Below, piece after piece: positions 1 through 64,000 of a stretch of 64,000 nt of DNA (position 1 is the first letter of the stretch; each line of letters begins with the position of its first letter). A program made the position numbers and the translations under genes. The notes beneath the pieces were generated by a model. The model saw only the letters and a list, made by a program, of their open reading frames with translations, did not search any database and was not told where the DNA came from. The stretch lies in assembly GCA_030426085.1 (NCBI GenBank), contig JAUHYW010000060.1, positions 1 through 64,000 on the forward strand, given 5' to 3'. This DNA comes from a bacterium (GTDB lineage: Bacteria; Myxococcota_A; Bradymonadia; UBA7976; UBA1532).

Positions 1-54
1 CGCCAGCAGAGCGCCCGCCAGCATCAACCCTCGCCAGACCCTTCGCGCGATCAC
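1..54 (-). CDS. 5' end of a signal-peptide protein running off the left window edge
   Basis: Minus-strand GTG at 54..52 is preceded by GGAGGG with a 6-nt spacer. It translates M/V-IARRVWRGLMLAGALLA, which looks like a signal peptide. The gene continues beyond position 1. Confidence 0.35.
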   Translation of the reverse strand, partial: MIARRVWRGLMLAGALLA

Positions 55-147
55 CGATCGCCCTCCATCATTGGTGACGACCCGCGGCGCGCGGGCCCGT
101 GGGCACTACGACACCCGAGCCGCGCAGCACGTCGCGCCCGATCATCA

Positions 148-199
148 TCCGCCCCAGTCGACAGGGGTCGGGCACGCGTCCGGTCGACAGGTGTCGGGC
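148..199. repeat. 2 x 26-bp direct repeat (gtcgacagg[gt]gtcgggca[ct]g[ct]gtccg)
   Basis: Seen directly in sequence, immediately 5' of the 42-bp array. Confidence 0.6.
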
Positions 200-204
200 A
201 TGTG

Positions 205-840
205 TCCGGCCCCCGACCGCTCGCGGGCCCGAGCTGCACCGGCGGACCCGCGCCCGCGAGGCGCCCGGACGCGAGGTGCACGGGCGGAATCCCGCTCGCG
301 CGCGTCGCGGGCCCGAGCTGCACCGACAGACCCGCGCCCGCGAGGCGCCCGGACGCGAGGTGCACGGGCGGAATCCCGCTCGCGCGCGTCGCGGGCCCGA
401 GCTGCACCGGCAGACCCGCGCCCGCGAGGCGCCCGGGCGCGAAGCGCACGGGCGGACGCCCACCCCCGACCGCTCGCGGGCCCGGGTTGCACGGTGAACC
501 TCACGCTCGCGAGCGTCGCGGGCCCGAGTTGCACGGTGATTCTTCCGCTCGTACGCGTCGCGGGCCCGAGCTGCACGGTGAACCTCACGCTCGCGAGCGT
601 CGCGGGCCCGAGTTGCACGGTGATTCTCCTGCTCGTACGCGTCGCGGGCCCGAGTTGCACGGTGCATCTCCCGCTCGCGAGCGCTCGCAGGCACGGGTTG
701 CACAGTGCATCTCCCGCTCGCGAGCGTCGCGGGCCCGAGTTGCACGGTGCATCTCCCGCTCGCGAGCGTCGCGGGCCCGAGGTGCGCCGTGCATCTCCCG
801 CGCGCGAGCGCTCGCAGGCCCGAGTCTCGCAGTGCACGGC
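205..840. repeat. Intergenic tandem repeat array, period 42 bp (84-bp super-units at 222-470), ~15 units
   Basis: Each unit has a conserved 24-bp core, gtcgcgggcccgag[ct]tgcac[cg]gtg. An 18-bp variable tail follows (aacctcacgctcgcgagc / attcttccgctcgtacgc / catctcccgctcgcgagc) that contains the perfect palindrome cgctcgcgagcg. Translations through it are low-complexity Arg/Ala, so it is judged non-coding. Confidence 0.85.
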
Positions 841-905
841 GCGTCCCCGAGCGCCGCGACGCCTCGATCCGCCGTGCAACAGGCGGCCGCGAGCCACCCG
901 GGCCC

Positions 906-1697
906 TCACCGCTCCCGCTCCCAGGTGACCGTCAGCGCCACCCGCTGCCCCGGCCCGTCGTCCAGCGCCGCCGGCATCCAATCGTAGCTCGCCAGCAGCC
1001 CCAGCCCGGCCCACGCCTTCACGAACAGCTTGCCCCCGACCCCGCCGGCCGTCGGGATCGGCGCCGGGGCGTCCGCCGGCTGGGGGCCATCCCGCCCGTA
1101 GGCCGGCTGCCAGCGCCCGGTCGCCGCCAGCCCCAGCCACGGCGTGACGAACCACCCGCCCTCGACCCGCACGTCCAGCGCGTTGCACACGCAGCCCAGC
1201 CGGGCCCGGTGCAGCAGCTCGACCGCCGCCCAGCCGGCCGCGAAGCCCCGCCCCCAGCCGGCGCCGACCAGCAGATCGAGCCCCCCGGGCCCCGTCGTCG
1301 GCGCGCCCGCCGCTCGCTCGGACACGCTCGGCGTCGAATACGGCGACACCCGCGCGCCGCCCCGCAGGGCCAGGGCGCTCGACCCGTTCACCAGGGCCCA
1401 CTCGGCCATGACCTCCACATCGCCCCAGCCCGTCGCCCGCCGGGTCTGCCCGGCCATCGTCAGCCGGTGATCGACGAAGCGCCCCGACGCGATCAGCTCC
1501 ACGTCGGCCCCGACCCCCACCTCGCCGTACAGCTCCAGCGCCCGCCCCTCGAAGCCGCCGCCCGAGACCTGCTCGGTCCCCTCGAACAGCGACGGCCCGG
1601 CCTGCAACCACACCCCGCCCGCCGGCCGGACCCAGGGCCCGGCGACCGCCGCGAGCGGGCTCAGCAGCGCGATGAGGACGAGACCGGCGCGGGACAT
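906..1697 (-). CDS. Secreted/outer-membrane protein (signal peptide, beta-rich)
   Basis: ORF with N-terminal MSRAGLVLIALLSPLAAVAGP signal peptide and Gly/aromatic-rich beta-strand-like composition. ATG at 1697. Confidence 0.5.
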   Translation of the reverse strand: MSRAGLVLIALLSPLAAVAGPWVRPAGGVWLQAGPSLFEGTEQVSGGGFEGRALELYGEVGVGADVELIASGRFVDHRLTMAGQTRRATGWGDVEVMAEWALVNGSSALALRGGARVSPYSTPSVSERAAGAPTTGPGGLDLLVGAGWGRGFAAGWAAVELLHRARLGCVCNALDVRVEGGWFVTPWLGLAATGRWQPAYGRDGPQPADAPAPIPTAGGVGGKLFVKAWAGLGLLASYDWMPAALDDGPGQRVALTVTWERER

Positions 1698-1736
1698 GGG
1701 GTCGACTCTACCGCAATCCGAGGGGTACCGTGCCCC

Positions 1737-2741
1737 ATGCCCCGGCCCGCTCTACCGCCGCTCGACCGCCGCCGGGCCATCCAGCTCGCCGCGGTGAGCG
1801 TCGGCGCCCTCGCCACCGGCTGCGGCGGCGGATCGTACACCCGGCAGTCGTTCTACCGCCCGACCCCCGACGCGCCGCTGACCCCCACCGAGCAGTTCTA
1901 CGTCTTCCACGGCTTCGGCGAGCCCGACGTGCCCGCCGACTGGACGCTCGGCGTGCGGGGCCTCGTCGACCGGGCGCTGGCGCTGAGCCCGGCCGACCTC
2001 GCCGCGCTGCCCCAGATCACCCGCGAGGTCACGCTCGAGTGCGTCGGCAACTCGCCCCAGGGCGACCTCATCTCGGCCGCCGCCTTCGAAGGCCCCGCCA
2101 TCCGGGACGTGCTCGCCGCCGCCGGGCTCTCCGACCGCGCGCGCGCGGTGCACTGCGTGGGGCTCGACGGCTATGGCACCTGGCTGCCCCGGGCCATCGT
2201 CGACGACGACGTCGCGCTGATCGCGCTGCGCATGAACGGCGAGCCGCTGCCCTATCTGCACGGGGCGCCGGCCCGGGCGCTCTTCCCCGATCGCTATGGC
2301 ATGTTCTCGGTCAAGTGGCTCGACGCGCTCGTCGCCATCCGCCACTACGCCCCCTTCGGCGCGCTGCGCGGGCTCGGCCGCTCGGTCGATGGCGTCAAGG
2401 AGCCCCGCAGCCGCATCGACGCGCCCCGGGGCGCCGTCACCGTCGGCGAGCCGGCCGAGATCCGGGGCCTCGCGGTGACCCCCGGGCTCGGCGTCGAGCG
2501 GGTCGAGGTGCAGGTCGACGGCGCGTGGCATCGGGCAGAGCTGACCTTCAACACCCTCGACGACGATCGGGGCCCCTTCCTGTGGTCGCTGTGGCGTCAC
2601 CGGTGGACCCCGACCCGGGTCGGGGAGCACATCTTGCGGGTGCGGGCGTTCGCCGCCGACGGCACCCCCCAGGCCGATCGGAGCGGGTTCCCCTATGATG
2701 GCGGCGCCGTTCATTCTCTGCGCGTCACTGTCCGCGGCTGA
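1737..2741 (+). CDS. Molybdopterin-dependent oxidoreductase, sulfite oxidase/YedY(MsrP) family, Tat/lipoprotein signal
   Basis: RRRAIQLAAVSVGALATGCGG is a twin-Arg plus lipobox signal. Conserved Mo-ligand cysteine context VTLECVGNSPQG. Sulfite-oxidase-family catalytic-domain fold motifs (GEPLP, HGAPARALFP, KWL) are present. In frame with the longer track ORF 705..2741, but the upstream part is repeat DNA. Confidence 0.8.
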   Translation: MPRPALPPLDRRRAIQLAAVSVGALATGCGGGSYTRQSFYRPTPDAPLTPTEQFYVFHGFGEPDVPADWTLGVRGLVDRALALSPADLAALPQITREVTLECVGNSPQGDLISAAAFEGPAIRDVLAAAGLSDRARAVHCVGLDGYGTWLPRAIVDDDVALIALRMNGEPLPYLHGAPARALFPDRYGMFSVKWLDALVAIRHYAPFGALRGLGRSVDGVKEPRSRIDAPRGAVTVGEPAEIRGLAVTPGLGVERVEVQVDGAWHRAELTFNTLDDDRGPFLWSLWRHRWTPTRVGEHILRVRAFAADGTPQADRSGFPYDGGAVHSLRVTVRG

Positions 2742-3270
2742 GGTCGCGGTCGGCGGCGGCGTCTTCGGGCTGCTGCCGGCGGTGACCCTGCGGGCCGAGG
2801 CCCCGGTGGGCGACGCGGCGATCGCTGTGCGCTACGACACCGCCGCCGGGCTGGTGCACGACGTCGGCCTCGCTGGGCGCGTGACCTGGGGCGACGCCAT
2901 CGACGTCGAGCTCGAGCTGGCCCATGGCTTCCTCGGCCTGGAAGAGATCGCCGGCATCCAGCTCGACGACATCCCGCTGGGCCAGGGGCTGACCACCGCG
3001 CTCAGCGGCCTGTGGCGCACGACCACCGACGGCGGCCACCGGGTGCGCCTCGGCGCCGGCCTGACCGCCCGCTGGACCACCATCCGCACCGACCTCGGGG
3101 TCCAGGAGCGGGCCTTCGATCCGTCGCTGCACCACGCGCACGGCGAGGTCCGGGTCGACTGGCAGGGCGGGATCTTCCTGCGGTTCCGGGCGGTGGTGCC
3201 CATCGAGGCCGAGCTGAAGGTCATCGGCTTCTGGCCCCAGGCGCTCGTGGGGTATTCGTGGGCCCTCTGA
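2695..3270 (+). CDS. Hypothetical protein (beta-rich)
   Basis: ORF overlapping the previous stop, with Gly/aromatic-rich alternating pattern. No recognisable motif. Confidence 0.35.
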   Translation: MMAAPFILCASLSAAEVAVGGGVFGLLPAVTLRAEAPVGDAAIAVRYDTAAGLVHDVGLAGRVTWGDAIDVELELAHGFLGLEEIAGIQLDDIPLGQGLTTALSGLWRTTTDGGHRVRLGAGLTARWTTIRTDLGVQERAFDPSLHHAHGEVRVDWQGGIFLRFRAVVPIEAELKVIGFWPQALVGYSWAL

Positions 3271-3929
3271 TCCTGCTGGCGCTGGCGGCGGCCGACCCGG
3301 CGCCGACCGACGCTCTCGAGGCCACCGGCGGCTTCGCCCTCGTCGGCCTCGCGGTGCCCGGTCTGGCCGCCCTGCCGGTCGTCTCCGGCGATCTGGCGTG
3401 GCATCACCGCATGGCCTCATCCGTCGCATCGTCCGTCGAGCTGGGCCTGCGCTATCGGACCCACCTCGGCGCCGTGCACCGCCTCGGCCCCGAGCTGCGG
3501 GGGGCCCTCGCCGTGGCCGATGGCTGGTCGATCGGCGGAGCGCTCTACCCATCGGCCAGCCTCACCGGCGCGTGGCAGGACGGGGTCGACGCCGGGGGCG
3601 ACGTCGCCACCGGCGCCCTGGCGTCCATCGCATGGCATCATGGCATCCCGAGCCTGTACGGGGCGCCGTCCGAGGCGTGGGATGTCATCGCCCTCTCCGG
3701 CGGCCTGACCGTCGAGTGGCTTTTGTGGGAACACATCGCCGACCGGGCCGCGGTGGACCTCGCGCCGTATCCGGCCTACGTCGACCTCGCCGCCGAGTGG
3801 CGCCACGGCCTGCATCACACCGCGTGGCTCACGACCCGGGCCGAGGTCTCCATCCCGCTCGACGAGGACCCCTACGCCCCGTGGGGGGTCTACCCCCGCC
3901 TGACCTTCGGCGGCGGCTTCGGCTGGTAG
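3258..3929 (+). CDS. Hypothetical outer-membrane beta-barrel-like protein
   Basis: GTG start. Hydrophobic N-terminus VGPLILLALAAA. C-terminus ...RLTFGGGFGW with a terminal aromatic typical of OMPs. Confidence 0.4.
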   Translation: MGPLILLALAAADPAPTDALEATGGFALVGLAVPGLAALPVVSGDLAWHHRMASSVASSVELGLRYRTHLGAVHRLGPELRGALAVADGWSIGGALYPSASLTGAWQDGVDAGGDVATGALASIAWHHGIPSLYGAPSEAWDVIALSGGLTVEWLLWEHIADRAAVDLAPYPAYVDLAAEWRHGLHHTAWLTTRAEVSIPLDEDPYAPWGVYPRLTFGGGFGW

Positions 3930-3935
3930 CCGGCC

Positions 3936-5009
3936 CTACCCTTCGAACCGCGCCAGCAGGTCGATCAGCGCCTCGACCGAGGCCGGCTCGACCGCGTTGT
4001 AGATCGAGGCCCGCAGCCCGCCCACGCTGCGGTGCCCCCGCAGCCCCATCATGCCCGCGTCGGCCGCGGCGGCGAGGAAGGCCGCCTCCTGCGCCTCGCT
4101 CTGCATGCGCCAGGTCACGTTCATGCGCGAGCGGCTGTGCCCGACGGCGTGGCCGGTGCACAGCGGGTGGGCGTCGAGGGCCGCGTACAGCGCGCCCGCC
4201 TTGGCCTCGGCCCGCTTCGCCATGCCCTCGAGCCCGCCGTGGTCCTGCACCCACTTCGCGACCTGGCCCACCGCGAAGATCCCGAACGTGTTCGGGGTGT
4301 TGTACATCGAGCCCTTCTCGGCCTGGGTCTTGTAGCGCAGGATCTTCGGCACCGTCGGCGACCCGCGAAACGTGCGGCTGTAGCGCTTGTCGATGATCAG
4401 CACCGTCACCCCGGCCGGGCCGGCGTTCTTCTGGGCCCCGGCGTAGAGCAGGGCGAACTGCGAGACATCCACCGGGCGCGACATGAAGTCGCTCGACATG
4501 TCGCAGACGAGGGGGGCGTCCGCCTCGGGCACGTAGTGATACTCGGTGCCGTAGATGGTGTTGTTGGCGGTGTAGTGCAGGTAGGTCGCGCCCTCGGGCG
4601 CCTTCGGCTGGGCGTGCTCCTCGGGCACCGCCCGGTAGCCGCCCTCGGCGCTGCTCCAGATGCCCTCGGCGGTGGCGATGATCCGGGCCTCGGCCAGCGC
4701 CTTGCTCGACCACGTCCCGGTGTCGATGTAGGCCCCGCCGGGCCCGAAGTTGTAGGGCACCATCGCGAACTGCAGGCTGGCCCCGCCCTGGAGGAAGAGC
4801 ACCTCATGGCTGTCGGGGATGGCGTACAGGTCGCCGATGCGGGCCCGGCAGTCGTCGGCCACCGCCTCGAAGTCGGCGCTGCGGTGGCTCAGCTCGAGGA
4901 TGCCCGCCCCGGCCCCGCCGTGCTCGAACAGGCTGGCCTGCGCCGCCTCGAGCACCGGCAGCGGCAGGGCCGCCGGACCGGCGTTGAAGTTGTGCCTGCG
5001 CTTCGCCAT
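3936..5009 (-). CDS. serC: Phosphoserine aminotransferase
   Basis: 357 aa, MAKRRHNFNAGPAALP...FLQGGASLQFAMVPYN...KNAGPAGVTVLII. Full-length SerC-like. ATG at 5009. The long track ORF 3936..6155 is this gene plus an antisense read-through. Confidence 0.9.
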   Translation of the reverse strand: MAKRRHNFNAGPAALPLPVLEAAQASLFEHGGAGAGILELSHRSADFEAVADDCRARIGDLYAIPDSHEVLFLQGGASLQFAMVPYNFGPGGAYIDTGTWSSKALAEARIIATAEGIWSSAEGGYRAVPEEHAQPKAPEGATYLHYTANNTIYGTEYHYVPEADAPLVCDMSSDFMSRPVDVSQFALLYAGAQKNAGPAGVTVLIIDKRYSRTFRGSPTVPKILRYKTQAEKGSMYNTPNTFGIFAVGQVAKWVQDHGGLEGMAKRAEAKAGALYAALDAHPLCTGHAVGHSRSRMNVTWRMQSEAQEAAFLAAAADAGMMGLRGHRSVGGLRASIYNAVEPASVEALIDLLARFEG

Positions 5010-5066
5010 GATGCCTCTCCCGTCCGTGGGGCGGGCGCAGAGTACACGACCCCGCAGAGGACTTCG

Positions 5067-6119
5067 ATGGCCGACGAACCGCTCTTCATCCGGGCCTGCC
5101 GCAGCGAGCCGACCGAGCGCACCCCCATCTGGCTGATGCGTCAGGCGGGGCGCTACATGGCCGACTATCGCGCCATCCGGAAGAAGCACGACTTCTGGAC
5201 GGTCTGCCAGACGCCCGAGCTGGCCTGCGAGGTCACCCTCCAGCCGATCGAGGCGTTCGGCTTCGACGCCTCGATCGTGTTCAGCGACCTGCTCATCCCG
5301 CTGCCGCCGATGGGGGCCCCGGTGCGCTTCGCCAAGGGCATGGGGCCGGTCATCGAGAAGCCGGTCGAGACCCCGGCCGACGTCGACGCGCTGCGCCGCA
5401 TCGCCCCCGAAGAGGTGGGCTACGTCGCCGAGGCCATCAAGCTGATCGTGGCCGCGCTGCCGGCCGACGTGCCGCTCATCGGCTTCTCGGGGGCCCCGTT
5501 CACGCTGTCGAGCTACCTCATCGAGGGCGGCGGCTCGAAGCATTACATGAAGACCAAGGCGTTCTTGCACCAGGAGCCGGCGGCGGCTCACAAGCTCTTC
5601 GGGCTGCTCGCCGAGGTCTCGGCCGACATCCTGTGCATGCAGATCGAGGCCGGCTGCCGGGCGGTCCAGATCTTCGACTCGTGGGCCGGCTGCCTCGACC
5701 CGGTCGACTTCGACATCTGGAGCGGGGCCTACATCAAGCAGATGGTCGAGAGCATCCGCGCCCGGCACCCCGAGGTGCCGATCATCGCCTTCCCCAAAGG
5801 CACGGGCACCTACATCGAGAAGGTCGCCGACACCGGGGCCGACGTGGTCGGCGTCGACTGGACGCTGCCGCTCGAAGAGGCCCGCCGCCGGGTGGGGCGG
5901 GGGGTGGCGGTGCAGGGCAACCTCGACCCCGGCCGCCTGCTCGGCCCGTGGGAGACGCTGCGCCCGGCCATCGACCGGGTGCTCGACGGCGCCGGCGATG
6001 GCACCGGGCATGTCTTCAACCTGGGGCATGGCATCTACCAACACACCCCGGTCGACACGGTGAAGCGCCTCGCGGACTATGTGAAGGGCGAGAGTCATCG
6101 CTGGCGCCAGAAGGGCTGA
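5067..6119 (+). CDS. hemE: Uroporphyrinogen decarboxylase
   Basis: 350 aa, PIWLMRQAGRYM...DLLIPLPPMG...FSGAPFTLSSYLIEGG. Canonical HemE motifs. ATG at 5067, divergent from serC. Confidence 0.9.
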   Translation: MADEPLFIRACRSEPTERTPIWLMRQAGRYMADYRAIRKKHDFWTVCQTPELACEVTLQPIEAFGFDASIVFSDLLIPLPPMGAPVRFAKGMGPVIEKPVETPADVDALRRIAPEEVGYVAEAIKLIVAALPADVPLIGFSGAPFTLSSYLIEGGGSKHYMKTKAFLHQEPAAAHKLFGLLAEVSADILCMQIEAGCRAVQIFDSWAGCLDPVDFDIWSGAYIKQMVESIRARHPEVPIIAFPKGTGTYIEKVADTGADVVGVDWTLPLEEARRRVGRGVAVQGNLDPGRLLGPWETLRPAIDRVLDGAGDGTGHVFNLGHGIYQHTPVDTVKRLADYVKGESHRWRQKG

Positions 6120-6126
6120 GGGTCCC

Positions 6127-7518
6127 ATGCGTATCGGAGTCATCGGGGGCGGCATCAGCGGCCTCGCCGCGGCCTATCGCCTGCGCCGGGCGGGGCACGA
6201 CGCGGTCGTGCTCGAGGCCGACGCCCGGGTGGGCGGCAAGATCCGCAGCGAGCGCAGCGACGGCTGGCTCGTCGAGCACGGCCCCAACGGCTTCCTCGAC
6301 AGCCGGCTGGCGATGGTGCGGCTGGCCCGGGACGTGGGGCTGTCGACCCGGCTGCACCCGGCGGACGCCTCGGCCGAGAGGCGCTACCTCTTCGTCGACG
6401 GCGCGCTGAAGGCCATCCCCCAGAGCCCGCCGGCCTTCCTGCGCAGCGACGTGCTGAGCCTCGGCGGCCGGCTGCGCATGCTGCGCGAGCCCCTCATCCC
6501 GCCCCGCAAGGCGTTCGGCGACGAGTCGGTGCACCGCTTCGCCAGCCGGCGGGTGGGGCCCGAGGCGGCCGAGAAGCTCATCGACCCGCTGGTGACCGGC
6601 ATCTACGCCGGCGACGTCGAGCGGCTGAGCCTGCCGGCGGCCTTCCCCCGGCTGCGCGCGCTCGAAGAGCAGCACGGCGGCCTGGTGCGGGGCATGCTGG
6701 CGAAGATGTTCGGCAAGCTGCGGGGCGAGGCCCCGGGCAGCGGCGGCCCCGGGGGGCCGGGGGGGCACCTGACGAGCTTCCCCGACGGCATGGGCGAGGT
6801 CATCGGGGCGCTGGTGGCCTGCATGGACGAGGCGGCGGTGCAGCCGGGGCGGCCGGTGCAGCGCATCGAGCGGGTCGGCGAGGGCCCGGGGCGCTGGCGG
6901 CTGCACGCCCCGGGCGGCGAGCCGCTGGACGTCGACGGGGTCGTGCTGTCGACCCCGGCCCCGGCCGCGGCGAAGCTGCTGGCCGGGCTGGCCCCGGCCG
7001 CGGTCCGCCCGTTGAGTGACATCCCCTATGCCCCGGCGGCGGTGGTGGCCCTCGGCTATCGGGTGATCGACCTGCCCCGCCCGCTGGACGGCTTCGGCTT
7101 CCTCATCCCCAGCCGGGAGGGGCGGGACGTGCTCGGCGTCTTGTGGTCGAGCACGATCTTCCGCGGCCGGGCCCCCGGGGGGCACGCGCTCTTGCGGTGC
7201 GTCGTCGGCGGCCGCCGGCGGCCCGACCTGCTCGCCCTCGACGACGACGCGCTGCTCGGCGCCGTGCGGGCCGATCTGGCGAAGATGCTGGGGGGCAACC
7301 TGCCCCGGCCGGCGTTTCAGCGGCTGGTGCGCTGGCCGCAGGCGATCCCCCAGTACGAGCTGGGTCACCTCGACCGCAAGGCCGCCGTCGAGGCCGCCGT
7401 GGCCCCGCTGCGGGGGGTGGTGCTGGCGAGCAACGCGCTCTACGGGGTGAGCCTCGCCGACTGCGCGGCGCGGGCCGAGGCGATCCCCGACGCGATGGCC
7501 GCGGCCCTGCGGCGGTGA
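6127..7518 (+). CDS. hemY: Protoporphyrinogen oxidase (FAD-dependent, HemY type)
   Basis: N-terminal MRIGVIGGGISGLAAAY FAD dinucleotide-binding fold. 463 aa. Directly downstream of hemE. Confidence 0.85.
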   Translation: MRIGVIGGGISGLAAAYRLRRAGHDAVVLEADARVGGKIRSERSDGWLVEHGPNGFLDSRLAMVRLARDVGLSTRLHPADASAERRYLFVDGALKAIPQSPPAFLRSDVLSLGGRLRMLREPLIPPRKAFGDESVHRFASRRVGPEAAEKLIDPLVTGIYAGDVERLSLPAAFPRLRALEEQHGGLVRGMLAKMFGKLRGEAPGSGGPGGPGGHLTSFPDGMGEVIGALVACMDEAAVQPGRPVQRIERVGEGPGRWRLHAPGGEPLDVDGVVLSTPAPAAAKLLAGLAPAAVRPLSDIPYAPAAVVALGYRVIDLPRPLDGFGFLIPSREGRDVLGVLWSSTIFRGRAPGGHALLRCVVGGRRRPDLLALDDDALLGAVRADLAKMLGGNLPRPAFQRLVRWPQAIPQYELGHLDRKAAVEAAVAPLRGVVLASNALYGVSLADCAARAEAIPDAMAAALRR

Positions 7519-7681
7519 CTCGGGGCCCCGTCCCCCCGCCCGGTCGGCGGCCGGCTCATGACAGCCCGGTGACAACGGGTATCCGGCTGCGCTATTGCCA
7601 GTGGGCGGTGGCCGTGCTACCGAAACGCAAACCTGTCGCCGATCCCGCGGGGTCCGCGGCACGCACGCAAGCCGAGAGGCC

Positions 7682-8281
7682 ATGGCAGTCCACGTCAAGA
7701 TCCTGATCGTCGACGATGACCGGGACATCTGCGAATACATGACCACGATGCTGGAGACCACCGGCTACGAGGTCTCCACGCTGTCCGACCCCACCAAGGC
7801 GGTCGACGCGATCCGCAACGACGAGTTCCACCTGCTCATCGTCGACCTGATGATGCCCCGGATGGACGGCATCGAGCTGATCCAGCACATCCGCAAGGTC
7901 GACAGCGACGTCGCCATCGTGGTCTTCACCGGCTACCCCTCGGTCGAGACGGCGGTCGACGCGCTGAAGCTCAACGTCTCGGACTATGTCAAAAAGCCCT
8001 TCGACATCAACGAGTTCCGCGAGAAGATCGCCCTGATCCTCAAGAAGAAGGGCCTGCTGACCAACCCCGAGGAGGAGCTGCACAAGGCGGTGGGCAAGAC
8101 CATCCGCCGCATCCGCAAGGAGCACGGGCTGACCCTCAAGCAGCTCTCCCGCCGCACCAGCCTCTCGGTCAGCCTGCTCAGCCAGATCGAGCGGGCCGAG
8201 TCCAGCGCGTCGGTCAGCTCGCTGTACAAGATCGCGGTGGCGCTCGGGGTCCGGCTGACGACGCTCTTCGGCGAGTTCTGA
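7682..8281 (+). CDS. Response regulator: receiver domain fused to XRE/Cro-type HTH
   Basis: ILIVDDDRDICEYM...LLIVDLMMPRMDG...VVFTGY is a REC domain with phospho-acceptor Asp. The C-terminus KEHGLTLKQLSRRTSLSVSLLSQIERAESSASVSSLYKIAVALGV is an HTH_XRE. Confidence 0.8.
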   Translation: MAVHVKILIVDDDRDICEYMTTMLETTGYEVSTLSDPTKAVDAIRNDEFHLLIVDLMMPRMDGIELIQHIRKVDSDVAIVVFTGYPSVETAVDALKLNVSDYVKKPFDINEFREKIALILKKKGLLTNPEEELHKAVGKTIRRIRKEHGLTLKQLSRRTSLSVSLLSQIERAESSASVSSLYKIAVALGVRLTTLFGEF

Positions 8282-8290
8282 GCCCGGCGG

Positions 8291-8310
8291 CCGGCGGCGC
8301 CGCCGGCCCA
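8291..8310. promoter_or_regulatory. Perfect GC palindrome (gccggcggcgccgccggc) between the regulator and the MMPL gene
   Basis: Seen in sequence. Possible attenuator/hairpin or protein-binding site. No U-tract follows. Confidence 0.3.
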
Positions 8311-8386
8311 TCCGCCCGGGCATCTTTCCGGCGACGCCGCCGCGCGGTATACCGAGCACACCGGAGTCTGCCGAGCGGAGGCGCGC

Positions 8387-10711
8387 ATGGCCGAAAGCGG
8401 CACCCGGCTCGGCCGGCTGTGGGTCGGGCTGATCGTCCGCCAGCCGTTCGTGGCCATCCTGCTGGGGCTGCTCATCGTCGCCGCCCTCGGCCCCGGCGTG
8501 CGCCACCTGCGGGCCGAGTTCACCTACCGGGTCTGGTTCGGCGAGGGCGACCCGCTGCTCGCCGCGTTCGACGACTTCGAGCGCACCTTCGGCAACGACC
8601 AGTCGGCCATCGTGCTGGTCAACAGCCCCTCGGGCATCTTCGACGTCGAGTCGGCGACCCTGCTGCGCGAGCTGACCGAGAAGATGTGGACCGCGCCCGA
8701 TGTGATCCGGGTCGACTCGCTGGCCAACTTCAACTGGGTGCACGACGAGGACGGCGACATGGTCGTCGAGCCGCTCATCCCCGACATCGGGCCGCTCGAC
8801 GCCGAGGTGCTCGCCGAGCGGCAGAAGGTGGCTCTGGAACACGAGCTGGTGCCGGGCTACCTGGTCGGCACCAACGCCCGGACGGCCGTGATCTACGCCC
8901 GGCTTCAGCCCAAGCTGGACGGGGTGGCCGACTTCCCCGAGCTCATCGCGGGCATCGACGCCATCATCGACGGCTTCCGGGGGCGGGGCGACCACCGGTT
9001 CTACATCACCGGCTCGCCGATGGTGGCCTACAGCTTCCGCGAGGCGGCCCAGAGCGACGTGCGCTCGATATTGCCCATCGCCGGCGGGCTGGTGCTCTTC
9101 TGCCTCGCCTGGGCCCTGCGCCGGTTCAGCGGGGTGGCGCTGACGGTGCTGGTGCTCGCCGGCACCGCCGCGGCGACCCTGGGCGCGGCGGGCTTCCTCG
9201 ACCGCCCGATCAACAACCTCACCGCGTCGATCCCGCAGTTCCTCATCGCGATCGCCATCGCGACCGGGGTGCATGTGCTCAAACGCTTCGACCAGTTCTA
9301 TGCCCCCGGCGTCGAGCGGGCCGAGGCGGTGCGGCTGTCGCTGCACGCCAACCTGCTGCCGACGCTCTTGACCAGCCTGACCACCGCCATCGGCTTCTTG
9401 AGCTTCTCGGGGGCCGACGTCATCCCGGTGCGCGATCTGGGGGTGATCTCGGGCATCGGCACCCTGTCGGCGTGGGCCCTGACCTACCTCGTCGGCGGCG
9501 GGCTGCTGGTGCTGCTGCCGCTGAAGCCGCGCCGGCTCGAGAAGCGCCACTGGTCGTGGGGCGCCCGGGCGGCCCGCGTCCTCGCCCGGCGCAAGGGCTG
9601 GATCCTGGCGGGCTACGTCGGGGTCACCGCGTTCGCGATCTGGCTGGCGCTGTCGCTGAAGGTCGACTCGGACTACTTCGCCTACTTCGCCGATGAGGCC
9701 CCGATCAACGTCGCCACCCAGCGGCTCGAGACCGACGTCGGCGGCGGGCTGGCGGTGGAGATGGTCATCGACACCGGGGAGAAGGGCGGCATCAAGGATC
9801 CGGACTTCCTGCGCCGGGTCGACCGCTTCGCCGACTGGCTGCGCACCCAGGACTACGTCACCAGCGCGGTGTCGGTGGTGGACTTCCTCAAGGCGACCAA
9901 CCGCACCCTCGAGGGGGGGGCCGACGCCGCCTACCGCCTGCCCGAGACCCGGGAGGCGGTGGCCCAGCAGTACCTGCTGTACACCATGAGCCTGCCCCAG
10001 GGCATGGACCTCAACGACCGGGTGAGCATCGACGAGTCGGCCATCCGGCTGACCTCGCTGTGGCGGCTGCACAACTCGCTGGCGGTGCTGCCCGAGCTCG
10101 AGCGCATCGAAGCCGAGGCCGAGGCGGCGGGGCTGGACGTGGTGTCGACCGGCAAGAACCTGCTGCTCTTGCAGATGAACCCGTACGTGGTCGACACCTT
10201 CGTGACCTCGGTGGGCATCGCGCTGCTGACGGTGAGCCTGCTGCTGATGATGGTGCTGCGCTCGATCAAGCTGGGGGCGCTGGCCATGATCCCCAACATG
10301 ATCCCGCTGCTCTTCGGGGCGGCGCTCATCGCGGCGCTGGGGCAGAGCCTCGACATCGGCACCATCGTCGCCTTCGGGGTCTGCCTGGGCATCGCGGTGG
10401 ACGACACGGTGCACTTCCTGTCCCACTACGACGAGTATCGCCGCTCGGGTCTGTCGCCGCTGGATTCGGTGGCCCGCATCTTCGACCGCACGATGCCGGC
10501 CCTGGTGACCACCACGGTGACCCTGGTGATCGCGTTCGGCGTCTTCGCCTTCTCGTCTTTCGTGCCCAACCGCATGTTCGGCCTGCTGGTGGCCTTCATC
10601 CTCGTCGTCGCGCTGACCACCGATATGTTCCTGCTGCCGGCGCTGATGCTGCGGCGGGACGCCGGCGCGACCCCTGCGAACCCGAACCCCGGGAGCGAAC
10701 CCCACCGATGA
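8387..10711 (+). CDS. MMPL/RND-superfamily exporter (HpnN-like lipid transporter family)
   Basis: 774 aa with two hydrophobic TM blocks each preceded by a large periplasmic loop. Typical MMPL/SSD organisation. Confidence 0.8.
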   Translation: MAESGTRLGRLWVGLIVRQPFVAILLGLLIVAALGPGVRHLRAEFTYRVWFGEGDPLLAAFDDFERTFGNDQSAIVLVNSPSGIFDVESATLLRELTEKMWTAPDVIRVDSLANFNWVHDEDGDMVVEPLIPDIGPLDAEVLAERQKVALEHELVPGYLVGTNARTAVIYARLQPKLDGVADFPELIAGIDAIIDGFRGRGDHRFYITGSPMVAYSFREAAQSDVRSILPIAGGLVLFCLAWALRRFSGVALTVLVLAGTAAATLGAAGFLDRPINNLTASIPQFLIAIAIATGVHVLKRFDQFYAPGVERAEAVRLSLHANLLPTLLTSLTTAIGFLSFSGADVIPVRDLGVISGIGTLSAWALTYLVGGGLLVLLPLKPRRLEKRHWSWGARAARVLARRKGWILAGYVGVTAFAIWLALSLKVDSDYFAYFADEAPINVATQRLETDVGGGLAVEMVIDTGEKGGIKDPDFLRRVDRFADWLRTQDYVTSAVSVVDFLKATNRTLEGGADAAYRLPETREAVAQQYLLYTMSLPQGMDLNDRVSIDESAIRLTSLWRLHNSLAVLPELERIEAEAEAAGLDVVSTGKNLLLLQMNPYVVDTFVTSVGIALLTVSLLLMMVLRSIKLGALAMIPNMIPLLFGAALIAALGQSLDIGTIVAFGVCLGIAVDDTVHFLSHYDEYRRSGLSPLDSVARIFDRTMPALVTTTVTLVIAFGVFAFSSFVPNRMFGLLVAFILVVALTTDMFLLPALMLRRDAGATPANPNPGSEPHR

Positions 10712-11382
10712 TCGATCCGTTGACCCTCGACGAGCTGCGCGAAGACTACGGGGCCACCCCCCGGCGCATCGACACCCGGCTGCTGCCGCTCACCCGCATC
10801 GCGACCGGCCCCAAGCAGCCGTTCCCCACCGTGAAGCTGCTGGTGATGAGCGCGCTGGTCTACGGGGCGGGGGTCGGCATCTGCCTGGCCCTCGACGAGC
10901 GCCCCGAGCTGGGCATGATGCTGGCCGCCCCCATCTGGATGGGCATCGGCATCGGCATGATCCGGGCCGCCTCGCCCTCGGCCCGCACCGGCAAGCTGCT
11001 CGAGACGGCGACCCTGGTCGAGGGCCGGGCGATCAAGGCCCACGGGCGGCTGTACCAGCCGGGGGACGAGCCCGAGGTCGCGGCGGTGGCCTTCAGCACG
11101 TCCGAGGATCACCGCTTCGACCGGCTGTATCTGCGGGACGTCGTCAAGAAGGTGCGCGCGGCGGCCGAGGCGAAGACCCCCCCGGCCGAGCTGGCCGATG
11201 TGGCCGCCCGGGTCGACGCCGACGGGCCGCCGGTGAAGGTGCCCTCGTCGGTCGCCCCCGACGGCGAGACCTGGGTCGCCCGGGTGATCGTGGATCCCAA
11301 GCGGCTGCCCGAGGCGAAGCTGGTCGATCACGCGGTGCCGCTGCTGGTGCGGCCGGCCGAGGGGCTGGCGGCTCACGTCTGA
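10708..11382 (+). CDS. Membrane protein of unknown function (2 TM + soluble domain)
   Basis: ATGA start/stop overlap with the MMPL gene. TM helices LLVMSALVYGAGVGICLAL and LAAPIWMGIGIGMI. Confidence 0.5.
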   Translation: MIDPLTLDELREDYGATPRRIDTRLLPLTRIATGPKQPFPTVKLLVMSALVYGAGVGICLALDERPELGMMLAAPIWMGIGIGMIRAASPSARTGKLLETATLVEGRAIKAHGRLYQPGDEPEVAAVAFSTSEDHRFDRLYLRDVVKKVRAAAEAKTPPAELADVAARVDADGPPVKVPSSVAPDGETWVARVIVDPKRLPEAKLVDHAVPLLVRPAEGLAAHV

Positions 11383-12713
11383 TGGGGGTCGATCTGCCCG
11401 GTCCCCGGGGCACGCTGCGCCCGCTGCTGGCGTTCAACGCCGATCCGGTCGGCTGCCTGCGGCGGTGGCACGCCGAGTTCGGGGACGTCGTCGGGCTGCG
11501 GATCGCCTCGATCCAGTTGGTGTCGCTGCGGGGCGCCGACGACGTGGCGGCGGTGCTGCTCGACCGGCAGCAGGCGTTCGTCAAGGACGCCTTCACCCGC
11601 GGGCTGTCCCGGGTCCTGGGGCAGGGGCTCCTGACCAGCGAGGGGGCCCACTGGCGCGGGCGGCGCAAGCTCATCGCGCCGACGCTGCGCCGGTCCCACA
11701 TCCGTCATTACGCCGAGGTCTTCGTGGCCCACGCCCGCCGCTGGGTCGAGCGGGTCGAGGGCGAGGTCGACCTGCACCACGAGATGATGGGCCTGACCCT
11801 GGGCATCGTCGCCGAGGGGCTGTTTGCCGCCGAGCAGGCGGCCGACGTCGATCGGGTGGGCGCGCTGGTCGAGCAGATCATGGCGGCCCACATCCAGACC
11901 GAGCGGAGCTGGCAGATGGTGCTGCCGGCGTGGCTGCCGCTCTCCCCGAAGTGGCGCATCGATCGGGCGGCGGCGGGGGTGACCGCGCTGATCGATCGGC
12001 TGATCGCCGAGCGGCGGTCCCGGCCCCCGGGCGACGATCTGCTGTGGCGGCTGCTCGAGGCCCGGGGCGAGGGCGGGCACGCGCTCGACGCCGAGGGGCT
12101 GCGCGACGAGTCGGCGACGCTGTTTCTGGCGGGGCACGAGACGACCGCCCTGGCGCTGACGTTCGCGGTGGAGCTGCTCGGGCGCCACCCGGACGCGATG
12201 GGCCGGCTGCGGGCCGAGGTGGCCGCGCTGGGCGACCGCCTGCCGACGGCCGACGACATGCCGGCCCTGGCCTGGACCGCGGCGGTAATCAAGGAGGCGA
12301 TGCGGCTCTACCCGCCGGCGTGGGTCATCGGCCGGGAGTCGGTGAAGCCGGTGGCGATCGGCGAGCACACGCTGCCCGCGGGGGCGACGGTGCTGGTCCC
12401 GATCGACGCGATGCACCGGGACCCGGCCCGCTTCCCCGACCCGGGGGTCTTCCGCCCCGAGCGCTGGCTCGACGGCGCGCCGCGCGGCCGCTGGGACTAC
12501 CTGCCGTTCGGCGGCGGGGCCCGGGTGTGCGTGGGCAACCACTTCGCGCTGATGGAGGCGGTGCTGGTGCTGGCCACGATGGTCCGGGGGGCCCGCTTCG
12601 AGCTGCTGCGCCCGACGCCGCCCCGCCTGATGGCCTCGATCACCCTTCGTCCGGTGGACGGTCTGCCGGTCCGGGTGACTCGAACACCCGCCGGGGCCGC
12701 AGGCTGCGAATGA
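11382..12713 (+). CDS. Cytochrome P450
   Basis: Heme-binding loop FGGGARVCVGNHFA (FxxGxRxCxG). ETxR-like EAMRLYPP. 443 aa. ATG overlaps the upstream stop (TGATG). Confidence 0.85.
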   Translation: MGVDLPGPRGTLRPLLAFNADPVGCLRRWHAEFGDVVGLRIASIQLVSLRGADDVAAVLLDRQQAFVKDAFTRGLSRVLGQGLLTSEGAHWRGRRKLIAPTLRRSHIRHYAEVFVAHARRWVERVEGEVDLHHEMMGLTLGIVAEGLFAAEQAADVDRVGALVEQIMAAHIQTERSWQMVLPAWLPLSPKWRIDRAAAGVTALIDRLIAERRSRPPGDDLLWRLLEARGEGGHALDAEGLRDESATLFLAGHETTALALTFAVELLGRHPDAMGRLRAEVAALGDRLPTADDMPALAWTAAVIKEAMRLYPPAWVIGRESVKPVAIGEHTLPAGATVLVPIDAMHRDPARFPDPGVFRPERWLDGAPRGRWDYLPFGGGARVCVGNHFALMEAVLVLATMVRGARFELLRPTPPRLMASITLRPVDGLPVRVTRTPAGAAGCE

Positions 12714-12903
12714 CGACCTCGGCGTGCGCGTCGGGGGTGTCGCACCACGCCGCGTGGTGCAGCGGGCTGTAGCCCTCGGTGCCGGTGACGCAGCCGTCGA
12801 GCCCCTCCCGCCGGATGAACTCGTCGACGTGGCGCCGGAAGTGCTCGGCGGTGCCCGCCGCCTGCCCCCCGGTGAAGTCCCAGTAGAAGCGTCGCATGAT
12901 CAT
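12640..12903 (-). CDS. Small hypothetical ORF (87 aa), convergently overlapping the P450 3' end
   Basis: MIMRRFYWDFTGG...HFRRHVDEFIRREGLDGCV. No recognisable family. Could be spurious in high-GC DNA. Confidence 0.25.
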   Translation of the reverse strand: MIMRRFYWDFTGGQAAGTAEHFRRHVDEFIRREGLDGCVTGTEGYSPLHHAAWCDTPDAHAEVVIRSLRPRRVFESPGPADRPPDEG

Positions 12904-13003
12904 CTGATGCCCCGGTGCGCCGCTTCGGCGCAACTGCGCTCTTTCGGTGCACCACGATCGGGCATCGGGGCGCCGGCTGCGCCGCTCTGGCGGGCGCTGC
13001 GGG

Positions 13004-13018
13004 TGGCACGGCGGTTGC
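13004..13018 (+). promoter_or_regulatory. Sigma-54 (RpoN) -24/-12 promoter element TGGCAC-N5-TTGC
   Basis: tggcacggcggttgc matches consensus GG-N10-GC exactly. It lies ~35 nt upstream of the MVP-like ATG, with GGAGG RBS at 13042..13046. Confidence 0.45.
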
Positions 13019-13052
13019 GAATCGGGGTTGGCACCACCGAGGAGGCATTCCG

Positions 13053-15413
13053 ATGGACAACCGCCGTGAACGGGAGCTGGTGCTGGCCCCCAACGAATAC
13101 GCCTACGTGCTCGACACCACCAAGGGCCACATCAACTGCTATGTGGGCCCCAACAAGACCAGCCTGGCCCAGACCGACCAGCCGGTGGTGTTCAACAGCG
13201 GCTCGAAGCGCTTCGAGCCGGCGGTGCTCGAGGACGCGGTGCGCCTCTTCGCCACCGCCCCGGCCAACTGGTACATCGCGCTGAAGAACCCCGCCCGCGA
13301 CCGGGTGCACCCCAACCCGGGGGTGGCCAGCGTGGCCCCCGAGCTGCTCGTCGGGCTCAAGCACAACGTGCCGGGGCCGGCGGCGTTCGCCCTGTGGCCG
13401 GGGCAGATGGCGCGGGTGATCGAGGGCCACCGGCTGCGGGCCGACGAGTACCTCTACGTGCGCATCTACGACGCCGGGGCCGCCGCCGAGGCCGGCTGGC
13501 GGGCGCTGGGGCTGGCCGACGACCACGCCGAGCAGCCGCCCCGGTTCGCGGTGGGCCAGGGCTACGTGATCAAGGGCACCGACACCCGGTTCTACATCCC
13601 GCCGACCGGGGTCGAGGTCGTGCCCGAGGACGGGGGGAACTTCGTGCGGGCGGCGGTGCGGCTCGAGCGGCTGGAGTACTGCGTGCTGGTGGGCCACGAC
13701 GGCCAGCGGCGCACCATCCGGGGCGAGGCGATCGTCTTCCCCGGGCCCGACGAGCGGTTCGTGGTGCGCGAGGGGCGGCGCAAGTTCGAGGCGATCGAGC
13801 TCAGCGAGACCACCGGGCTGCACGTCAAGGTCACCGCGCCCTACACCGAGGCCGACGGCACCGCGCGCCGGGAGGGCGAGGAGCTGTTCATCACCGGCAG
13901 CGGGGTCATCTACTTCCCCCGCGACGCGCACGCGATCATCCGCCAGGGGGGCCGGGCGCTGCACCAGGCGGTGGCCATCCCCCGGGGCGAGGGGCGCTAC
14001 GTGCTGAGCCGGCACACCGGCGAGGTGGCGCTCAAGCGGGGGCCGGCGATGTTCCTGCCCGACCCCCGCCACGAGGTGATCATCCGCCGGGTGCTCGACG
14101 ACCGGGAGTGCGCGCTGCTCTTCCCGGGCAACCCCGACGCGCGGGCCTTCGGCCGGGCGGACGGGCGGCGGCCGGCGGCCGAGCCGAAGCCGGGGCGCAA
14201 GAGCCGGGGCGAGGGCGGGTCGGGCGCGCCGCTGGCGGTGGTCCGGCCGGCGTTCGAAGGGCCCCGCACGATCACCCTCGACACCCGCTACGCGGGCGCG
14301 GTGCGGGTCGACGTGCGGGCCGGCTTCGCGGTGCAGGTGGTCGACCAGAGCGGCGCCCGGCGGGTCGAGCAGGGGCCGACGGCGCTGTTGCTGGGCTACG
14401 ACGAGATGCTCCAGCCGCTGACGCTGTCCACCGGCACCCCCAAGTCCGACGCCCGCCGGCTGGAGACCGCCTACTTGCAGACCACCGGCAACAAGGTCGG
14501 CGACCGGCTGCTGCTGGTGACCCGGGATCAGGTCCGGGCCGAGCTGACCCTGGCCTATCGGGTCGACTTCGACGGCCCGCCCGAGCGGTGGTTCGCCGTC
14601 GAGGACTACGTCAAGCTGCTGTGCGACCACGCCGGCTCGATGATCAAGGCCCGGGCCCGCAAGCTGGACGTCGTGGCGTTGCAGGGCGACCTGACCCCGG
14701 TGGTGCGGGATCTCATCCTGGGGCCCCGGGGCGAGGGCGGCGAGCGGCCGGGGCTGGGGTTCTCCGAGAACGGCATGCGGGTCTACGACGTGGAGGTGCT
14801 CGCGCTCGAGATCGTCGACGAGGCGGTGCGGGCGCTGCTCGACGAGGCTCAGCTCGACGCGATGCAGCAGGCGCTGGCGGTGGGCGCCCGGGAGGCCGAG
14901 GTGGCCCGCCGACAGCGGCTGGAGGACGCCGAGCGGGCGCTGGATCGGGCGCTGGACGAGACCGCCGCGCTGCGGGCGGGCATCGCCGCCGAGCAGGCCC
15001 GCCGGGGCCATACCGAGGCCACCGCCGAGCGGGAGCGGCGGCTGGCCCTGGCCCGGATGGAGGCCGAGCAGGACCGGCTCGAGCTGGAGGCCGAGCTGGC
15101 GCTGCGGGCCCGGCGGCTGGCGGCAGAGGAGGCCGAGGACGCCGCCCGGCTCGAGAGCCGGCGGGCGAAGCAGGCGCTCGACCTGGAGGCGCTCGCCGCC
15201 CGGGTCGAGGGCGCGGTGCGGGCGGCGCAGGCGTTCGACCCCCACGTCGTGCACGCGGTCAACCGCCTCGGCGACCAGCAACTCGCCGCCGCCCTGGCCG
15301 AGAACTTCGGCGAGCTGGCGGCGGTGGAGGGCCGGGGGCTCTTGGAGACCGCCCGCAAGTTCCTCGACTTCGTGCCCGCCAGCCTCATGCCCCAGCTCCG
15401 CGAGCCGGGCTGA
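13053..15413 (+). CDS. Major vault protein (MVP) homolog: MVP repeat domains + SPFH-like shoulder + coiled-coil cap-helix
   Basis: N-terminus LAPNEYAYVLDTTKGHINCYVGPNKTSL... parallels MVP repeat 1 ([26 protein letters not shown]). Shoulder region LAYRVDFD...FAVEDYVKLLCDHAGSMIKARARKLDVVAL parallels MVP LAYNWHFE...[27 protein letters not shown]. The C-terminal ~150 aa is an Ala/Arg/Glu-rich coiled coil like the vault cap-helix. Confidence 0.75.
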   Translation: MDNRRERELVLAPNEYAYVLDTTKGHINCYVGPNKTSLAQTDQPVVFNSGSKRFEPAVLEDAVRLFATAPANWYIALKNPARDRVHPNPGVASVAPELLVGLKHNVPGPAAFALWPGQMARVIEGHRLRADEYLYVRIYDAGAAAEAGWRALGLADDHAEQPPRFAVGQGYVIKGTDTRFYIPPTGVEVVPEDGGNFVRAAVRLERLEYCVLVGHDGQRRTIRGEAIVFPGPDERFVVREGRRKFEAIELSETTGLHVKVTAPYTEADGTARREGEELFITGSGVIYFPRDAHAIIRQGGRALHQAVAIPRGEGRYVLSRHTGEVALKRGPAMFLPDPRHEVIIRRVLDDRECALLFPGNPDARAFGRADGRRPAAEPKPGRKSRGEGGSGAPLAVVRPAFEGPRTITLDTRYAGAVRVDVRAGFAVQVVDQSGARRVEQGPTALLLGYDEMLQPLTLSTGTPKSDARRLETAYLQTTGNKVGDRLLLVTRDQVRAELTLAYRVDFDGPPERWFAVEDYVKLLCDHAGSMIKARARKLDVVALQGDLTPVVRDLILGPRGEGGERPGLGFSENGMRVYDVEVLALEIVDEAVRALLDEAQLDAMQQALAVGAREAEVARRQRLEDAERALDRALDETAALRAGIAAEQARRGHTEATAERERRLALARMEAEQDRLELEAELALRARRLAAEEAEDAARLESRRAKQALDLEALAARVEGAVRAAQAFDPHVVHAVNRLGDQQLAAALAENFGELAAVEGRGLLETARKFLDFVPASLMPQLREPG

Positions 15414-15596
15414 TCGGCCCGGCGGGGCCCGACACCCGCAAATGCTCTTCGGTTGACGGGACAAGTGGTGTCCGCCGCCGGTCATCCGTTACATTCCTCA
15501 TATGCTGGCTCGGGCGCGGCGGCTGCCCGTCCGGCCGGAGGATGGAGCGCAAGGGGAGTGATGCAGGGCGGAGAGCATGCCCGCGGCGGCAGGAAG

Positions 15597-18500
15597 ATGG
15601 CGGCGCTGGCGCTGGCGATGGTCGGCCTGGCGCTGGGCTGCGGGGATCCCGAGGCCCTGGACCCGCCGCTCGAGCCCGACGCGGCGCTGTGCGGTTCGGG
15701 CTTCGACACGGTCGGCGATGAGTGCGTCGACATCGACGAGTGCGCGGCCGACCCCGGCCCGTGCGACGCGCGCACCACCTGCATCAACCTGCGCGGCGGC
15801 TTCTCGTGCGGCGCGTGCCCCGAGGGCTACGTGGGCGACGGGCTCGTCGACGGCGAGGGGTGCACCCTCGACTGCCCGCCGGGGCAGGCCGACGGCGGCG
15901 GCGGGCGGTGCGCGCCCCGGGGCACCTGCAATCCGGGCTACGAGCCGGGCCCCGACGGCGGCTGCGCGCCGCTGCAATGCCCGCCCGATCAGCACTTCGA
16001 CGGGGCCGAGGGCTGCGTGCCGCTCGGCGAGTGCGCCCCGGGGTTCGCGCCGGACGACGCGGGGGACTGCGTGGCCGGGCCGTGCCCCGCCGGTGAGCAC
16101 GACGACGGGACCGGGGCCTGCGCGCCGGAGGGCGAGTGCGCCGAGGGCTACCGGCTCGACGCGGCCGGCGACTGCGCGCCGCTGCCCGAGTGCCCCGAGG
16201 GCGAGCACCCGATCGGCGACGGGTCGTGCGGCCCCGCGGGCACCTGCGTCGATGGCTACGCGCTCGACGCCCAGGGCGACTGCCGCCCGCTGAGCTGCCC
16301 CGAGGACGACCCCCGCGAGCCGGACGACACCCCCGCCGAGGCCGACCCGCTGACCCCCGACGAGGCGGTGATCGGCGTCGCCTGCCCCGATGATCCGGAT
16401 CACTTCGCGCTGGACCCCGGCGCCCGCTGCCGGGTGGTGGCGGCCCTCACGGCGGTGGGATCCGAGCCGCTCGAGGCCGCGCTGACCCTGGTCGACGAGG
16501 GCGGGCGGCTGCTGACCGACGCCCCGGGGGGCGAGGCCCGCCTCGAGGTGGCCGGGCCGCTCTTCGCGGCGGTCGCGGGGGCCGGGCTGTACCGATTGCA
16601 GGTGCGATTCGAGGGCCACGATGGGGGCGACGGGGCCTGCGTCGAGCTCGGCGTGTGCTCTCCGGGCTACGCCGAGGACGACGCCGGGGCCTGCACGCGG
16701 TGCGCGGCCGGCTTCCGTGATGGGGGCGGCGGGGCCTGCGTGCCGCTGGGGGCCTGCGCGCCGGGCTTCGCGCTCGACCTGGACGGGTCGTGCCGGCAGA
16801 CGGCCGCGTGCCCGCCCGGCGCCCGGGACGACGGGGCCGGCGACTGCGCGCCCGACGGCGACCCCTGCGCCCCGGGCTTCGGCGACGACGGGGCCGGCGG
16901 CTGCGCCCCGCCGGGGGTCTGCGCGGCGGGCTTCGTGCTCGACGTGCTCGACCGCTGCCGGATGGCGACCGCGTGCCCCGTCGGCGAGCGCGACACCGGG
17001 GACGGCGCGTGCGGCGGGCCGTGCGCGTCGGGCTATCACGGCGGGGGCGGCGAGCCCGGGATCTGCCTGCCGGCGGGCGACTGCGCGCCGGGCTGGGTCG
17101 AGCGGGGGGACGGGACCTGCGACCGGGCCTGCCTCGGCGGCCTGGAGCGGGCCGGCGCGGTCTGTGTCGAGGACTTCACCTGCCCGGCGGACGACGGGAC
17201 CGAGGTGGACGAGCCGCGGGAGCTGAGCCCGGGGGCCAGCAAGTACGGGGTCGTGTGCCCGGGGGACGCCGACCGCTTCCGCCTCGCGCCGCCCACCGGC
17301 TGCGGGGTGCGCTTCATCTTGCGCTTCGACCCCGCCGAGGGGCCGCTGGTGCTCGAGGTCGGGGCCGAGGCGGCGCCGGCGACCGGCCGGGACGCGCCCG
17401 AGGGGCAGCGGCTGGTCGTCGAGGGGGTCGTCGGGCCGCTGGCGGTGCGGGTCCGGGGGGCCGACGACGAGGCCGGGGCCCGCTACGCGCTGCGGGTCGA
17501 CCTCGACGGCCACGACGGGGGCGACGGGACCTGCCAGCCGCTGGGGGCCTGCGCGGTGGGCTACGCGCTCGCGGCGGACGACAGCGGGGCCTGTGATCGC
17601 TGCGCGCCGGGCTTCGAGGACGGGGACGGCGGCGCGCCGGGCGTCGTCTGCGTGCCCGAAGGGGACTGCGCCGAGGGCTTCCACGACGGCGGCGACGGCG
17701 TCTGCGTGCCGGACGATCGCTGCGCGCCGGGCTTCGCGGACGGGGACGGCGACCGCCCGGGCATCGTCTGCGTGCCCGAGGGCACCTGCGCGGCGGGCTT
17801 CCACGACGGGGGCGACGGGGGCTGCGTGCCGGTCGACGCCTGCGCCGAGGGCTTCCACGACGGCGACGGCGCGGGCCCGGGCACCGTCTGCGTGCCCGAG
17901 GGGGCGTGCAGCGCGGGCTTCCACGACGGCGGCGACGGGGGCTGCGTGGCCCGGGGCGACTGCGCCGAGGGCTTCCACGACGGCGACGGCGCGGGGCCCG
18001 GCGACCGCTGCCTGCCGACGGGCGCGTGCCTGCGCGGGTGGCACGACGGGGGCGACGGGGTGTGCGTCGAGCGGGGGCTGTGCCGCGAGGGCTACCTCGA
18101 CCGGGGCGACGGGGTGTGCGTCGAGAACCTCTTGTTCGGCACCGTCTGCGCGCCGGGCCGGGGCTTCGCCTTCGAAGACGGCGGGGTCTGCGTCTGCAAC
18201 GAGGGCACCCGCGACGGGGGCGACGGGCGCTGCGTGCCGGAGGGCGCCTGCTCGCCCGGCTTCCGCCCCGACGCGCCGGAGACCGACGATCAGGGCGAGG
18301 CGCCGGCCTGCGCCCCGGTCGGGATCTGCGCCGCGGGGCACCACTCGACGCCGTGGGGGGCGTGCCGACCGACGGCGGCCTGCCCCGCGGGCGAGCGGGA
18401 CGACGGCATCGGGGCCTGCGTGCCCGAGGTGGCCGGCTGCGCCGACGGGTTCGCCGTCCGGGGCGAGGTGTGCGCCGCGCCGCCGGCCTGCGGGCCGGGG

Positions 18501-19736
18501 CACCACGACGCCGGCGACGGGACCTGCGCCCCGATCGGCGGCTGCGCCGACGGATTCCGACCGTCGGCGGCGGGCTGCGTGCCCCAGGGCCCGTGCAGCC
18601 CGCCCTCCGACTTCGCCGCCGGGCCCCCGATCGAGGTGGGGCCGCCGGTGGCCGGGGTGGCCTGCGGGCCGGACGTCTGGCGCTTCGACACCCCCCGGGG
18701 CTGCGGGGTCGAGGCCCGGCTGGTGGCCGATCCGGCGGCCGGCGCGGTCGACCTCGAGCTGTTCGACGCCGACGAGGCCCTGGTCGCGCGGGTCGAGGCG
18801 CTCGACGGCACCGCCCGCCTGTGGCTGCCGCCGGGCGAGCCCCGCCAGCTCCACCTGCGGGTGACGCCCTACCCCCCCGGCGCGGTCGATCCGGTGCCCT
18901 ATCGGCTGGCGCTCGTGGCCGATCCGCTGCGCTGCATGGCGGTCTGCCCGTTCGACCAGCGCCCCGACGGCGGCGGGCGCTGCGTGGACTTCGAGGCCGA
19001 CTGCGCCCCCGGCTGGCACGAGGGCGGGGACGGGGCCTGCGTGCCGCTCGATCGCTGCACCCCGGGCTTCCACGACGGGGGCGACGGGGTCTGCGTGCCG
19101 TTCGACGTCTGCCGCCCGGGGTATCGACTCACCGCCGAGCTGACCTGCGCCGCGGTCACCGCCGACTGTCCGCCGGGCGAGCGGGACAACGGCGGCGGTG
19201 TCTGCGCCCTCACCTGCGCCGTCGGGCAGGGCTACCACGAGGGCGGCGACGGCACCTGCGTGGCGACGCCCTACTGCGTGGCGGGCTACGCCGACGACGG
19301 CGGCGGGCTGTGCGTCGCCCGGACGCCGGAGGCCGAGTGCGCCCCGGACGTCTTCGAGGCCCGGCCCGACGGCGACGGCCTGTGCCTGCTGGTGCGCTGC
19401 ACCGACCTGGACGACGACACCGACGCGCTCGCCGAGGCGCTGCCGCTCGACGTGCGCCCCGGCGAGCCGACCGTGGTCTACGGGTCGCTGTGCCTGGCCG
19501 ACCCCGGCGACTGGTATCGGGTGGGCGGGGGCCACCTGCGGGCCCGCTTGCGCTTCGACCACGCCGACGGCGACCTGCGGCTGCGCTTCCTCGACGCCAA
19601 CGGGCTCGAGCTCGCCGCGGCCGACAGCGCCGATGACGACGAGGTGCTCGGGCTGCCCGGGGCCCCGGCCGAGGTCATCGTCGAGGTCACCGGGGAGAGC
19701 AGCGTCGGCTATCGGCTCGATCTGGTCCGGGATTGA
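15597..19736 (+). CDS. Giant Cys-rich repeat lipoprotein: lipobox, cbEGF-like domain, >40 Myxococcus-type Cys-rich repeats, four PPC-like beta-sandwich domains
   Basis: MAALALAMVGLALGC is a lipobox. CVDIDECAADPGPCDARTTCINLRGGFSCGACPEGY is a Ca-binding EGF. Repeated CxPGFxDGGDGxCVPxGxC units follow. There are four ~100-aa Cys-poor modules (e.g. GSLCLADPGDWYRVGGGHLRARLRFDHADGDLRLRFLDANG) with the D-x-D-x-Y/W-R PPC-like signature. Confidence 0.8.
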   Translation: MAALALAMVGLALGCGDPEALDPPLEPDAALCGSGFDTVGDECVDIDECAADPGPCDARTTCINLRGGFSCGACPEGYVGDGLVDGEGCTLDCPPGQADGGGGRCAPRGTCNPGYEPGPDGGCAPLQCPPDQHFDGAEGCVPLGECAPGFAPDDAGDCVAGPCPAGEHDDGTGACAPEGECAEGYRLDAAGDCAPLPECPEGEHPIGDGSCGPAGTCVDGYALDAQGDCRPLSCPEDDPREPDDTPAEADPLTPDEAVIGVACPDDPDHFALDPGARCRVVAALTAVGSEPLEAALTLVDEGGRLLTDAPGGEARLEVAGPLFAAVAGAGLYRLQVRFEGHDGGDGACVELGVCSPGYAEDDAGACTRCAAGFRDGGGGACVPLGACAPGFALDLDGSCRQTAACPPGARDDGAGDCAPDGDPCAPGFGDDGAGGCAPPGVCAAGFVLDVLDRCRMATACPVGERDTGDGACGGPCASGYHGGGGEPGICLPAGDCAPGWVERGDGTCDRACLGGLERAGAVCVEDFTCPADDGTEVDEPRELSPGASKYGVVCPGDADRFRLAPPTGCGVRFILRFDPAEGPLVLEVGAEAAPATGRDAPEGQRLVVEGVVGPLAVRVRGADDEAGARYALRVDLDGHDGGDGTCQPLGACAVGYALAADDSGACDRCAPGFEDGDGGAPGVVCVPEGDCAEGFHDGGDGVCVPDDRCAPGFADGDGDRPGIVCVPEGTCAAGFHDGGDGGCVPVDACAEGFHDGDGAGPGTVCVPEGACSAGFHDGGDGGCVARGDCAEGFHDGDGAGPGDRCLPTGACLRGWHDGGDGVCVERGLCREGYLDRGDGVCVENLLFGTVCAPGRGFAFEDGGVCVCNEGTRDGGDGRCVPEGACSPGFRPDAPETDDQGEAPACAPVGICAAGHHSTPWGACRPTAACPAGERDDGIGACVPEVAGCADGFAVRGEVCAAPPACGPGHHDAGDGTCAPIGGCADGFRPSAAGCVPQGPCSPPSDFAAGPPIEVGPPVAGVACGPDVWRFDTPRGCGVEARLVADPAAGAVDLELFDADEALVARVEALDGTARLWLPPGEPRQLHLRVTPYPPGAVDPVPYRLALVADPLRCMAVCPFDQRPDGGGRCVDFEADCAPGWHEGGDGACVPLDRCTPGFHDGGDGVCVPFDVCRPGYRLTAELTCAAVTADCPPGERDNGGGVCALTCAVGQGYHEGGDGTCVATPYCVAGYADDGGGLCVARTPEAECAPDVFEARPDGDGLCLLVRCTDLDDDTDALAEALPLDVRPGEPTVVYGSLCLADPGDWYRVGGGHLRARLRFDHADGDLRLRFLDANGLELAAADSADDDEVLGLPGAPAEVIVEVTGESSVGYRLDLVRD

Positions 19737-20636
19737 TCAGCGGGCGGTGACCGGGCGGGACGCCTCGGGATCGCGGGCGGCGAGGTGCTCCGGGCGGGGG
19801 CCGGGCGCGGCGAAGGGGGCCCCCAGCCGGTTGTCGGTGCGGTTGTAGACGAAGAACGCCGTGCTGCGGCCGAACGGGCTGATGTTGCCGTGCGACCCGT
19901 GGATCAAGAGCCCGTCGAAGAGCACCACCGTGCCCACCTCGCCCTCGCAGTACTCGACGCCGCCCTCCTCGATCGCCGCCCGCAGCGACGCCGTCGGGAT
20001 CGCGCCGAAGCCGATGCGGGGGTCGCTGAGGCTGCGGGTCCAGTTCTCGGGCGGGGTCGGCCCCGGGGTCTGCAACAGGCTGCGGTGGCTGCCGGGCACC
20101 ACCATCAGCGCGCCGTTCCACGCCCGGCTGGGCTCGAGCATGATCAGGGCCGAGCATACCGTGGGCCGGGGCATGCCGTCCTCGGCGTGCCACGCCTCGA
20201 AGTCCTGGTGCCAGTAGAAGCCCTGCCCGACGCCCGGCGGCTGGAAGTTGATCCGGCTCTGGTGGATGTAGACCGCCCCGCCCAGGAGCTGCTCGGCGGC
20301 GCCCAGCAGCCCCGGGTCGCGGTGCAGCTCGCCCAGCTCGGGGTGGCGGTGCGGGCTCCACAGGGTGCGCAGGGCGTCCTGGTCGTGCTCGAAGGTGGTG
20401 CGGATGTGGCCCGGCGCCTCGCCGGCCTCGGCCGCGGCCCGCATCCGCTGCAGCTCGGCGGCCACCGCCGCGCAGCGGGCCTGATCGATCAGATCGGGCA
20501 GGATCAAGAAGCCCCGCTCGACATAGCGCCGGCGCTGCGCCGCCGAGAGCGGGCCGTCGGCGGCCGGCGCGATGGGCGTCTGGCGGGGCACGGCCCCCAG
20601 GGCGCCGGTCAGGCGGGTGGGATAAGTCGCGCGCAT
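19737..20636 (-). CDS. ectD: Ectoine hydroxylase (EctD-like, Fe/2-oxoglutarate dioxygenase of the PhyH family)
   Basis: 299 aa. GFYWHQDFEAWHAEDGMP matches the EctD signature FxWHSDFETWHxEDG(M/L)P almost perfectly. C-terminal GSHGNISPF carries the second iron-ligand His. Confidence 0.8.
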   Translation of the reverse strand: MRATYPTRLTGALGAVPRQTPIAPAADGPLSAAQRRRYVERGFLILPDLIDQARCAAVAAELQRMRAAAEAGEAPGHIRTTFEHDQDALRTLWSPHRHPELGELHRDPGLLGAAEQLLGGAVYIHQSRINFQPPGVGQGFYWHQDFEAWHAEDGMPRPTVCSALIMLEPSRAWNGALMVVPGSHRSLLQTPGPTPPENWTRSLSDPRIGFGAIPTASLRAAIEEGGVEYCEGEVGTVVLFDGLLIHGSHGNISPFGRSTAFFVYNRTDNRLGAPFAAPGPRPEHLAARDPEASRPVTAR

Positions 20637-20638
20637 GA

Positions 20639-21682
20639 TCACTCCGATCGGGCGGCTCGCTCCACCGCGGCGTCGAGCACCGTCAGCGCCTGCTCGGCCC
20701 GGGGGCCGGCCATCTCGACGAACAGGTCGCGCACCGGGGCCGCCATCGCCCGGAACGCCGCCCGCTCGTCGGCGTCGAGGGTGAGCACCTCGAGCTCCGG
20801 CTTGCGCTCCAGCATGCGCTCGAGCCGCTCCTGGTTGAACCGCCGCTGGATGGCGAACGCCTCGTCGTGCAGCTCGGCGATCACCCCGTCGAGCATGCGC
20901 CGGTCGCCCTCCGACAGTCGATCGTAGAACGCCTGGTTGGTCATCACGCTGGTGACGAAGTGGGCGTGCCCCGGCAGCACGAGGTGGTCGGTGACCTCGT
21001 AGAAGCTCATCTCCTCGATGGCGAAGACCGGGTTGACCTGGGCGTCGATCATGTTGAGCTGCAGCGCGCTGTAGACCTCGGCGTAGGGCAGCGGCGTGGG
21101 GTCGGCCCCGTAGGCGTCGTAGGCGGCGAGCAGCAGCGGCGAGGTCATCACCCGCATCTTGAGCCCGGCGAAGTCCGCCGGCCGGCGCACCGGGCCCCGG
21201 GTGGTCCACACCATCAGCCCCTCGGAGACGAAGTCGAGCAGCCGGAAGTCCTTCTCGGCGTAGAGCGCGTCGAAGAACGCCCGCAGCTCGGGGTCGGCGA
21301 GGGCCCGGCTGTTGGTCGCCTCGTCGTCGTGCAGGGTGTAGTGCAGCAGGAAGACCTGCAGCTCGGGGATGATCTTGCCCAGGTGCCCCGGCGAGGCGGT
21401 GGCGAACTCCAGGGTGCCGTTGTGCAGCAGCTCGGTGATCTGGTCGCTGGTGCCCAGGGTGCCGTAGGGGTAGACCTTGACGTCGATCCGCCCCCCGCTG
21501 CGGGCCTCGATGGCCTCGGCGAAGGCCTGGGCGTAGGCGTCCTGCACGCTGCCCCGGGTCTCCTCGATGGCGAAGCGCCACACGATGGGGCCGTCGTCGC
21601 GGGCGCAGCCGGCGAGCCACGCCGCGCAGGCCATCAGGCAGGCCAGCGGCAGGGCCAGGCGGGGGGCCGTACGAGATGCCAT
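20639..21682 (-). CDS. dctP: TRAP transporter substrate-binding protein (DctP family), lipoprotein
   Basis: MASRTAPRLALPLACLMACAAWLAGC lipobox, then a DctP-type fold (WRFAIEET..., MRVMTSPLL). Confidence 0.85.
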   Translation of the reverse strand: MASRTAPRLALPLACLMACAAWLAGCARDDGPIVWRFAIEETRGSVQDAYAQAFAEAIEARSGGRIDVKVYPYGTLGTSDQITELLHNGTLEFATASPGHLGKIIPELQVFLLHYTLHDDEATNSRALADPELRAFFDALYAEKDFRLLDFVSEGLMVWTTRGPVRRPADFAGLKMRVMTSPLLLAAYDAYGADPTPLPYAEVYSALQLNMIDAQVNPVFAIEEMSFYEVTDHLVLPGHAHFVTSVMTNQAFYDRLSEGDRRMLDGVIAELHDEAFAIQRRFNQERLERMLERKPELEVLTLDADERAAFRAMAAPVRDLFVEMAGPRAEQALTVLDAAVERAARSE

Positions 21683-21687
21683 GGCGT

Positions 21688-22974
21688 TCACTCCGCGAAG
21701 GCCAGATCGCGCAGCAGCAGCGCGATGTCGGGGAAGGCGATGATCAGCACCGAGGACAGCGCGAGCAAGGCGATGAACGGCGGCGTGCCCCGGATGACCT
21801 CGAGGTAGGGCTTTCGGAACACCGCGATGGCGGTGAAGATGTCGCAGCCGAAGGGCGGGGTCGCCGAGCCGATGGCCACCTGGAGGGTCACCACCGTGCC
21901 GACGAGCACCGGGTCGATGCCCGCCTGGACCGCCACCGGGTGGAAGATCGGGGCCAGGATCAGGATCACCACGATCGGGTCGACGAACATGCAGCCGACG
22001 AAGAACGCCAGCGCGATGGTCGCCATCAGGACCGGGTAGCTGCTGTCGGCGCCGATGCCCAGCCCGCTGATGAGCGCGGTGGGCAGATCGGCGAACGAGA
22101 TGACCCACGAGAACGCCGCCCCGGCGCCGACGAGCACGAAGACCACCCCGGTGACGAGGCCGGTGTCCCGGGCGATGGCCGGCAGGTCGCTCAGCTTCAA
22201 CTGGCGGTAGATCCCGACCTCGAGGATGGCCGCGTACAGCACCGAGACCGCCGCCGCCTCGGTGGGGCTGAAGAAGCCGGCGTAGATGCCCCCGATGATG
22301 ATCACCGGGAAGCCCATCGGCAGCGAGGCCCGGCCGAGGGCCTTCATCCGGCCCCGCCAGTCGACCCGCGCCTCGGACTCGATGCCCAGCCGCACCGCGG
22401 CGGCGTAGCAGTAGCCGCAGAACAGCACGAGGATGAGCAGCCCCGGGCCGATGCCGGCGATGAACAGCTCGCCGATCGAGGTGCCCGTGACCACCCCGTA
22501 GACGATCATGCCGATGCTCGGCGGGATGAGCAGCGCGATGTCGCTGGCGTTGATGATCAGGGCGGTGGCGAAGCTGTCGGGGTAGCCCCGGGCGACCATG
22601 CGCGGGCGCAGCGGCCCGCCGATGGCCACCACCGTCGCCTGGGTCGAGCCGGAGAGCGCGCCGAACAGGGTGCAGGCCACCGCGCTGGTGATCGGCAGCC
22701 CGCCCCGCAGGTGGCCCATGAAGGCCCCGATGAGGTCCAGCAGGCGGTCGGCGGCCTGGCCCCGGGTCATGATCTCGGCGGCCAGGATGAACATCGGCAC
22801 CGCGATGAGGGCCGCCGGCTGCACCCCCCCGATCATCTGCTGCACCAGCACCGCCGGGTCGACCCCGGGGAACCAGCCGAGCAGCGCGACGAGCGCGGCG
22901 AGCAGCAGGGGCACCAGCATCGGCACCCCCAGCAGCAGGAAGACCAGCATGACGCCCAGCAGCATCCAGCTCAT
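21688..22974 (-). CDS. dctM: TRAP transporter large permease (DctM)
   Basis: 428 aa polytopic, canonical DctM sequence features. Confidence 0.9.
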   Translation of the reverse strand: MSWMLLGVMLVFLLLGVPMLVPLLLAALVALLGWFPGVDPAVLVQQMIGGVQPAALIAVPMFILAAEIMTRGQAADRLLDLIGAFMGHLRGGLPITSAVACTLFGALSGSTQATVVAIGGPLRPRMVARGYPDSFATALIINASDIALLIPPSIGMIVYGVVTGTSIGELFIAGIGPGLLILVLFCGYCYAAAVRLGIESEARVDWRGRMKALGRASLPMGFPVIIIGGIYAGFFSPTEAAAVSVLYAAILEVGIYRQLKLSDLPAIARDTGLVTGVVFVLVGAGAAFSWVISFADLPTALISGLGIGADSSYPVLMATIALAFFVGCMFVDPIVVILILAPIFHPVAVQAGIDPVLVGTVVTLQVAIGSATPPFGCDIFTAIAVFRKPYLEVIRGTPPFIALLALSSVLIIAFPDIALLLRDLAFAE

Positions 22975-22984
22975 CGGCGCCTCC

Positions 22985-23536
22985 TCAGATGCCCGGCTGC
23001 TCGGCGACCGCCGCCTGCCCGGCGGGGGTGTCGGCCGAGAGCCAGATGCCGGGGGTGGTGGCGTTGCGGGCGATGGTCAGCACGCATTGCAGGCCGGCGA
23101 GGGCCAGCCCCACCGGGGCCGCCAGGTAGCCGACCCACAGCGGCACCGAGAGCACCGGCGAGCGGGTGCCGAGGGTGTAGACCGTGTCCAGGTAGCCCAC
23201 TCCGAAGGCGGCGAGCGCGAAGCACAGCCCGCCGGTCACCGCCGCGCCGAAGATGGTCAGCCCCTTGCGGGTGCGGGCGCCGCACAGGTCGTAGAGCGCG
23301 GTCATGCGGATGTGCCGCCCCCGGCTGGCCCCGTGGCTCAGGCCGGCGAACGTCACGAAGAGGATGGCGAAGCGGCTGAGCTCTTCGGTGGCGGCGATGC
23401 TCACCCCGAAGACGATCCGGGCCAGCACGTTGCCGATGGTGGCCAGGGCGATGAGCAGGATGCCCCCCGCCAGCAGCGCGACCTCGACGTGGCGCAGGCC
23501 GGCGGCGAGCCGATCGAGCGCGGTCTTCACGGGCAT
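22985..23536 (-). CDS. dctQ: TRAP transporter small permease (DctQ)
   Basis: 183 aa, 4 TM, immediately upstream of dctM on the same strand. Confidence 0.8.
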   Translation of the reverse strand: MPVKTALDRLAAGLRHVEVALLAGGILLIALATIGNVLARIVFGVSIAATEELSRFAILFVTFAGLSHGASRGRHIRMTALYDLCGARTRKGLTIFGAAVTGGLCFALAAFGVGYLDTVYTLGTRSPVLSVPLWVGYLAAPVGLALAGLQCVLTIARNATTPGIWLSADTPAGQAAVAEQPGI

Positions 23537-23561
23537 CTCCCCGCGGGCCCGGCGGCCCGCG

Positions 23562-23963
23562 TCAGTCGTCGTCGGCCCTCGCGGGCGGTGCGGGGTAGGC
23601 CCCGTCGGGGCCGTGCACCTCGCGCCCGGTCACCGGCGGGTTGAAGACACACACCATGCGCATCCGCTCGTCGGCGAACAGCGTGTGGTGGTCGTGGGCG
23701 TCGAGCGCGTAGAGCGTGCCCGGCGCGATGGCGTGCCGCTCGCCGGTGGCGTGGTCTTCGATCCAGCCCCGGCCCTCGACGCAGTAGACCGCCTCGAGGT
23801 GGTGCTTGTAGTGCATCTCGAGCGGCGCGCCGGGGTGGATGAGCGTGTCGTGCACCGAGAAGCCCATCCCGGCGTCGGCCAGCAGCAGCCGGCGGCTGGT
23901 CCACTGCTTCGCCGAGACCTCGCGGTCGGTGCCGACGATGTCGTCGAGGCGGACGAGCTTCAC
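23562..23963 (-). CDS. ectC: L-ectoine synthase
   Basis: 133 aa cupin. [19 protein letters not shown] and [13 protein letters not shown] align to EctC metal/substrate motifs. Confidence 0.9.
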
Positions 23964-23964
23964 C

Positions 23965-25299
23965 TCAGGCCCCCACCCGGGCGGCGATGCGGGCCGTCAC
24001 CTCGGGCATCTCCCGGGGCGCCTCGGCCGGCGGGCGATCGAAGACCGCGTCCACCGCCGCCTCGAGCCGGTCGAGGCCCTCGGCGAGCACCCCGTCGTCG
24101 ATGGTCAGCGGGGGCAGCAGCTTGACGACCTCGCCCTCGGGGCCGGCGGTCTCGATGATCAGGCCCCGCTCGAAGGCAGCCCGGCTGATGGCCGACGCCC
24201 GCGCCGGGCCGGTCACCAGCCCCCGGATGAGGCCCCGCCCCCGCACCGGGCAGCCGTGGCGGGCGCCCATCGCTTCGAAGCGCCCGGCGGCCAGCGCGGC
24301 CCGGCGCTGCACGTCGGCGGTCAGCGCCCCGTCGCTCCAGAAGCGGTCGAGCGCCGCCGCGGCGGTGACGCAGGCCGGGTTGAAGCCGCGGAAGGTGCCG
24401 TTGTGCTCGCCGGGCGACCACTGGTCCAGCTCGGAGCGCATCAGCACCGCCGAGAAGGGCAGGCCGTAGCCCGACAGCGACTTCGACAGGCAGACGATGT
24501 CCGGGCGCAGGCCGGCCGGCTCGAAGCTGAAGAACGGCCCGGTGCGCCCGCAGCCGACCTGGATGTCGTCGACGATCAGGAGCGCGCCGATGCGCCGGGC
24601 GAAGGCGGCGAGGCGCTTCAGCCAGGGGTCGGAGGCCACGTTGACCCCGCCCTCGGCCTGCACCGTCTCGAGGATGAACGCCGCCGGCACGTCGACCCCG
24701 CTGCTGGGGTCGCCGAGCAACCGCTCGAGGTGGTCGATGGTGTCGCCCTCGCCGAGGTAGCCGGCGAAGGGCATCCGGGCGACGTGGTGCAGCGGCACCC
24801 CGGCCCCGGCCCGCTTGCTGGCGTTGCCGGTCAGGGCCAGCGAGCCGAGGGTCATGCCGTGGAAGGCGTTGGTGAACGCCAGCACCGTCGGGCGCCCGGT
24901 GACCTTGCGGGCCAGCTTGACCGCCGCCTCGACCGCGTTGGTGCCGGTGGGGCCGGGCAGCATGACCTTGTACGGCAGGTCCCGGGGCAGCAGCACCCGC
25001 CGCTCGAAGGTCTCGAGGAACCGGATGCGGGCCGCGGTGGCCATGTCGAGGCTGTGGGTCACCCCGTCGGCGGTCAGGTACTCGAGCAGGGCCGCCTTGA
25101 GGTGGGGCTCGTTGTGCCCGTAGTTCAGCGCGCCGGCCCCGGCGAAGAAGTCGATGTAGCGCCGCCCGCGGGCGTCGAAGAGGTGGGGGCCGACGGCCTT
25201 GGTGAACACGGTCGGGAAGCTGCGCACGTAGCTGCGCACCTCGGACTCGAGGCGGCGCACGGGGGCCAGATCGGTCGGGGCGTGGTCGAGCAGGGTCAT
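23965..25299 (-). CDS. ectB: Diaminobutyrate--2-oxoglutarate transaminase
   Basis: 444 aa class-III aminotransferase. Full-length EctB-like (…[14 protein letters not shown]…[10 protein letters not shown]…). Confidence 0.9.
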
Positions 25300-25811
25300 G
25301 GCTGACTCCGGAGGGGTCCGATGCGGAAGCGATCCTCGCGCTCGTGCCCGTCGGCGAACAGCTCGGCGGGCAGGTCGGGCTCGATCGCCAGCCGGGCGTC
25401 GTGCCGGCGGGCGAAGCCTTCGAACAGGCGGCGGGAGGCGGTGTTGGAGGGGGTGACGGTGGCCTCGAGGACCGAGGCCCCCTCGGCCCCGGTCACGAAC
25501 GCGTCGAGCAGCCGGCCGGCGAGCCCCTGCCCCCGGGCGGCGGGGGAGACGGCCACCTGCCACACGAACGCCGCCTCGGGGCGGGTCGGCGGGCGGTAGC
25601 CCATCACGAAGCCCAGCAGCGGGCCGGCGGCGCCCCGGGGGCCCTCGGCCACCCAGCACGTCTCGGCGAAGTCGCGGCACATGATCAGGTAGAGATAGGC
25701 CGAGTTGCGGTCGAGCCCGCCACCCTCGCGCACGAGGGCCTCGATGCGGGGCCCGTCGGCGAGGGTCGCCCGACGCAGGCCGATGGGCGTGGGGTCGGGA
25801 TCAGGCGGCAT
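25296..25811 (-). CDS. ectA: L-2,4-diaminobutyrate acetyltransferase
   Basis: 171 aa GNAT (QVAVSPAARGQGLAGRLL). ATGA overlap with ectB. Confidence 0.85.
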   Translation of the reverse strand: MPPDPDPTPIGLRRATLADGPRIEALVREGGGLDRNSAYLYLIMCRDFAETCWVAEGPRGAAGPLLGFVMGYRPPTRPEAAFVWQVAVSPAARGQGLAGRLLDAFVTGAEGASVLEATVTPSNTASRRLFEGFARRHDARLAIEPDLPAELFADGHEREDRFRIGPLRSQP

Positions 25812-27252
25812 CGGCCGGCTCCCGGTCGTCGCCCTCCGCCGCCGTGAGCGCCCGCCAGGTGGGGCCGAGGTGGGGCGCGTCGTCGCTGCCCCGCAGCAGG
25901 TGGGCGTGCAGGAAGCGCTCGATGCCGTCGGCGTGCTCGGCGTCCACCACCAGCGACAGGCTGATGTCGTCGGGGGTGTGGGTCGCCAGCAGCACGTCGG
26001 GCCCCTCGGTGAGCAGCGACCCGGCCCGGCGCACCATGTCGGCGAAGACCGCCCGGCCGACCAGGCTCACCGAGGCGACGTCCCAGTTCACCGTCGGGGT
26101 GCAGAAGCGCTCCAGGTCGCGCAGCAGCACCGGCACCTCGTCCCGGGCGCCGGGGAAGGCGCTGGGGTCGACGGTGGCCCGGATCTCACCCGGCGAGCTC
26201 GAGATCAGATCCATCGACAGCCCGTGGCGCCGGAAGCAGGCCGACACCTGGGCCATGAAGCCCACCGGCTGCCACCGCGGGTCGCGCTGCATCGAGATCA
26301 GGTGCAGGTTGCGCCGGGCGGTGACCGACTTGATGCCCTCGCCGACGACCTCGCCGTCGATGATCGTGCCCGGCACCTCGGGGCGGTCGGTCCAGCCCAG
26401 GTGCAGCGGGATGCCGCACGCCCGCAGCGGGCGCAGGCAGCGGGGGTGCAGCGCCCGGGCCCCGAGCGCGGCCAGCGAGGCGGCCTCGGGGTAGCTCAGC
26501 CGATGCACCAGGCGGGCGAGGGGGTAGCGCCCGGGGTGGGCGGTGAAGAGGCCTGGCACGTCGGACCAGATCTCCAGCCGGCGGGCCGAGAGGCGGGTCG
26601 CGAGGTAGGCCGCCGAGGTGTCCGAGCCGCCCCGGCCGAGCAGCACCGTGTGGCCCTCGTCGTCCCGGGCGGTGAAGCCCTGGGTGATCACGACCGGCCG
26701 GCCCCGCTCGACCAGCCGGTGGCCGACGAGCGGGTCGGGCCCCGCCGCGCAGGTGCCCGCCAGGAAGCGGCTGGCCGCCGAGCTGCCCTCGGGCGGCGGC
26801 TCGGCCTTGAGCAGCGACCGGGCGTCGACCCAGGCGGTCGGCAGCTCGTTGTCGCCGAGGTAGGCCGAGCCCAGCCGGGTCGACATGCGCTCACCGAGCG
26901 CGAGCAGCGCCGCCCGCTCGGCCGGCTCGACGACGGCCGGATCGGCCGCCAGCCGCTCGAGCTGCTCGAAGTCGGTGCCCAGCAGGCGATCGGCGTCCAC
27001 CCCCAGATCGCGGCCCAGGGCCCGATGCTGGGCCCGCAGCGCCTCGACGAGCCGGCCCCGCTCGTCGGCCGGGGGGGCCTCGGCGAGCCGCTCGAGGCGG
27101 TTGGTGACCCCCTCGAGGGCCGAGCAGACCACCAGCGGGCGCTCCCCGGCGGCGAGGCGATCGGAGACGACCCGGGCGATGCATCGCCACCGGCGCGCGG
27201 TCGAGACGCTGCTGCCACCGAACTTGAGAACGACCCACGGTGTGGTTGGCAT
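25801..27252 (-). CDS. ask: Aspartate kinase, ectoine-pathway-specialised (Ask_Ect type)
   Basis: MPTTPWVVLKFGGSSV kinase N-terminus, C-terminal ACT domains. Overlaps ectA by 11 nt. The longer track ORF (to 27387) would read through the promoter, so the ATG at 27252 is preferred. Confidence 0.85.
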   Translation of the reverse strand: MPTTPWVVLKFGGSSVSTARRWRCIARVVSDRLAAGERPLVVCSALEGVTNRLERLAEAPPADERGRLVEALRAQHRALGRDLGVDADRLLGTDFEQLERLAADPAVVEPAERAALLALGERMSTRLGSAYLGDNELPTAWVDARSLLKAEPPPEGSSAASRFLAGTCAAGPDPLVGHRLVERGRPVVITQGFTARDDEGHTVLLGRGGSDTSAAYLATRLSARRLEIWSDVPGLFTAHPGRYPLARLVHRLSYPEAASLAALGARALHPRCLRPLRACGIPLHLGWTDRPEVPGTIIDGEVVGEGIKSVTARRNLHLISMQRDPRWQPVGFMAQVSACFRRHGLSMDLISSSPGEIRATVDPSAFPGARDEVPVLLRDLERFCTPTVNWDVASVSLVGRAVFADMVRRAGSLLTEGPDVLLATHTPDDISLSLVVDAEHADGIERFLHAHLLRGSDDAPHLGPTWRALTAAEGDDREPADAA

Positions 27253-27358
27253 CCTGTCTGTGCTCCCTGTGCATGTCATCACCCGACCCGGCGAAGGCAT
27301 CGCCCGAGCGGCTGTCACCGTTATTACGGAGACGGGCTCCGAGCTGATTCGGGCGCGA

Positions 27359-27387
27359 ATATTAAGGGAACTAAGTTTTTCTGGCAA
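27359..27387 (-). promoter_or_regulatory. Sigma-70-type promoter (TTGCCA -N17- TAATAT) for the ask-ect-TRAP-ectD operon
   Basis: Minus strand reads ttgcca gaaaaacttagttccct taatat. It lies within the only AT-rich stretch upstream of ask. Confidence 0.45.
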
Positions 27388-27435
27388 CCCCCTGTCCCCG
27401 ATCGATTTTCGGGGCCGGATTTCGGGGCCGCCCGA

Positions 27436-28788
27436 TCAGGGGTTCGGCGGCAGCGCCCCGACGCCGGCCCCGCTGTCGACCACCCGGCACTCGGCGGCCA
27501 GGGTGAACGGGGTGTGCACGAAGGCCATCTGGCACATCTCGTCGTCGGCGGTGAAGCCCCAGTTGACCGTGCGATCGGTCGGGTTGCGGTAGTGGCAGCG
27601 GAACTCGAAGCCGGTGCCGGTGGCGATGGGCAGCGGCGGGTCGAGCTGCATCAGCTCGGGGGCGTGCCAGTCGTCGTTGGCGTAGAGCAGCTCGCCGGTG
27701 CGCTCGCCGTCGAAGCGGTAGATCTCGATGCGCTCGGCCAGCTCGTGGGTGTGGCTCGACAAGAGGATCATCTCGATGTCCCGGGTGAGCACGCAGCGGG
27801 TCCACTCGACCCAGCCCTCGACGCCCGGCGCGAGGTCGATGTCGACGTCGCGCACCGCGCTGCCCCAGATCGAGTCTTCGACGTCGGCGGGATCCATCGT
27901 GTAGGCGTTGATCCGGGACCACACCGGCACCTCGACCGGGGTCGGGTTGACGTAGTGGATCTCGACCATGACCCGCAGCGCGCCGGGCAGGTTGGCCGCC
28001 ACGCCTTCGGGCAGCTCGAGCACCTCCTCCTCGTTCTGGGTGGCGAAGATGAAGATGCCCTCCTCCATCATCGAGGGGTAGGTCTCGTAGAGTTCGTCGC
28101 AGTCGTACATGCCCGGCTCGAGATCGACCCCCGCCAGCAGCCCCAGGGCCATCACGTCCATGTGGTGCACCCCCGGGCTCTGCAAGGCGTGCACCCGGTT
28201 GACCGGGGTGAACGGGCCCGGCGGGGTCGGCAGATCGGCCACCGCGCACTTCCAGATCTCGCCGCCCGCCGGGGCCACCGTGTCGATGCCCATCTGGAAG
28301 CCCTCCGCCAGCGGCGGCGGGGGCAGCTCGTCCGGAGAGCGGGTGCCGGTCACCGTCGCCCCGCCGTCGGGGGCGAGGCCCGGGTCGAAGTCGCCGCCCC
28401 GCAGCGCGCCGGCCGCGATCCAATCCCGCACCCGCCCGATCTGGGCCGACGAGAGCGCGAAGCCCGGCGGCATCTGGCGCACGTCGCCCACCGCCGCCGA
28501 GAGCACCTGCACCAGCAGGCTGCCGTCGGGGTCGCCGGGCATCACCCGGATCCCGTCGGCCAGGGTCGCCGGCTGCTCGACGAGGTGGGCGTAGGCCGCG
28601 TCGGCGGTGGACAGGTCGAGCCCCGCCTTGGGGTTGGGGCCGGCGTGGCACGCCTCGAAGGCGCACGAGACGGCGAACACCTCGGCGTGCACCTGCCCCA
28701 GCCCGAGGCCGGCGGGGGCCGGGTCTTCGTCGGCGTCGCAGCCGAGCGCGAGCAGACAGAGCGATCCGCAGATGACGAGACGGCGCAT
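27436..28788 (-). CDS. Lipoprotein: N-terminal cytochrome-like (PSCyt-like) domain + PHM/DBH-type copper monooxygenase-like domains
   Basis: MRRLVICGSLCLLALGC is a lipobox. VFAVSCAFEACHAGPNPKAGLDLS is Cys/His-containing. SPGVHHMDVM (HH) and SSHTHELAER (HxH) followed by EMCQMAF (Met) resemble the CuH/CuM sites of peptidylglycine monooxygenase-type enzymes. Confidence 0.55.
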   Translation of the reverse strand: MRRLVICGSLCLLALGCDADEDPAPAGLGLGQVHAEVFAVSCAFEACHAGPNPKAGLDLSTADAAYAHLVEQPATLADGIRVMPGDPDGSLLVQVLSAAVGDVRQMPPGFALSSAQIGRVRDWIAAGALRGGDFDPGLAPDGGATVTGTRSPDELPPPPLAEGFQMGIDTVAPAGGEIWKCAVADLPTPPGPFTPVNRVHALQSPGVHHMDVMALGLLAGVDLEPGMYDCDELYETYPSMMEEGIFIFATQNEEEVLELPEGVAANLPGALRVMVEIHYVNPTPVEVPVWSRINAYTMDPADVEDSIWGSAVRDVDIDLAPGVEGWVEWTRCVLTRDIEMILLSSHTHELAERIEIYRFDGERTGELLYANDDWHAPELMQLDPPLPIATGTGFEFRCHYRNPTDRTVNWGFTADDEMCQMAFVHTPFTLAAECRVVDSGAGVGALPPNP

Positions 28789-28892
28789 GGCGACCTCCGG
28801 GCGGTGAAGCGCGCGTCGGCAATCTACCGGAACCCGGCCCGACGACACAGGCGCGTGACCCGCGGGGGCCCGGTGGGCCATACTCCCGGGCC

Positions 28893-31010
<2,118 letters not shown>

Positions 31011-31105
31011 GGGGCGACGGGCGGCCGCAGCCGCAGGGCGGCGTTGCGTCGGCCGGAGATCTCCGGTAACTCAACCCGTTCGCCCCGACGACCACGAGGC
31101 CGCCC

Positions 31106-34100
31106 ATGTCCGAGTCCGCGTTCGAGCCCGTCAGCCCCCAGGTGCACTTCCCCGACGTCGAGCAGCAGATCCTCGACCTGTGGGCCCGCATCGACGCCTT
31201 CGCCCGCAGCGTCGCCGACCGGCCCGACGACGCGCGCTACGTCTTCTACGACGGCCCGCCGTTCGCCACCGGGCTGCCCCACTACGGGCACCTCGTCGCC
31301 TCGACCCTCAAGGACATCGTGCCCCGCTACTGGACCATGCGCGGGCACCGGGTCGAGCGCCGCTTCGGCTGGGACACCCACGGCCTGCCCATCGAGATGG
31401 AGATGGAGAAGACGCTCGGCCTCTCGGGGCCGACCGCCATCCGCGAGTACGGGGTCGGAGACTTCAACGAGGCCTGCCGCGACAACGTGCTGCGCTACAC
31501 CGAGGAGTGGGAGAAGGTCGTCGGCCGCCTCGGCCGGTGGGTCGACTTCCGCGACGACTACAAGACCATGGACCTGTCGTTCATGGAGTCGGTGTGGTGG
31601 GTCTTCGAGCAGCTCTGGCAGAAGGGGCTGGTCTACGAGGACTTCCGGGTCATGCCGTTCTCGTGGCGGCTGTCGACCTCGCTGTCGAACTTCGAGGCCA
31701 ACCTCGACTACCGCGTGGTGCAGGATCCGGCGATCACGGTGACCGCGCCGCTGCTCGACGAGCCGGGCACCGCGCTGCTCCTGTGGACGACGACCCCCTG
31801 GACGCTGCCCTCGAATCTGGCCGCGGCGGTGGGCGACGAGGTGGAGTACGTCAAGGCGCAGCGGCCGGGCGACGAGACGGTCTACATCATCGCGAAGGCC
31901 CGGGTGAAGGCGATCCTGGGCAAGAAGGCCACCGTGCTCGAGCCGGTCGCTGTCGACGACCTCGTCGGCCGGCGGTACGCGCCGCTCTTCCCCTACTTCG
32001 AGGGGCACCCCAACGCGTTCCAGGTCATCCGGGCGGACCACGTCACCACCGAGGACGGCACCGGGCTGGTGCACATGGCGCCGGACTATGGTGAAGACGA
32101 CTTCGCCGCGTGCAAGGCGGTGGGCATCGAGGTGGTGCTCAGCGTCGACGACGAGGGGCGGTTCGAGCCGTCGATCACCGACTTCGCCGGGCGCAACATC
32201 AAAGAGGCCGACCCGGACATCATCAAGCACCTCAAGGACGCCGGGCGCCTGCTGCGGCACGACACCATCGACCACAGCTACCCCTTCTGCTGGCGCAGCG
32301 GCACCCCGCTCATCTACAAGGCGGTGCCGGCCCGCTTCGTGCGGGTCGAGGCCCTGCGCGAGCGCATGCAGGCCAACAACGAGCAGATCCACTGGGTGCC
32401 CGAGGCGGTCGGCAGCAAGCGCTTCGGCAACTGGCTGGCCGACGCCCGCGACTGGAACATCAGCCGCAACCGCTTCTGGGGCACCCCGATCCCGATCTGG
32501 CGCTGCGAGGCCTGCGGCGACGAGGTGTGCTATGGCAGCATCGCCGCGCTCTCCGACGCCACCGGCGCCGAGATCGACGACCTGCACCCCCATCGCATCG
32601 ACCACCTGACGGTGCCGTGTGATGCCTGTGACGGTGGCACCCGCCGTCGCATCCCGGATGTCTTCGACTGCTGGTTCGAGTCCGGCTCGATGCCATACGC
32701 GCAGGACCATTATCCCTTCGAAGGCAAGGACGCGTTCGAAGACAACTTCCCGGCGCAGTTCATCGCCGAGGGCCTCGATCAGACCCGGGGCTGGTTCTAC
32801 ACCCTGCTGGTGCTGTCGACCGCGCTCTTCGACCGCCCGCCGTTCCGCAATGTCATCGTCAATGGCATGGTGCTGGCGGAAGACGGCTCGAAGATGAGCA
32901 AGAGCAAGAAGAACTACCCCCCGCCGGATGCCATCTTCGAGCAGTACGGGGCCGACGCGCTGCGGGCGTACCTCATCGACTCGCCCATCGTGCGGGCCGA
33001 GCCGCTGAAGTTCAGCGAGGCCGGGGTGCGCGAGGTGGTGCGCACGGTGCTCATCCCGCTGCGCAACGCGTGGTCGTTCTTGGTGCAGTACGCCAACATC
33101 GACGGGTGGCACCCCCGGCATGGCATCGACGACATGCCGCCCCCGCCGGTCACCGAGCGCCCCGAGCTGGATCGCTGGTTGCTGAGCGTTCAGCAGTCGC
33201 TGGTCGCCGAGGTCAACACCCAGATGGAGGGCTACTACCTCTATCGGGTCATCCCGCCGGTACTCGGCTTCATCGACGACCTCACCAACTGGTACATCCG
33301 CCGCAGCCGGCGCCGCTTCTGGCGGGCGGCGGGCGACGCCGAGGGGCGGGCCGACAAGAACGCGGCCTACGCCACGCTCTACGAGGCGCTGGTGACCTTC
33401 GCCAAGGTGCTCGCGCCCATCCTGCCGTTCATCACCGAGTCGCTGTACCAGAACCTCGTCGTCGACACCGGCTGCGCCGCCGAGGGCCGGGACAGCGTGC
33501 ACCTGTGCGACTACCCCGAGGTCGACGCGGCGCTCATCGACGCCGACCTCGAGCGGCAGATCGCCGAGGTGCGCCGGATCACGGCCCTGGGCCGGGCCCT
33601 GCGCGAGCGGCATCAGCTCAAGGTGCGCCAGCCCCTGCGCCGGCTGACGGTGGTGCACCACGACCCGGCGGTGCTCGCGGCGGCCGAGGCCCACGCCGAT
33701 CTGCTCGGCGAGGAGCTCAACTTCAAGCAGCTCGTGCTGCGGCGCCACGACGATGAGCTGGCGACGCTGTCGTTCAAGGCCAACTACCGCAACCTCGGCC
33801 GGCGGCTGGGCAAGCAGATGAAGGTGGCCGCGGCGACCATCGGCGGGTGGGGTCAGGCCGAGTGGGCCACCCTGCGCGACGGGGGCACGATCGAGGTCTG
33901 CGGGGCCGCGGTCGGCATGGACGACGTGATCCTGCACCGCGAGCCGCGGGAGGGGGTGGTCATCGAGGTCGACGGCGGGCTGACGGTCGCGCTCGACACC
34001 GAGCTGGACGACGCCCTGCTCGAGGAGGGGCTGGCCCGGGAGATCGTCAGCCGCTTGCAGCGGCTGCGCAAGGAGAGCGGGCTCGAGGTCACCGATCGGG

Positions 34101-34285
34101 TCGACCTGCACCTGTACAGCGCGTCGGATGCGCTGCTGCGGGCCTGGCTCAACAACGCCCACTGGACCGGGGTCGAGGTGCTGGCCCACAAGGTCGCGGT
34201 CTCTCCGGGGCGGAGCGGCGGGCAGCACGTCTTCGACATCGACGGCCACACGCTGGAGGTGACGCTGCGCAAGGCCGAGGGCTGA
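31106..34285 (+). CDS. ileS: Isoleucine--tRNA ligase
   Basis: 1059 aa. HYGH and KMSKS motifs. Full-length class-I aaRS. Confidence 0.95.
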   Translation: MSESAFEPVSPQVHFPDVEQQILDLWARIDAFARSVADRPDDARYVFYDGPPFATGLPHYGHLVASTLKDIVPRYWTMRGHRVERRFGWDTHGLPIEMEMEKTLGLSGPTAIREYGVGDFNEACRDNVLRYTEEWEKVVGRLGRWVDFRDDYKTMDLSFMESVWWVFEQLWQKGLVYEDFRVMPFSWRLSTSLSNFEANLDYRVVQDPAITVTAPLLDEPGTALLLWTTTPWTLPSNLAAAVGDEVEYVKAQRPGDETVYIIAKARVKAILGKKATVLEPVAVDDLVGRRYAPLFPYFEGHPNAFQVIRADHVTTEDGTGLVHMAPDYGEDDFAACKAVGIEVVLSVDDEGRFEPSITDFAGRNIKEADPDIIKHLKDAGRLLRHDTIDHSYPFCWRSGTPLIYKAVPARFVRVEALRERMQANNEQIHWVPEAVGSKRFGNWLADARDWNISRNRFWGTPIPIWRCEACGDEVCYGSIAALSDATGAEIDDLHPHRIDHLTVPCDACDGGTRRRIPDVFDCWFESGSMPYAQDHYPFEGKDAFEDNFPAQFIAEGLDQTRGWFYTLLVLSTALFDRPPFRNVIVNGMVLAEDGSKMSKSKKNYPPPDAIFEQYGADALRAYLIDSPIVRAEPLKFSEAGVREVVRTVLIPLRNAWSFLVQYANIDGWHPRHGIDDMPPPPVTERPELDRWLLSVQQSLVAEVNTQMEGYYLYRVIPPVLGFIDDLTNWYIRRSRRRFWRAAGDAEGRADKNAAYATLYEALVTFAKVLAPILPFITESLYQNLVVDTGCAAEGRDSVHLCDYPEVDAALIDADLERQIAEVRRITALGRALRERHQLKVRQPLRRLTVVHHDPAVLAAAEAHADLLGEELNFKQLVLRRHDDELATLSFKANYRNLGRRLGKQMKVAAATIGGWGQAEWATLRDGGTIEVCGAAVGMDDVILHREPREGVVIEVDGGLTVALDTELDDALLEEGLAREIVSRLQRLRKESGLEVTDRVDLHLYSASDALLRAWLNNAHWTGVEVLAHKVAVSPGRSGGQHVFDIDGHTLEVTLRKAEG

Positions 34286-34311
34286 GGCGGCGCGAGACGA
34301 AAGGGGGGAGC

Positions 34312-35316
34312 ATGACGCGAGCAGTGACGCTGCTGGCCGCGGTCGCCGCGCTGGCGCTCGGGGGCTGTGACGACGAGCCGGCGGACGGCGCCGCCGATGT
34401 CGGCGGGGTGATGGACGCCGGGGGCGAGGGCGAGGGGGAAGGTGAGGGCGAGGGCGAAGGGGAAGGTGAGGGCGAAGGGGAAGGTGAGGGCGAGGGCGAG
34501 GGCGAAGGCGAGGGTGAGGGCGAAGGGGAAGGTGAGGGCGAAGGGGAAGGCGAGGGTGAGGGTGAGGGTGAGGGGGAAGGCGAGGGCGAGGGGGAAGGTG
34601 AGGGTGAGGGCGAGGGCGAGTCGGTGGGCCGGGATGGCCTCTTCGGCTCCGACGTCGAGACCTTCACCGTCGAGGTGGACTACGCCGTCGGCGCCGCCCC
34701 CGAGACCCGCCGCGAGGGCCTGCTGAACAACCGCAGCCCGTGGACCCTGTTCGAGACCAACGCCCTGGCGCTCTTCGGCGACGACCCGCCGATGCTCATC
34801 GTGCCCCGCGAGCTGGACGAGATGGAGGCGCTGCCGGCCGACGCCGCGCCGCTCGACGACTACCGCGGCCGCGAGATCCTGGACCTCGCCGAGGTCTACC
34901 GCGACACCCCGTCCCGCCCCGCCGAGCGCAGCGTCTACGTGATCTGGCTCAACGGCTACTACGAGGACGACAGCGGCCGGCGGGACACGGTGCTGGGCGT
35001 CTCGCTGGGCGATTCGGGGGTCATCGCCATGTTCAAGCCGGTGCTCGAGCGGGTGAGCAACACCCCCATCGCCGAGCAGACGACGCTGGTGCACGAGTTC
35101 GGCCACGCCGCGGGGCTGGTGAACAACGGGCTGGAGCAGGTCGAGGACCACCACGACAGCGAGCACGGGGCCCACTGCAGCAACGAGGACTGCGTGATGT
35201 TCTGGCTCGTCGAGAGCGCCGCCGGGCTGGGGGACTTCCTCGGGCTGCTCGGCGGCGGCGACGACCCGGTGCTCTTCGGGCCCGAGTGCCTCGACGACGC
35301 CCGGGCGGCCGAGTGA
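34312..35316 (+). CDS. Lipoprotein zinc metalloprotease-like (HExxH) with (GE)n acidic linker
   Basis: LALGGC lipobox, ~33 x Gly-Glu, then a domain with VHEFGHAAGL...EDHHDSEHGAHCSNEDC. RBS aaagggggga upstream. Confidence 0.6.
   Translation: MTRAVTLLAAVAALALGGCDDEPADGAADVGGVMDAGGEGEGEGEGEGEGEGEGEGEGEGEGEGEGEGEGEGEGEGEGEGEGEGEGEGEGEGEGEGEGEGEGESVGRDGLFGSDVETFTVEVDYAVGAAPETRREGLLNNRSPWTLFETNALALFGDDPPMLIVPRELDEMEALPADAAPLDDYRGREILDLAEVYRDTPSRPAERSVYVIWLNGYYEDDSGRRDTVLGVSLGDSGVIAMFKPVLERVSNTPIAEQTTLVHEFGHAAGLVNNGLEQVEDHHDSEHGAHCSNEDCVMFWLVESAAGLGDFLGLLGGGDDPVLFGPECLDDARAAE
34422..34620 (+). repeat. In-frame hexanucleotide (ggcgag/ggtgag/ggggaa)n repeat encoding (Gly-Glu)~33
   Basis: Seen in sequence, inside CDS 34312..35316. 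Confidence 0.8.
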
Positions 35317-36137
35317 TGGGGGCCGCGACGCGCCGCGGGCGCCGGACGACGCCGGCTCTGCTCACGCTGGCCCTGCTCGCGCTGGCTCCCCCGGCCTGCG
35401 ACGACGAGGGCCCGGGCGGCGGCGGCGACGCGGGCCCCGTCGGGCGGGCGGGGCTCTTCACCGCTGCGGTCGAGTCGCTGACGATCGAGGTGGACTACGC
35501 GCCCGGCGCCGCCCCCGAGGTGCGCTACGGCGGGCTGCTGGCCGGCGACCGCAGCCCGTGGGACATCTTCGAGGCCAACGTCGACGCGCTCTACGACGGC
35601 GCCCCGCCGACGCTGATCCTGCCCCGGGCGCTGGACGCCATGCAGGCCCTGCCCGACGACCTCGGCGGCCCGGACTACACCGGCGACGCCATCACAGCCC
35701 TGGCCGATCGCTTCCGGGACACCCCGTCGACCTCCGCCGACCGCAGCGTGTACGTCATCTGGCTCGACGGCTACTACGCCGACGACTCGGGGCGCCGGGA
35801 CACGGTGCTGGGGGTGTCGCTGGGCGATACCGGGGTCATCGCGATGTTCAAGCCGGTCATCGCGAGCGCGGGGCAGGTGGCTCGGGTCGAGCAGACGACG
35901 CTGGTGCACGAGTTCGGCCACGCCGCCGGGCTGGTGAACAACGGGCTGGCCCAGGTCGAGGACCACCACGACGCCGAGCACGGGGCCCACTGCAGCAACG
36001 AGGACTGCGTGATGTACTGGGCCATCGAGACCGTCGGCGGGGTGCGCGACTTCGTCGGCGCGCTGCTCGGGGGCGACGACCCCCGGGTGCTGTTCGGGCC
36101 GGAGTGCCTGGCCGACGCCCACGCCGCCGGAGGTTGA
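35316..36137 (+). CDS. Paralogous lipoprotein zinc metalloprotease-like (HExxH), no GE linker
   Basis: TGATG overlap with the upstream paralog. ~75% identical catalytic region (VHEFGHAAGLVNNGLAQVEDHHDAEHGAHCSNEDC). Confidence 0.6.
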   Translation: MGAATRRGRRTTPALLTLALLALAPPACDDEGPGGGGDAGPVGRAGLFTAAVESLTIEVDYAPGAAPEVRYGGLLAGDRSPWDIFEANVDALYDGAPPTLILPRALDAMQALPDDLGGPDYTGDAITALADRFRDTPSTSADRSVYVIWLDGYYADDSGRRDTVLGVSLGDTGVIAMFKPVIASAGQVARVEQTTLVHEFGHAAGLVNNGLAQVEDHHDAEHGAHCSNEDCVMYWAIETVGGVRDFVGALLGGDDPRVLFGPECLADAHAAGG

Positions 36138-36158
36138 CGGCGGCGCCGCGGCGCGGCC

Positions 36159-37253
36159 TCACGCCGCCTGTGGCTCGGGCCCCACGTAATGCGCCCGGGG
36201 GCGGATCAGCCGCGCCTCGCGGCGCTGCTCGAGGACGTGCCCCAGCCAGCCCACCACCCGACCGCAGGCGAAAAGCGGGGTGAAGTCGCGGCGGTCGATG
36301 CCGATCGCGTCGAGGATGACCGCGGTCATGAACTCCACGTTGGCCGCCAGCGCCCGATCTGGATGGCGGGCCTTCAACAGCGCGGTCGCCTCGGCCTCGA
36401 CGGCCGCCGCCAGCGCCAGCCGATCGCGCGCCCGCCCGGCCTCGGCCAGCTTCGCGACCCCCGCCTCGAGCACCGCCGCCCGGGGGTCGCGCACCCGGTA
36501 GACCCGGTGGCCCATACCCATGATGCGCCGGCCGGCGGCCAGCTCGGCCTCCAGCCACGCCCGGGCCCGCGCCCGATCGGGCGACCCGATCGCGTCGAGC
36601 ATGTCGAGCACCGGCCCCGGCGCGCCCCCGTGCAGCGGGCCCTTGAGCGCGCCGAGCGCCGCGACCACCGCCGAGACCGCGTCCGATCCGGTCGAGGTCA
36701 CCACCCGGGCGGTGAAGGTCGAGGCGTTCATGCCGTGGTCGACCACCGTCACCAGATAACGCCGCAGCGCGTCGGCCGACGTCTCGTCGGCTCGACCGGT
36801 GAACAGCCGCAGCAGATCGGCGGCGTGCGGCGCGGCCGGGTCAGGGACCAGCGGCTCGAGGCCGCGGCGCAGCCGGGACTGCGCCGCGGCGAAGACCGCG
36901 ACCGCCCCGGCGATCGTGGGCAGCTCGGCCTCGGCCGCGTCCGGCGCCCCGCCGTCCAGGTGCCCGACGGCGGCCCGCAGCGCGTCCATGCCGTCCGCCG
37001 CCCGCAGCGCGTCGCCCAGCGCGGGCAGCATCTCGTGGGCCGCAGCCCGGGCCGCGCCCAGCCGGTGCTCGATGGCCGGCCCCGCGCCGCGGTCGCCGCG
37101 CCACATCAACCCGCACACCTCACCGAGAGACGCCGCCTCGGCGAGCGCCTCCACCCGGTGCCCGCGCAGCACCAGCGCGCCCGCGTCGCCGTCCACCCGG
37201 CTCAGCGTCGTCTCGGTGACGACGATCCCCTGCAATCCGCTCGCGATCTTCAT
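36159..37253 (-). CDS. Citrate synthase (short, CitA/archaeal-type) family protein
   Basis: GPLHGGA, GMGHRVYRVRDPR and DPNVEF-type motifs. ATG at 37253 with GGAGG RBS. The track ORF extends to a GTG at 37280. Confidence 0.8.
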   Translation of the reverse strand: MKIASGLQGIVVTETTLSRVDGDAGALVLRGHRVEALAEAASLGEVCGLMWRGDRGAGPAIEHRLGAARAAAHEMLPALGDALRAADGMDALRAAVGHLDGGAPDAAEAELPTIAGAVAVFAAAQSRLRRGLEPLVPDPAAPHAADLLRLFTGRADETSADALRRYLVTVVDHGMNASTFTARVVTSTGSDAVSAVVAALGALKGPLHGGAPGPVLDMLDAIGSPDRARARAWLEAELAAGRRIMGMGHRVYRVRDPRAAVLEAGVAKLAEAGRARDRLALAAAVEAEATALLKARHPDRALAANVEFMTAVILDAIGIDRRDFTPLFACGRVVGWLGHVLEQRREARLIRPRAHYVGPEPQAA

Positions 37254-37300
37254 GACGGCCTCCAACGTGACGCTGGACACCGTAGCGGGGGCTCTATAGA

Positions 37301-37326
37301 TTGATCAACGTTGATTCAACAATCAA
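37301..37326. promoter_or_regulatory. AT-rich palindromic operator candidate (ttgatcaacgttgattcaacaatcaa) in a divergent intergenic region
   Basis: Contains the perfect palindrome TTGATCAA plus overlapping TTGATTCAA/TTGAATCAA half-sites. It is the only AT-rich patch for kilobases, between two divergent citrate-synthase-family genes. Confidence 0.4.
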
Positions 37327-37344
37327 CCCGAAGAGGGGGATCCG

Positions 37345-38517
37345 ATGGCCGAGACGATCGACGCCCGACAGGCTGCCCGGCTGCTGGGGGTGCAGGTGCG
37401 CACGCTCTACGCCTACGTGAGCCGGGGGCGGCTGGAGAGCCTGCCCGGTCCGGGGCGGGCGAAGCGCTATCGGCGGGCCGACATCGAGCGTCTGCGGCGC
37501 AACCGGGAGGGGGTCGACGCCGCGTTGAGCTGGGGGCAGCCGGTGCTCGAGTCGGCGATCACCGAGATCACCGCCGAGGGCCCGGTCTACCGGGGGCACC
37601 CGGCGATCGGGCTGGCCGAGCGGGGGGCGGCTTTCGAGGCGGTGGCCGAGCTGCTGTGGACCGGCGCGCAGCCGGCGGGGCGGCCGTCCTGGGTCGCGGG
37701 CGCCGAGCCGTCGACGCCGCCGCTCCCGCCCGACGCCGATCCCCTCGCCCGGCTGGCGCTGCTGGTGCCGTGGATGGCGGTGCACGACCCGGGGCGCTTC
37801 AACCGGCGGCCGGCGGCGGTGATCGATCGGGCGCGGCGCGTCATCCGGCGCATGGCCCACGCCCTGGGCCCGCCGGAGCGCCCGACGCCCGGGGCGGGGA
37901 CGGTCGCCGAGCGCCTGGCGGTCGGGTGGGCCGGCCGCCCCGAGGCCGCGGCGGCGCTGGACGCGGCGTTGATCCTGTGGGCCGACCACGAGCTGAACGT
38001 GTCGTCGTTCGCCGCGCGGGTGACGGCCTCGGCTCAGGCCGATGTCTACGCCTGCGTCTCGGCCGGTCTGGCGGCGCTCAGCGGGCCGCGCCACGGCACC
38101 CACTGCGAGCGGGTGGGCGCGCTGGTGGCCGAGATCGGCCGCCCCGAGCGGGCCGAGGCGGTGGTGCACGCCCGCATCCGCCGGGGCGAGGCGCTGCCCG
38201 GCTTCGGCCACCCGCTGTACCCCGCCGGTGATCCCCGCGCGGCCGCCCTGCTGGGGGTGGCGCGGACGCTGGGCACGCCGCCCCGGGTCGAGGCGGCCCT
38301 GGCGCTCATCGAGGTCGCCGCCCGCGAGCTGGAGGCGGCGCCGAACATCGACCTGGGCCTGATCGCGCTGACCGAGGCCCTGGGGCTGCCCCCCCGGGAG
38401 GCGCCGGGCCTGATCGCGGTCGGGCGGACGGCGGGCTGGGTGGCCCACGCGCTGGAGCAGTACGCATCGGGCGCTCTCATCCGGCCCCGGGCGCGGTTCG
38501 TCGGGGGGAGCGGCTGA
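37345..38517 (+). CDS. Excisionase/MerR-type HTH DNA-binding domain fused to a citrate-synthase-like domain (putative metabolite-sensing transcription factor)
   Basis: N-terminus ARLLGVQVRTLYAYVSRGRLESL is an HTH_17/excisionase-type. Remainder ...LWADHELNVSSFAARV...GPRHGTHCE...GFGHPLYPAGDPRA... is the citrate synthase small/large-domain core. Confidence 0.75.
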   Translation: MAETIDARQAARLLGVQVRTLYAYVSRGRLESLPGPGRAKRYRRADIERLRRNREGVDAALSWGQPVLESAITEITAEGPVYRGHPAIGLAERGAAFEAVAELLWTGAQPAGRPSWVAGAEPSTPPLPPDADPLARLALLVPWMAVHDPGRFNRRPAAVIDRARRVIRRMAHALGPPERPTPGAGTVAERLAVGWAGRPEAAAALDAALILWADHELNVSSFAARVTASAQADVYACVSAGLAALSGPRHGTHCERVGALVAEIGRPERAEAVVHARIRRGEALPGFGHPLYPAGDPRAAALLGVARTLGTPPRVEAALALIEVAARELEAAPNIDLGLIALTEALGLPPREAPGLIAVGRTAGWVAHALEQYASGALIRPRARFVGGSG

Positions 38518-38628
38518 GCGGGGCCGGGCTCGATGGGGCTCGGCGTGGCGTCACATCTGCGAATCAGCGCCCCGCCCCGCCCCGCCTCTTCCGACCGGGT
38601 ATCCGACCGCCGACCGATGGAGCCCGCC

Positions 38629-39786
38629 ATGTCCCCGCCCGCCCGCCGGCTCGCGCCGGCGCTGCTCTCGCTGATCGCCCTGTTCCCGCTGCTGACCGCC
38701 TGTGACGATGACGACGACGGGCCCGAGCCCCCGTGCGTGCTCGACGGCGACTGCCCGGATGGGCGGGCCTGCGCCGTCGTGGCGGGCGCCGACGCGTCGC
38801 AGTGCGTCGCCCCGGTGTACATCACCGGGCAGGTGATCGCCGCCGAGGACGGCGGGGGCGTGGCCGACGCCCGGGTGCTGGCGCTGGGGGTCAACGGCGA
38901 GGCCCCCACCGGGGTGGTCTTCACCGACGCCGAGGGGCGCTATCTGCTGCCGGTGCCCGCCGACCGCGACGCCGAGGGGCGCCCGCTCTCCGAGCGCCTG
39001 ACGCTGCGGGTCGACGCCGCCGCCCGCCAGCCGTTCCCGGTGCCGCCCCGGGTCGCGCTGCCCCTCGATCTGGGCGAGGCGATCGGCGACGCCGAGGCCG
39101 GCTGGGCCGTCGAGAACGCCGCCACGACCGTGCGCCTCTTCGCCCTGCCGCCCGCCGCCCGGGGGGTGACCGTCTCCGGTCTCGTCGACCACCCCGACGC
39201 CGGGGGCGCCCTGCTGCTCGCCGAGCGGGGTGATCGGGCGGTCTCGACGAGCATCGTCGACCTCGACGGCGGCTTCGTGCTCTACGACGTGCCGCCCGGC
39301 GCGGTGTCGCTGGTGGGGCTCCTCGCCGGTCTGTACCTGCCGCCGACCGCGGTCGACGTGCCCGAGGCCGGCCTCGCGGGGGTGGTCCTGGGCGCCGAGC
39401 CGGCCGACGGCGTGGTGCAGGGGTCGGTCAGCATCGTCAACGCGCCCGGCGGCGCCGAGACCTCGTTGATCCTGGTGCCCGACAGCGCCTTCGACGCCGA
39501 GGTCGTGCGGGGGCCGGCGGTGGCCGGGCTGCGGGCGGCGCCGGTCAGCGGCGGGTTCACCGGCTACGAGCTGCGGGTCTACGACGCCTTCGGGGCCCTG
39601 GTGCACAGCGACCTGGAGGTGGGCCGGGTCACCGGCGACGACACCGTCTCGGCGAGCTGGGGCGGGCCGCTCGAGCCGGGCATGCTGTACCAGTTCCGGG
39701 CGGCGAGCTTCCGCGAGGACGGCGAGGGGCGGCGCTACATCAGCACCACCGAGGATCTGCGGGGGGTCTTCCGCGCGCCGCAGTGA
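38629..39786 (+). CDS. Lipoprotein with carboxypeptidase-regulatory-like beta-sandwich domains
   Basis: LLTAC lipobox. ITGQVIAAEDGGGVADARVLALG...TDAEGRYLL is a CarboxypepD_reg-like repeat. Confidence 0.5.
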   Translation: MSPPARRLAPALLSLIALFPLLTACDDDDDGPEPPCVLDGDCPDGRACAVVAGADASQCVAPVYITGQVIAAEDGGGVADARVLALGVNGEAPTGVVFTDAEGRYLLPVPADRDAEGRPLSERLTLRVDAAARQPFPVPPRVALPLDLGEAIGDAEAGWAVENAATTVRLFALPPAARGVTVSGLVDHPDAGGALLLAERGDRAVSTSIVDLDGGFVLYDVPPGAVSLVGLLAGLYLPPTAVDVPEAGLAGVVLGAEPADGVVQGSVSIVNAPGGAETSLILVPDSAFDAEVVRGPAVAGLRAAPVSGGFTGYELRVYDAFGALVHSDLEVGRVTGDDTVSASWGGPLEPGMLYQFRAASFREDGEGRRYISTTEDLRGVFRAPQ

Positions 39787-39815
39787 GGCCCTGCCCACTC
39801 GGCGGTGGGGGTGGC

Positions 39816-41246
39816 TCAGCCCCCCGCGGCGCGGGCGCGCAGGGCGGCGACGAGCGCGCTGACCGAGTCGTTCGCGTCCCCGAAGAGCATGCGGGTCTTC
39901 TCGTGGTAGAAGAGCGGGTTGTCGACCCCGGCGTAGCCGGTGCGCCGGCTGCGCTTGAAGATGACCGTGCGGTCCGACTCCCAGACCTCCAGGACCGGCA
40001 TACCCGAGATGGGGCTGCCCTCTTCCTGGGCGATGGGGTTGACGATGTCGTTGGCCCCGATGACCAGCGAGACGTCGGTGCGGGGCAGGTCGTCGTTGAT
40101 CTCCTCCATCTCGAGCACGATGTCGTAGGGCACGTTGGCCTCGGCGAGCAGCACGTTCATGTGCCCCGGCAGCCGGCCGGCCACCGGGTGGATCGCGAAC
40201 CGCACCCGGATGCCCCGGTCGCGCAGGAGCTGGGTCAGGTCGTTGACCGCGTGCTGGGCCCGAGCCACCGCCATGCCGTAGCCCGGCACGATGACGACGT
40301 CCCGGGCGCCGAGCAGCTCGGCGAGCAGGCCGTCGATGTCGGTCTCCTGCACCTCGCCCGGCGCGCCCTCCCGGGGCTTGGGCGGGGCGGCGCTCGCGGT
40401 GCCGAAGCCGCCGAAGATCACGTTCCAGATCGAGCGGTTCATCGCCCGGCACATGATGTAGCTGAGGATGGCCCCGCTCGAGCCGACCAGCGCCCCGGTG
40501 ACGATGAGCAGGTCGTTGCTGAGCATGAAGCCGGCGGCGGCGGCGGTCCAGCCGGAGTAGCTGTTGAGCATCGACACGACCACCGGCATGTCGGCCCCGC
40601 CGATGGCCATGACGAGGTGCACCCCGAGCACGCCGGCCAGCGCGGTCATGATGCCCAGCCACATCAGGCCCTCGGTGGCCAGCTCGCCCCCGACGAAGGG
40701 GTTGCCGGTCTGCACATAGAGCACGCCGAGCGCGATCGAGCCGACCAGCAGCCCCAGGTTGAGCATGTGCCGGCCGGGCAGCAGCAGCGGGGTGCCCGAG
40801 ACCTTGCCCTTGAGCTTGAGGAAGGCGACGACCGATCCGGTGAAGGTGATCGCGCCGATGAACACGTCGATGAAGACCTCGGTGAGGAAGACCCCCGATC
40901 CGTGGCCCTTGTACATCGCCGGATCGAGGTACGAGGCGAAGCCCACCAGCACCGCCGCGGCCCCGACGAAGCTGTGCAGCAGCGCGACGAGCTCGGGCAT
41001 GGCGGTCATCGCGACCCGGGCCGCCATGAGCCAGCCGATGACCGCGCCGATGGCCAGCGCGGGCACCAGCACGGCGTAGAGGTCGACCCCGGGCACGGTG
41101 AGGGTGGCCCCCACCGCGATGGCCATGCCGATGATGCCGTAGACGTTGCCCTTGCGGGCGGTCTCCTGGCTGGACAGCCCGCGCAGGCTCAGGATGAAGA
41201 GCACGCTCGAGACGAGGTAGGCGACGATGAGCAGCGTGTAGATCAT
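39816..41246 (-). CDS. pntB: NAD(P) transhydrogenase subunit beta
   Basis: 476 aa, N-terminal TM block plus C-terminal NADP(H) domain (…[15 protein letters not shown]…). Confidence 0.9.
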
Positions 41247-41256
41247 GTCCGCCCCC

Positions 41257-42837
41257 CTACTTCCGGAACATCTTGAGCATGCGCTGGGTGACCAGGAAGC
41301 CGCCGGCGATGTTGATGGTGGCCAGCAGCACCGCCGCGCCGCCGAGCAGCGCGCTCGGGGTGTCCCATGAGCCTCTGGCCTGCAAGAGCCCGCCGACGAT
41401 GATGATGCCGCTGATGGCGTTGGTGACCGCCATCAGCGGGGTGTGCAGCGCGGCGGTGACGCTCCAGATGACCTGCCAGCCCACGAAGCAGGCGAGCACG
41501 AAGACGGTCAGGTGCTGGAGGAACTCCATCGGCGGGGTCATCTCGCCGGTGTAGCCGAAGCGCAGCCCCAGCCAGACCAGCGCCAGCGCGAGGCCGACGA
41601 ACGCGCCTTTGCCGAACATCGGCTTCGCCGGGGTGGCCGGCGGGGTGGGCTCGGCGACCTTCGGCGGGGTCGGCGCGGCGGCCTGCTCGGGCTCGGCCTT
41701 CTTCTCCGGCTCCGGCGGCGGCTCTTTCTTCGGCGGCGGCCAGAGCTTCTCGCCTTCGTGCAGCACGATGGCGCCCCGGACCACCTCGTCCTCGAGGTCG
41801 ATGTGATAGCCCTCGGCCCGGCCCATGTCGTCGAGCAGGTGGGTCAGGTTGGTGCCGTAGAGCTGGCTGGTGACGGTGGCCATGCGGCTGGGCAGGTCGG
41901 TCAGCCCCAGGATGGTCACCCCGTCGTGCACGGTGATCTCGCCCGGGGCGCACAGCTCGCAGTTGCCCCCGTTCTCGGCGGCCAGATCGACGACCACCGA
42001 GCCCGGCTTCATGCGCTCGACGGCCCGCTTCTCCCACAGGATCGGGGCCTTGCGGCCGGGGATGAGCGCGGTGGTGATGACGATGTCGACCTCGGCGGCC
42101 TGCTCGTAGAACATCTCCATCTCGGCCTCGATGTAGGCCGGGCTCATCACCTTGGCGTAGCCCCCGCCGCCCTCGCCGTCCTCTTCGATCTCGATCTCGA
42201 GGAACTCCGCGCCCAGGCTCTTGACCTGGTCCCGCACCGCCTCGCGGGTGTCGAACGCCCGCACGATGGCCCCCAGGCCGCGGGCGGCGCCGATGGCGGC
42301 CAGCCCGGCGACCCCGGCCCCGATGACGAGCACCTTGGTCGGCGGCACCCGCCCGGCGGCGGTGATCTGGCCGGTGAAGAAGCTGCCGTAGTGCTGGGCG
42401 GCCTCGATGACCGCCCGGTAGCCGGCGGCGTTGGCCATCGAGCTGAGCGCGTCCATCTTCTGGGCCCGGGTGATCCGGGGCACGCAGTCCATGGCGATGA
42501 GGGTGATCTTCTTGGCGGCCAGCTTGCGGACCAGCTCTTCGTTCTGAGCCGGCTGCACGAAGCTGATGAGGTGGGCCCCCTCCCGGATCGCGGCGATCTC
42601 GAGGTCCTTGGGCGCCCGGACCTTCAGGATCAGGTCGCCGGCGGTCCAGATGTCGGCCCCGTCGACCAGCGTCGCCCCGGCCTCTTCGTAGGCCGGATCG
42701 GGGTAGTTGGCCAGCGCGCCGGCCCCGCGCTCGACGAGCACTTCGAATCCGAAGTCGATGAGCTTGCGCACCGTGTCGGGGGTGCCGGCCACCCGGCGCT
42801 CCCCCGGGTGGCTTTCCTTGGGGATGCCGACTTTCAC
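41257..42837 (-). CDS. pntA: NAD(P) transhydrogenase subunit alpha (fused alpha1+alpha2)
   Basis: Starts at GTG, (M)[17 protein letters not shown]... with GAGG RBS. Alanine-dehydrogenase-like NAD domain ([17 protein letters not shown]), then a Pro-rich linker and 4 TM helices. The track ORF 41257..43809 over-extends antisense into the GNAT gene. Confidence 0.85.
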
Positions 42838-42915
42838 GTGGACCTCGCAGGCGTCTCGGGTTCCGGGATGAAACGTTCGTCTCTCTACCACGCCCGCGCA
42901 CGCGGCGGGAGTGGG

Positions 42916-43965
42916 ATGCGCTGTCCCGTGACACGGCCCCCCGCTTCGGGCATCGTCTCGACGATGCAGACGCTGGACTTCCCCGGGCTCGCCGCCGCCG
43001 CAGACGACTGGGACGCGCTCGTCGCCCGCACCCCCGAGATCGATCGCTTCTGCACGTCGAGCGCCTGGATCGTGCCCGCCCGGGCCGCCTTCTGCCCCGG
43101 CGCCCGGCCGTGCATCGCCCTCGACGGGCAGCGGGGGGTGGCGCTGATGGCCCTGCCGGTCGGCGTCGACACCCGGGGCGGGCTGCCGCTGGAAGCCGGC
43201 TGGGGGCTGGCCGCGCCGCTGGTGGGGCCCGACCCCGACGCGACGGTGGCCCTGCTCGACGGGCTGTGGCGCGACGCGCCGACCCCGATGGATGTGCTCT
43301 TCCTCTCGGGCCTGCCCCGCCGCGGGCGCTGGATGGACGCCCTGCTCCGCCGCTTCCGGGGGCGGTTCAGGGTCGGCGTCGGCACCCGCTGCACCCGCCG
43401 CCGGGCTCATATCGGCGACGGCCTGGACGGCTTCTTCGCCCGCCGCTCGCCCAAGTTCAGGGCCAACCTGCGCCGGGCGGTGCGCCGGGCGGCCGAGACG
43501 GGCGTGGTCTACGAGCGGGTCGCCGAGGGGCCGCTGGGGTCGCTCTACGACCGCATCCTGGCGGTCGAGGCCCGGAGCTGGAAGGGCTTGCAGGGGGACG
43601 GCATCGACAGCGGCGCGCCGCGCCTCTTCTACCGCCTGATCGTCGAGCGGCTCATCGCCCGGGGCGCGCTGCGGGTGGTCTTCGCCACCCGCGACGGCGA
43701 GGATCTGGCCTACGTGCTCGGCGGGCTGTTCGGCGACACCTACCGCGGCTTGCAGGTGAGCTACGTCGAGGGCTTCGAGTCCGACGGGCCGGGCAACCTC
43801 GTGCAGCACGAGATGATCCGCTGGCTGATCGAGGAGGGGCTCGTGGTCTACGACCTGGGCACGGACATGCCGTACAAGCGCCGCTGGGCCGAGGAGGCGA
43901 TGGAGACGGTGACCGTGGCCGTCGTGCCGGCCGGCTCCCGCTTCGCCCGGATGTTCGTCGGCTGA
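42916..43965 (+). CDS. FemAB/CelD-like GNAT-fold acyltransferase family protein
   Basis: ...[20 protein letters not shown]...[31 protein letters not shown]... is characteristic of the Acetyltransf_6/BioF2-like family. The start is ambiguous (42916 or 42964). Confidence 0.55.
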
Positions 43966-43988
43966 GCCAGGGGCGGGTCAGGGGCGGG

Positions 43989-44420
43989 TCAGGGGCAGAT
44001 CGAGAAGCCGAGCAGGCGGTCGATGTCGCCCACGGCGTCGGCGCAGTCCCCACCGTCGGCGTGAGCGCACAGGCCGGCGGCGACGGGTCGGTCCACCGCG
44101 CACTGGGCCTCGCAGCTCTCGGCGATCTCGTCGGCCAGCCCCGGGTTCCCGGCGGTCACCGCAGGGCAGATCGCCGCGATGCAGCCGAGCAGCCACCGGC
44201 AGTCGGCCGCGCAGCGGTCGCCGCACGGGTCGGCGTCCGCGCTGGCGTCGGCCGGGTCCCGATCGGGGGCGCAGGCCCCGCGCACGCACCACGGCGCGTC
44301 CCGGGGGCAGTCCCGCCCGGTCTCGCAGCCCGCGGGCGCCGGCTCGGCGACGCACGCGGCGAGCAGCAGCGCCAGGGCCGGCAGGCCGGGCAGGACCGAG
44401 GGTCGGCGGGGTCGGGGCAT
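43989..44420 (-). CDS. Small Cys-rich secreted/lipoprotein
   Basis: LPALALLLAAC lipobox. 18 Cys in 143 aa. Confidence 0.5.
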   Translation of the reverse strand: MPRPRRPSVLPGLPALALLLAACVAEPAPAGCETGRDCPRDAPWCVRGACAPDRDPADASADADPCGDRCAADCRWLLGCIAAICPAVTAGNPGLADEIAESCEAQCAVDRPVAAGLCAHADGGDCADAVGDIDRLLGFSICP

Positions 44421-44548
44421 GGCGCCAGTCTACCGCAAACCGGCCGCCGCGCCGCCGCTCGCCGTTGGAGCAATGGGGGGATCCCGGGGCTCATCCGCTG
44501 CCCCCGCTTGCGGTATGATGCCGCCGCTGCGACCTGCCGAGGGCCACC

Positions 44549-46531
44549 ATGACCCCTCCCATCGAGCCCGCCCGCTGGCTGGGGCGATTCGAACGGCCCG
44601 TGCCCATCCGGCGCATGGGGCGCTTCTTCGTGTATCGGGCCCTGCGCGCCGGCGCGCCGCGGGTGGTCGCGGTCTCCCGCCCCGAGCTGGACCCGGCCGA
44701 CGCCGCCCGCCTCGTCGAGCAGGCTGTCGAGATGCACGCCGGGGTCGAGCACCCGGCGGTGCCCCGCATCAGCGACAGCGGGGTCGAGGGCGACGTGGCC
44801 TGGCTCGCCTTCGACTGCGACGGCCTGTGCGACCTCGACGGGCTGCTCTCCCACCTCGGCGACCCGCTGCCCGAGGCGCTGCCGGTCGCCGCCACCGCCG
44901 AGATCCTGGCCACCGTGGCCGACGCGCTCGCCGCCTTGCACGCCACCGGGCGCCTCGCCGGCCGGCTGAGCCCGGCCCAGATCCTGCTCTCGCCGACCGG
45001 CCGGCTGTGGCTCATCGGCCTCGGCTGCGACTTCATCGCCCACCAGGGGCCGGCGCTCGCCCGGCAGTTCGAGGGCCCGGAGTACGCCGCCATGCGCGAC
45101 CGCCGCCGCCGCCGCGATCCGGTGGTCGACGTGTGGCTCGTCGGCGCGCTGGCCCGGGCGCTGGTCGCCGTCGAGGCCGCCCGGCGGGACATGACCCGGC
45201 TGCGGCTGGCAGAGGCCGACGCCGACCCCGACGCGCTGGCCGACTGGCGGGCCCTGACCGCCCGCGACCCGGCGCTGAGGGCCCCCGACGCCGCGGCGGC
45301 CGGGCGCATCGTGCGCCGCCTGTGGCCGGTGCCCGCGCCCGCCGACTCGGCCCTGCCGGCCCTGGTCGGTCCCCTCGCCCCGCTGTACGCCGCCGACGCG
45401 GTGGGCGCCGTCATCGCCGGCCGCTACCGCCTCGACCGCCGCCTGGGCTTCGGCCGCCGGGGGGCGTGGTTCTTCGGCTGGGACACCCAGCTCGAGCAGC
45501 CGGTGGCCATCAAGTGGCTCGACGACGGGGGCACCGAAGCCGAGCAGGCCCGGCTGCTGCGCGAGGTGCACCTGCTGCGCAGCCTGCGCCACCCCAACGT
45601 CATGGCCGGCTTCGACGTGCTGCTGAGCGACGGGCGCATCGGCGCGGTGGTGGAGTACGTGCCCGGCGATCCGCTGGCCGAGGTGCTGCGCTCGGAGGTC
45701 GCCCGGCCCCACCTCGCCGCCTCGCTGGCCGGCGTCGCCGACGCGCTGACCTACCTCGGGCGGCGGGGGGTCGTGCACCGGGACGTCAAGCCGGGCAACA
45801 TCATCTGCCACGAGGAGCGGGAGGCGGTGCTCGTCGACCTCGGCCTGGCCCGCGCCGAGGACGACGCCCGCCCGGTGACCCACCCCGACGAGCGGCTGGG
45901 CACCTGGCGCTACATGGCCCCCGAGCAGCTCACCGGCCCCGGGGTGGGCCCCTCGGCCGACGTCTACGGCTTCTGCATGGTGCTCATCGACGTGCTCGTC
46001 GAGGCCCCGATGCCCAACCACCCCGAGCCGGTCGACGCCCTGGCCCGCCTGCGCGCAGCCGGGGTGCCCGAGGTGCTCGCCCGCCTGATCGCGCAGGGCG
46101 TCTCGGCCGACCCCGCCCTGCGCCCCGACCCCCAGCGCCTCGCCGTCGCTCTGCGGGCCCTCGAGCCCCCCCCCGGCGTCGGCACCCTCGTGATGGCGGT
46201 GGACGGCCGCTGGTTCTCCATCGACGGCCGCTCGGTCGACCTGCGCCGACGCAGCGCCTTGCGCCGCATCCTCGCCGCCCTCGGATCGGCCCACGTCGAT
46301 CAGATCCCGCTCGACGTCGCCGATCTGCAACGCGCCGGCTGGCCCGACGAGCGCATGCAGCCCACGTCGGGCGCCGCCCGGGTCTACACCGCGGTCTCGA
46401 CCCTGCGCCGGGAGGGCCTCAAGGGCGTGCTGGAGCGCATCGACGACGGCTACCGCCTCGCGCCCTCGCTGGTCATCCGCCGGGTCGACGCCAATACGAA
46501 CCCCCCCGGCGGCATGGGCCCGGTGCGCTGA
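44549..46531 (+). CDS. Tandem pseudokinase + Ser/Thr protein kinase with C-terminal OmpR/PhoB-type winged-helix domain
   Basis: Residues ~290-560 form a Hanks kinase (AIKWL, HRDVKPGNII, DLGLAR, GTWRYMAPE). Residues ~20-250 are kinase-like but lack the catalytic HRD and VAIK Lys. The C-terminus RRSALRRILAALGSAHVDQIPLDVADLQRAGWPDE...VSTLRREGLKGVLERIDDGYRL fits the trans_reg_C pattern. Confidence 0.75.
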   Translation: MTPPIEPARWLGRFERPVPIRRMGRFFVYRALRAGAPRVVAVSRPELDPADAARLVEQAVEMHAGVEHPAVPRISDSGVEGDVAWLAFDCDGLCDLDGLLSHLGDPLPEALPVAATAEILATVADALAALHATGRLAGRLSPAQILLSPTGRLWLIGLGCDFIAHQGPALARQFEGPEYAAMRDRRRRRDPVVDVWLVGALARALVAVEAARRDMTRLRLAEADADPDALADWRALTARDPALRAPDAAAAGRIVRRLWPVPAPADSALPALVGPLAPLYAADAVGAVIAGRYRLDRRLGFGRRGAWFFGWDTQLEQPVAIKWLDDGGTEAEQARLLREVHLLRSLRHPNVMAGFDVLLSDGRIGAVVEYVPGDPLAEVLRSEVARPHLAASLAGVADALTYLGRRGVVHRDVKPGNIICHEEREAVLVDLGLARAEDDARPVTHPDERLGTWRYMAPEQLTGPGVGPSADVYGFCMVLIDVLVEAPMPNHPEPVDALARLRAAGVPEVLARLIAQGVSADPALRPDPQRLAVALRALEPPPGVGTLVMAVDGRWFSIDGRSVDLRRRSALRRILAALGSAHVDQIPLDVADLQRAGWPDERMQPTSGAARVYTAVSTLRREGLKGVLERIDDGYRLAPSLVIRRVDANTNPPGGMGPVR

Positions 46532-46541
46532 GGGCGGACGC

Positions 46542-47378
46542 TCAGAGGTGCTGCAGCAGCGGGTCGGGCCGGGGGGTGTCTTCGGGGTCGGCCTTCGGAT
46601 CGGGCGCGGCGTCGGCCGGCGGCGCCGAGAGCGTCGCGAGGCGGCCGCGCAGCCCTTGCAGGTAGCGCTCGACGCCCTCGGACAGCGCCGGGTGGCGGTA
46701 GTGCAGCCGCAGCATGCCCCGGCGGTCGCCGGGCGTGATGCGGCGGCGCAGGACCTGCAACCGGCCGCCGGGGATCGCGAAGTCGAGGCGGGGGCGCTCG
46801 GCGGGCGGGGCCATGCCCTCCGGGGGGTCGAGCGGCGGGCCGTATTTGGCGACGAGGCCGTCGAGGATGCGGGCGGCGGCCGGCTTCTGCTTCGCGCCGT
46901 ACAGGACCCGGATCACGCCCCCGTAGAGCCGGTCGTCGACGAAGCGCAGCTCGACCCGCCCCGGCAAGCCGCCGAGGTCGAGCCAGAAGCGGTGGGCCGT
47001 CAGGCGGGGGCGGGGCACCGGGCGCTGGCGGAAGGCCTTCCACGCCTGCCGCCCGCCGGCCTTCGCCCGGCGCTTCGCGTCGTCGTGGATGCGGGCGAGC
47101 GCCTCGGCCTCGGTGGTCACCGCCTCGGCGCCGGCGTAGGGGGCGAGCGTCGGCTCGACCTCCCGGGCGGCGGCCGCCGAGCTGCCCCAGACGAAGCGGC
47201 CGAAGCCGCCGGGGTCCTCGGCGGCGACGGCGGGGCTGCCGAGCGGGGCCTTGATCTCGAGCGGCACCGGCTCACCGGCGGCGGGCGTCGGGAGCCCGCA
47301 CAGGGTGGCGATCACGGCCGCCGCCAGGGTGAATGCCCGGGTTGCCTCGACCCCGGACGCCGAGTACCGTGCGCCCAT
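46542..47378 (-). CDS. Secreted hypothetical protein
   Basis: Signal peptide MGARYSASGVEATRAFTLAAAVIATLCG. Convergent with the kinase gene. Confidence 0.45.
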   Translation of the reverse strand: MGARYSASGVEATRAFTLAAAVIATLCGLPTPAAGEPVPLEIKAPLGSPAVAAEDPGGFGRFVWGSSAAAAREVEPTLAPYAGAEAVTTEAEALARIHDDAKRRAKAGGRQAWKAFRQRPVPRPRLTAHRFWLDLGGLPGRVELRFVDDRLYGGVIRVLYGAKQKPAAARILDGLVAKYGPPLDPPEGMAPPAERPRLDFAIPGGRLQVLRRRITPGDRRGMLRLHYRHPALSEGVERYLQGLRGRLATLSAPPADAAPDPKADPEDTPRPDPLLQHL

Positions 47379-47595
47379 GAAAGTCCTCGTCATGCTCGGT
47401 CTGGTCATCGCCGCGTTCGGCGGCGGGTTCTACCTCGGTCTGGAGTACCACAAGAACGCCCTGCGGACCGACCCGCAGGAGTTCGAGGAGCTGCTCAAGG
47501 ACGAGCAGTTCCGCGACATGATGTCCGAGGAGATGAAGAAGAAGGCCAAGGACAAGGCCGGCCGCATCTGGAACATCCTCACCGAGGACTTCTGA
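47377..47595 (+). CDS. Small (72 aa) single-TM protein with Lys/Glu-rich tail
   Basis: MKVLVMLGLVIAAFGGGFYLGL is a TM helix, followed by a charged tail. The stop overlaps the downstream ATG (TGATG). Locally AT-richer codons. Confidence 0.4.
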   Translation: MKVLVMLGLVIAAFGGGFYLGLEYHKNALRTDPQEFEELLKDEQFRDMMSEEMKKKAKDKAGRIWNILTEDF

Positions 47596-49217
47596 TGCCC
47601 GCCCGGCGCGCGCTGCCGGCCGCCCTCTTCGCCGCGCTGCTCTGCGCCGGCTGCGTCACCGACGAGGCCCCGCCCGACGCCGGCGCGCCCGACATGGGCG
47701 AGCGCCCCCGAAACCCCGAGCTCGACATCGACGGCGACGGCTACCCCCCGGTGGACGGGGACTGTGACGACGACGACCCCGCGATCGGGCCCGAGGGGGT
47801 CGAGATCTGCGGCGACGGGATCGACCAGGACTGCTCGGGGGCGGACCTCGACTGCGGCAGCGCCGACGTCGACGGGGACGGGGTGTCGCTCGACGAGGGC
47901 GACTGCGACGACATGGATCCGGCCCGCAGCCCCCTGCGGCCCGAGACCTGCGACGACGGCGTCGACCAGGACTGCTCGGGGGCCGACCTGAGCTGCCTCG
48001 ACGTGGACAACGACGGCGACCTGCTCACCGAGAACGACGGGGACTGCGACGACGACGACCCCCGGGTGCGGCCGGGCTTCGAGGACCGCTGCGAGAACGG
48101 GCTCGACGAGGACTGCGACGGCGTCGACCGGATGTGCCTCGAGAACGACCGCGACGAGGACGGGGTCGACGACGCGGTGGACGTCTGCCCCGAGGTCTCC
48201 GATCCGCTGCAGCTCGACCGCGACGCGGATGGGGTCGGCGACAACTGCGACAACTGCCTGAACACCGCCAACCCCGACCAGGGCGACGACGACGGCGACG
48301 GCCGGGGCGACGCCTGCGACAGCGACCTCGACCTCGACGGCGACGGCTTCAGCGCGAGCGATGGGGACTGCGCGCCGGACGACGGGGACGTGTATCCGGG
48401 GGCCGACGAGGCGTGCGACGGGGTCGACCAGGACTGCAACGGCTTCGCCGACGACGGCTGCCCCAGCGACCTGCGCAGCCCGCTCGTCGAGATCGCCGCC
48501 GGGCCGATGCTGATGGGCAGCACCGAGGCCGACCCGATGGCCTGCCTCCAGGCGCCGCCCGCCGAGCGGGACGAGAACTGCGACGAGGTGCCCCAGCGCA
48601 CCATCCGGCTGTCGGCCTTCGCCGTCGAAACCCACGAGGTGACCAACGCCCAGTACGCCGCCTGCGTCGAGGCCGGGCGCTGCGTGCCGCCCCGCGACCG
48701 GGAGGCGTTCGACGACCCGGCGTTCGCCGACCACCCGGTGGTGCACGTCAGCCAGAGCGAGGCGGGGGCCTACTGCGCCTGGACCGGGGGCCGGCTGCCG
48801 ACCGAGGCCGAGTGGGAGCGGGCGGCCCGGGGCGCCGAGCCCGAGGTCGACCGGCGCTACCCGTGGGGCGACGATGCGCCCGACTGCGAGACGGCCAACG
48901 TCGACCGGTGCCACCCCGGCACCCGGCCCGTCATGCAGTACCCGATCGACGCCGCCCAGGGGGTCTTCGACCTGGGGGGCAACGTGCACGAGATCTGCGC
49001 CGGTTGGTACGACCCACTGTACTATCGCCGGATGCCCGCCGAGGACCCGCCGCCGGTCGAGCAGCCGGCCGCCGAGCCCGCGATCCCGGTCCGGGGGGGC
49101 AGCTACCGGGAGAGCGCGCAGTTCAGCACCCTCACATACCGCGGCTTCCGGGTGCAGCTCGTCAGCCCCCGCGATCGCCGGGCCTATGTCGGCTTCCGCT
49201 GCGTGCGCGACCGCTGA
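47595..49217 (+). CDS. Lipoprotein with MopE-like Cys/Asp repeats, thrombospondin-type-3-like Ca-binding repeats and a C-terminal formylglycine-generating-enzyme (FGE/SUMF1) domain
   Basis: LLCAGC lipobox. Repeated DxDGDG...DCDDxDP motifs and DRDADGVGDNCDNC...NPDQ.DDDGDG. C-terminus ...RLPTEAEWERAARG...RGGSYRES...GFRCVRD is FGE-sulfatase-like. Confidence 0.75.
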   Translation: MPARRALPAALFAALLCAGCVTDEAPPDAGAPDMGERPRNPELDIDGDGYPPVDGDCDDDDPAIGPEGVEICGDGIDQDCSGADLDCGSADVDGDGVSLDEGDCDDMDPARSPLRPETCDDGVDQDCSGADLSCLDVDNDGDLLTENDGDCDDDDPRVRPGFEDRCENGLDEDCDGVDRMCLENDRDEDGVDDAVDVCPEVSDPLQLDRDADGVGDNCDNCLNTANPDQGDDDGDGRGDACDSDLDLDGDGFSASDGDCAPDDGDVYPGADEACDGVDQDCNGFADDGCPSDLRSPLVEIAAGPMLMGSTEADPMACLQAPPAERDENCDEVPQRTIRLSAFAVETHEVTNAQYAACVEAGRCVPPRDREAFDDPAFADHPVVHVSQSEAGAYCAWTGGRLPTEAEWERAARGAEPEVDRRYPWGDDAPDCETANVDRCHPGTRPVMQYPIDAAQGVFDLGGNVHEICAGWYDPLYYRRMPAEDPPPVEQPAAEPAIPVRGGSYRESAQFSTLTYRGFRVQLVSPRDRRAYVGFRCVRDR

Positions 49218-49356
49218 AAAGCGGAATACCTTCGGGCGTTTACCTTAAAGAGTAGAAAAGCGGGCGGGGCGACCAGGGGTACGGTCACACTCCGGACGAC
49301 CTGGATTGGCCACCGCGGAGGTCTCCCGCCCGCTTCTGTCAGTATGCTACCCCCGC

Positions 49357-49375
49357 CCGTATTGATACAATACGG
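49357..49375. promoter_or_regulatory. Perfect 8-bp inverted repeat ccgtattg-ata-caatacgg upstream of the XRE gene
   Basis: Seen in sequence, within the AT-rich islet 49218..49440. Confidence 0.4.
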
Positions 49376-49432
49376 CGCACTACTGAAAATAGTTCTGGTA
49401 GAACAGGTCTGCCGGGTGTTACCGCTTGCCCG

Positions 49433-49681
49433 ATGAAACTCGATGATCTACATGCTGCCGAGCTGAAGCGCTTCTCGTACTGGGTGCTCCGCTACGCCCG
49501 TGAAGAGGGGCTGGGCATCAACGAGATGCACCGCCGTTGTCGACTGGGCCAGGGCACCTATTTCAGTGCGATCCATGGCAGGGGCAACCCGACCTCCCGC
49601 ACCATGACCGCCATCGCCGCGGTGCTGGAGCGGCCACTGGGTGAGCTGCTCGCCCCCATCCCCGAAGACGACGGCGCCTGA
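49433..49681 (+). CDS. Small XRE-family HTH transcriptional regulator (82 aa)
   Basis: ...LRYAREEGLGINEMHRRCRLGQGTYFSAIHGRGNPTSRTMTAIAAVLERPLGELL fits the HTH_XRE helix pattern. Atypical low-GC codons (AAA, GAT, CTA, CAT). Confidence 0.55.
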   Translation: MKLDDLHAAELKRFSYWVLRYAREEGLGINEMHRRCRLGQGTYFSAIHGRGNPTSRTMTAIAAVLERPLGELLAPIPEDDGA

Positions 49682-49746
49682 GCCCGCGGGCTCCGCCCGC
49701 CACCGCGCTCCGCCCGCCTCCGCTCACCGCCCGCCGCCGTCGCGGC

Positions 49747-51906
49747 TCACTCCGGACAGTACAGGTTCTCGCTCAGCGTCGGCGCCTCGGCGTTGAGCAC
49801 CGCGCCCCCCGCGGCCTCGGCCGTGCAGTGGTGGTCGAAGCGGTTGCGGCGCACCGTCACGTCGCCGGTGTCGGGGTTGGCGAGCAGCACCGGGGGGAAG
49901 CCGAGGGTCGTGGTCAGGAAGCGGTTGTGCTCGACGAGCACGTCCCCCGCCCCGAAGGCGATCGTGACCAGGGTCCCCGAGGCGTCGACCGTGTTACCCC
50001 GCACAAACACCCCCCGGGTGTAGTCGGAGACGGTGACGCCGGCCACCGCGATGTCGGCGATGACGTTGCCCTCGACGTGGTGTCGCGGCCCGTCGTTGCA
50101 GTGGGTCTGCCGACCGCCGCCGCCCACGATGACCCCCAGATTCGAGCCGGCCATGTCGTTGCCCCGCACCAGCGTGTCGTAGCTGGCCTCGCCGTGCACG
50201 TCGATGTGGGCCTGGTTCATCGTGCGGAAGACCCCGTCGAGCACCTGGGCGTCGCTCGAGCCGAAGTCGACGACGACCCCGTGGCGGGCGACCTCGACCC
50301 GCTCCCGGCGGACCACGGTGCGCCCGGTGCGGATCAGATGCACCCCGTAGCCCTGCCCCCCGCCGCCGTAGGCCGCTGGGTGGTCCATCGAGCAGTCCTC
50401 GACCCGCACGTCGAGCGCCCGCTGCACGACGATGTGGAACTTGCCGAACGCCCCGGCCGAGACGAAGCCGGCCCGGGTCCCCTCGGCCCACTCGATGAAG
50501 AGGCCGTTGTCGTCGATGACCGTCGGGTTGCTGCACCGGGCCTCGGAGAAGTCGTCCACCGCGTCGGCCTCGGGGCAGTTGGCGATCAGGTGCACCCCGA
50601 AGAGGCCGCCGCCGACGATGAGCTCGGCCGGCACCAGTCGGGGGTTGGCCTCGGGGGGCACGTCGAGGTTGAGCGGGCGGTCCACCTCGACGATCACCGC
50701 CTCTTCGTCGTCGGGGTCGGGGGCGATCGCGAGCACCCGCAGGTGGCGGCCGATGTGGCGGGCGAAGCGCTCCACGTCGCGACCGTCGATACACACCGGG
50801 GGCACCTCGCCGAAGTCGTCGGCGGTCAGCCAGACCCGCTCGGGGCGCCACTCGGGGCCGGCGTCGACCCGCAGGAAGCGGCTCGACCCGTCGAACGGCG
50901 CCAGGATGGGGGCCACCTCGCCGTTGCGCAGGCCGCCGCCCGCGAAGCGCACCGCCGCCATCTGGCCCCCGGGCGGCGGATCCCAGAAGAGCGTGGTCGA
51001 GGCCTCGAAGCCGTCGGGGCCGGCCCCCTCGATGCGCACGTGGTCCCGGGCGACCCGCAGGGTGCTGCGCAGGGTGTAGGTCTCGGGGCGCAGGCGCACG
51101 GTGACCGGGCCCGGGGGAGCCTCGGCGATGGCGGCGGCGATGAGGGCCCCGTCGTCGCAGTCGGGCTCGGCGCAGGGGGTCGGCTCGAGCACGGTGACCG
51201 CCTCGGGGAAGAGCGCGAACGGGGCGTCGACCGGCGGGGGCAGCGGGGAGAGCGGGTCGACCAGCCACACGTCGCGCACCACCGCGCCGCCGCCGACCGC
51301 CTCGAGCTCGAGGGTCCACGGGCCGGGGCCGACCGGCAGCGGGACCGGGGGCGGCGCGGCCTCGGGGCCGTAGCCCGGCCCGGTCCAGTCGGCGTAGGGC
51401 TGCCGGGCCCGGCGGGGCGGGGCGTCGGCGTCGCCCCGGAGCTCCACCGGCGCGTCGACCGCGTCGTCGGCGGTGGTCCAGCGGACCCGGAAGGCGCCGT
51501 CCTCCACCCGCCAGAGGGTCGCCGCCACCACCAGCTCCAGCGCCGGGGCGTCGGCCTGATCGTCGGGGTCGAGGGCCCAGCGCAGGGTCGCGCCCGGGTC
51601 GAGCAGCACCCCCTCGCCGGCCAGGCCCTCGATGATCGCGTGGCTGCCGGCGATCTCGGCTGCGTCGAGCGCCAGCCGGCGGCGGGGCACCGGGTCGCGG
51701 GGGGCGGCGTCCACCGCGAGGTCGGGCCGGGCGTCGGCCGGGCCGGCGTCGACCGGGTCGGCGTCCCGATCGGCGTCGGGGGCCGCGTCGGGCGCCATGT
51801 CGACCGGGGCGGCGTCGGGCGGGCCGGGTTCGAGGGTGGACGGGTCGTCGTCACAGCCGCCGACGACGGCGGCTGTCAGGAGCAATGTCAGGAGGTTTCG
51901 GTGCAT
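49747..51906 (-). CDS. Lipoprotein with right-handed parallel beta-helix (pectate-lyase-like) domain
   Basis: VVGGC lipobox. C-terminal half has repeated ...GNxIxDxxxxGV...G... turns (HDGPRHHVEGNVIADIAVAGVTVSD..GVFVRGNTVDASG). Asp/Pro-rich linker. Confidence 0.6.
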   Translation of the reverse strand: MHRNLLTLLLTAAVVGGCDDDPSTLEPGPPDAAPVDMAPDAAPDADRDADPVDAGPADARPDLAVDAAPRDPVPRRRLALDAAEIAGSHAIIEGLAGEGVLLDPGATLRWALDPDDQADAPALELVVAATLWRVEDGAFRVRWTTADDAVDAPVELRGDADAPPRRARQPYADWTGPGYGPEAAPPPVPLPVGPGPWTLELEAVGGGAVVRDVWLVDPLSPLPPPVDAPFALFPEAVTVLEPTPCAEPDCDDGALIAAAIAEAPPGPVTVRLRPETYTLRSTLRVARDHVRIEGAGPDGFEASTTLFWDPPPGGQMAAVRFAGGGLRNGEVAPILAPFDGSSRFLRVDAGPEWRPERVWLTADDFGEVPPVCIDGRDVERFARHIGRHLRVLAIAPDPDDEEAVIVEVDRPLNLDVPPEANPRLVPAELIVGGGLFGVHLIANCPEADAVDDFSEARCSNPTVIDDNGLFIEWAEGTRAGFVSAGAFGKFHIVVQRALDVRVEDCSMDHPAAYGGGGQGYGVHLIRTGRTVVRRERVEVARHGVVVDFGSSDAQVLDGVFRTMNQAHIDVHGEASYDTLVRGNDMAGSNLGVIVGGGGRQTHCNDGPRHHVEGNVIADIAVAGVTVSDYTRGVFVRGNTVDASGTLVTIAFGAGDVLVEHNRFLTTTLGFPPVLLANPDTGDVTVRRNRFDHHCTAEAAGGAVLNAEAPTLSENLYCPE

Positions 51907-52137
51907 GTTGCCCACTGTATCAGTGACCGGGAAGCGTAGACCGCAACGAAGTCGGCGAGACCCGCGACCGCCCTCCGGCATCCGCCCCACGACCGCCCGC
52001 GGCCGGGGCCGGATCCGCCGAGCGCGCCCTCCGCTGGAACACGGTCGGCGGGGCCCCGGTTGCTGGATCGACCCCGCCCGTCGTGCTAAACGGTTCCGCT
52101 GCGGGCGCGCGTCCCGCTTCGTCGACTGGAGAACGCG

Positions 52138-52623
52138 GTGCTGACCGAGTTCCTGCTTGGAGTGACCCTCATCGGGGCCGAATGGGTCCTGTACCTGCTG
52201 GTGATCATGTCGTTCGTCTCGCTGGCCCTCATCGGCGAGCGCATGGTCTTCTATCGGCGCGCCGAGCAGAACCGGAAGGCCCTGCGCGCCGCCCTCGCCG
52301 ACGACGGCGAGGAGGGGCTGCGGGTGCACCTCGAGCGCAACCTCACGATCCTGGCCTCCATCGGCTCCAACGCGCCGTTCATCGGCCTCTTCGGCACCGT
52401 GCTGGGCATCATCCGCGCCTTCCACGAGCTGTCGGGCGACCTGACCGGCGGGGCCGACGTGGTCATGGGCGCGATCTCGGAGGCGCTGGTGGCCACCGCG
52501 GTGGGCATCTTCGTCGCCATCCCCGCGCTCGCCGCCTACAACGGCTTCATGCGCAAGGTCGAGCAGCTCTATGCCCTCGCGGTGGGGCCGGGGGCGGCGG
52601 CCGGGGCCGAGAGCGGGGACTGA
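52138..52623 (+). CDS. exbB: MotA/TolQ/ExbB-family proton channel protein
   Basis: 3 TM, LGTVLGIIRAF motif. GTG start. Confidence 0.7.
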   Translation: MLTEFLLGVTLIGAEWVLYLLVIMSFVSLALIGERMVFYRRAEQNRKALRAALADDGEEGLRVHLERNLTILASIGSNAPFIGLFGTVLGIIRAFHELSGDLTGGADVVMGAISEALVATAVGIFVAIPALAAYNGFMRKVEQLYALAVGPGAAAGAESGD

Positions 52624-52624
52624 C

Positions 52625-53071
52625 GTGGGCGCGTCGACCGGGGGCCGGGGCAAAGTCGTCGCGGCGATCAACGTCACGCCGCTCGTCGACGTGGTGCTCG
52701 TGCTCCTGATCATCTTCATGGTCACCGCCACCTACATCGCCCGTCAGGCCTTCGAGGCCGAGCTGCCCACCGCGGCCAAGGCCGACCCGCTCGAGGCCAA
52801 CCCCCCGCTCGTCATCGAGGTGCGCGCCGATCGCTCGATCTGGGTCGGCGGCGAGTCGTTCTCCATCGAGGCCCTGCCCGAGCGGGTGCGCCGCAAGGAC
52901 GGGCCCGACGGCAAGATCGCCGAGCAGGCGGTCATCGCCGCCGACAAGGCGGTGGACTACGGCCGGGTGACCGAGGTCATCGACCTGATCCGGCGCAACG
53001 GCATCGAGAAGTTCGCCCTCGAGATCCGGCTGGCGCCCAAAGCGGCCGCGCCCGAGGAGGCGACGCCGTGA
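52625..53071 (+). CDS. exbD: ExbD/TolR biopolymer transport protein
   Basis: AINVTPLVDVVLVLLIIFMV is the canonical ExbD N-terminus. GTG start 2 nt after the exbB stop. Confidence 0.75.
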   Translation: MGASTGGRGKVVAAINVTPLVDVVLVLLIIFMVTATYIARQAFEAELPTAAKADPLEANPPLVIEVRADRSIWVGGESFSIEALPERVRRKDGPDGKIAEQAVIAADKAVDYGRVTEVIDLIRRNGIEKFALEIRLAPKAAAPEEATP

Positions 53072-53898
53072 GCCGCGACCTCGAATCGCTGCGCCCCCGG
53101 GCCTCGATGTGGGTCGCGGTGGGCATCGGCTCGCTGCTGCTGCACGGGGGGGTCGCCGCGGGGCTGTCGAGCTACGAGCCGCCGCCGCCGCCGCCGGTGG
53201 TCGTGCCGGTCGAGGTCCGGGTCATCGAGGCCCCGCCCCCGCCGCCGCCGAAGCCGCCCGAGCCGGAGAAGCCGCCCGAGCCGCCGCCGCCCGAGCCGGA
53301 GAAGCCCCGGGAGGCGGTGAAGCAGAAAGATCCGCCGCCGCCGCCGAAGAAGAAGCCCCGGCGCCGGAAGCCGAAGAAGCCGAAGCCGCCGAAGCCCGAT
53401 CCGGCGCCACCGCCGGCCCAGCCGAAGGCCGACGCGCCGACCGAGCCTCCGCTGATGATGGGGCTGGAGTTCGAGGGGCTCGCCACGAGCAAGACCGGGG
53501 TCGCGGTGCCGCAGGGCGCAGCCGACGGGGCCCGGGACGGGGCGGTGGACGGCACCGGCCGCAAGGGCCCCCGGGCGCCGACCGAGCCGGGGGCCGGCGA
53601 CGCCGAGGAGACGGTGCCGGTGGCCGGGGTCACGACGCTGCCCCGCCTCATCCGGGAGGTGAAGCCCGACTTCCCCGACGCGCTGAAGCGGCGCGGCGTC
53701 GAGGGCAAGGTGGTGCTGACCCTCGAGATCGGCTCCGATGGGCGGGTGCGCAAGGCCCGGGTGGTCGCCCGGCTGCACCCCGAGCTGGACAAGCTCGCCC
53801 GTCGGGCGGCGCTGAAGCTGCGTTTCGAGCCGGCAAAAGTCAGGGGGACGCCGGTCGCGGTGAACCTGCCATATACGTTCTACTTCGTCATCGATTGA
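53068..53898 (+). CDS. tonB: TonB energy transducer
   Basis: TM anchor, long (EP/KP) proline-rich spacer, C-terminal TonB_C (KVVLTLEIGSDGRV...). Confidence 0.8.
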   Translation: MSRDLESLRPRASMWVAVGIGSLLLHGGVAAGLSSYEPPPPPPVVVPVEVRVIEAPPPPPPKPPEPEKPPEPPPPEPEKPREAVKQKDPPPPPKKKPRRRKPKKPKPPKPDPAPPPAQPKADAPTEPPLMMGLEFEGLATSKTGVAVPQGAADGARDGAVDGTGRKGPRAPTEPGAGDAEETVPVAGVTTLPRLIREVKPDFPDALKRRGVEGKVVLTLEIGSDGRVRKARVVARLHPELDKLARRAALKLRFEPAKVRGTPVAVNLPYTFYFVID

Positions 53899-53914
53899 CG
53901 CCCCGAGGCTTCGT

Positions 53915-56548
53915 TTGACCCGCCGTCCGCCGCTCGCGCGCGCTTTGATCTGGGCCGCGCTGCTCGCCTTCCCGCTGTCGGCCACGGCCCAGGACCGCCC
54001 GGGCCCGCCCCCCGAGCCCGCCGCCGAAGCGCCCCCGAAGAAGCCCGAGCTCACCAAGGCCCCCCAGCTCGTGACCTACGTCGACCCGGTCTACCCCGAG
54101 GCGGCCGAGGCCGAGAAGCTCGAGGCCGAGGTGAAGGTGATCCTGACGCTGTCGGCCGAGGGCCTGGTGACCGAGGTCCAGCCGCCCGACCCCCCGGTGG
54201 GCCACGGCTTCGACGAGGCGGCGGTGGCCGCCGCGAAGCAGCTCGTCTTCACCCCGGGCGAGATCGACGGGGTGCCGGCCCCCATCCGGGTGCCGTTCAA
54301 GTACACCTTCCAGTTCGTGCCCGATCCGGTGCAGGTCGAGGCGCCCGAGCCGGAATACGGCCGGGTCGTGGGCCGGGTGCGGGAGCAGGGGACCCGGCTG
54401 CCCCTGCCGGCGGTGCCGGTGAGCGTCGGCGAGCGGGAGGTCATCTCGGACGAGAGCGGCCGCTTCGCCATCGACGAGGTGCCCCCCGGGGACTACGAGC
54501 TGGTGGCCACCTCGGTCGACCACCGCCGGCAGCGGGTGCCGGTGACCCTCGCCGCCGGCGAGGAGGTCGAGGTCGACCTGCGGCTCGAGCGGCTGCGCAG
54601 CTCGCCCTACGAGACCATCGTGCGCGGCGACCGGGCCAAGACCAGCCTCACCCGGCGCACGCTGGAGAAGGACGCCCTGCGCACGGTGCCCGGCACCTTC
54701 GGCGACCCGCTGCGGGCGGTGATGAACCTGCCCGGTATGGCCCGCTCGCCGTACATCCTGGGGGTGCTGCTGGTGCGCGGCTCGACCCCCGGCGACTCGG
54801 CGGTGATGATCGACGGGCACGAGGTGCCGCTGCTGTTCCACTTCCTCGGCGGGCCCTCGGTGCTGCCCCCCGAGATGCTCGAGCGCATCGACTACTACCC
54901 GGGCAACTTCTCGGTGCGCTTCGGCCGGGCCATCGGGGGCGTCGTCGACGTGGGCACCCGCAAGACGACCTCCAAGCAGTGGCGGGGCAGCCTCGAGATC
55001 GACCTGTTCGACACCGGGCTGTACCTCGAGGGCCCGATCACCGACGACATCAGCTTCTCGGCGTCGATGCGCCGGAGCTACATCGATCTGGTCATCTCGG
55101 CGGTGTACGACGTCTTCGGGGTGCAGAGCGTGGGGCAGGTGCTGCCCCGGTACTACGACTATCAGGCCCGCCTCGACTGGCGGGTGAACAGCCACCACAG
55201 CCTGACCCTGCTCGCGTTCGGCTCGGACGACGACCTCGAGGTCATCGGCACCGCCGGCACCCAGACCGCCTACGACGTGACCGCCGGCATCGCCTTCCAC
55301 CGGGTCAAGCTCGACTGGCGGGCCCGGCTGAGCAAAGAGGTCGAGTTCACCCTCTCGCCGGTCATCGGCTTCAATACGCTGGGCTTCGAGGTGGGCGAGG
55401 TGCAGGTCGAGGCGCAGTTCACCGAGATGGCCCTGCGCTACGATCTGCGCATCCAGCCGGTGGACGATCTGGTGCTGCGCACCGGCTTCGACTCCCGGGT
55501 CCGGGTGGCCGACGGGATCGGCGCGATCCCGGTGCCGACCGGCGGCGGCCTGCGCCCGTTGCCGGGGGCCAACGTCGGCGAGTTGTCCCCGGTCGACCTC
55601 GAGCGCGATCTGGCCATCCTCGAGGGCGGGGTGTTCCTGGAGGCCGAGTGGCGCCCGTTCGGGGGCCCGGTCACCCTCATCCCCGGGGTGCGGACCGACC
55701 AGTACCAGTGGGTCGGCCGCTATCGGTGGTTCTTCGACCCCCGGGTCACCGCGCGCTGGACGCTCGACGAGGCCGGGGCGTGGACCCTCAAGGGCGGGGT
55801 GGGGCTGTTCAATCAGCCGCCGACCGAGCTGCGGCTCGACCCGGAGTTCGGCAACCCCGACCTCGAGCCGGAGTGGGCGATCCACTACGGGCTGGGGGTC
55901 GAGTACCAGATCACCGACGCGCTGAGCCTCGACGTGCAGGGCTTCTACATCGACCGCCGCGACCTGAGCGATCAGGTCGAGGGCTTCGAGGTCGAGGGGT
56001 TGAGCCTGACCGAGCCCAACTTCCGCAACATCGCCCGGGGCCGGGCCTACGGGCTGGAGCTGATGCTCAAGCACGAGGTGACCCGCGACGTCTACGGCTG
56101 GATCTCGTACACCCTCTCCCGCTCGGAGGAGGACGACGGGCCGGGCACCCCGATGACGGCGACGCCCTTCGACCAGACCCACAACCTGGTGGTGGTCGCG
56201 AGCTGGAAGTTCGCCCCCAACTGGGAGGCCGGGCTGCGCTTCCGGCTGGTGTCGGGCAACCTCGAGACCCCGGTCGTCGGCTCGACGTTCGACGCCGACG
56301 AGGGCTCGTACACCCCGATCGAAGGCGCCGAGGACAGCCAGCGGGTGGCCCCGTTCAACCAGCTCGACATCCGGCTGGAGCGCATCTGGGACTACGAGGT
56401 GTGGAATCTGGCGGCGTTCGTCGACCTGCAGAACATCTACAATGCGCTCAACCCCGAGGCGACTCGCTATGATTACCGCTACCGGGAGGCAGGCCCGCTG
56501 CCCGGCCTGACCGTCCTGCCGAGCCTCGGCCTGCGAGGGAGCTTCTGA
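53915..56548 (+). CDS. TonB-dependent receptor with N-terminal TonB_C-like domain and carboxypeptidase-regulatory-like domain (Oar-like architecture)
   Basis: Signal peptide, then YPEAAEAEKLEAEVKVILTLSAEGLV...PIRVPFKYTFQF (TonB_C-like). Then GRVVGRVREQGTRLPLPAVPVSV...GRFAIDEVPPGDYEL (CarbopepD_reg). Plug and 22-strand barrel follow, ending ...LRGSF. Confidence 0.85.
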   Translation: MTRRPPLARALIWAALLAFPLSATAQDRPGPPPEPAAEAPPKKPELTKAPQLVTYVDPVYPEAAEAEKLEAEVKVILTLSAEGLVTEVQPPDPPVGHGFDEAAVAAAKQLVFTPGEIDGVPAPIRVPFKYTFQFVPDPVQVEAPEPEYGRVVGRVREQGTRLPLPAVPVSVGEREVISDESGRFAIDEVPPGDYELVATSVDHRRQRVPVTLAAGEEVEVDLRLERLRSSPYETIVRGDRAKTSLTRRTLEKDALRTVPGTFGDPLRAVMNLPGMARSPYILGVLLVRGSTPGDSAVMIDGHEVPLLFHFLGGPSVLPPEMLERIDYYPGNFSVRFGRAIGGVVDVGTRKTTSKQWRGSLEIDLFDTGLYLEGPITDDISFSASMRRSYIDLVISAVYDVFGVQSVGQVLPRYYDYQARLDWRVNSHHSLTLLAFGSDDDLEVIGTAGTQTAYDVTAGIAFHRVKLDWRARLSKEVEFTLSPVIGFNTLGFEVGEVQVEAQFTEMALRYDLRIQPVDDLVLRTGFDSRVRVADGIGAIPVPTGGGLRPLPGANVGELSPVDLERDLAILEGGVFLEAEWRPFGGPVTLIPGVRTDQYQWVGRYRWFFDPRVTARWTLDEAGAWTLKGGVGLFNQPPTELRLDPEFGNPDLEPEWAIHYGLGVEYQITDALSLDVQGFYIDRRDLSDQVEGFEVEGLSLTEPNFRNIARGRAYGLELMLKHEVTRDVYGWISYTLSRSEEDDGPGTPMTATPFDQTHNLVVVASWKFAPNWEAGLRFRLVSGNLETPVVGSTFDADEGSYTPIEGAEDSQRVAPFNQLDIRLERIWDYEVWNLAAFVDLQNIYNALNPEATRYDYRYREAGPLPGLTVLPSLGLRGSF

Positions 56549-57759
56549 TGTCGATCGGCACCGCCCTGCGTACCGCGCTCCTCACCGTCGTGGCCCTCGC
56601 CGCGGGCGGGTGCACCGACTTCGACCTCCAGTACCTCGTCGACGACTTCCGGGTGCTGGCGGTGCGGGCGGTGGACGGCCCCGAGGAGTTCGTCGACGCG
56701 CTGGTGATCTTCGACCCCGAGCTGATGGCTCAGCTCGATGGCCTCGACGACATCGAAGACCTCGACGAGCTCGACATCTCGATCGAGGATCTCGAGGATC
56801 AGGTGACCTTCCTGGTCTTCGACCAGACCGTCGACTTCCTCATCGAGCCGCTGGTCGTCGACCCGGCCCACCCCACCGGGCCGTTCCGGCTGCGGGCCCG
56901 TGCCTGTCCGTGGAACGAGACCTATCGCTGCGATGACTACGAGGGCACCGATCTGGTCGTCGACGTGGTCGAGGGCATCGAGGCGTCCCGCAGCGAGGAT
57001 CTGACCTTCTTCTTCCGCCCGGGTATCGGCTTCCTCAACGCGGCCATCGCCGACGATCCGTTCCGCGGCTTCGGCGGGCTCTACATGTTGATCGACATCG
57101 ACATCGAGGGGCCCAGCGGCATCATCCGGGCGGCCAAGACGGTCTCGGTGCAGCCGGCGGGGCTCGACGAGCTGTTCGGGCTCGAGACGCCGATGCAGCC
57201 CAACCGCAACCCCCGGCTGTGCGGGGTCCGGGCGACCTACGGCCCCGCGCAGGCGTACGACTTCACCGACGACGACGTGAAGCGCTACGTCTGGCGCCAG
57301 AAGAACAACGTCAGCCTGTGCGACAACTTCGAGTCGACCGACGGCTACGTCCGGTGGGAGGATCCGCTGTACGTCGTCAGGGGCTCCGACATCGACCTCC
57401 GGCCGCTGCCGCCGCTCGATCGGGGGGGGCAGCTCCGGGCCGAGGAGGAGCGGTACTACACGCTCGCCCTGCCCGTCGACGGGGACGCGCCCACCCTCGC
57501 CCGGCAGTCGGAGCGGCTCGAGATCGACCTGTACGTGACCGCCGGTCGGCTGGACGACGACCGGGCCTTCACCCGCTCGGTCTTCGGCTCGCAGGTCACC
57601 CCCGAGTTCACCTGGTCGGTGCCCGAGCGGACCGGCTTCGTCACCATGTGGCTCGTCCTGCGCGACAACCGGGGCGGGGTGAGTTGGATGGAGCGCCGCA
57701 TGGAGGTCGTGCGGCCCAGCCCGCGTCTGTCAGACGAGGACCTCGAAGAGTCCGAGTGA
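56548..57759 (+). CDS. Lipoprotein of unknown function, translationally coupled to the TonB-dependent receptor
   Basis: TGATG overlap. ALAAGGC lipobox. Acidic. Confidence 0.55.
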   Translation: MSIGTALRTALLTVVALAAGGCTDFDLQYLVDDFRVLAVRAVDGPEEFVDALVIFDPELMAQLDGLDDIEDLDELDISIEDLEDQVTFLVFDQTVDFLIEPLVVDPAHPTGPFRLRARACPWNETYRCDDYEGTDLVVDVVEGIEASRSEDLTFFFRPGIGFLNAAIADDPFRGFGGLYMLIDIDIEGPSGIIRAAKTVSVQPAGLDELFGLETPMQPNRNPRLCGVRATYGPAQAYDFTDDDVKRYVWRQKNNVSLCDNFESTDGYVRWEDPLYVVRGSDIDLRPLPPLDRGGQLRAEEERYYTLALPVDGDAPTLARQSERLEIDLYVTAGRLDDDRAFTRSVFGSQVTPEFTWSVPERTGFVTMWLVLRDNRGGVSWMERRMEVVRPSPRLSDEDLEESE

Positions 57760-58500
57760 CTTCGCCCCGGCCAGCAGCAGCGCGCAGAACAGCATCTTGC
57801 GGATGAAGCCCGCCCCCCGCTTCACCGCCGCCCCCGCCCCGAGCACGCTGCCGAGCAGCCCCCCGGCGGCCAGCACCAGCCCCGGCCGCCACGCGATCTG
57901 CCCCGCGGCGCCGAATACGAGCAGGATGAGCCCGGTGTAGACCAGCACCAGCGCCGCCTTGGCCGCCGCGCCGCGGACCAGGTCGAGCTTCATCGCCCGC
58001 ACCATCACCACCAGCAGCGGGATGCCGACCCCCGCTTGCAGCAGCCCCCCGTAGAGCCCGACCGCGAACAGCGCCAGCCCCCCGCCGACCGAGGGCCAGC
58101 CGGGGGTGGCCCCGGGGTCGGGGTCGGGCACCAGCCACCGGGGGCGGGCGACGAGCAGCACCGCCAGCGTGAGGAACAGCAGCCCGAAGAGGGTCTCGAG
58201 CGCCTCGGCCGGCACCCGGACCGCGACCAGGGCCCCGATCACGGCCCCGGGCAGAGCCCAGGCGGTCGCCCGGAGCACGCTGCGCCAGGGGCGCACCCCC
58301 CGCCGGTGGAAGGTGGCGCTCGCCGCGCCGGCCTGCACCGCGACCGCGAGCCGGTTGGTCCCGTTGGCCACCGAGGCGTCGAGGCCGGTGAGCATCAGCA
58401 GGGGCACCGTCAGCGCCGACCCGCCGCCGGCGACCGTGTTGACGAAGCCGGCCGCGGCGCCGCCGAGCAGGAGCAGCAAGTCGAGGACGAGCGGGTGCAT
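57730..58500 (-). CDS. TauE/SafE (DUF81) family anion exporter
   Basis: 256 aa, 7-8 TM, two-repeat topology with GGGS..VPLL motif. Confidence 0.75.
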   Translation of the reverse strand: MHPLVLDLLLLLGGAAAGFVNTVAGGGSALTVPLLMLTGLDASVANGTNRLAVAVQAGAASATFHRRGVRPWRSVLRATAWALPGAVIGALVAVRVPAEALETLFGLLFLTLAVLLVARPRWLVPDPDPGATPGWPSVGGGLALFAVGLYGGLLQAGVGIPLLVVMVRAMKLDLVRGAAAKAALVLVYTGLILLVFGAAGQIAWRPGLVLAAGGLLGSVLGAGAAVKRGAGFIRKMLFCALLLAGAKSLGLFEVLV

Positions 58501-58602
58501 GGCCTTCCGGGGCAGCGCGGGGCGGTCCGCGGGCCACCCATATCACGTCGGCCGGGCCACGGGGGGCTGGAGTCGGGGCGGGCGCCGAGGCACACTCGGC
58601 CC

Positions 58603-59313
58603 ATGCGCATCGCCATTCTCCAGTGCGGACACCCCTCGAAAGATCTGCTCACCCGCCGCGGGCCCTACGCCCGCTGGATCGCCGAACGCCTCGGCCGGGG
58701 GCTGGCCGACGTCGAGGTGCTCGACGCGGTCGGCGGGGCGCCCCTGCCCGACCCGGCCGGCATCGAGGGCCTCTTCGTCACCGGCAGCCCGCTCTCGGTG
58801 CGGGATCACGCGCCGTGGTCGGTGGCGGCGACGGCCTGGCTCGCGGGCGTGGTCGACGCCGGGGTGCCCACCCTCGCGATCTGCTACGGCCACCAGATGC
58901 TCGGCGAAGCCCGCGGCGGCGAGGTGGCCCTCAACCCCGACGGCCGGGAGATCGGCGTCGTCGAGGTCGAGCTGCTCGCCGACGACCCGCTGTTCGAGGG
59001 GCTGCCGCGGCGGTGCCCGGTGATCACGACCCACAGCGACGCGGTCACGGTCGCCCCGCCGGGGGTGCCGGTGATCGCCCGCAGCGCGCGCTGCGCCAAC
59101 CAGGCGATGGCGCTCGGGCCCCGGGCCCGCTCGATCCAGTGGCACCCCGAGATGGACGCCGACATCATCCGGGCGATCATCGCGTCCCGGGCGGCCGCCA
59201 TCGACGCCGAGAGCGGCCTCGGATCGGCGAAGCGCTTCGCCGAGGGGGCCTACGACGTCGAATCGGGGCCCCGCATCTTCGACAACTTCGCGCGGCACTT
59301 CCTGGCGCGATGA
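58603..59313 (+). CDS. Class I glutamine amidotransferase-like protein
   Basis: LAICYGHQML (catalytic Cys) and QWHPE (His) motifs. Confidence 0.7.
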   Translation: MRIAILQCGHPSKDLLTRRGPYARWIAERLGRGLADVEVLDAVGGAPLPDPAGIEGLFVTGSPLSVRDHAPWSVAATAWLAGVVDAGVPTLAICYGHQMLGEARGGEVALNPDGREIGVVEVELLADDPLFEGLPRRCPVITTHSDAVTVAPPGVPVIARSARCANQAMALGPRARSIQWHPEMDADIIRAIIASRAAAIDAESGLGSAKRFAEGAYDVESGPRIFDNFARHFLAR

Positions 59314-59897
59314 GCCCCCCGTCCGAGCGGGCGGCGCTGGGCGCGCTCGTGGCCGGCGGCCGGGCCCGGCGGCTCGGCGGCCGGGCCAAGGGGCTGCTGC
59401 GGGTCGGGGGGGTGCCCATCGTCGATCGGCTGGCAGCGCTGCTCGGCGACTTCTGCGACCGGGTGGTCGTCATCGGTGACCCCGCCGGGCCCTACGCCGG
59501 CCGGGGGCTGCCGGTGCTGCCCGACGCGATCGACGCCGGCGCGCCGGGCGGGGTCTACACCGCGCTGCGGGCGGCGCCCCGGGCGGGCTGGATCTGCGCG
59601 ATGGCCTGCGACCTGCCCCATCTCGACCGGGCGACGGTGGCCTGCCTGTGGGCCCGGCGCGGGGGGCAGGCCACGCTGTACGTGGCCGGGGGCCGCCGGC
59701 AGCCGCTGGCCGGCGGGCTGTGGCACACCGACGCCCGCCCGGCCTTCGAGGCGGCGTTCGCCGAGGGCCGGCCGGGCTTCGGCGGCATCCTGTCCCGGCT
59801 GCGGGCGGTGGAGGTCGAGGCGGGGTCGGGCGCGGCGTTCGCCAACCTCAATACGCCGGCCGACGCCGCGCGGCTGGGGGTCGCGCTGGAGGGGTGA
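59310..59897 (+). CDS. mobA: Molybdenum cofactor guanylyltransferase
   Basis: LVAGGRARRLGG.AKGLL..GG.P is the MobA N-terminal motif. ATGA overlap with the upstream gene. Confidence 0.75.
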   Translation: MSPPSERAALGALVAGGRARRLGGRAKGLLRVGGVPIVDRLAALLGDFCDRVVVIGDPAGPYAGRGLPVLPDAIDAGAPGGVYTALRAAPRAGWICAMACDLPHLDRATVACLWARRGGQATLYVAGGRRQPLAGGLWHTDARPAFEAAFAEGRPGFGGILSRLRAVEVEAGSGAAFANLNTPADAARLGVALEG

Positions 59898-59948
59898 TCG
59901 TGGGCCGCGGCCCACGGGGGTGGGGGATCGACCCCCCACCCCGGGCGC

Positions 59949-60998
59949 TCAGCAGTCGCCGCCGTCGTTGCGAAAGCAGACGCGGGCCGACGCCTCGAGG
60001 TCGAGCGCGGCGTCGGTCACGGTGACCTCGACCTCCACCGCGATGCCCAGCAGGCCGCCGACCAGCGACACCACCTGAAGCCCGCCGACGAACACCCGGC
60101 TGCCCCGGTCGACCTCGGGGTCGAACCGGTAGACGCCGGGCACGGTGATCTGGAGGTCCTCGAGCCCCAGCAGGCCGCCGAGGCCGGCGGTGATCTCGGC
60201 CTCGAACAGCACCTCGCCGGCGTAGTCGGCCACCACCCGCCCCTCGCCGTCGAGCGCGCGCAGCGAGACGTCGACCGCGGCGCCGAGCAGCGCCACCCGA
60301 CCGCCGAGATCCAGGTCGAGCACCTCGGTGACGATCGGCGGCAGCGGCGGATCCTCCGGCGGCCCGAAGGCGGGGCGCAGGTCGATGACCCCCCCGGTGA
60401 TGACCTCCACCTCGAGCGGGTCGAGCGTGATCAGATCGCCGAGGCCCGCCGGCAGGTCGATGCGCACGCCGTAGGTCCCGACCGGCAGATCGGCCGCGAA
60501 GTGGTCGCCGGTCAGCTCGAGGCCGTAGCTCGGCGGGTCGCCGGGCAGCGGATCGCGGGGCACGACCCGCACCCCGACCCCGTCGAGCAGGTCGAGGCCG
60601 AGCGGCCGGACCTCGAGCCGGCCGAACGGATCGACCAGGATCCGCACCACGATCTCCTCGCCGACCTCGACTTCGAACGCCGCGCTCTGGCCGAAGTAGA
60701 GCGGGCGGCCGTCGATCGAGCCCCGCAGCTCCAGGCGGTCGTAGCGGCCGGCCTCCAGCTCGAACAGCGCCTCGCCCGGGTCGCGGGCGTCGGGGTCGGC
60801 GGGGTCGGGGAAGCGCCAGACCTCGATCTCGGTCTCGCCCTGCCACGCGACCAGGGTCAGCACCTCGGCCGCGGTGACCATCTCGGCGGTCAGCGGCAGC
60901 CGGGCGGTGCCGATCGGGGCGTCGAGCCCCGAGTCGCAGGCGGTCGATAGCAGGAGCGCCAGGGCGGGCAGGACGGCGCGGGTGAGGGCGCGGTTCAT
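59949..60998 (-). CDS. Lipoprotein, hypothetical
   Basis: LLLSTAC lipobox. Repetitive Gly/Leu/Asp-rich beta-like sequence. Confidence 0.45.
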   Translation of the reverse strand: MNRALTRAVLPALALLLSTACDSGLDAPIGTARLPLTAEMVTAAEVLTLVAWQGETEIEVWRFPDPADPDARDPGEALFELEAGRYDRLELRGSIDGRPLYFGQSAAFEVEVGEEIVVRILVDPFGRLEVRPLGLDLLDGVGVRVVPRDPLPGDPPSYGLELTGDHFAADLPVGTYGVRIDLPAGLGDLITLDPLEVEVITGGVIDLRPAFGPPEDPPLPPIVTEVLDLDLGGRVALLGAAVDVSLRALDGEGRVVADYAGEVLFEAEITAGLGGLLGLEDLQITVPGVYRFDPEVDRGSRVFVGGLQVVSLVGGLLGIAVEVEVTVTDAALDLEASARVCFRNDGGDC

Positions 60999-60999
60999 G

Positions 61000-62067
61000 T
61001 CATTGCCTCCGGATGTCCACTTCGACCCGGATCCGGCCCGCGGTGGGGGCCGGCGGCAGGTCGTCGAGGCCGGTCACGATGCCGTCGGGCAGGATGTCGC
61101 GCAGCAGGCCGTCGGGGCCGTCGGGCAGCGTCGGCAACCCGCCGATGGGCGGCAGGCCCTGCATGTCGGGGGGCATCTGCTCGCCGCCGGGCATCTCGCC
61201 GCCGGGCAGGCCCACCGGCACCACCACCAGCACCCCGCCCCCGGGCAGCCGCACATCGACCGTCGCCCCGCCGGGCACCGGGTCGACCACCTGATCGATG
61301 ACCTCGGTGGGGTCGAGCCGGCCGTCGACCGGGTCGAAGGGGCGGGGGCGGTCGGGCGCCGTGTCGGGGGCGTCCGGCGCGGGGGGCGCGCCGCTCGCGC
61401 CGCCCGCCGGCAGCGGTCGGCCCCGTTCGAAGTCGGTGGAGGTCGGCGAGCGGGGCAGCCCCACCTCGACCCCGCCCCCGGGTTCGGCGGTGACCCGCGC
61501 CGCGCCGCCGGGCTCGATGGCCTTCGGCTCGCCGTCGCCGGTGTCGATCCACAGCCGGCCGGTGCCGGCCCGGACCTCGGCCGACCCGGCGGCGAGCGCG
61601 AGCCGCACCTCCTGCGGCGCCTGGCTGGGGTCGAAGAGCATCGGCGAGATGCGCAGGCGGGTCTTCTCGTCGAGCATGACCACCGTGCCGTCGACGAAGC
61701 GCAGCTCGGCGGTGCTCGAGTCCCAGGTGCGCATCGCGTCGAACAGGGCCACCGCGTCGTCGAGGCCCACCCGGCTCCACAGTTCGACCGTACGCGGCTG
61801 GCGCTCGACCCGCCCGGCGAGGTCGGTGACCATCGCCACCTCGACGGCGGCGTTGCGCTCGGCGTGGGCGAAGAGCGGCAGCAGCGACATCAGCAGGCCG
61901 ATGAGCAGGGCCGAGCGGCGGCCGGTCGTGACCCGCCGCGGCGGGGCGGCGGCGGGCGCGCTGCGCTCGCGCCCGACGGCCCGAGCGCGCAGCAGGCGCA
62001 GGATCGCGGTGCTCGCCAGCGCGGGGCGGGTGGCGGCGCCGGGCAGGTCGTTCTGGGGGTTTCTCAT
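61000..62067 (-). CDS. FecR-domain protein (anti-sigma/sensor-like)
   Basis: TM anchor, then LAGRVERQ...VELWSRVGLDDAVALFD...RFVDGTVVML is a FecR-like beta domain. Pro/Gly-rich C-terminus. Confidence 0.6.
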   Translation of the reverse strand: MRNPQNDLPGAATRPALASTAILRLLRARAVGRERSAPAAAPPRRVTTGRRSALLIGLLMSLLPLFAHAERNAAVEVAMVTDLAGRVERQPRTVELWSRVGLDDAVALFDAMRTWDSSTAELRFVDGTVVMLDEKTRLRISPMLFDPSQAPQEVRLALAAGSAEVRAGTGRLWIDTGDGEPKAIEPGGAARVTAEPGGGVEVGLPRSPTSTDFERGRPLPAGGASGAPPAPDAPDTAPDRPRPFDPVDGRLDPTEVIDQVVDPVPGGATVDVRLPGGGVLVVVPVGLPGGEMPGGEQMPPDMQGLPPIGGLPTLPDGPDGLLRDILPDGIVTGLDDLPPAPTAGRIRVEVDIRRQ

Positions 62068-62180
62068 GGCGCGGGCTCCGGGCGCGGTTCTCACCCGAAT
62101 ACGAATGCACGATCCGCGCCGATGCCCGACGCACGGCCGACCGGGGCCCGGGGGGTCCGCCGCGATGGGAATGTGTGGGT

Positions 62181-63416
62181 TCAAAACCGCACCTCCAGGG
62201 TGGTGCCGACCACGATCCGATCGATGCGCGGGGCGTCGATGTCGGTGCGCCGGGCCTGCTGCCAGATGCCGTCGACCCCCACGGTCGCCTGTCGGCCGAG
62301 GTTCAGCGCGCCGCCGGCGCCCACCCGGGGGGCCATCGCGTCGCCCGCCTCGGCCCGGCGCCAGCCGATGCCGCCGAGCAGGTAGACCCCGCCGTGGCGC
62401 CCGGTGAGGCCCGGCCGCAGGTCGGCGGCGACCCCGGCGTAGCCCCGGGGGCCGGGCCCGACCCACTGCGCGCCCAGGCGCCCGTCGACGGTGAACAGCC
62501 CCCGCTGCCACTGCCCGCCGACCGCGGCCTCGGTCCACAGCTCGGCGGCCTCGTCCCGCTCGGCGGCCTCGCCGAACGCGAAGCCGAAGAGCCGGACGCG
62601 GGCCCAGGGGCCGCCGCTCGCCCCCGCCCGCCGCCACCAGCCGACGAGGCCCAGCCCCAGGTGGTGGGGGTCGCCCACCCGCCCCGAGAGCGTGCCCCGC
62701 AGCTCGACCCCGTAGCCCAGGCGGTGCCCGTCGAGGCGGTGCTCGCGGTGACCGTCGAGCCACAGGGAGGTGTGGTCCAGGCGCCCCGGATCGGCCGCCT
62801 CGGCGACGTGCACCGTGCGGTCGAGGCCCAGGCGCAGGCGCAGGCTGTCGTCGGTGCCCTGCCGGCTCCAGGCGCCCTCGCCGGTCAGCGCCAGCCGCCA
62901 GGCGGCCGGATCCTCGACCTCGGGCAGCGGGGCGTCCTCGATGGGGGCGTCGCGGGCGGGGTCGAGCGCGGCGGCCCGGGAGTCGTGGAAGCCGCCGAGG
63001 GCCACCCGCCCGCCCCAGCGCCCGGGGGGCGGCGGCGGCGGCCGGGCGTCGAGCGCGGCCAGCAGCGCCCGGGCCTCGTCGGCGACCACCCGCGCGCCCC
63101 GGGCCTCGACCTGCTCGAGCAGCATCCGGGCCCGGTCGCGGCGGCCGTCGGCCAGCGCCACCCGGGCCAGCAGCACCCGGGCCCGCATCGCGCCGGGCCA
63201 CGCCCGCAGGACGTCGGCCGCGCAGCCCTCGGCCGCCCCTGGTGATCCGCTGCGCAGCAAGCGCTCGGCGTAGGCCAGCCGCAGCCCGGGGCGGGCCGGA
63301 TCGGCGGCCAGCGCCCGGCGGGCCAGCTCGGCGCCGGGGTCGGCCTGCCGCGCCGCGATCGGGCAGGTCGACGACAGCCCCGCGACCAGCGCCAGCAAGG
63401 GCGCGAGCCCCCCCAT
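62181..63416 (-). CDS. TPR-like + beta-barrel outer-membrane protein, hypothetical
   Basis: Signal peptide, N-terminal TPR-like helical region, C-terminus ...TTLEVRF. Confidence 0.5.
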   Translation of the reverse strand: MGGLAPLLALVAGLSSTCPIAARQADPGAELARRALAADPARPGLRLAYAERLLRSGSPGAAEGCAADVLRAWPGAMRARVLLARVALADGRRDRARMLLEQVEARGARVVADEARALLAALDARPPPPPPGRWGGRVALGGFHDSRAAALDPARDAPIEDAPLPEVEDPAAWRLALTGEGAWSRQGTDDSLRLRLGLDRTVHVAEAADPGRLDHTSLWLDGHREHRLDGHRLGYGVELRGTLSGRVGDPHHLGLGLVGWWRRAGASGGPWARVRLFGFAFGEAAERDEAAELWTEAAVGGQWQRGLFTVDGRLGAQWVGPGPRGYAGVAADLRPGLTGRHGGVYLLGGIGWRRAEAGDAMAPRVGAGGALNLGRQATVGVDGIWQQARRTDIDAPRIDRIVVGTTLEVRF

Positions 63417-64000
63417 CAAGCGGCCTCGGCGGTGACCCGTCCGGCCGACGTCGGGCCGGCGGGCAGGTCGATGGTGAAGCGGGCCCCGTCGACGGCCACC
63501 GTGCCCCCGTGGGCCTCGACCGCCAGCCGCACGAAGGCCAGCCCCAGGCCGGTGCCCCGCCCCCGGTCGAGGGTGCCGAACATCTCGAACACCCGGGCCA
63601 CCCGCTCCGGCGGGATGCCGTCCCCCGCGTCCTGCACCGTCAGCCGCAGCCGGTCGGCCTCGACCCGGGCCACCAGCCGGATGGGGCTCTCGCCGTAATG
63701 CAGCGCGTTGGTCAGCAGGTTGAGCAGCACCCGCTCGAGCAGCCGCCGGTCGCCGATGGCGGTGGCGTCGTCGTCCTCGGGGCTCTCGATCTCGACCCGG
63801 AACCCGGACTGGGCGGCGAGCACCTCGATCGCCCGCAGCGCGTCGTCGATCAGATCGTCGACCACGAAGCGGGTCGGCTCCAGCTCGACCTTGCCGCTCT
63901 CGAGCCGGGCGACCATGAGCAGATCGGCGATCATCTCCATCAGCCCCTCGCAGCGGGCCTTGCCCTCGACGAGCAGCTCGTGGTCCTCCTCGTCGAGCTC
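63416..64000 (-). CDS. Sensor histidine kinase (C-terminal HATPase_c portion; 5' end beyond the window)
   Basis: LLTNALHYG (N box), QDAGDGIPPE (G1), GTGLGLAFV (G2). Confidence 0.75.
   Translation of the reverse strand, partial: ELDEEDHELLVEGKARCEGLMEMIADLLMVARLESGKVELEPTRFVVDDLIDDALRAIEVLAAQSGFRVEIESPEDDDATAIGDRRLLERVLLNLLTNALHYGESPIRLVARVEADRLRLTVQDAGDGIPPERVARVFEMFGTLDRGRGTGLGLAFVRLAVEAHGGTVAVDGARFTIDLPAGPTSAGRVTAEAA

What the first reader, a model, noticed from the sequence alone, without database searches (positions are those of the whole stretch)
27436..28788. Lipoprotein resembling a copper type-II (PHM/DBH-like) monooxygenase with an N-terminal cytochrome-like domain
HH (SPGVHHMD) and HxH...M (SSHTHEL...EMCQM) motifs are spaced like the CuH and CuM sites of peptidylglycine alpha-hydroxylating monooxygenase. 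The N-terminus has a Cys/His motif (SCAFEACH...GLDLS) reminiscent of planctomycete-type cytochrome c domains, but it is CX4CH rather than CXXCH. Bacterial PHM-like enzymes are rare and substrates are unknown. The location directly upstream of the ectoine operon and divergent from a sulfatase-like membrane enzyme is notable.
Basis: inference. Interest (0 to 1): 0.6.

Follow-up and report, generated by a model that had tools for sequence, protein, structure and literature searches.

The report
Copper monooxygenase fused to a cytochrome
This gene encodes a membrane-anchored bacterial relative of the animal copper enzymes that make noradrenaline and amidated peptide hormones, joined to a small cytochrome-c-like domain that probably feeds it electrons in place of vitamin C; its substrate is unknown and its position next to the ectoine genes is a coincidence.

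Summary
Window 27436-28788 (-) encodes a 450-aa lipoprotein. Residues about 156-443 form a two-domain PHM/DBH-type copper monooxygenase core. All six copper ligands are present: H208, H209 and H278 (CuH), and H346, H348 and M418 (CuM). They are invariant in 35 homologues and align with rat PHM H107/H108/H172/H242/H244/M314. Support: Pfam Cu2_monoox_C E=3e-9, profile against PDB E=3.5e-7, Foldseek to DBH and PHM E about 1e-13.

The new finding is that this cytochrome-like module recurs with PHM-like genes. It is fused at the N- or C-terminus or encoded as a neighbouring gene. This held in 11 of 21 metagenome loci with enough flanking DNA. That argues it is a dedicated electron-donor module, but this is inferred.

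The ectoine and sulfatase neighbourhood is not conserved, even in an 87%-identical orthologue. PHM's peptide-carboxylate-binding residues are absent, so it is not a peptidylglycine hydroxylase. The substrate is unknown. Haem and copper binding are untested.

Verdict: a new variant of a known kind, of moderate interest.

The parts
27436..28788 (-). Complete coding sequence, 450 aa plus stop: lipoprotein = cytochrome-c-like domain + linker + two-domain PHM/DBH-like copper monooxygenase
   Evidence: ORF list. Identical 450-aa protein P0001 in public data. Pfam hits. AlphaFold2 model with mean pLDDT 85.6.
28794..28798 (-). Shine-Dalgarno-like GGAGG, 5 nt upstream of the ATG at 28788
   Evidence: Read directly from the sequence.
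28738..28788 (-). Lipoprotein signal peptide MRRLVICGSLCLLALG|C (residues 1-17; lipidated Cys17 predicted)
   Evidence: Fits the lipobox pattern by eye. An equivalent hydrophobic stretch plus Cys occurs in nearly all homologues. No signal-peptide predictor was run.
28384..28710 (-). N-terminal c-type-cytochrome-like domain (residues about 27-135), a PSCyt1-type variant
28645..28665 (-). C42-AFEA-C47-H48: predicted haem-c attachment motif, CX4CH
   Evidence: Invariant CxFxxCH in 28 of 28 long forms. Both Cys and the His are invariant across 44 fused and stand-alone relatives, while the Cys spacing varies from 2 to 7. CX4CH is a documented haem-binding motif (PMC11492766, PMC10454114).
28468..28473 (-). 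M106-P107: predicted distal (sixth) haem ligand
   Evidence: Met-Pro is invariant across 44 fused and stand-alone relatives, including canonical CXXCH cytochromes.
28324..28383 (-). Flexible linker (residues 136-155) between the cytochrome-like and catalytic domains
   Evidence: pLDDT below 50 for residues 136-145. Poorly conserved and variable in length in the alignment.
27889..28323 (-). CuH (electron-transfer) beta-sandwich domain, residues about 156-300
   Evidence: Aligns with PHM domain I in the profile-to-PDB alignment and in Foldseek matches to 4zel and 1phm. Not detected by a Pfam model for the N-terminal domain at E<=1.
28162..28167 (-). H208-H209, two of the three CuH ligands
   Evidence: Invariant. 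Align with the PHM VHHM motif, H107/H108 (numbering from PMC6123673).
27955..27957 (-).
   Evidence: Invariant. Aligns with PHM H172 in LQVHY.
27460..27888 (-). CuM (catalytic) beta-sandwich domain, residues about 301-443
   Evidence: Pfam Cu2_monoox_C E=3.4e-9, 36.8 bits, above the gathering score of 23. Also.
27745..27753 (-). H346-T-H348, two CuM ligands
   Evidence: Invariant. Align with PHM H242-T-H244.
27535..27537 (-). M418 (DEMCQ), the thioether ligand of CuM
   Evidence: Invariant. Aligns with PHM M314 in DEMCN.

Best explanation
The gene encodes a lipid-anchored, extracytoplasmic two-copper monooxygenase of the PHM/DBH type (a non-coupled binuclear copper enzyme) from a probable member of the Myxococcota.

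In PHM and DBH, the CuM site (here H346, H348, M418) binds O2 and hydroxylates a C-H bond of the substrate. The CuH site (here H208, H209, H278) stores and passes on the second electron. Animal enzymes re-reduce both coppers with ascorbate.

I propose that here the N-terminal domain is a haem-c cytochrome. Haem would be attached through C42 and C47, with H48 and M106 as axial ligands. The domain is tethered by a 20-residue flexible linker. It would take electrons from the periplasmic respiratory pool and deliver them to CuH, making the enzyme independent of ascorbate.

Shown here: homology, fold, conservation of all metal-ligand positions, the cytochrome fold, and the repeated genomic coupling of the two modules.

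Inferred: haem and copper are actually bound, electrons flow haem to CuH to CuM, and the reaction is a hydroxylation.

The substrate is unknown. It is not a C-terminal glycine-extended peptide bound the way PHM binds it. The gene is a stand-alone transcription unit, unrelated to the adjacent ectoine operon.
For: Catalytic core:
- Pfam Cu2_monoox_C, 36.8 bits against a gathering score of 23.
- The family profile hits rat PHM at E=3.5e-7 across both domains, with HH/H/HxH/M aligned to the PHM ligands (ligand identities from PMC6123673).
- AlphaFold2 model pLDDT 85.6. Foldseek gives DBH 4zel E=3.6e-14, and PHM 1sdw/1phm E about 1e-13 with TM about 0.65.
- The six ligands, plus six Cys at positions of three PHM disulfides, are invariant.

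Cytochrome domain:
- Domain model pLDDT 96.7.
- Cys, Cys, His and Met-Pro are invariant in 44 relatives. These include proteins that Pfam calls PSCyt1, Cytochrome_CBB3 or Cytochrom_C.
- Cys spacing among 100 stand-alone relatives is 2 (25), 3 (4), 4 (42), 5 (12), 6 (10) and 7 (1).
- Co-linear fused homologues at 28% identity (P0293 CTQCH, P0360 CVACH) have canonical CXXCH.
- CX4CH is a known haem-c motif (PMC11492766, PMC10454114).
- A Sec/lipoprotein signal places the protein where haem c is attached.

Functional coupling of the two modules:
- Stand-alone cytochrome-like genes sit in clusters with divergent PHM-like lipoprotein genes (L087/L088, L089/L090).
- Of 80 metagenome loci found through the cytochrome module, 19 carry a PHM-like ORF.
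- Of the 21 loci with at least 2.5 kb on both sides, 11 carry one within 6 kb. Most are less than 600 bp away on the same strand.
- Fusions occur in both orders: L148 N-terminal, L161 and L169 C-terminal.
- The partners keep the five His and the Cys, and nearly all keep the Met.
- The PHM-like family is only about 1 in a million protein clusters, so chance adjacency is negligible.
- On a neighbour-joining tree of the catalytic domain, the long forms are one clade nested among short forms. This points to a single gain in this subfamily, with independent fusions elsewhere.
Against: - No experiment shows haem or copper binding.
- The query falls just below Pfam's PSCyt1 threshold (21.0 against 22).
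- The full-length model has low confidence at the CX4CH loop (residues 42-49) and the linker. The position of the cytochrome relative to CuH is therefore unknown, and no coordinates were available to measure distances.
- Most close short-form relatives (about 80 loci) have no cytochrome-like gene within 8 kb; only L028 does. The module is therefore not obligatory for the family.
- About half of the stand-alone cytochrome-like genes with good flanks have no PHM-like neighbour.
- No conserved neighbour hints at a substrate.
Confidence: 0.6

Rival explanations
1. The catalytic core is a genuine copper monooxygenase, but the N-terminal domain is a degenerate cytochrome fold that no longer binds haem. 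The 2-residue insertion in CXXCH would have destroyed attachment. The domain would then act as a structural, disulfide-bonded or protein/substrate-binding module, and electrons would come from a separate donor.
For: - The motif is not canonical, and the Pfam PSCyt1 score is below threshold.
- The CX4CH loop has low confidence in the full-length model.
- Close short-form relatives work without the domain and without a linked cytochrome.
- No member of the PSCyt1 family was found with a solved structure.
Against: - Both Cys, the following His and the distal Met-Pro are strictly invariant across 44 diverse relatives, whereas everything around them varies. That pattern is expected for haem ligation, not for a relic.
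- Canonical CXXCH versions occupy the same position in co-linear fused homologues.
- CX4CH binds haem in cytochrome c3 (PMC10454114).
Confidence: 0.2
2. It is a true bacterial orthologue of peptidylglycine alpha-hydroxylating monooxygenase. It would hydroxylate C-terminal glycine of exported peptides as the first step of amidation.
For: PHM is the best sequence match in the PDB, and PHM and DBH are the best fold matches. All copper ligands and three disulfide positions are kept.
Against: - PHM R240 and Y318, which hold the substrate carboxylate (my knowledge of PHM structures), correspond to S344 and A422 here and vary among relatives. N316 corresponds to Q420.
- No lyase (PAL-like) or precursor-peptide gene recurs nearby. 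No neighbour family is shared by more than 6 of 83 loci.
- Identity to PHM is only 17-19%.
Confidence: 0.07
3. The gene is functionally tied to its neighbours, for example by modifying ectoine or hydroxyectoine or their precursors, or by working with the divergently transcribed sulfatase-like membrane enzyme.
For: It lies directly upstream of ask-ectA-ectB-ectC-TRAP-PhyH on the same strand. It is 104 bp from the divergent sulfatase-like gene, which also carries a 'Cu-binding_MopE' motif.
Against: - The arrangement is seen only in the same organism (L001, 100% identical).
- The 87%-identical orthologue L007 and 58-59%-identical L002, L003 and L005 have entirely different neighbours.
- A 185-bp, less GC-rich gap with a sigma-70-like promoter separates it from ask.
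- The protein is exported, whereas ectoine synthesis is cytoplasmic. A PhyH-type dioxygenase, the family of ectoine hydroxylase, is already in the cluster.
Confidence: 0.03
4. It is not a monooxygenase. It would be a copper-handling or redox protein, for example a periplasmic Cu(I) or Fe(II) oxidase or a copper store, that reuses the PHM fold and passes electrons from metal to cytochrome, the reverse direction.
For: - The closest structural relative of the N-domain, FoxE, is a putative iron oxidase.
- No substrate-binding residues could be identified.
- One divergent partner (L089) appears to replace the CuM Met by His (by eye).
Against: - Every characterised member of the fold is a hydroxylase.
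- The exact His3 / His2Met ligand sets of a non-coupled binuclear site are invariant.
- The Met ligand is specifically associated with O2 activation at CuM (established knowledge of PHM and DBH).
Confidence: 0.08

Closest known systems
Peptidylglycine alpha-hydroxylating monooxygenase (PHM, catalytic core of PAM; PDB 1PHM/1OPM/1SDW)
   Same: Two beta-sandwich domains. CuH ligands HH plus H, and CuM ligands HxH plus M, at matching alignment positions and nearly identical spacing. Three of five disulfide positions are kept. It works in an oxidising, non-cytoplasmic compartment.
   Different: 17-19% identity. The carboxylate-binding R240 and Y318 are absent. There is no PAL lyase partner. The protein is a lipoprotein rather than a type-I membrane or secretory-granule protein. 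It has an added cytochrome-c-like domain, and ascorbate is unlikely to be the reductant in a bacterial periplasm (inference).
Dopamine beta-hydroxylase (DBH; PDB 4ZEL), also tyramine beta-monooxygenase and MOXD1
   Same: Best Foldseek hit (E=3.6e-14). As in DBH, an extra N-terminal domain precedes the catalytic core. In DBH this is a DOMON domain, a fold that binds haem b in some other proteins (my knowledge).
   Different: The N-terminal domain here is an all-helical c-type cytochrome fold, not a DOMON beta-sandwich. There is no dimerisation domain. The substrate is unknown.
PSCyt1 'Planctomycete cytochrome C' domain (PF07635) and class-I-like cytochromes c such as FoxE (5MAB) and PccH (4RLR)
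   Different: CX4CH instead of CXXCH. The query scores 21.0 bits against a gathering score of 22. It is fused to a copper monooxygenase rather than to the DUF1549/DUF1553-type partners usual for PSCyt1 (my knowledge). Haem binding is unverified.
Tethered-cytochrome redox enzymes, e.g. cellobiose dehydrogenase (cytochrome domain on a flexible linker that also reduces copper LPMOs)
   Same: The proposed logic is the same. A mobile haem domain on a flexible linker shuttles single electrons to a copper (or flavin) catalytic centre (analogy only; compare PMC11725913 on electron delivery to copper PMOs).
   Different: No homology. The haem is type c rather than b, and the copper centre is different.

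Membership tests
Copper type II ascorbate-dependent monooxygenases (PHM/DBH/TBH superfamily) | C-terminal (CuM) domain recognised by the curated family model | tested here: met
   PF03712 Cu2_monoox_C, 36.8 bits against a gathering score of 23, E=3.4e-9, residues 333-425.
Copper type II ascorbate-dependent monooxygenases (PHM/DBH/TBH superfamily) | N-terminal (CuH) domain homologous to PHM domain I | tested here: met
   No Pfam hit for an N-terminal-domain model at E<=1. However, the family profile aligns with PHM from residue 16 to 273 of the chain, covering both domains (E=3.5e-7). Foldseek aligns 281-310 columns to PHM and DBH.
Copper type II ascorbate-dependent monooxygenases (PHM/DBH/TBH superfamily) | CuH ligands: His-His pair plus a third His about 65-70 residues downstream | tested here: met
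   H208, H209 and H278 are invariant in 35 sequences. They align with PHM H107, H108 and H172 (PMC6123673).
Copper type II ascorbate-dependent monooxygenases (PHM/DBH/TBH superfamily) | CuM ligands: HxH plus Met about 70 residues downstream | tested here: met
   H346, H348 and M418 are invariant. They align with PHM H242, H244 and M314.
Copper type II ascorbate-dependent monooxygenases (PHM/DBH/TBH superfamily) | Two-domain beta-sandwich fold | tested here: met
   Model pLDDT 85.6. DBH 4zel E=3.6e-14. PHM E about 1e-13 with target-normalised TM 0.64-0.68.
Copper type II ascorbate-dependent monooxygenases (PHM/DBH/TBH superfamily) | Binds two copper ions and uses ascorbate as reductant | not testable with these tools
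   Needs ICP-MS, EPR and activity assays. Ascorbate dependence is predicted not to hold.
PHM proper (peptidylglycine alpha-hydroxylating monooxygenase, EC 1.14.17.3) | Residues that bind the substrate's C-terminal carboxylate and backbone (R240, Y318, N316) | tested here: not met
   The aligned positions are S344, A422 and Q420 in the query and vary among relatives. The roles of these residues come from my knowledge of PHM-peptide structures.
PHM proper (peptidylglycine alpha-hydroxylating monooxygenase, EC 1.14.17.3) | Association with a PAL-type lyase, fused or nearby | tested here: not met
   No neighbour family recurs in more than 6 of 83 loci. No extra domain beyond the cytochrome-like one.
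c-type cytochrome, PSCyt1-like (PF07635) | Curated model score above the gathering threshold | tested here: not met
   21.0 bits against 22, E=5.4e-4. Several orthologues (P0002, P0005, P0008, P0024) do carry a precomputed PF07635 hit.
c-type cytochrome, PSCyt1-like (PF07635) | Canonical CXXCH haem-attachment motif | tested here: not met
   CAFEACH, i.e. CX4CH, invariant as CxFxxCH in 28 long forms. CX4CH is a documented rarer haem-c motif (PMC11492766, PMC10454114).
c-type cytochrome, PSCyt1-like (PF07635) | Proximal His directly after the second Cys, and a distal Met ligand | tested here: met
   H48 and M106-P107 are invariant across 44 fused and stand-alone relatives.
c-type cytochrome, PSCyt1-like (PF07635) | Cytochrome c fold | tested here: met
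c-type cytochrome, PSCyt1-like (PF07635) | Covalently bound haem | not testable with these tools
   Needs expression with a cytochrome c maturation system, haem staining and mass spectrometry.
Bacterial lipoproteins | Signal peptide ending in a lipobox with an invariant Cys | tested here: met
   MRRLVICGSLCLLALG|C fits the PROSITE-type lipobox rule by inspection. An equivalent Cys is present in long and short homologues. No dedicated predictor was available.
Ectoine biosynthesis gene cluster | Conserved co-localisation or co-transcription with ect genes | tested here: not met
   Only L001, the same organism, shares ask/ectA/ectB. L007 (87% identity) and all other loci do not. There is a separate promoter-like site in the 185-bp gap.

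The most novel reading that the evidence does not exclude
A widespread but undescribed class of bacterial (mainly Myxococcota) periplasmic PHM/DBH-type copper monooxygenases that do not need ascorbate. They would be wired to respiratory electron flow through a dedicated c-type cytochrome module, fused at either end or encoded next door. The haem-attachment loop of that module has expanded from CXXCH to CX3-7CH. If so, the module would be a natural single-polypeptide system for studying the long-debated CuH-to-CuM electron transfer. It would also point to an unknown periplasmic hydroxylation chemistry in predatory and social bacteria.
Probability: 0.5. Interest if true: 0.7.

Novelty: new variant of a known kind. 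Interest (0 to 1): 0.55.

Why it matters
PHM and DBH are the textbook non-coupled binuclear copper monooxygenases. How electrons reach CuH, and cross about 11 A of solvent to CuM, is still argued. All studied members are eukaryotic, glycosylated, ascorbate-dependent enzymes that are awkward to produce.

A bacterial homologue with every ligand conserved and a built-in or operon-encoded haem donor would be useful in three ways:
- It would be a tractable, spectroscopically handy model, because the haem reports on electron transfer.
- It would show how this chemistry is supported where there is no ascorbate.
- It would reveal an unknown extracytoplasmic hydroxylation reaction in Myxococcota.

The CX2-7CH series in one small cytochrome family is also a ready-made test set for the substrate tolerance of cytochrome c maturation systems. 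Separately, the result removes a false lead, because the ectoine linkage is incidental.

Tried and rejected
- Single-sequence phmmer against the PDB found nothing meaningful. A family profile was needed.
- NCBIfam has no model for the protein.
- Neighbourhood analysis of 83 loci (all-against-all BLAST of flank ORFs) found no conserved partner. The only large clusters were the gene itself and spurious overlapping-frame ORFs typical of 74% GC DNA. This rejected links to ectoine, the sulfatase or any biosynthetic cluster.
- A search for stand-alone cytochrome-like genes next to the close short-form relatives gave only one case, L028. The coupling was found only by searching outward from the cytochrome module.
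It was repeated with the narrower alignment A4.
- Nine literature searches found no paper on bacterial PHM-like enzymes or a PHM-cytochrome fusion. The library is incomplete, so this is not proof of novelty.
- Copper-copper and haem-copper distances could not be measured, because model coordinates are not exposed.
- The longer 481-aa ORF from the ATG at 28881 was considered and rejected. There is no homologue support, and the RBS sits before 28788.
Full report
**1. What is in the sequence**

The window is about 74% GC. On the minus strand, an ORF runs from an ATG at 28788 to a stop at 27436-27438, giving 450 aa. The ATG lies 5 nt downstream of GGAGG at 28794-28798. An in-frame ATG at 28881 would add 31 residues. 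However, the identical public protein P0001 is 450 aa, and all homologues begin at the signal peptide.

The N-terminus MRRLVICGSLCLLALG|C fits a lipoprotein lipobox. A hydrophobic stretch followed by Cys is present in almost every homologue, long or short.

**2. The catalytic core is a PHM/DBH-type copper monooxygenase**

- Pfam detects Cu2_monoox_C above its gathering score (36.8 against 23 bits).
- A database search returned 127 relatives, nearly all unnamed and nearly all from Myxococcota metagenome bins.
- In an alignment of 35 relatives (40-85% identity), H208, H209, H278, H346, H348 and M418 are invariant. So are six cysteines: C181, C230, C332, C398, C419 and C434.
- A profile of that alignment hits rat PHM in the PDB at E=3.5e-7, over both domains.
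  - The printed alignment places VHHM on VHHM, EIHY on QVHY, SHTH on VHTH and DEMCQ on DEMCN.
  - These are PHM's CuH ligands H107/H108/H172 and CuM ligands H242/H244/M314 (PMC6123673).
- The spacings are 69, 68-70 and 70 residues, against 64, 70 and 70 in PHM.
- An AlphaFold2 model (pLDDT 85.6) matches human DBH (E=3.6e-14) and some thirty PHM entries (E about 1e-13, TM about 0.65 on the target). Nothing else comes close.
- The invariant cysteines fall at the positions of three of PHM's five disulfides. This is inferred from the alignment and fits an exported protein.

The protein is not PHM itself. PHM R240 and Y318 clamp the peptide's terminal carboxylate (my knowledge of the PHM-substrate structures). 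They align with S344 and A422 and vary in relatives. No lyase or precursor gene accompanies the gene.

**3. The N-terminal domain is a cytochrome c fold with an expanded haem loop**

- Pfam PSCyt1 scores 21.0 bits, just below its threshold of 22.
- All 28 full-length homologues carry C-x-F-x-x-C-H and Q-M-P.
- A profile of the domain finds about 100 stand-alone proteins of 120-180 aa. Some are annotated by Pfam as PSCyt1, Cytochrome_CBB3 or Cytochrom_C and have ordinary CXXCH.
- Aligned together (44 sequences), the only invariant positions are the two Cys, the His after the second Cys, a Gly, a Ser, Met-Pro and a Trp.
- The number of residues between the cysteines is 2 in 25 proteins, 3 in 4, 4 in 42, 5 in 12, 6 in 10 and 7 in 1.
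- A model of the domain alone is very confident (pLDDT 96.7).
- CX4CH is an established, rarer haem-c motif and occurs twice in cytochrome c3 (PMC11492766, PMC10454114).
- Co-linear fused homologues from more distant subfamilies (about 28% identity over about 410 residues) have canonical CTQCH or CVACH at the same place.

Strict conservation of exactly the haem-ligating residues, with a variable loop between the cysteines, argues for a functional haem site. Haem binding itself remains untested.

**4. The two modules are repeatedly coupled**

This was not in the original finding. The stand-alone cytochrome-like protein P0145 lies in an apparent three-gene operon. The genes are a 315-aa PHM-like lipoprotein with all six ligands, a Cys-rich 150-aa protein, and the cytochrome-like protein (L087/L088). 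P0139 lies about 3 kb downstream of another PHM-like lipoprotein gene (L089/L090).

A metagenome scan seeded with the cytochrome module returned 80 loci.
- Nineteen carry a PHM-like ORF on the same, often very short, contig.
- Of the 21 loci with at least 2.5 kb on both sides, 11 have one within 6 kb. It is usually less than 600 bp away on the same strand, in either order.
- Three are fusions: one N-terminal and two C-terminal cytochrome.
- The partners keep the five histidines and the cysteines, and nearly all keep the methionine.

The PHM-like family accounts for only 1583 of 1.84 billion cluster representatives at E<=1e-10. This association therefore cannot be chance.

Within the query's own subfamily, the long forms are a single clade nested among short forms. 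The close short forms generally lack a nearby cytochrome-like gene; only L028 has one. The module is thus an accessory that has been recruited several times.

**5. Mechanism proposed**

By homology, O2 would be activated at CuM (H346, H348, M418) and a substrate C-H bond hydroxylated. CuH (H208, H209, H278) would supply the second electron.

I infer that the haem-c domain takes electrons from periplasmic carriers and re-reduces CuH, replacing ascorbate. The domain is tethered by a 20-residue linker of low confidence and poor conservation. The domain order recalls DBH, where a DOMON domain precedes the core.

The steps not shown are metal and haem occupancy, the direction and rate of electron transfer, and the substrate.

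**6. Genomic context**

Downstream on the same strand lie:
- an aspartokinase;
- a GNAT acetyltransferase (EctA-like);
- a class-III aminotransferase (EctB-like);
- ectoine synthase;
- TRAP DctQ and DctM;
- a PhyH-type dioxygenase.

Upstream and divergent are a sulfatase-family membrane protein and ileS.

This arrangement recurs only in L001, a contig from the same organism (100% identity). The 87%-identical orthologue L007 and the 58-59% relatives L002, L003 and L005 have unrelated neighbours. Across 83 loci, no neighbour family is shared by more than six.

The 185-bp gap before the aspartokinase is less GC-rich. It holds a sigma-70-like TTGCCA-17-TAATAT (27387..27359), where shuffles predict about 0.1 such sites. 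The monooxygenase gene is therefore an independent unit, and the ectoine and sulfatase adjacency is incidental.

**7. Comparison and novelty**

The protein belongs to the PHM/DBH superfamily, since all testable defining features are met. It is not PHM sensu stricto, because the substrate-binding residues and the lyase partner are missing.

The N-domain belongs structurally to c-type cytochromes of the PSCyt1 kind, but with a non-canonical CX4CH and a sub-threshold Pfam score.

Nine full-text searches found no description of bacterial PHM-like enzymes or of a PHM-cytochrome c pairing. The library is incomplete, so novelty is provisional.

I rate the finding a new variant of a known kind. The catalytic fold is familiar, while the hard-wired haem donor and the CX2-7CH cytochrome family are new. 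Interest is moderate at 0.55. The finding would give a tractable bacterial model for a long-standing electron-transfer question and points to unknown periplasmic chemistry, but everything beyond homology and genomic association still needs experiments.

Noticed in passing
window 19737-27254 (-): A complete-looking ectoine locus on the minus strand. In order: aspartokinase (ATG about 27251), GNAT/EctA-like (25296-25811), EctB-like aminotransferase (23965-25305), ectoine synthase (23562-23963), TRAP DctQ (22985-23536) and DctM (21688-22974). A PhyH-family dioxygenase ORF follows (19737-21620). Its PhyH domain starts only at residue 366, so the start codon is probably mis-set or there is an N-terminal extension.
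   Followed up: partly
window 27359-27387 (-), within the 185-bp gap 27251-27435: A sigma-70-like promoter, TTGCCA-17-TAATAT, lies in a locally less GC-rich spacer just upstream of the aspartokinase gene. Two overlapping matches were found, against 0.1 expected from shuffles. No intrinsic terminator was detected after the monooxygenase gene.
   Followed up: partly
window 28893-31010 (+): The divergent sulfatase-family protein (705 aa) has a long hydrophobic N-terminal half. It also has a 'Cu-binding_MopE' putative metal-binding motif (PF11617) at residues 260-287, ahead of the sulfatase domain. Whether this motif binds copper is unknown. The adjacency to a copper enzyme is not conserved.
   Followed up: no
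L087 3589-5399 and L088 3613-5399: An apparent three-gene operon in a metagenome contig. It encodes a divergent PHM-like lipoprotein (315 aa, all six Cu ligands), a Cys-rich 146-154-aa lipoprotein ending in a (GE)n repeat, and a stand-alone cytochrome-like protein with CX5CH. A MoxR-type AAA ATPase gene lies downstream.
   Followed up: partly
L089 1089-2171 (and L090): A 360-aa PHM-like lipoprotein in which the CuM methionine appears replaced by histidine (VGEHCNVF where PHM has SDEMCNLY, by eye). This would give a possible His3 CuM site. It sits in a cluster of four unannotated lipoprotein-like genes upstream of the cytochrome-like P0139.
   Followed up: no
Proteins P0126-P0225 (stand-alone relatives of the N-domain): This small cytochrome-like family shows a continuous series of haem-motif spacings: CX2CH 25, CX3CH 4, CX4CH 42, CX5CH 12, CX6CH 10 and CX7CH 1. 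His and Met-Pro are invariant. Several metagenome loci carry two tandem copies and no PHM-like gene.
   Followed up: partly
Proteins P0243-P0371 (representatives): Many PHM-like representatives are 390-560 aa, with the catalytic core at about residues 35-330. They have an unexplained C-terminal extension of about 100 aa or more that lacks any haem motif.
   Followed up: no
L126 4946-10106: One metagenome contig carries two different PHM-like genes flanking a single cytochrome-like gene. One is 96 bp upstream and one about 3 kb downstream, all on the same strand.
   Followed up: no
Loci L028, L045, L060, L069, L071, L073, L075, L081, L086: Record titles assign these MAG contigs to Rickettsiales, Enterobacteriaceae, Enterobacterales or Klebsiella. 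Their PHM-like genes cluster with those of Myxococcota, so the taxonomic labels look unreliable.
   Followed up: no
window 25705-29103 (+) and 27371-29491 (-), among others: Very long ORFs (1132 aa and 706 aa) overlap the real genes in other frames or on the opposite strand. They are Arg/Gly/Pro-rich artefacts of 74% GC DNA. Antisense ORFs of this kind also formed false 'conserved' clusters in the neighbourhood analysis.
   Followed up: yes

Follow-up and report, generated by a model that had tools for sequence, protein, structure and literature searches.

A helix-turn-helix/citrate synthase fusion with a conserved upstream inverted repeat as a probable one-component transcription regulator

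Two divergent genes, separated by a short spacer, were found in the window (the whole 64-kb stretch of DNA that was analysed; Table 1). The plus-strand gene encodes a winged helix-turn-helix (HTH) joined to a full citrate synthase (CS)-like domain, and the minus-strand gene encodes a stand-alone short CS, referred to here as the partner. An earlier note on this DNA had proposed such a fusion, and the Pfam scan bore it out: HTH_17 (34.8 bits, cutoff 27), MerR_1 (24.3 bits, cutoff 21.6) and Citrate_synt all scored over their cutoffs in the fusion protein. The peptides that had been quoted (ARLLGVQVRTLYAYVSRGRLESL, LWADHELNVSSF, GPRHGTHCE and GFGHPLYPAGDPRA) are all present in its translation, and an identical fusion protein is encoded on four independent contigs.

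The divergent gene also proved to be a short CS, as had been stated, scoring 319.2 bits against Pfam Citrate_synt (4e-95, cutoff 27) and 353.7 bits against NCBIfam PRK12350, above the cutoff of 332, which places it in that enzyme family. The partner has Glu at the position of the catalytic Asp (NVEF), as do 54/55 orthologues. A mechanical ORF list started this gene at GTG 37280; ATG 37253 is preferred because it is called on near-identical contigs, the orthologue N-termini agree with it, and GGAGG lies 5 nt upstream. The spacer therefore spans 37254..37344, in agreement with the 91 bp given earlier. Among the matches listed, the closest to the fusion was a protein of Nannocystis exedens (Myxococcota, 55% identity), and the partner is 59-61% identical to proteins of Nannocystis, Sorangium and Polyangiaceae. 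The flanking genes scanned were ileS, two lipoprotein-like ORFs, a CarboxypepD_reg-like ORF and pntB, and none of them contained the integrase or phage domain expected beside an excisionase.

Table 1. Features of the divergent locus, with positions in the window.
Feature	Position	Strand	Description
Partner gene, stand-alone short CS	36159..37253	-	364 aa; PRK12350 / Mtb CitA / Caulobacter CitB type
Shine-Dalgarno-like GGAGG	37259..37263	-	5 nt 5' of the partner ATG (37253); putative, read from the sequence
Promoter-like site for the fusion gene (TGGACA-17-TAGATT)	37274..37302	+	weak; consensus match only
Putative -10 of the partner promoter (TACGGT)	37279..37284	-	18 nt from the -35
Putative -35 of the partner promoter (TTGATC)	37303..37308	-	equals H1; part of the TTGATCAA palindrome
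Conserved putative operator TCAAC-G-TTGAT-TCAACA-ATCAAC	37305..37327	+	TCAACGTTGATTCAACAATCAAC; single occurrence in the 64-kb window
Operator half-sites	H1 37305-37309; H2 (TTGAT) 37311-37315; H3 (ATCAAC) 37322-37327		
Shine-Dalgarno-like AGGGGGA/GAGGGGG	37333..37339	+	5-6 nt 5' of the fusion ATG; putative, from reading the sequence
Fusion gene	37345..38517	+	390 aa: winged HTH + linker + CS-like domain
HTH_17/MerR-type winged helix-turn-helix	37363..37506	+	aa 7-54; strand-helix-helix-strand-strand-helix
Flexible linker	37507..37545	+	~aa 55-67; pLDDT <50 in the full-length model
Citrate-synthase-like domain	37531..38490	+	aa 63-382; Pfam Citrate_synt (PF00285) 222.6 bits, cutoff 27

The AF2 model of the full-length fusion (mean pLDDT 88.6) consists of a winged HTH, a disordered linker and a CS fold, and aa 1-66 modelled separately gave a pLDDT of 82. 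Foldseek neighbours of the HTH were phage Xis (4j2n), BldC-DNA (6amk/6ama), SoxR-DNA, MtaN-DNA and CadR-DNA, with a probability of 1.00 and TM scores of 0.72-0.79 for BldC-DNA and Xis; the E-values were modest (5e-3) because the domain is small. The recognition helix reads TLYAYVSRG, and its residues L21, Y22, Y24 and S26 were found in 120/120 fusion homologues. In the AF2 models the wing is followed by a single helix (aa 44-55/62), then by the disordered linker and the CS domain. The coiled-coil dimerisation helix and the C-terminal effector region of MerR proper are absent from the models, which sets the fusion outside that family. The DNA-binding and input domains lie within one polypeptide (Pfam, AF2), as in a one-component regulator.

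The CS-like domain is about 35 residues short of the Pfam model span, and no NCBIfam enzyme model reached its cutoff on the fusion, the best being PRK12350 (176.5 vs 332). The reference sites were those of E. coli GltA, namely catalytic H264/H305/D362, singled out in the earlier note, and oxaloacetate-binding H229, R314, R387 and R407'. The catalytic residues are retained as H250, H289 and D336, and the active-site set is intact throughout: H215, H250, H289, R298, R361, R380 and D336 align with GltA H229, H264, H305, R314, R387, R407 and D362. The first six are found in 120/120 homologues and D336 in 116/120. With the whole catalytic set invariant, the domain may have kept its ability to convert substrate, in the manner of a trigger enzyme. 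In Foldseek comparisons TM scores were 0.74-0.79 to 3hwk (Mtb PrpC), 1ixe (T. thermophilus CS) and Mtb CitA, and the top structural match was the Mtb methylcitrate synthase. The motifs GP(R/K)HG and GFGHP(L/V)Y are common to the fusion family and a PrpC-type enzyme encoded at another locus (L078). In HPLYP, the second catalytic His is not followed by the basic residue that binds CoA, which was considered as a sign of a dead enzyme; however, a bona fide PrpC, that of L078, reads HPVYT here, and the argument was dropped. A complete His/His/Asp exceeds the needs of a pure ligand sensor, and the fusion could be mainly an enzyme.

The fusion occurs across many phyla, in at least 597 species-level genomes, and its N-terminal 106 aa gave 823 clusters at 50% identity (E≤1e-10). 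In about 52 of 80 loci the gene immediately upstream is a divergent partner orthologue (45-61% identity), and the pair was seen in Myxococcota, Chloroflexota, Acidobacteriota and alpha-, beta- and gammaproteobacteria. For high-GC loci only ORFs confirmed by family models were used; crude six-frame picking yields spurious antisense ORFs. No consistent linkage of the fusion gene to an integrase or att site was seen in the 80 loci, and chromosomal synteny was kept. At loci with another gene, or none, in the partner's place, the operator still accompanies the fusion gene. In Luteimonas, the fusion gene and operator face prpB-prpC-acnD, and four more Lysobacterales loci have a distant CS 1.1-2.2 kb upstream. 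Elsewhere the candidate targets are a leuB-like gene with a CS, an HMGL-like synthase or a CoA-transferase. The set of candidate target genes is metabolically coherent.

The spacer holds the AT-rich stretch ttgatcaacgttgattcaacaatcaa (37301..37326), which the earlier note had placed in DNA of 70% G+C. The site is present, with only 36% G+C in 37296..37331, and the figure for the window is 74%. The family consensus TCAAYNTTGATNNNNNNATCAAY fits 37305..37327 with 0 mismatches; no second match with ≤2 mismatches was found in the 64 kb, and 0/100 shuffles contained any match. On the family matrix the operator scored 32.3 bits and the runner-up in the window 12.3 bits. The perfect 12-bp palindrome ATCAACGTTGAT lies in this DNA. 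The TTGATCAA palindrome that had been pointed out is there as well, but most of it is taken up by the putative partner -35 box; the adjacent TTGAT-N6-ATCAA, the 16-bp inverted repeat of H2 and H3, is likely the dimer site. An Rfam E-value scan of 36000..38700 found no structured RNA in the spacer and gave one chance snoRNA match inside the fusion ORF, and a search of the 91 bp for a terminator found none.

All 48 distinct divergent spacers have TCAAY-N-TTGAT-N6/7-ATCAAY, in a single orientation relative to the fusion gene, and the TTGAT/ATCAA core is invariant in the family matrix. With a leave-one-out matrix, about 60 of 77 loci had the best hit of their ~13 kb at 20-120 nt upstream of the fusion gene; these 60 or so include loci outside the matrix training and loci without a partner. 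Where a same-strand threonine-dehydratase-type gene lies 5' of the fusion, the operator shifts upstream of that gene. The match was weak or missing in about 15-20 of the 80 genome loci, especially in partner-less Myxococcaceae. A metagenome scan with the motif only returned 80 loci, and a fusion ORF started 0-83 nt downstream in 60 of these and, by inspection, in 4 more (~64/80); the other hits were low-GC contigs. The conserved inverted repeat is thus co-inherited with the gene downstream of it, both from gene to motif and from motif to gene, as for a one-component regulator.

On the partner strand, H1 reads TTGATC, TTGACG, TTGACA or TTGACC in 91/105 family loci. An nAnnnT hexamer stands 16-18 nt after this operator-derived TTGAYN in 77/104 loci (other spacings, ~3/104), and a phased -10-like hexamer was seen in 36/44 of the genome loci alone. 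At the present locus the proposed -10, TACGGT, is weak. For the fusion gene, the consensus scan gave 1 site against 0.1 expected in shuffles, and the predicted transcription start would fall at about the first operator bases. When a consistent sigma-70 promoter was sought for this gene across lineages, the -10-like signals overlapped conserved operator bases; several loci of Chloroflexota and Acidobacteriota have, on the fusion strand, a -35-like TCAACA and a TATAAT with an 18-nt spacer that is taken up by the palindrome. Of 44 genome loci, 35 have the fusion start codon ≤30 nt from the operator end, and in 13 the two are directly adjacent. These distances are given for genome loci only because the metagenome pattern forced an A after ATCAAT and so inflated the count of ATG abutting the operator. 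The palindrome lies upstream of the partner -35 hexamer, from which 2 bp separate it, and is centred at about -46 relative to the partner start. A centre near -46 is a position used by activators and repressors alike.

The fusion is probably a one-component transcription regulator derived from a CS paralogue, which would repress its own gene and control the divergent gene. The architecture and predicted folds, the gene pairing, the cross-phylum operator and its linkage, the invariance of the recognition helix and active site, and the geometry of the partner promoter were obtained here. The fusion would dimerise through its CS-like body, and two N-terminal MerR/excisionase-type winged HTHs on linkers of about 12 residues would bind TTGAT-N6-ATCAA in the 91-bp region. 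This repeat lies at or just downstream of the proposed core promoter of the fusion and abuts the putative partner -35. From its position, bound fusion would most likely repress its own gene and block the partner promoter; the main alternative to blocking is activation of the partner from the operator. The retained CS active site may act as the sensor, with oxaloacetate (with or without acyl-CoA) or the product citrate/2-methylcitrate as the candidate signal. CS enzymes move from an open to a closed form upon substrate binding. Such a movement could alter the geometry of the two HTHs, leading to DNA release or re-set binding, and expression of the auxiliary CS would thereby be tied to substrate supply. 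The earlier note had read the protein as a CS fold repurposed into an autoregulating transcription factor that controls its paralogue. The regulatory part is supported comparatively by the pairing, the operator, the motif-first retrieval and the helix, but "repurposed" is unsupported, the active site being invariant. A broader proposal is offered tentatively: a hitherto unrecognised regulator family, spread over many phyla, that uses a complete and catalytically competent CS active site as its input, reads oxaloacetate/acyl-CoA by the open-to-closed movement or by turnover, sets expression of the auxiliary CS and, in other lineages, of the methylcitrate cycle, and is possibly titrated by heterodimerising with the paralogue.

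It is possible, but rather unlikely, that the fusion is a trigger enzyme, that is, an active citrate/2-methylcitrate synthase isozyme that, like PutA or BirA, ties transcription to turnover, here by way of its HTH. DNA binding would then follow the catalytic state and not simple ligand occupancy. The invariance of the catalytic and oxaloacetate-binding residues in the 120 homologues (with the general base Asp in 116), the motifs common with the L078 enzyme and the structural match to Mtb methylcitrate synthase are all consistent with this. However, the domain lies far under every NCBIfam enzyme cutoff (176 vs 332) and falls short of the Pfam span, and a dedicated enzyme is nearly always encoded alongside the fusion. 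Caulobacter CitC also did not rescue E. coli gltA, a result that concerns CS activity only and a foreign host (PMC7083601). Control of the opposite sign at the partner promoter is likewise doubtful. The fusion would repress itself but activate the divergent CS/prp operon from the site abutting the -35, with LysR-like logic, and its own promoter might be handled MerR-like by distortion of an over-long spacer. The centre near -46 is common for activators, the HTH is of MerR type, and the palindrome within the TCAACA/TATAAT spacer of the Chloroflexota and Acidobacteriota loci would suit such distortion. On the other side, the fusion has no coiled-coil dimerisation helix of the MerR type, a clash with RNA polymerase is the simpler outcome for a bulky CS dimer sitting at -38..-53, and the partner -35 is near-consensus (TTGACA/TTGACG/TTGATC), which is unusual for activator-dependent promoters.

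An FNR/CRP-type box is TTGAT-N4-ATCAA, and its half-sites are identical to those of the operator. The AT-rich site might then be owned by another factor of this kind, or be no more than back-to-back promoters, the first half-site clearly doubling as a -35 box, with another or no role for the fusion HTH. We consider this very improbable. The spacing was N6 or N7 and never N4 in 106 unique instances, which rules out the FNR/CRP box; the site stays with the fusion gene at loci that lack the partner or have another gene instead, and ~80% of the motif-only search hits adjoin a fusion gene. Promoters alone would not account for two palindrome arms that stay unchanged all the way from Chloroflexota to Proteobacteria. 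Nor does the recognition helix vary across phyla, which is hard to explain unless its DNA target is conserved. An excisionase or recombination-directionality role, or an artefact of gene fusion or assembly, is hardly credible: HTH_17 is the excisionase family model and phage Xis the top structural neighbour, but the flanking genes scanned are free of integrase and phage domains, the fusion is present in at least 597 genomes, chromosomal synteny is conserved in the 80 loci, and the four independent contigs agree.

As a probable regulator, the fusion suggests that one widespread class of spare "citrate synthase" genes, routinely annotated as enzymes, consists of regulators; the named fusion homologues are mostly labelled "citrate synthase" in the sources. 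The regulator would offer a predictable operator and targets (an auxiliary CS in most lineages and prpB-prpC-acnD in Lysobacterales), and with them a handle on how entry into the TCA and methylcitrate cycles is matched to the supply of oxaloacetate/acyl-CoA. Given a known effector, the operator/regulator pair could become a biosensor. A CS-fold sensor would join the enzyme-derived transcription factors and, if true, would be the first regulator built on the CS fold. The architecture had been called poorly characterised, and full-text literature searches found no description of a CS-fold trigger enzyme, an HTH-CS fusion or a CS-like regulator. Streptomyces papers name SCO5831 merely as a "citrate synthase-like protein".

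PutA, BirA and NadR are trigger enzymes or enzyme-fused regulators. Like the fusion, they combine, in one chain, a domain for DNA binding with an enzyme fold whose active site is intact, and are placed so as to regulate their own pathway; they differ from it in having other types of DNA-binding domain and unrelated enzyme folds. The fold of the fusion N-terminus is shared with the winged HTHs of the BldC/MerR superfamily and with phage Xis. The MerR family has a coiled-coil and a C-terminal effector domain, both of which the fusion is without, and Xis differs in that the fusion has no integrase context. BldC is a monomer when it binds its direct repeats, in contrast to the fusion, for which the CS body would provide dimerisation. 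The best PDB sequence match for the CS domain is Mtb CitA (Rv0889c; PDB 6wgy, 8gi7 and others), which is without the HTH and has Glu at the catalytic Asp, as in the partner, while the fusion keeps Asp.

In Caulobacter crescentus, citB and citC are adjacent, and CitB complements E. coli gltA but CitC does not (PMC7083601). CitC has been published solely as a third, non-complementing CS paralogue, with no mention of an HTH, an operator or a regulatory role (PMC7083601; Bergé et al. 2020, eLife). Its failure to complement could reflect poor expression in E. coli. The published citC primer encodes MTDWMD, a fusion-type N-terminus (MSDWL in L083, MTDWL in L128), and the citB primer encodes MSDGLEGV, a partner-type N-terminus as in L064 (PMC7083601). 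The divergent arrangement of fusion and partner, operator included, recurs at the Caulobacter loci L064, L075 and L083. The primers and these other Caulobacter species identify CitC (CCNA_03758) as the predicted fusion and CitB (CCNA_03757) as its partner; CitB resembles the partner family in being a functional CS (PMC7083601). This provides a direct hypothesis for CitC, unexplained since 2020, and if true, the orphan CitC would be explained.

CcpC/CitR (LysR) and PrpR (sigma-54 type in Salmonella; X. citri) are likewise divergent to CS or prpBC genes. The Xanthomonas citri PrpR binds GTTGCAA-N2-TTGCAAC (PMC12153269), as against TTGAT-N6-ATCAA here, and this Salmonella-PrpR-like protein was ruled out as the same regulator. 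CcpC/CitR and PrpR are proteins unrelated to the fusion, and they sense citrate or 2-methylcitrate, a plausible precedent for its effector.

The divergent pair described in the earlier note, a helix-turn-helix (HTH) joined to a citrate-synthase-like domain (the fusion) facing a stand-alone short citrate synthase (CS; the partner), was confirmed, and the peptide motifs and AT-rich string quoted there were all found in the window. In a Pfam scan of the fusion, residues 7-54 matched HTH_17 (34.8 bits, cutoff 27), residues 63-382 formed a full Citrate_synt domain (222.6 bits) and MerR_1 was hit less strongly, in line with how that note had read the protein. The fusion scored far under the cutoffs of all NCBIfam enzyme models, with a top score of 176.5 on PRK12350 (cutoff 332). 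A mechanical ORF list starts the partner further out, at GTG 37280. The ATG at 37253 was preferred because it is called on near-identical contigs, fits the N-termini of orthologues and lies 5 nt downstream of GGAGG; the spacer is therefore 91 bp, the length first proposed. The G+C content is 74% in the window and 36% at 37296..37331.

Features of the citrate synthase pair and its surroundings in the window
Feature	Position	Strand	Remarks
Isoleucyl-tRNA synthetase gene	31106..34285	+	
Lipoprotein-like ORF, first of tandem	34312..35316	+	
Lipoprotein-like ORF, second of tandem	35316..36137	+	
Partner, stand-alone CS	36159..37253	-	364 aa; NCBIfam PRK12350 353.7 vs cutoff 332
Putative partner -10, TACGGT	37279..37284	- (complement)	18-nt spacer from TTGATC
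Putative partner -35, TTGATC	37303..37308	- (complement)	
Operator, window copy	37305..37327		Exact consensus match; 32.3 bits
Promoter-like TGGACA-17-TAGATT for fusion gene			Predicted transcription start: roughly the first bases of the operator
Fusion gene	37345..38517	+	390-aa product
pntB, NAD(P) transhydrogenase	39816..41246	-	PNTB 635 bits
pntA-like ORF	~41257 onward	-	Next after pntB

The AlphaFold2 model of the fusion, built on a 30-sequence alignment (mean pLDDT 88.6), begins with a strand-helix-helix-hairpin-helix module (aa 4-55), which a linker predicted with low confidence (aa 55-67) connects to a CS fold. In Foldseek searches the whole model resembled Mtb methylcitrate synthase 3hwk, Thermus CS 1ixe and Mtb CitA (TM 0.74-0.79). 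The N-terminal 66 residues, modelled separately (pLDDT 82), matched mycobacteriophage Xis, DNA-bound BldC, SoxR, MtaN, RacA and CadR, and the same neighbours were recovered weakly by a PDB sequence search. On the basis of these matches, the N-terminal domain was assigned as a winged HTH of the MerR/excisionase type. Its recognition helix, TLYAYVSRG, is essentially invariant in the fusion family.

Relatives of the fusion numbered in the thousands in the protein search, and nearly all of the best 120 had both domains; those with names were mostly labelled 'citrate synthase' in the source records. The N-terminal 106 residues alone matched 823 clusters at 50% identity (E<=1e-10). A scan of one genome per species gave at least 597 fusion loci, and those listed included Myxococcota, Chloroflexota, Acidobacteriota, Gemmatimonadota, Binatia and alpha-, beta- and gammaproteobacteria. 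Of the 80 loci kept, ~52 had a partner orthologue (45-61% identity) as the immediate upstream neighbour in divergent orientation, and in a further four a gene stood between it and the fusion. Residues 405-503 of one protein-search match (P0127, 792 aa) match the fusion N-terminal region; this protein may be a tandem fusion of partner CS and HTH-CS, or a gene-call merge.

All 48 distinct divergent spacers contained TCAAY-N-TTGAT-N6/7-ATCAAY (the operator), always oriented the same way with respect to the fusion gene. The N7 form was found in most proteobacterial loci, including all ten alphaproteobacterial divergent spacers and the five Lysobacterales loci, and the N6 form in Myxococcota, Chloroflexota and Acidobacteriota loci and three uncultured gammaproteobacterial loci (L052, L057 and L058). 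The window copy is unique within the 64 kb, and none of 100 shuffles yielded a match. When 77 loci of ~13 kb were scanned with leave-one-out matrices, ~60 had their top match 20-120 nt ahead of the fusion gene, including loci outside the matrix building and loci with no partner (Ktedonobacter, Pandoraea, Lysobacterales and others). Loci L036 and L039 carry a threonine/serine-dehydratase-type gene ahead of the fusion and in the same direction; there the operator is upstream of that gene, beside the partner.

The reverse test scanned metagenome contigs with the motif only (7-nt-spacer form), and 80 loci were read. A fusion ORF began 0-83 nt downstream, in the orientation of the motif, in 60 of them, and four further fusion ORFs were evident by translation. 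Three loci ended at a contig edge, two of these with the partner upstream, and one more, with only 217 nt downstream, also had the partner upstream. The remaining matches were on contigs of 31-52% G+C, consistent with chance, except for two high-GC loci (L092 and L100) in which the ORF downstream of the motif had no HTH. The invariant helix, the invariant half-site and the strict linkage of gene and site argue strongly that the fusion protein would bind the operator.

Several loci depart from the usual arrangement. In a Polyangia MAG (L030:5640-5790), TTGATTCAANNATCAACATAN is repeated in tandem, with about five copies at a spacing of ~21 bp, and Nannocystis exedens (L079:5846-5950) has two operator copies ~76 bp apart; these multiplied operators suggest cooperative or higher-order binding in some lineages. 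The spacers of Sorangium spp. (L009-L014) are 285-397 bp long, with the main operator beside the partner, 200-330 nt from the aligned fusion start, and a second, degenerate pair, ACGTTGATGGGC...CATGGTTGATC, near the fusion gene. In four Myxococcaceae loci (L007, L012, L015 and L022), a divergent CS partner is absent, operator matches are weak (14-20 bits) or missing, and the recognition helix reads TLYTYVSRG; they may represent a diverged subfamily with another target. At the metagenome locus L088 (106-501), the operator is followed by an ORF whose typical HTH N-terminus (~42 aa, ...TLYAYVSRG...) runs into unrelated sequence; this may be a variant consisting of the HTH only, or the contig may be chimeric.

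Read on the partner strand, the first half-site is TTGATC, TTGACG, TTGACA or TTGACC. A -10-like nAnnnT hexamer followed at a 17-nt spacer in 55 of 104 loci, and at spacers of 16-18 nt combined in 77 of 104, versus a background of ~3 (36 of 44 among genome-only loci). Because of this TTGAYN-type hexamer and the phased -10-like hexamer, the first half-site is taken to double as a putative -35 box of the partner promoter. On the fusion side, 35 of 44 genome loci had no more than 30 nt between the end of the operator and the first in-frame start codon, and in 13 of the 44 the two were adjacent. From this proximity and the promoter-like TGGACA-17-TAGATT, the operator is predicted to overlap the fusion's core promoter or to follow it closely, a placement that would favour autorepression. 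At the partner promoter, the bound protein could either block transcription by steric clash or activate it; the inverted repeat TTGAT-N6-ATCAA abuts the partner -35 and its centre is near -46. Of the two, repression of the partner is favoured.

The earlier note had asked whether the catalytic His and Asp residues were kept. Alignment with E. coli GltA (L084) showed that the fusion retains the equivalents of catalytic H264, H305 and D362, as well as those of the oxaloacetate/citrate ligands H229, R314, R387 and R407. Among 120 fusion homologues, H215, H250, H289, R298, R361 and R380 were each present in all, and D336 in 116. A survey of the partner CS (window copy and orthologues in L005-L083) found that 54 of 55 orthologues have Glu where the canonical catalytic Asp would be (NVEF instead of NVDF), as does Mtb CitA; the 'regulator' paralogue kept the Asp in 76 of 80. 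The sequence HPLYP after the second catalytic His was considered as a sign of lost CoA binding and dropped, because a genuine PrpC (that of L078) reads HPVYT at the same position.

The fusion and operator of Luteimonas (L078) lie opposite prpB, prpC and acnD, all three of which exceed their NCBIfam equivalog cutoffs, and four other Lysobacterales loci have a distant CS 1.1-2.2 kb upstream. In a Gemmatimonadota locus, a leuB-like dehydrogenase gene lies upstream of the partner CS, in the same direction, and may share a transcript with it; the Ktedonobacter locus has an HMGL-like (homocitrate/isopropylmalate-synthase-like) gene and the Pandoraea locus a family III CoA-transferase. The common theme of these targets is the condensation of acyl-CoA with 2-oxo acids and methylcitrate-cycle chemistry, and it therefore points to oxaloacetate, acyl-CoA or (methyl)citrate as the likely signal.

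Within the window, pntB, the pntA-like ORF and the isoleucyl-tRNA synthetase gene have housekeeping roles and show no evident functional connection with the CS pair. The tandem lipoprotein-like ORFs are paralogous. They start with a lipobox-like Cys-Asp-Asp and contain a metalloprotease-like HExxH motif (HEFGHAAGL); the first also has a ~60-residue run of pure Gly-Glu repeats, and neither had a match above Pfam cutoff. The mechanical ORF list also gave many overlapping antisense ORFs of great length (up to 1137 aa) on both strands of 30836..43965; these were rejected as genes, being artefacts of 74% G+C.

Two extra CS genes, citB and citC, lie side by side in Caulobacter crescentus, and E. coli gltA was rescued by CitB, not by CitC (Bergé et al., eLife 2020, PMC7083601); that paper makes no mention of an HTH or a regulatory role for CitC. 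The published citB cloning primer encodes MSDGLEGV, the partner-type N-terminus of a Caulobacter locus (L064), and the citC primer encodes MTDWMD, similar to the fusion N-termini MSDWL (L083) and MTDWL (L128) (primers: PMC7083601). Since the primers encode these respective types, Caulobacter CitC is very probably an HTH-CS fusion. A full-text literature search found no description of the HTH-CS architecture, and the recently reported Xanthomonas citri PrpR, considered as the same regulator, was rejected because both the protein and its palindrome differ.

The comparative evidence largely bears out the earlier proposal of a CS fold joined to an HTH and acting as a transcription factor, and the fusion is best described as a putative enzyme-derived one-component regulator with a cross-phylum operator. 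If it is a regulator, its entry as an enzyme in most records is a misannotation. The HTH is of the MerR/excisionase type; it lacks the coiled coil of MerR proteins, and no mobile-element context was found among the flanking window genes. The fusion would belong with the trigger-enzyme-like regulators: its DNA binding is predicted, and its intact active site may still catalyse a reaction.
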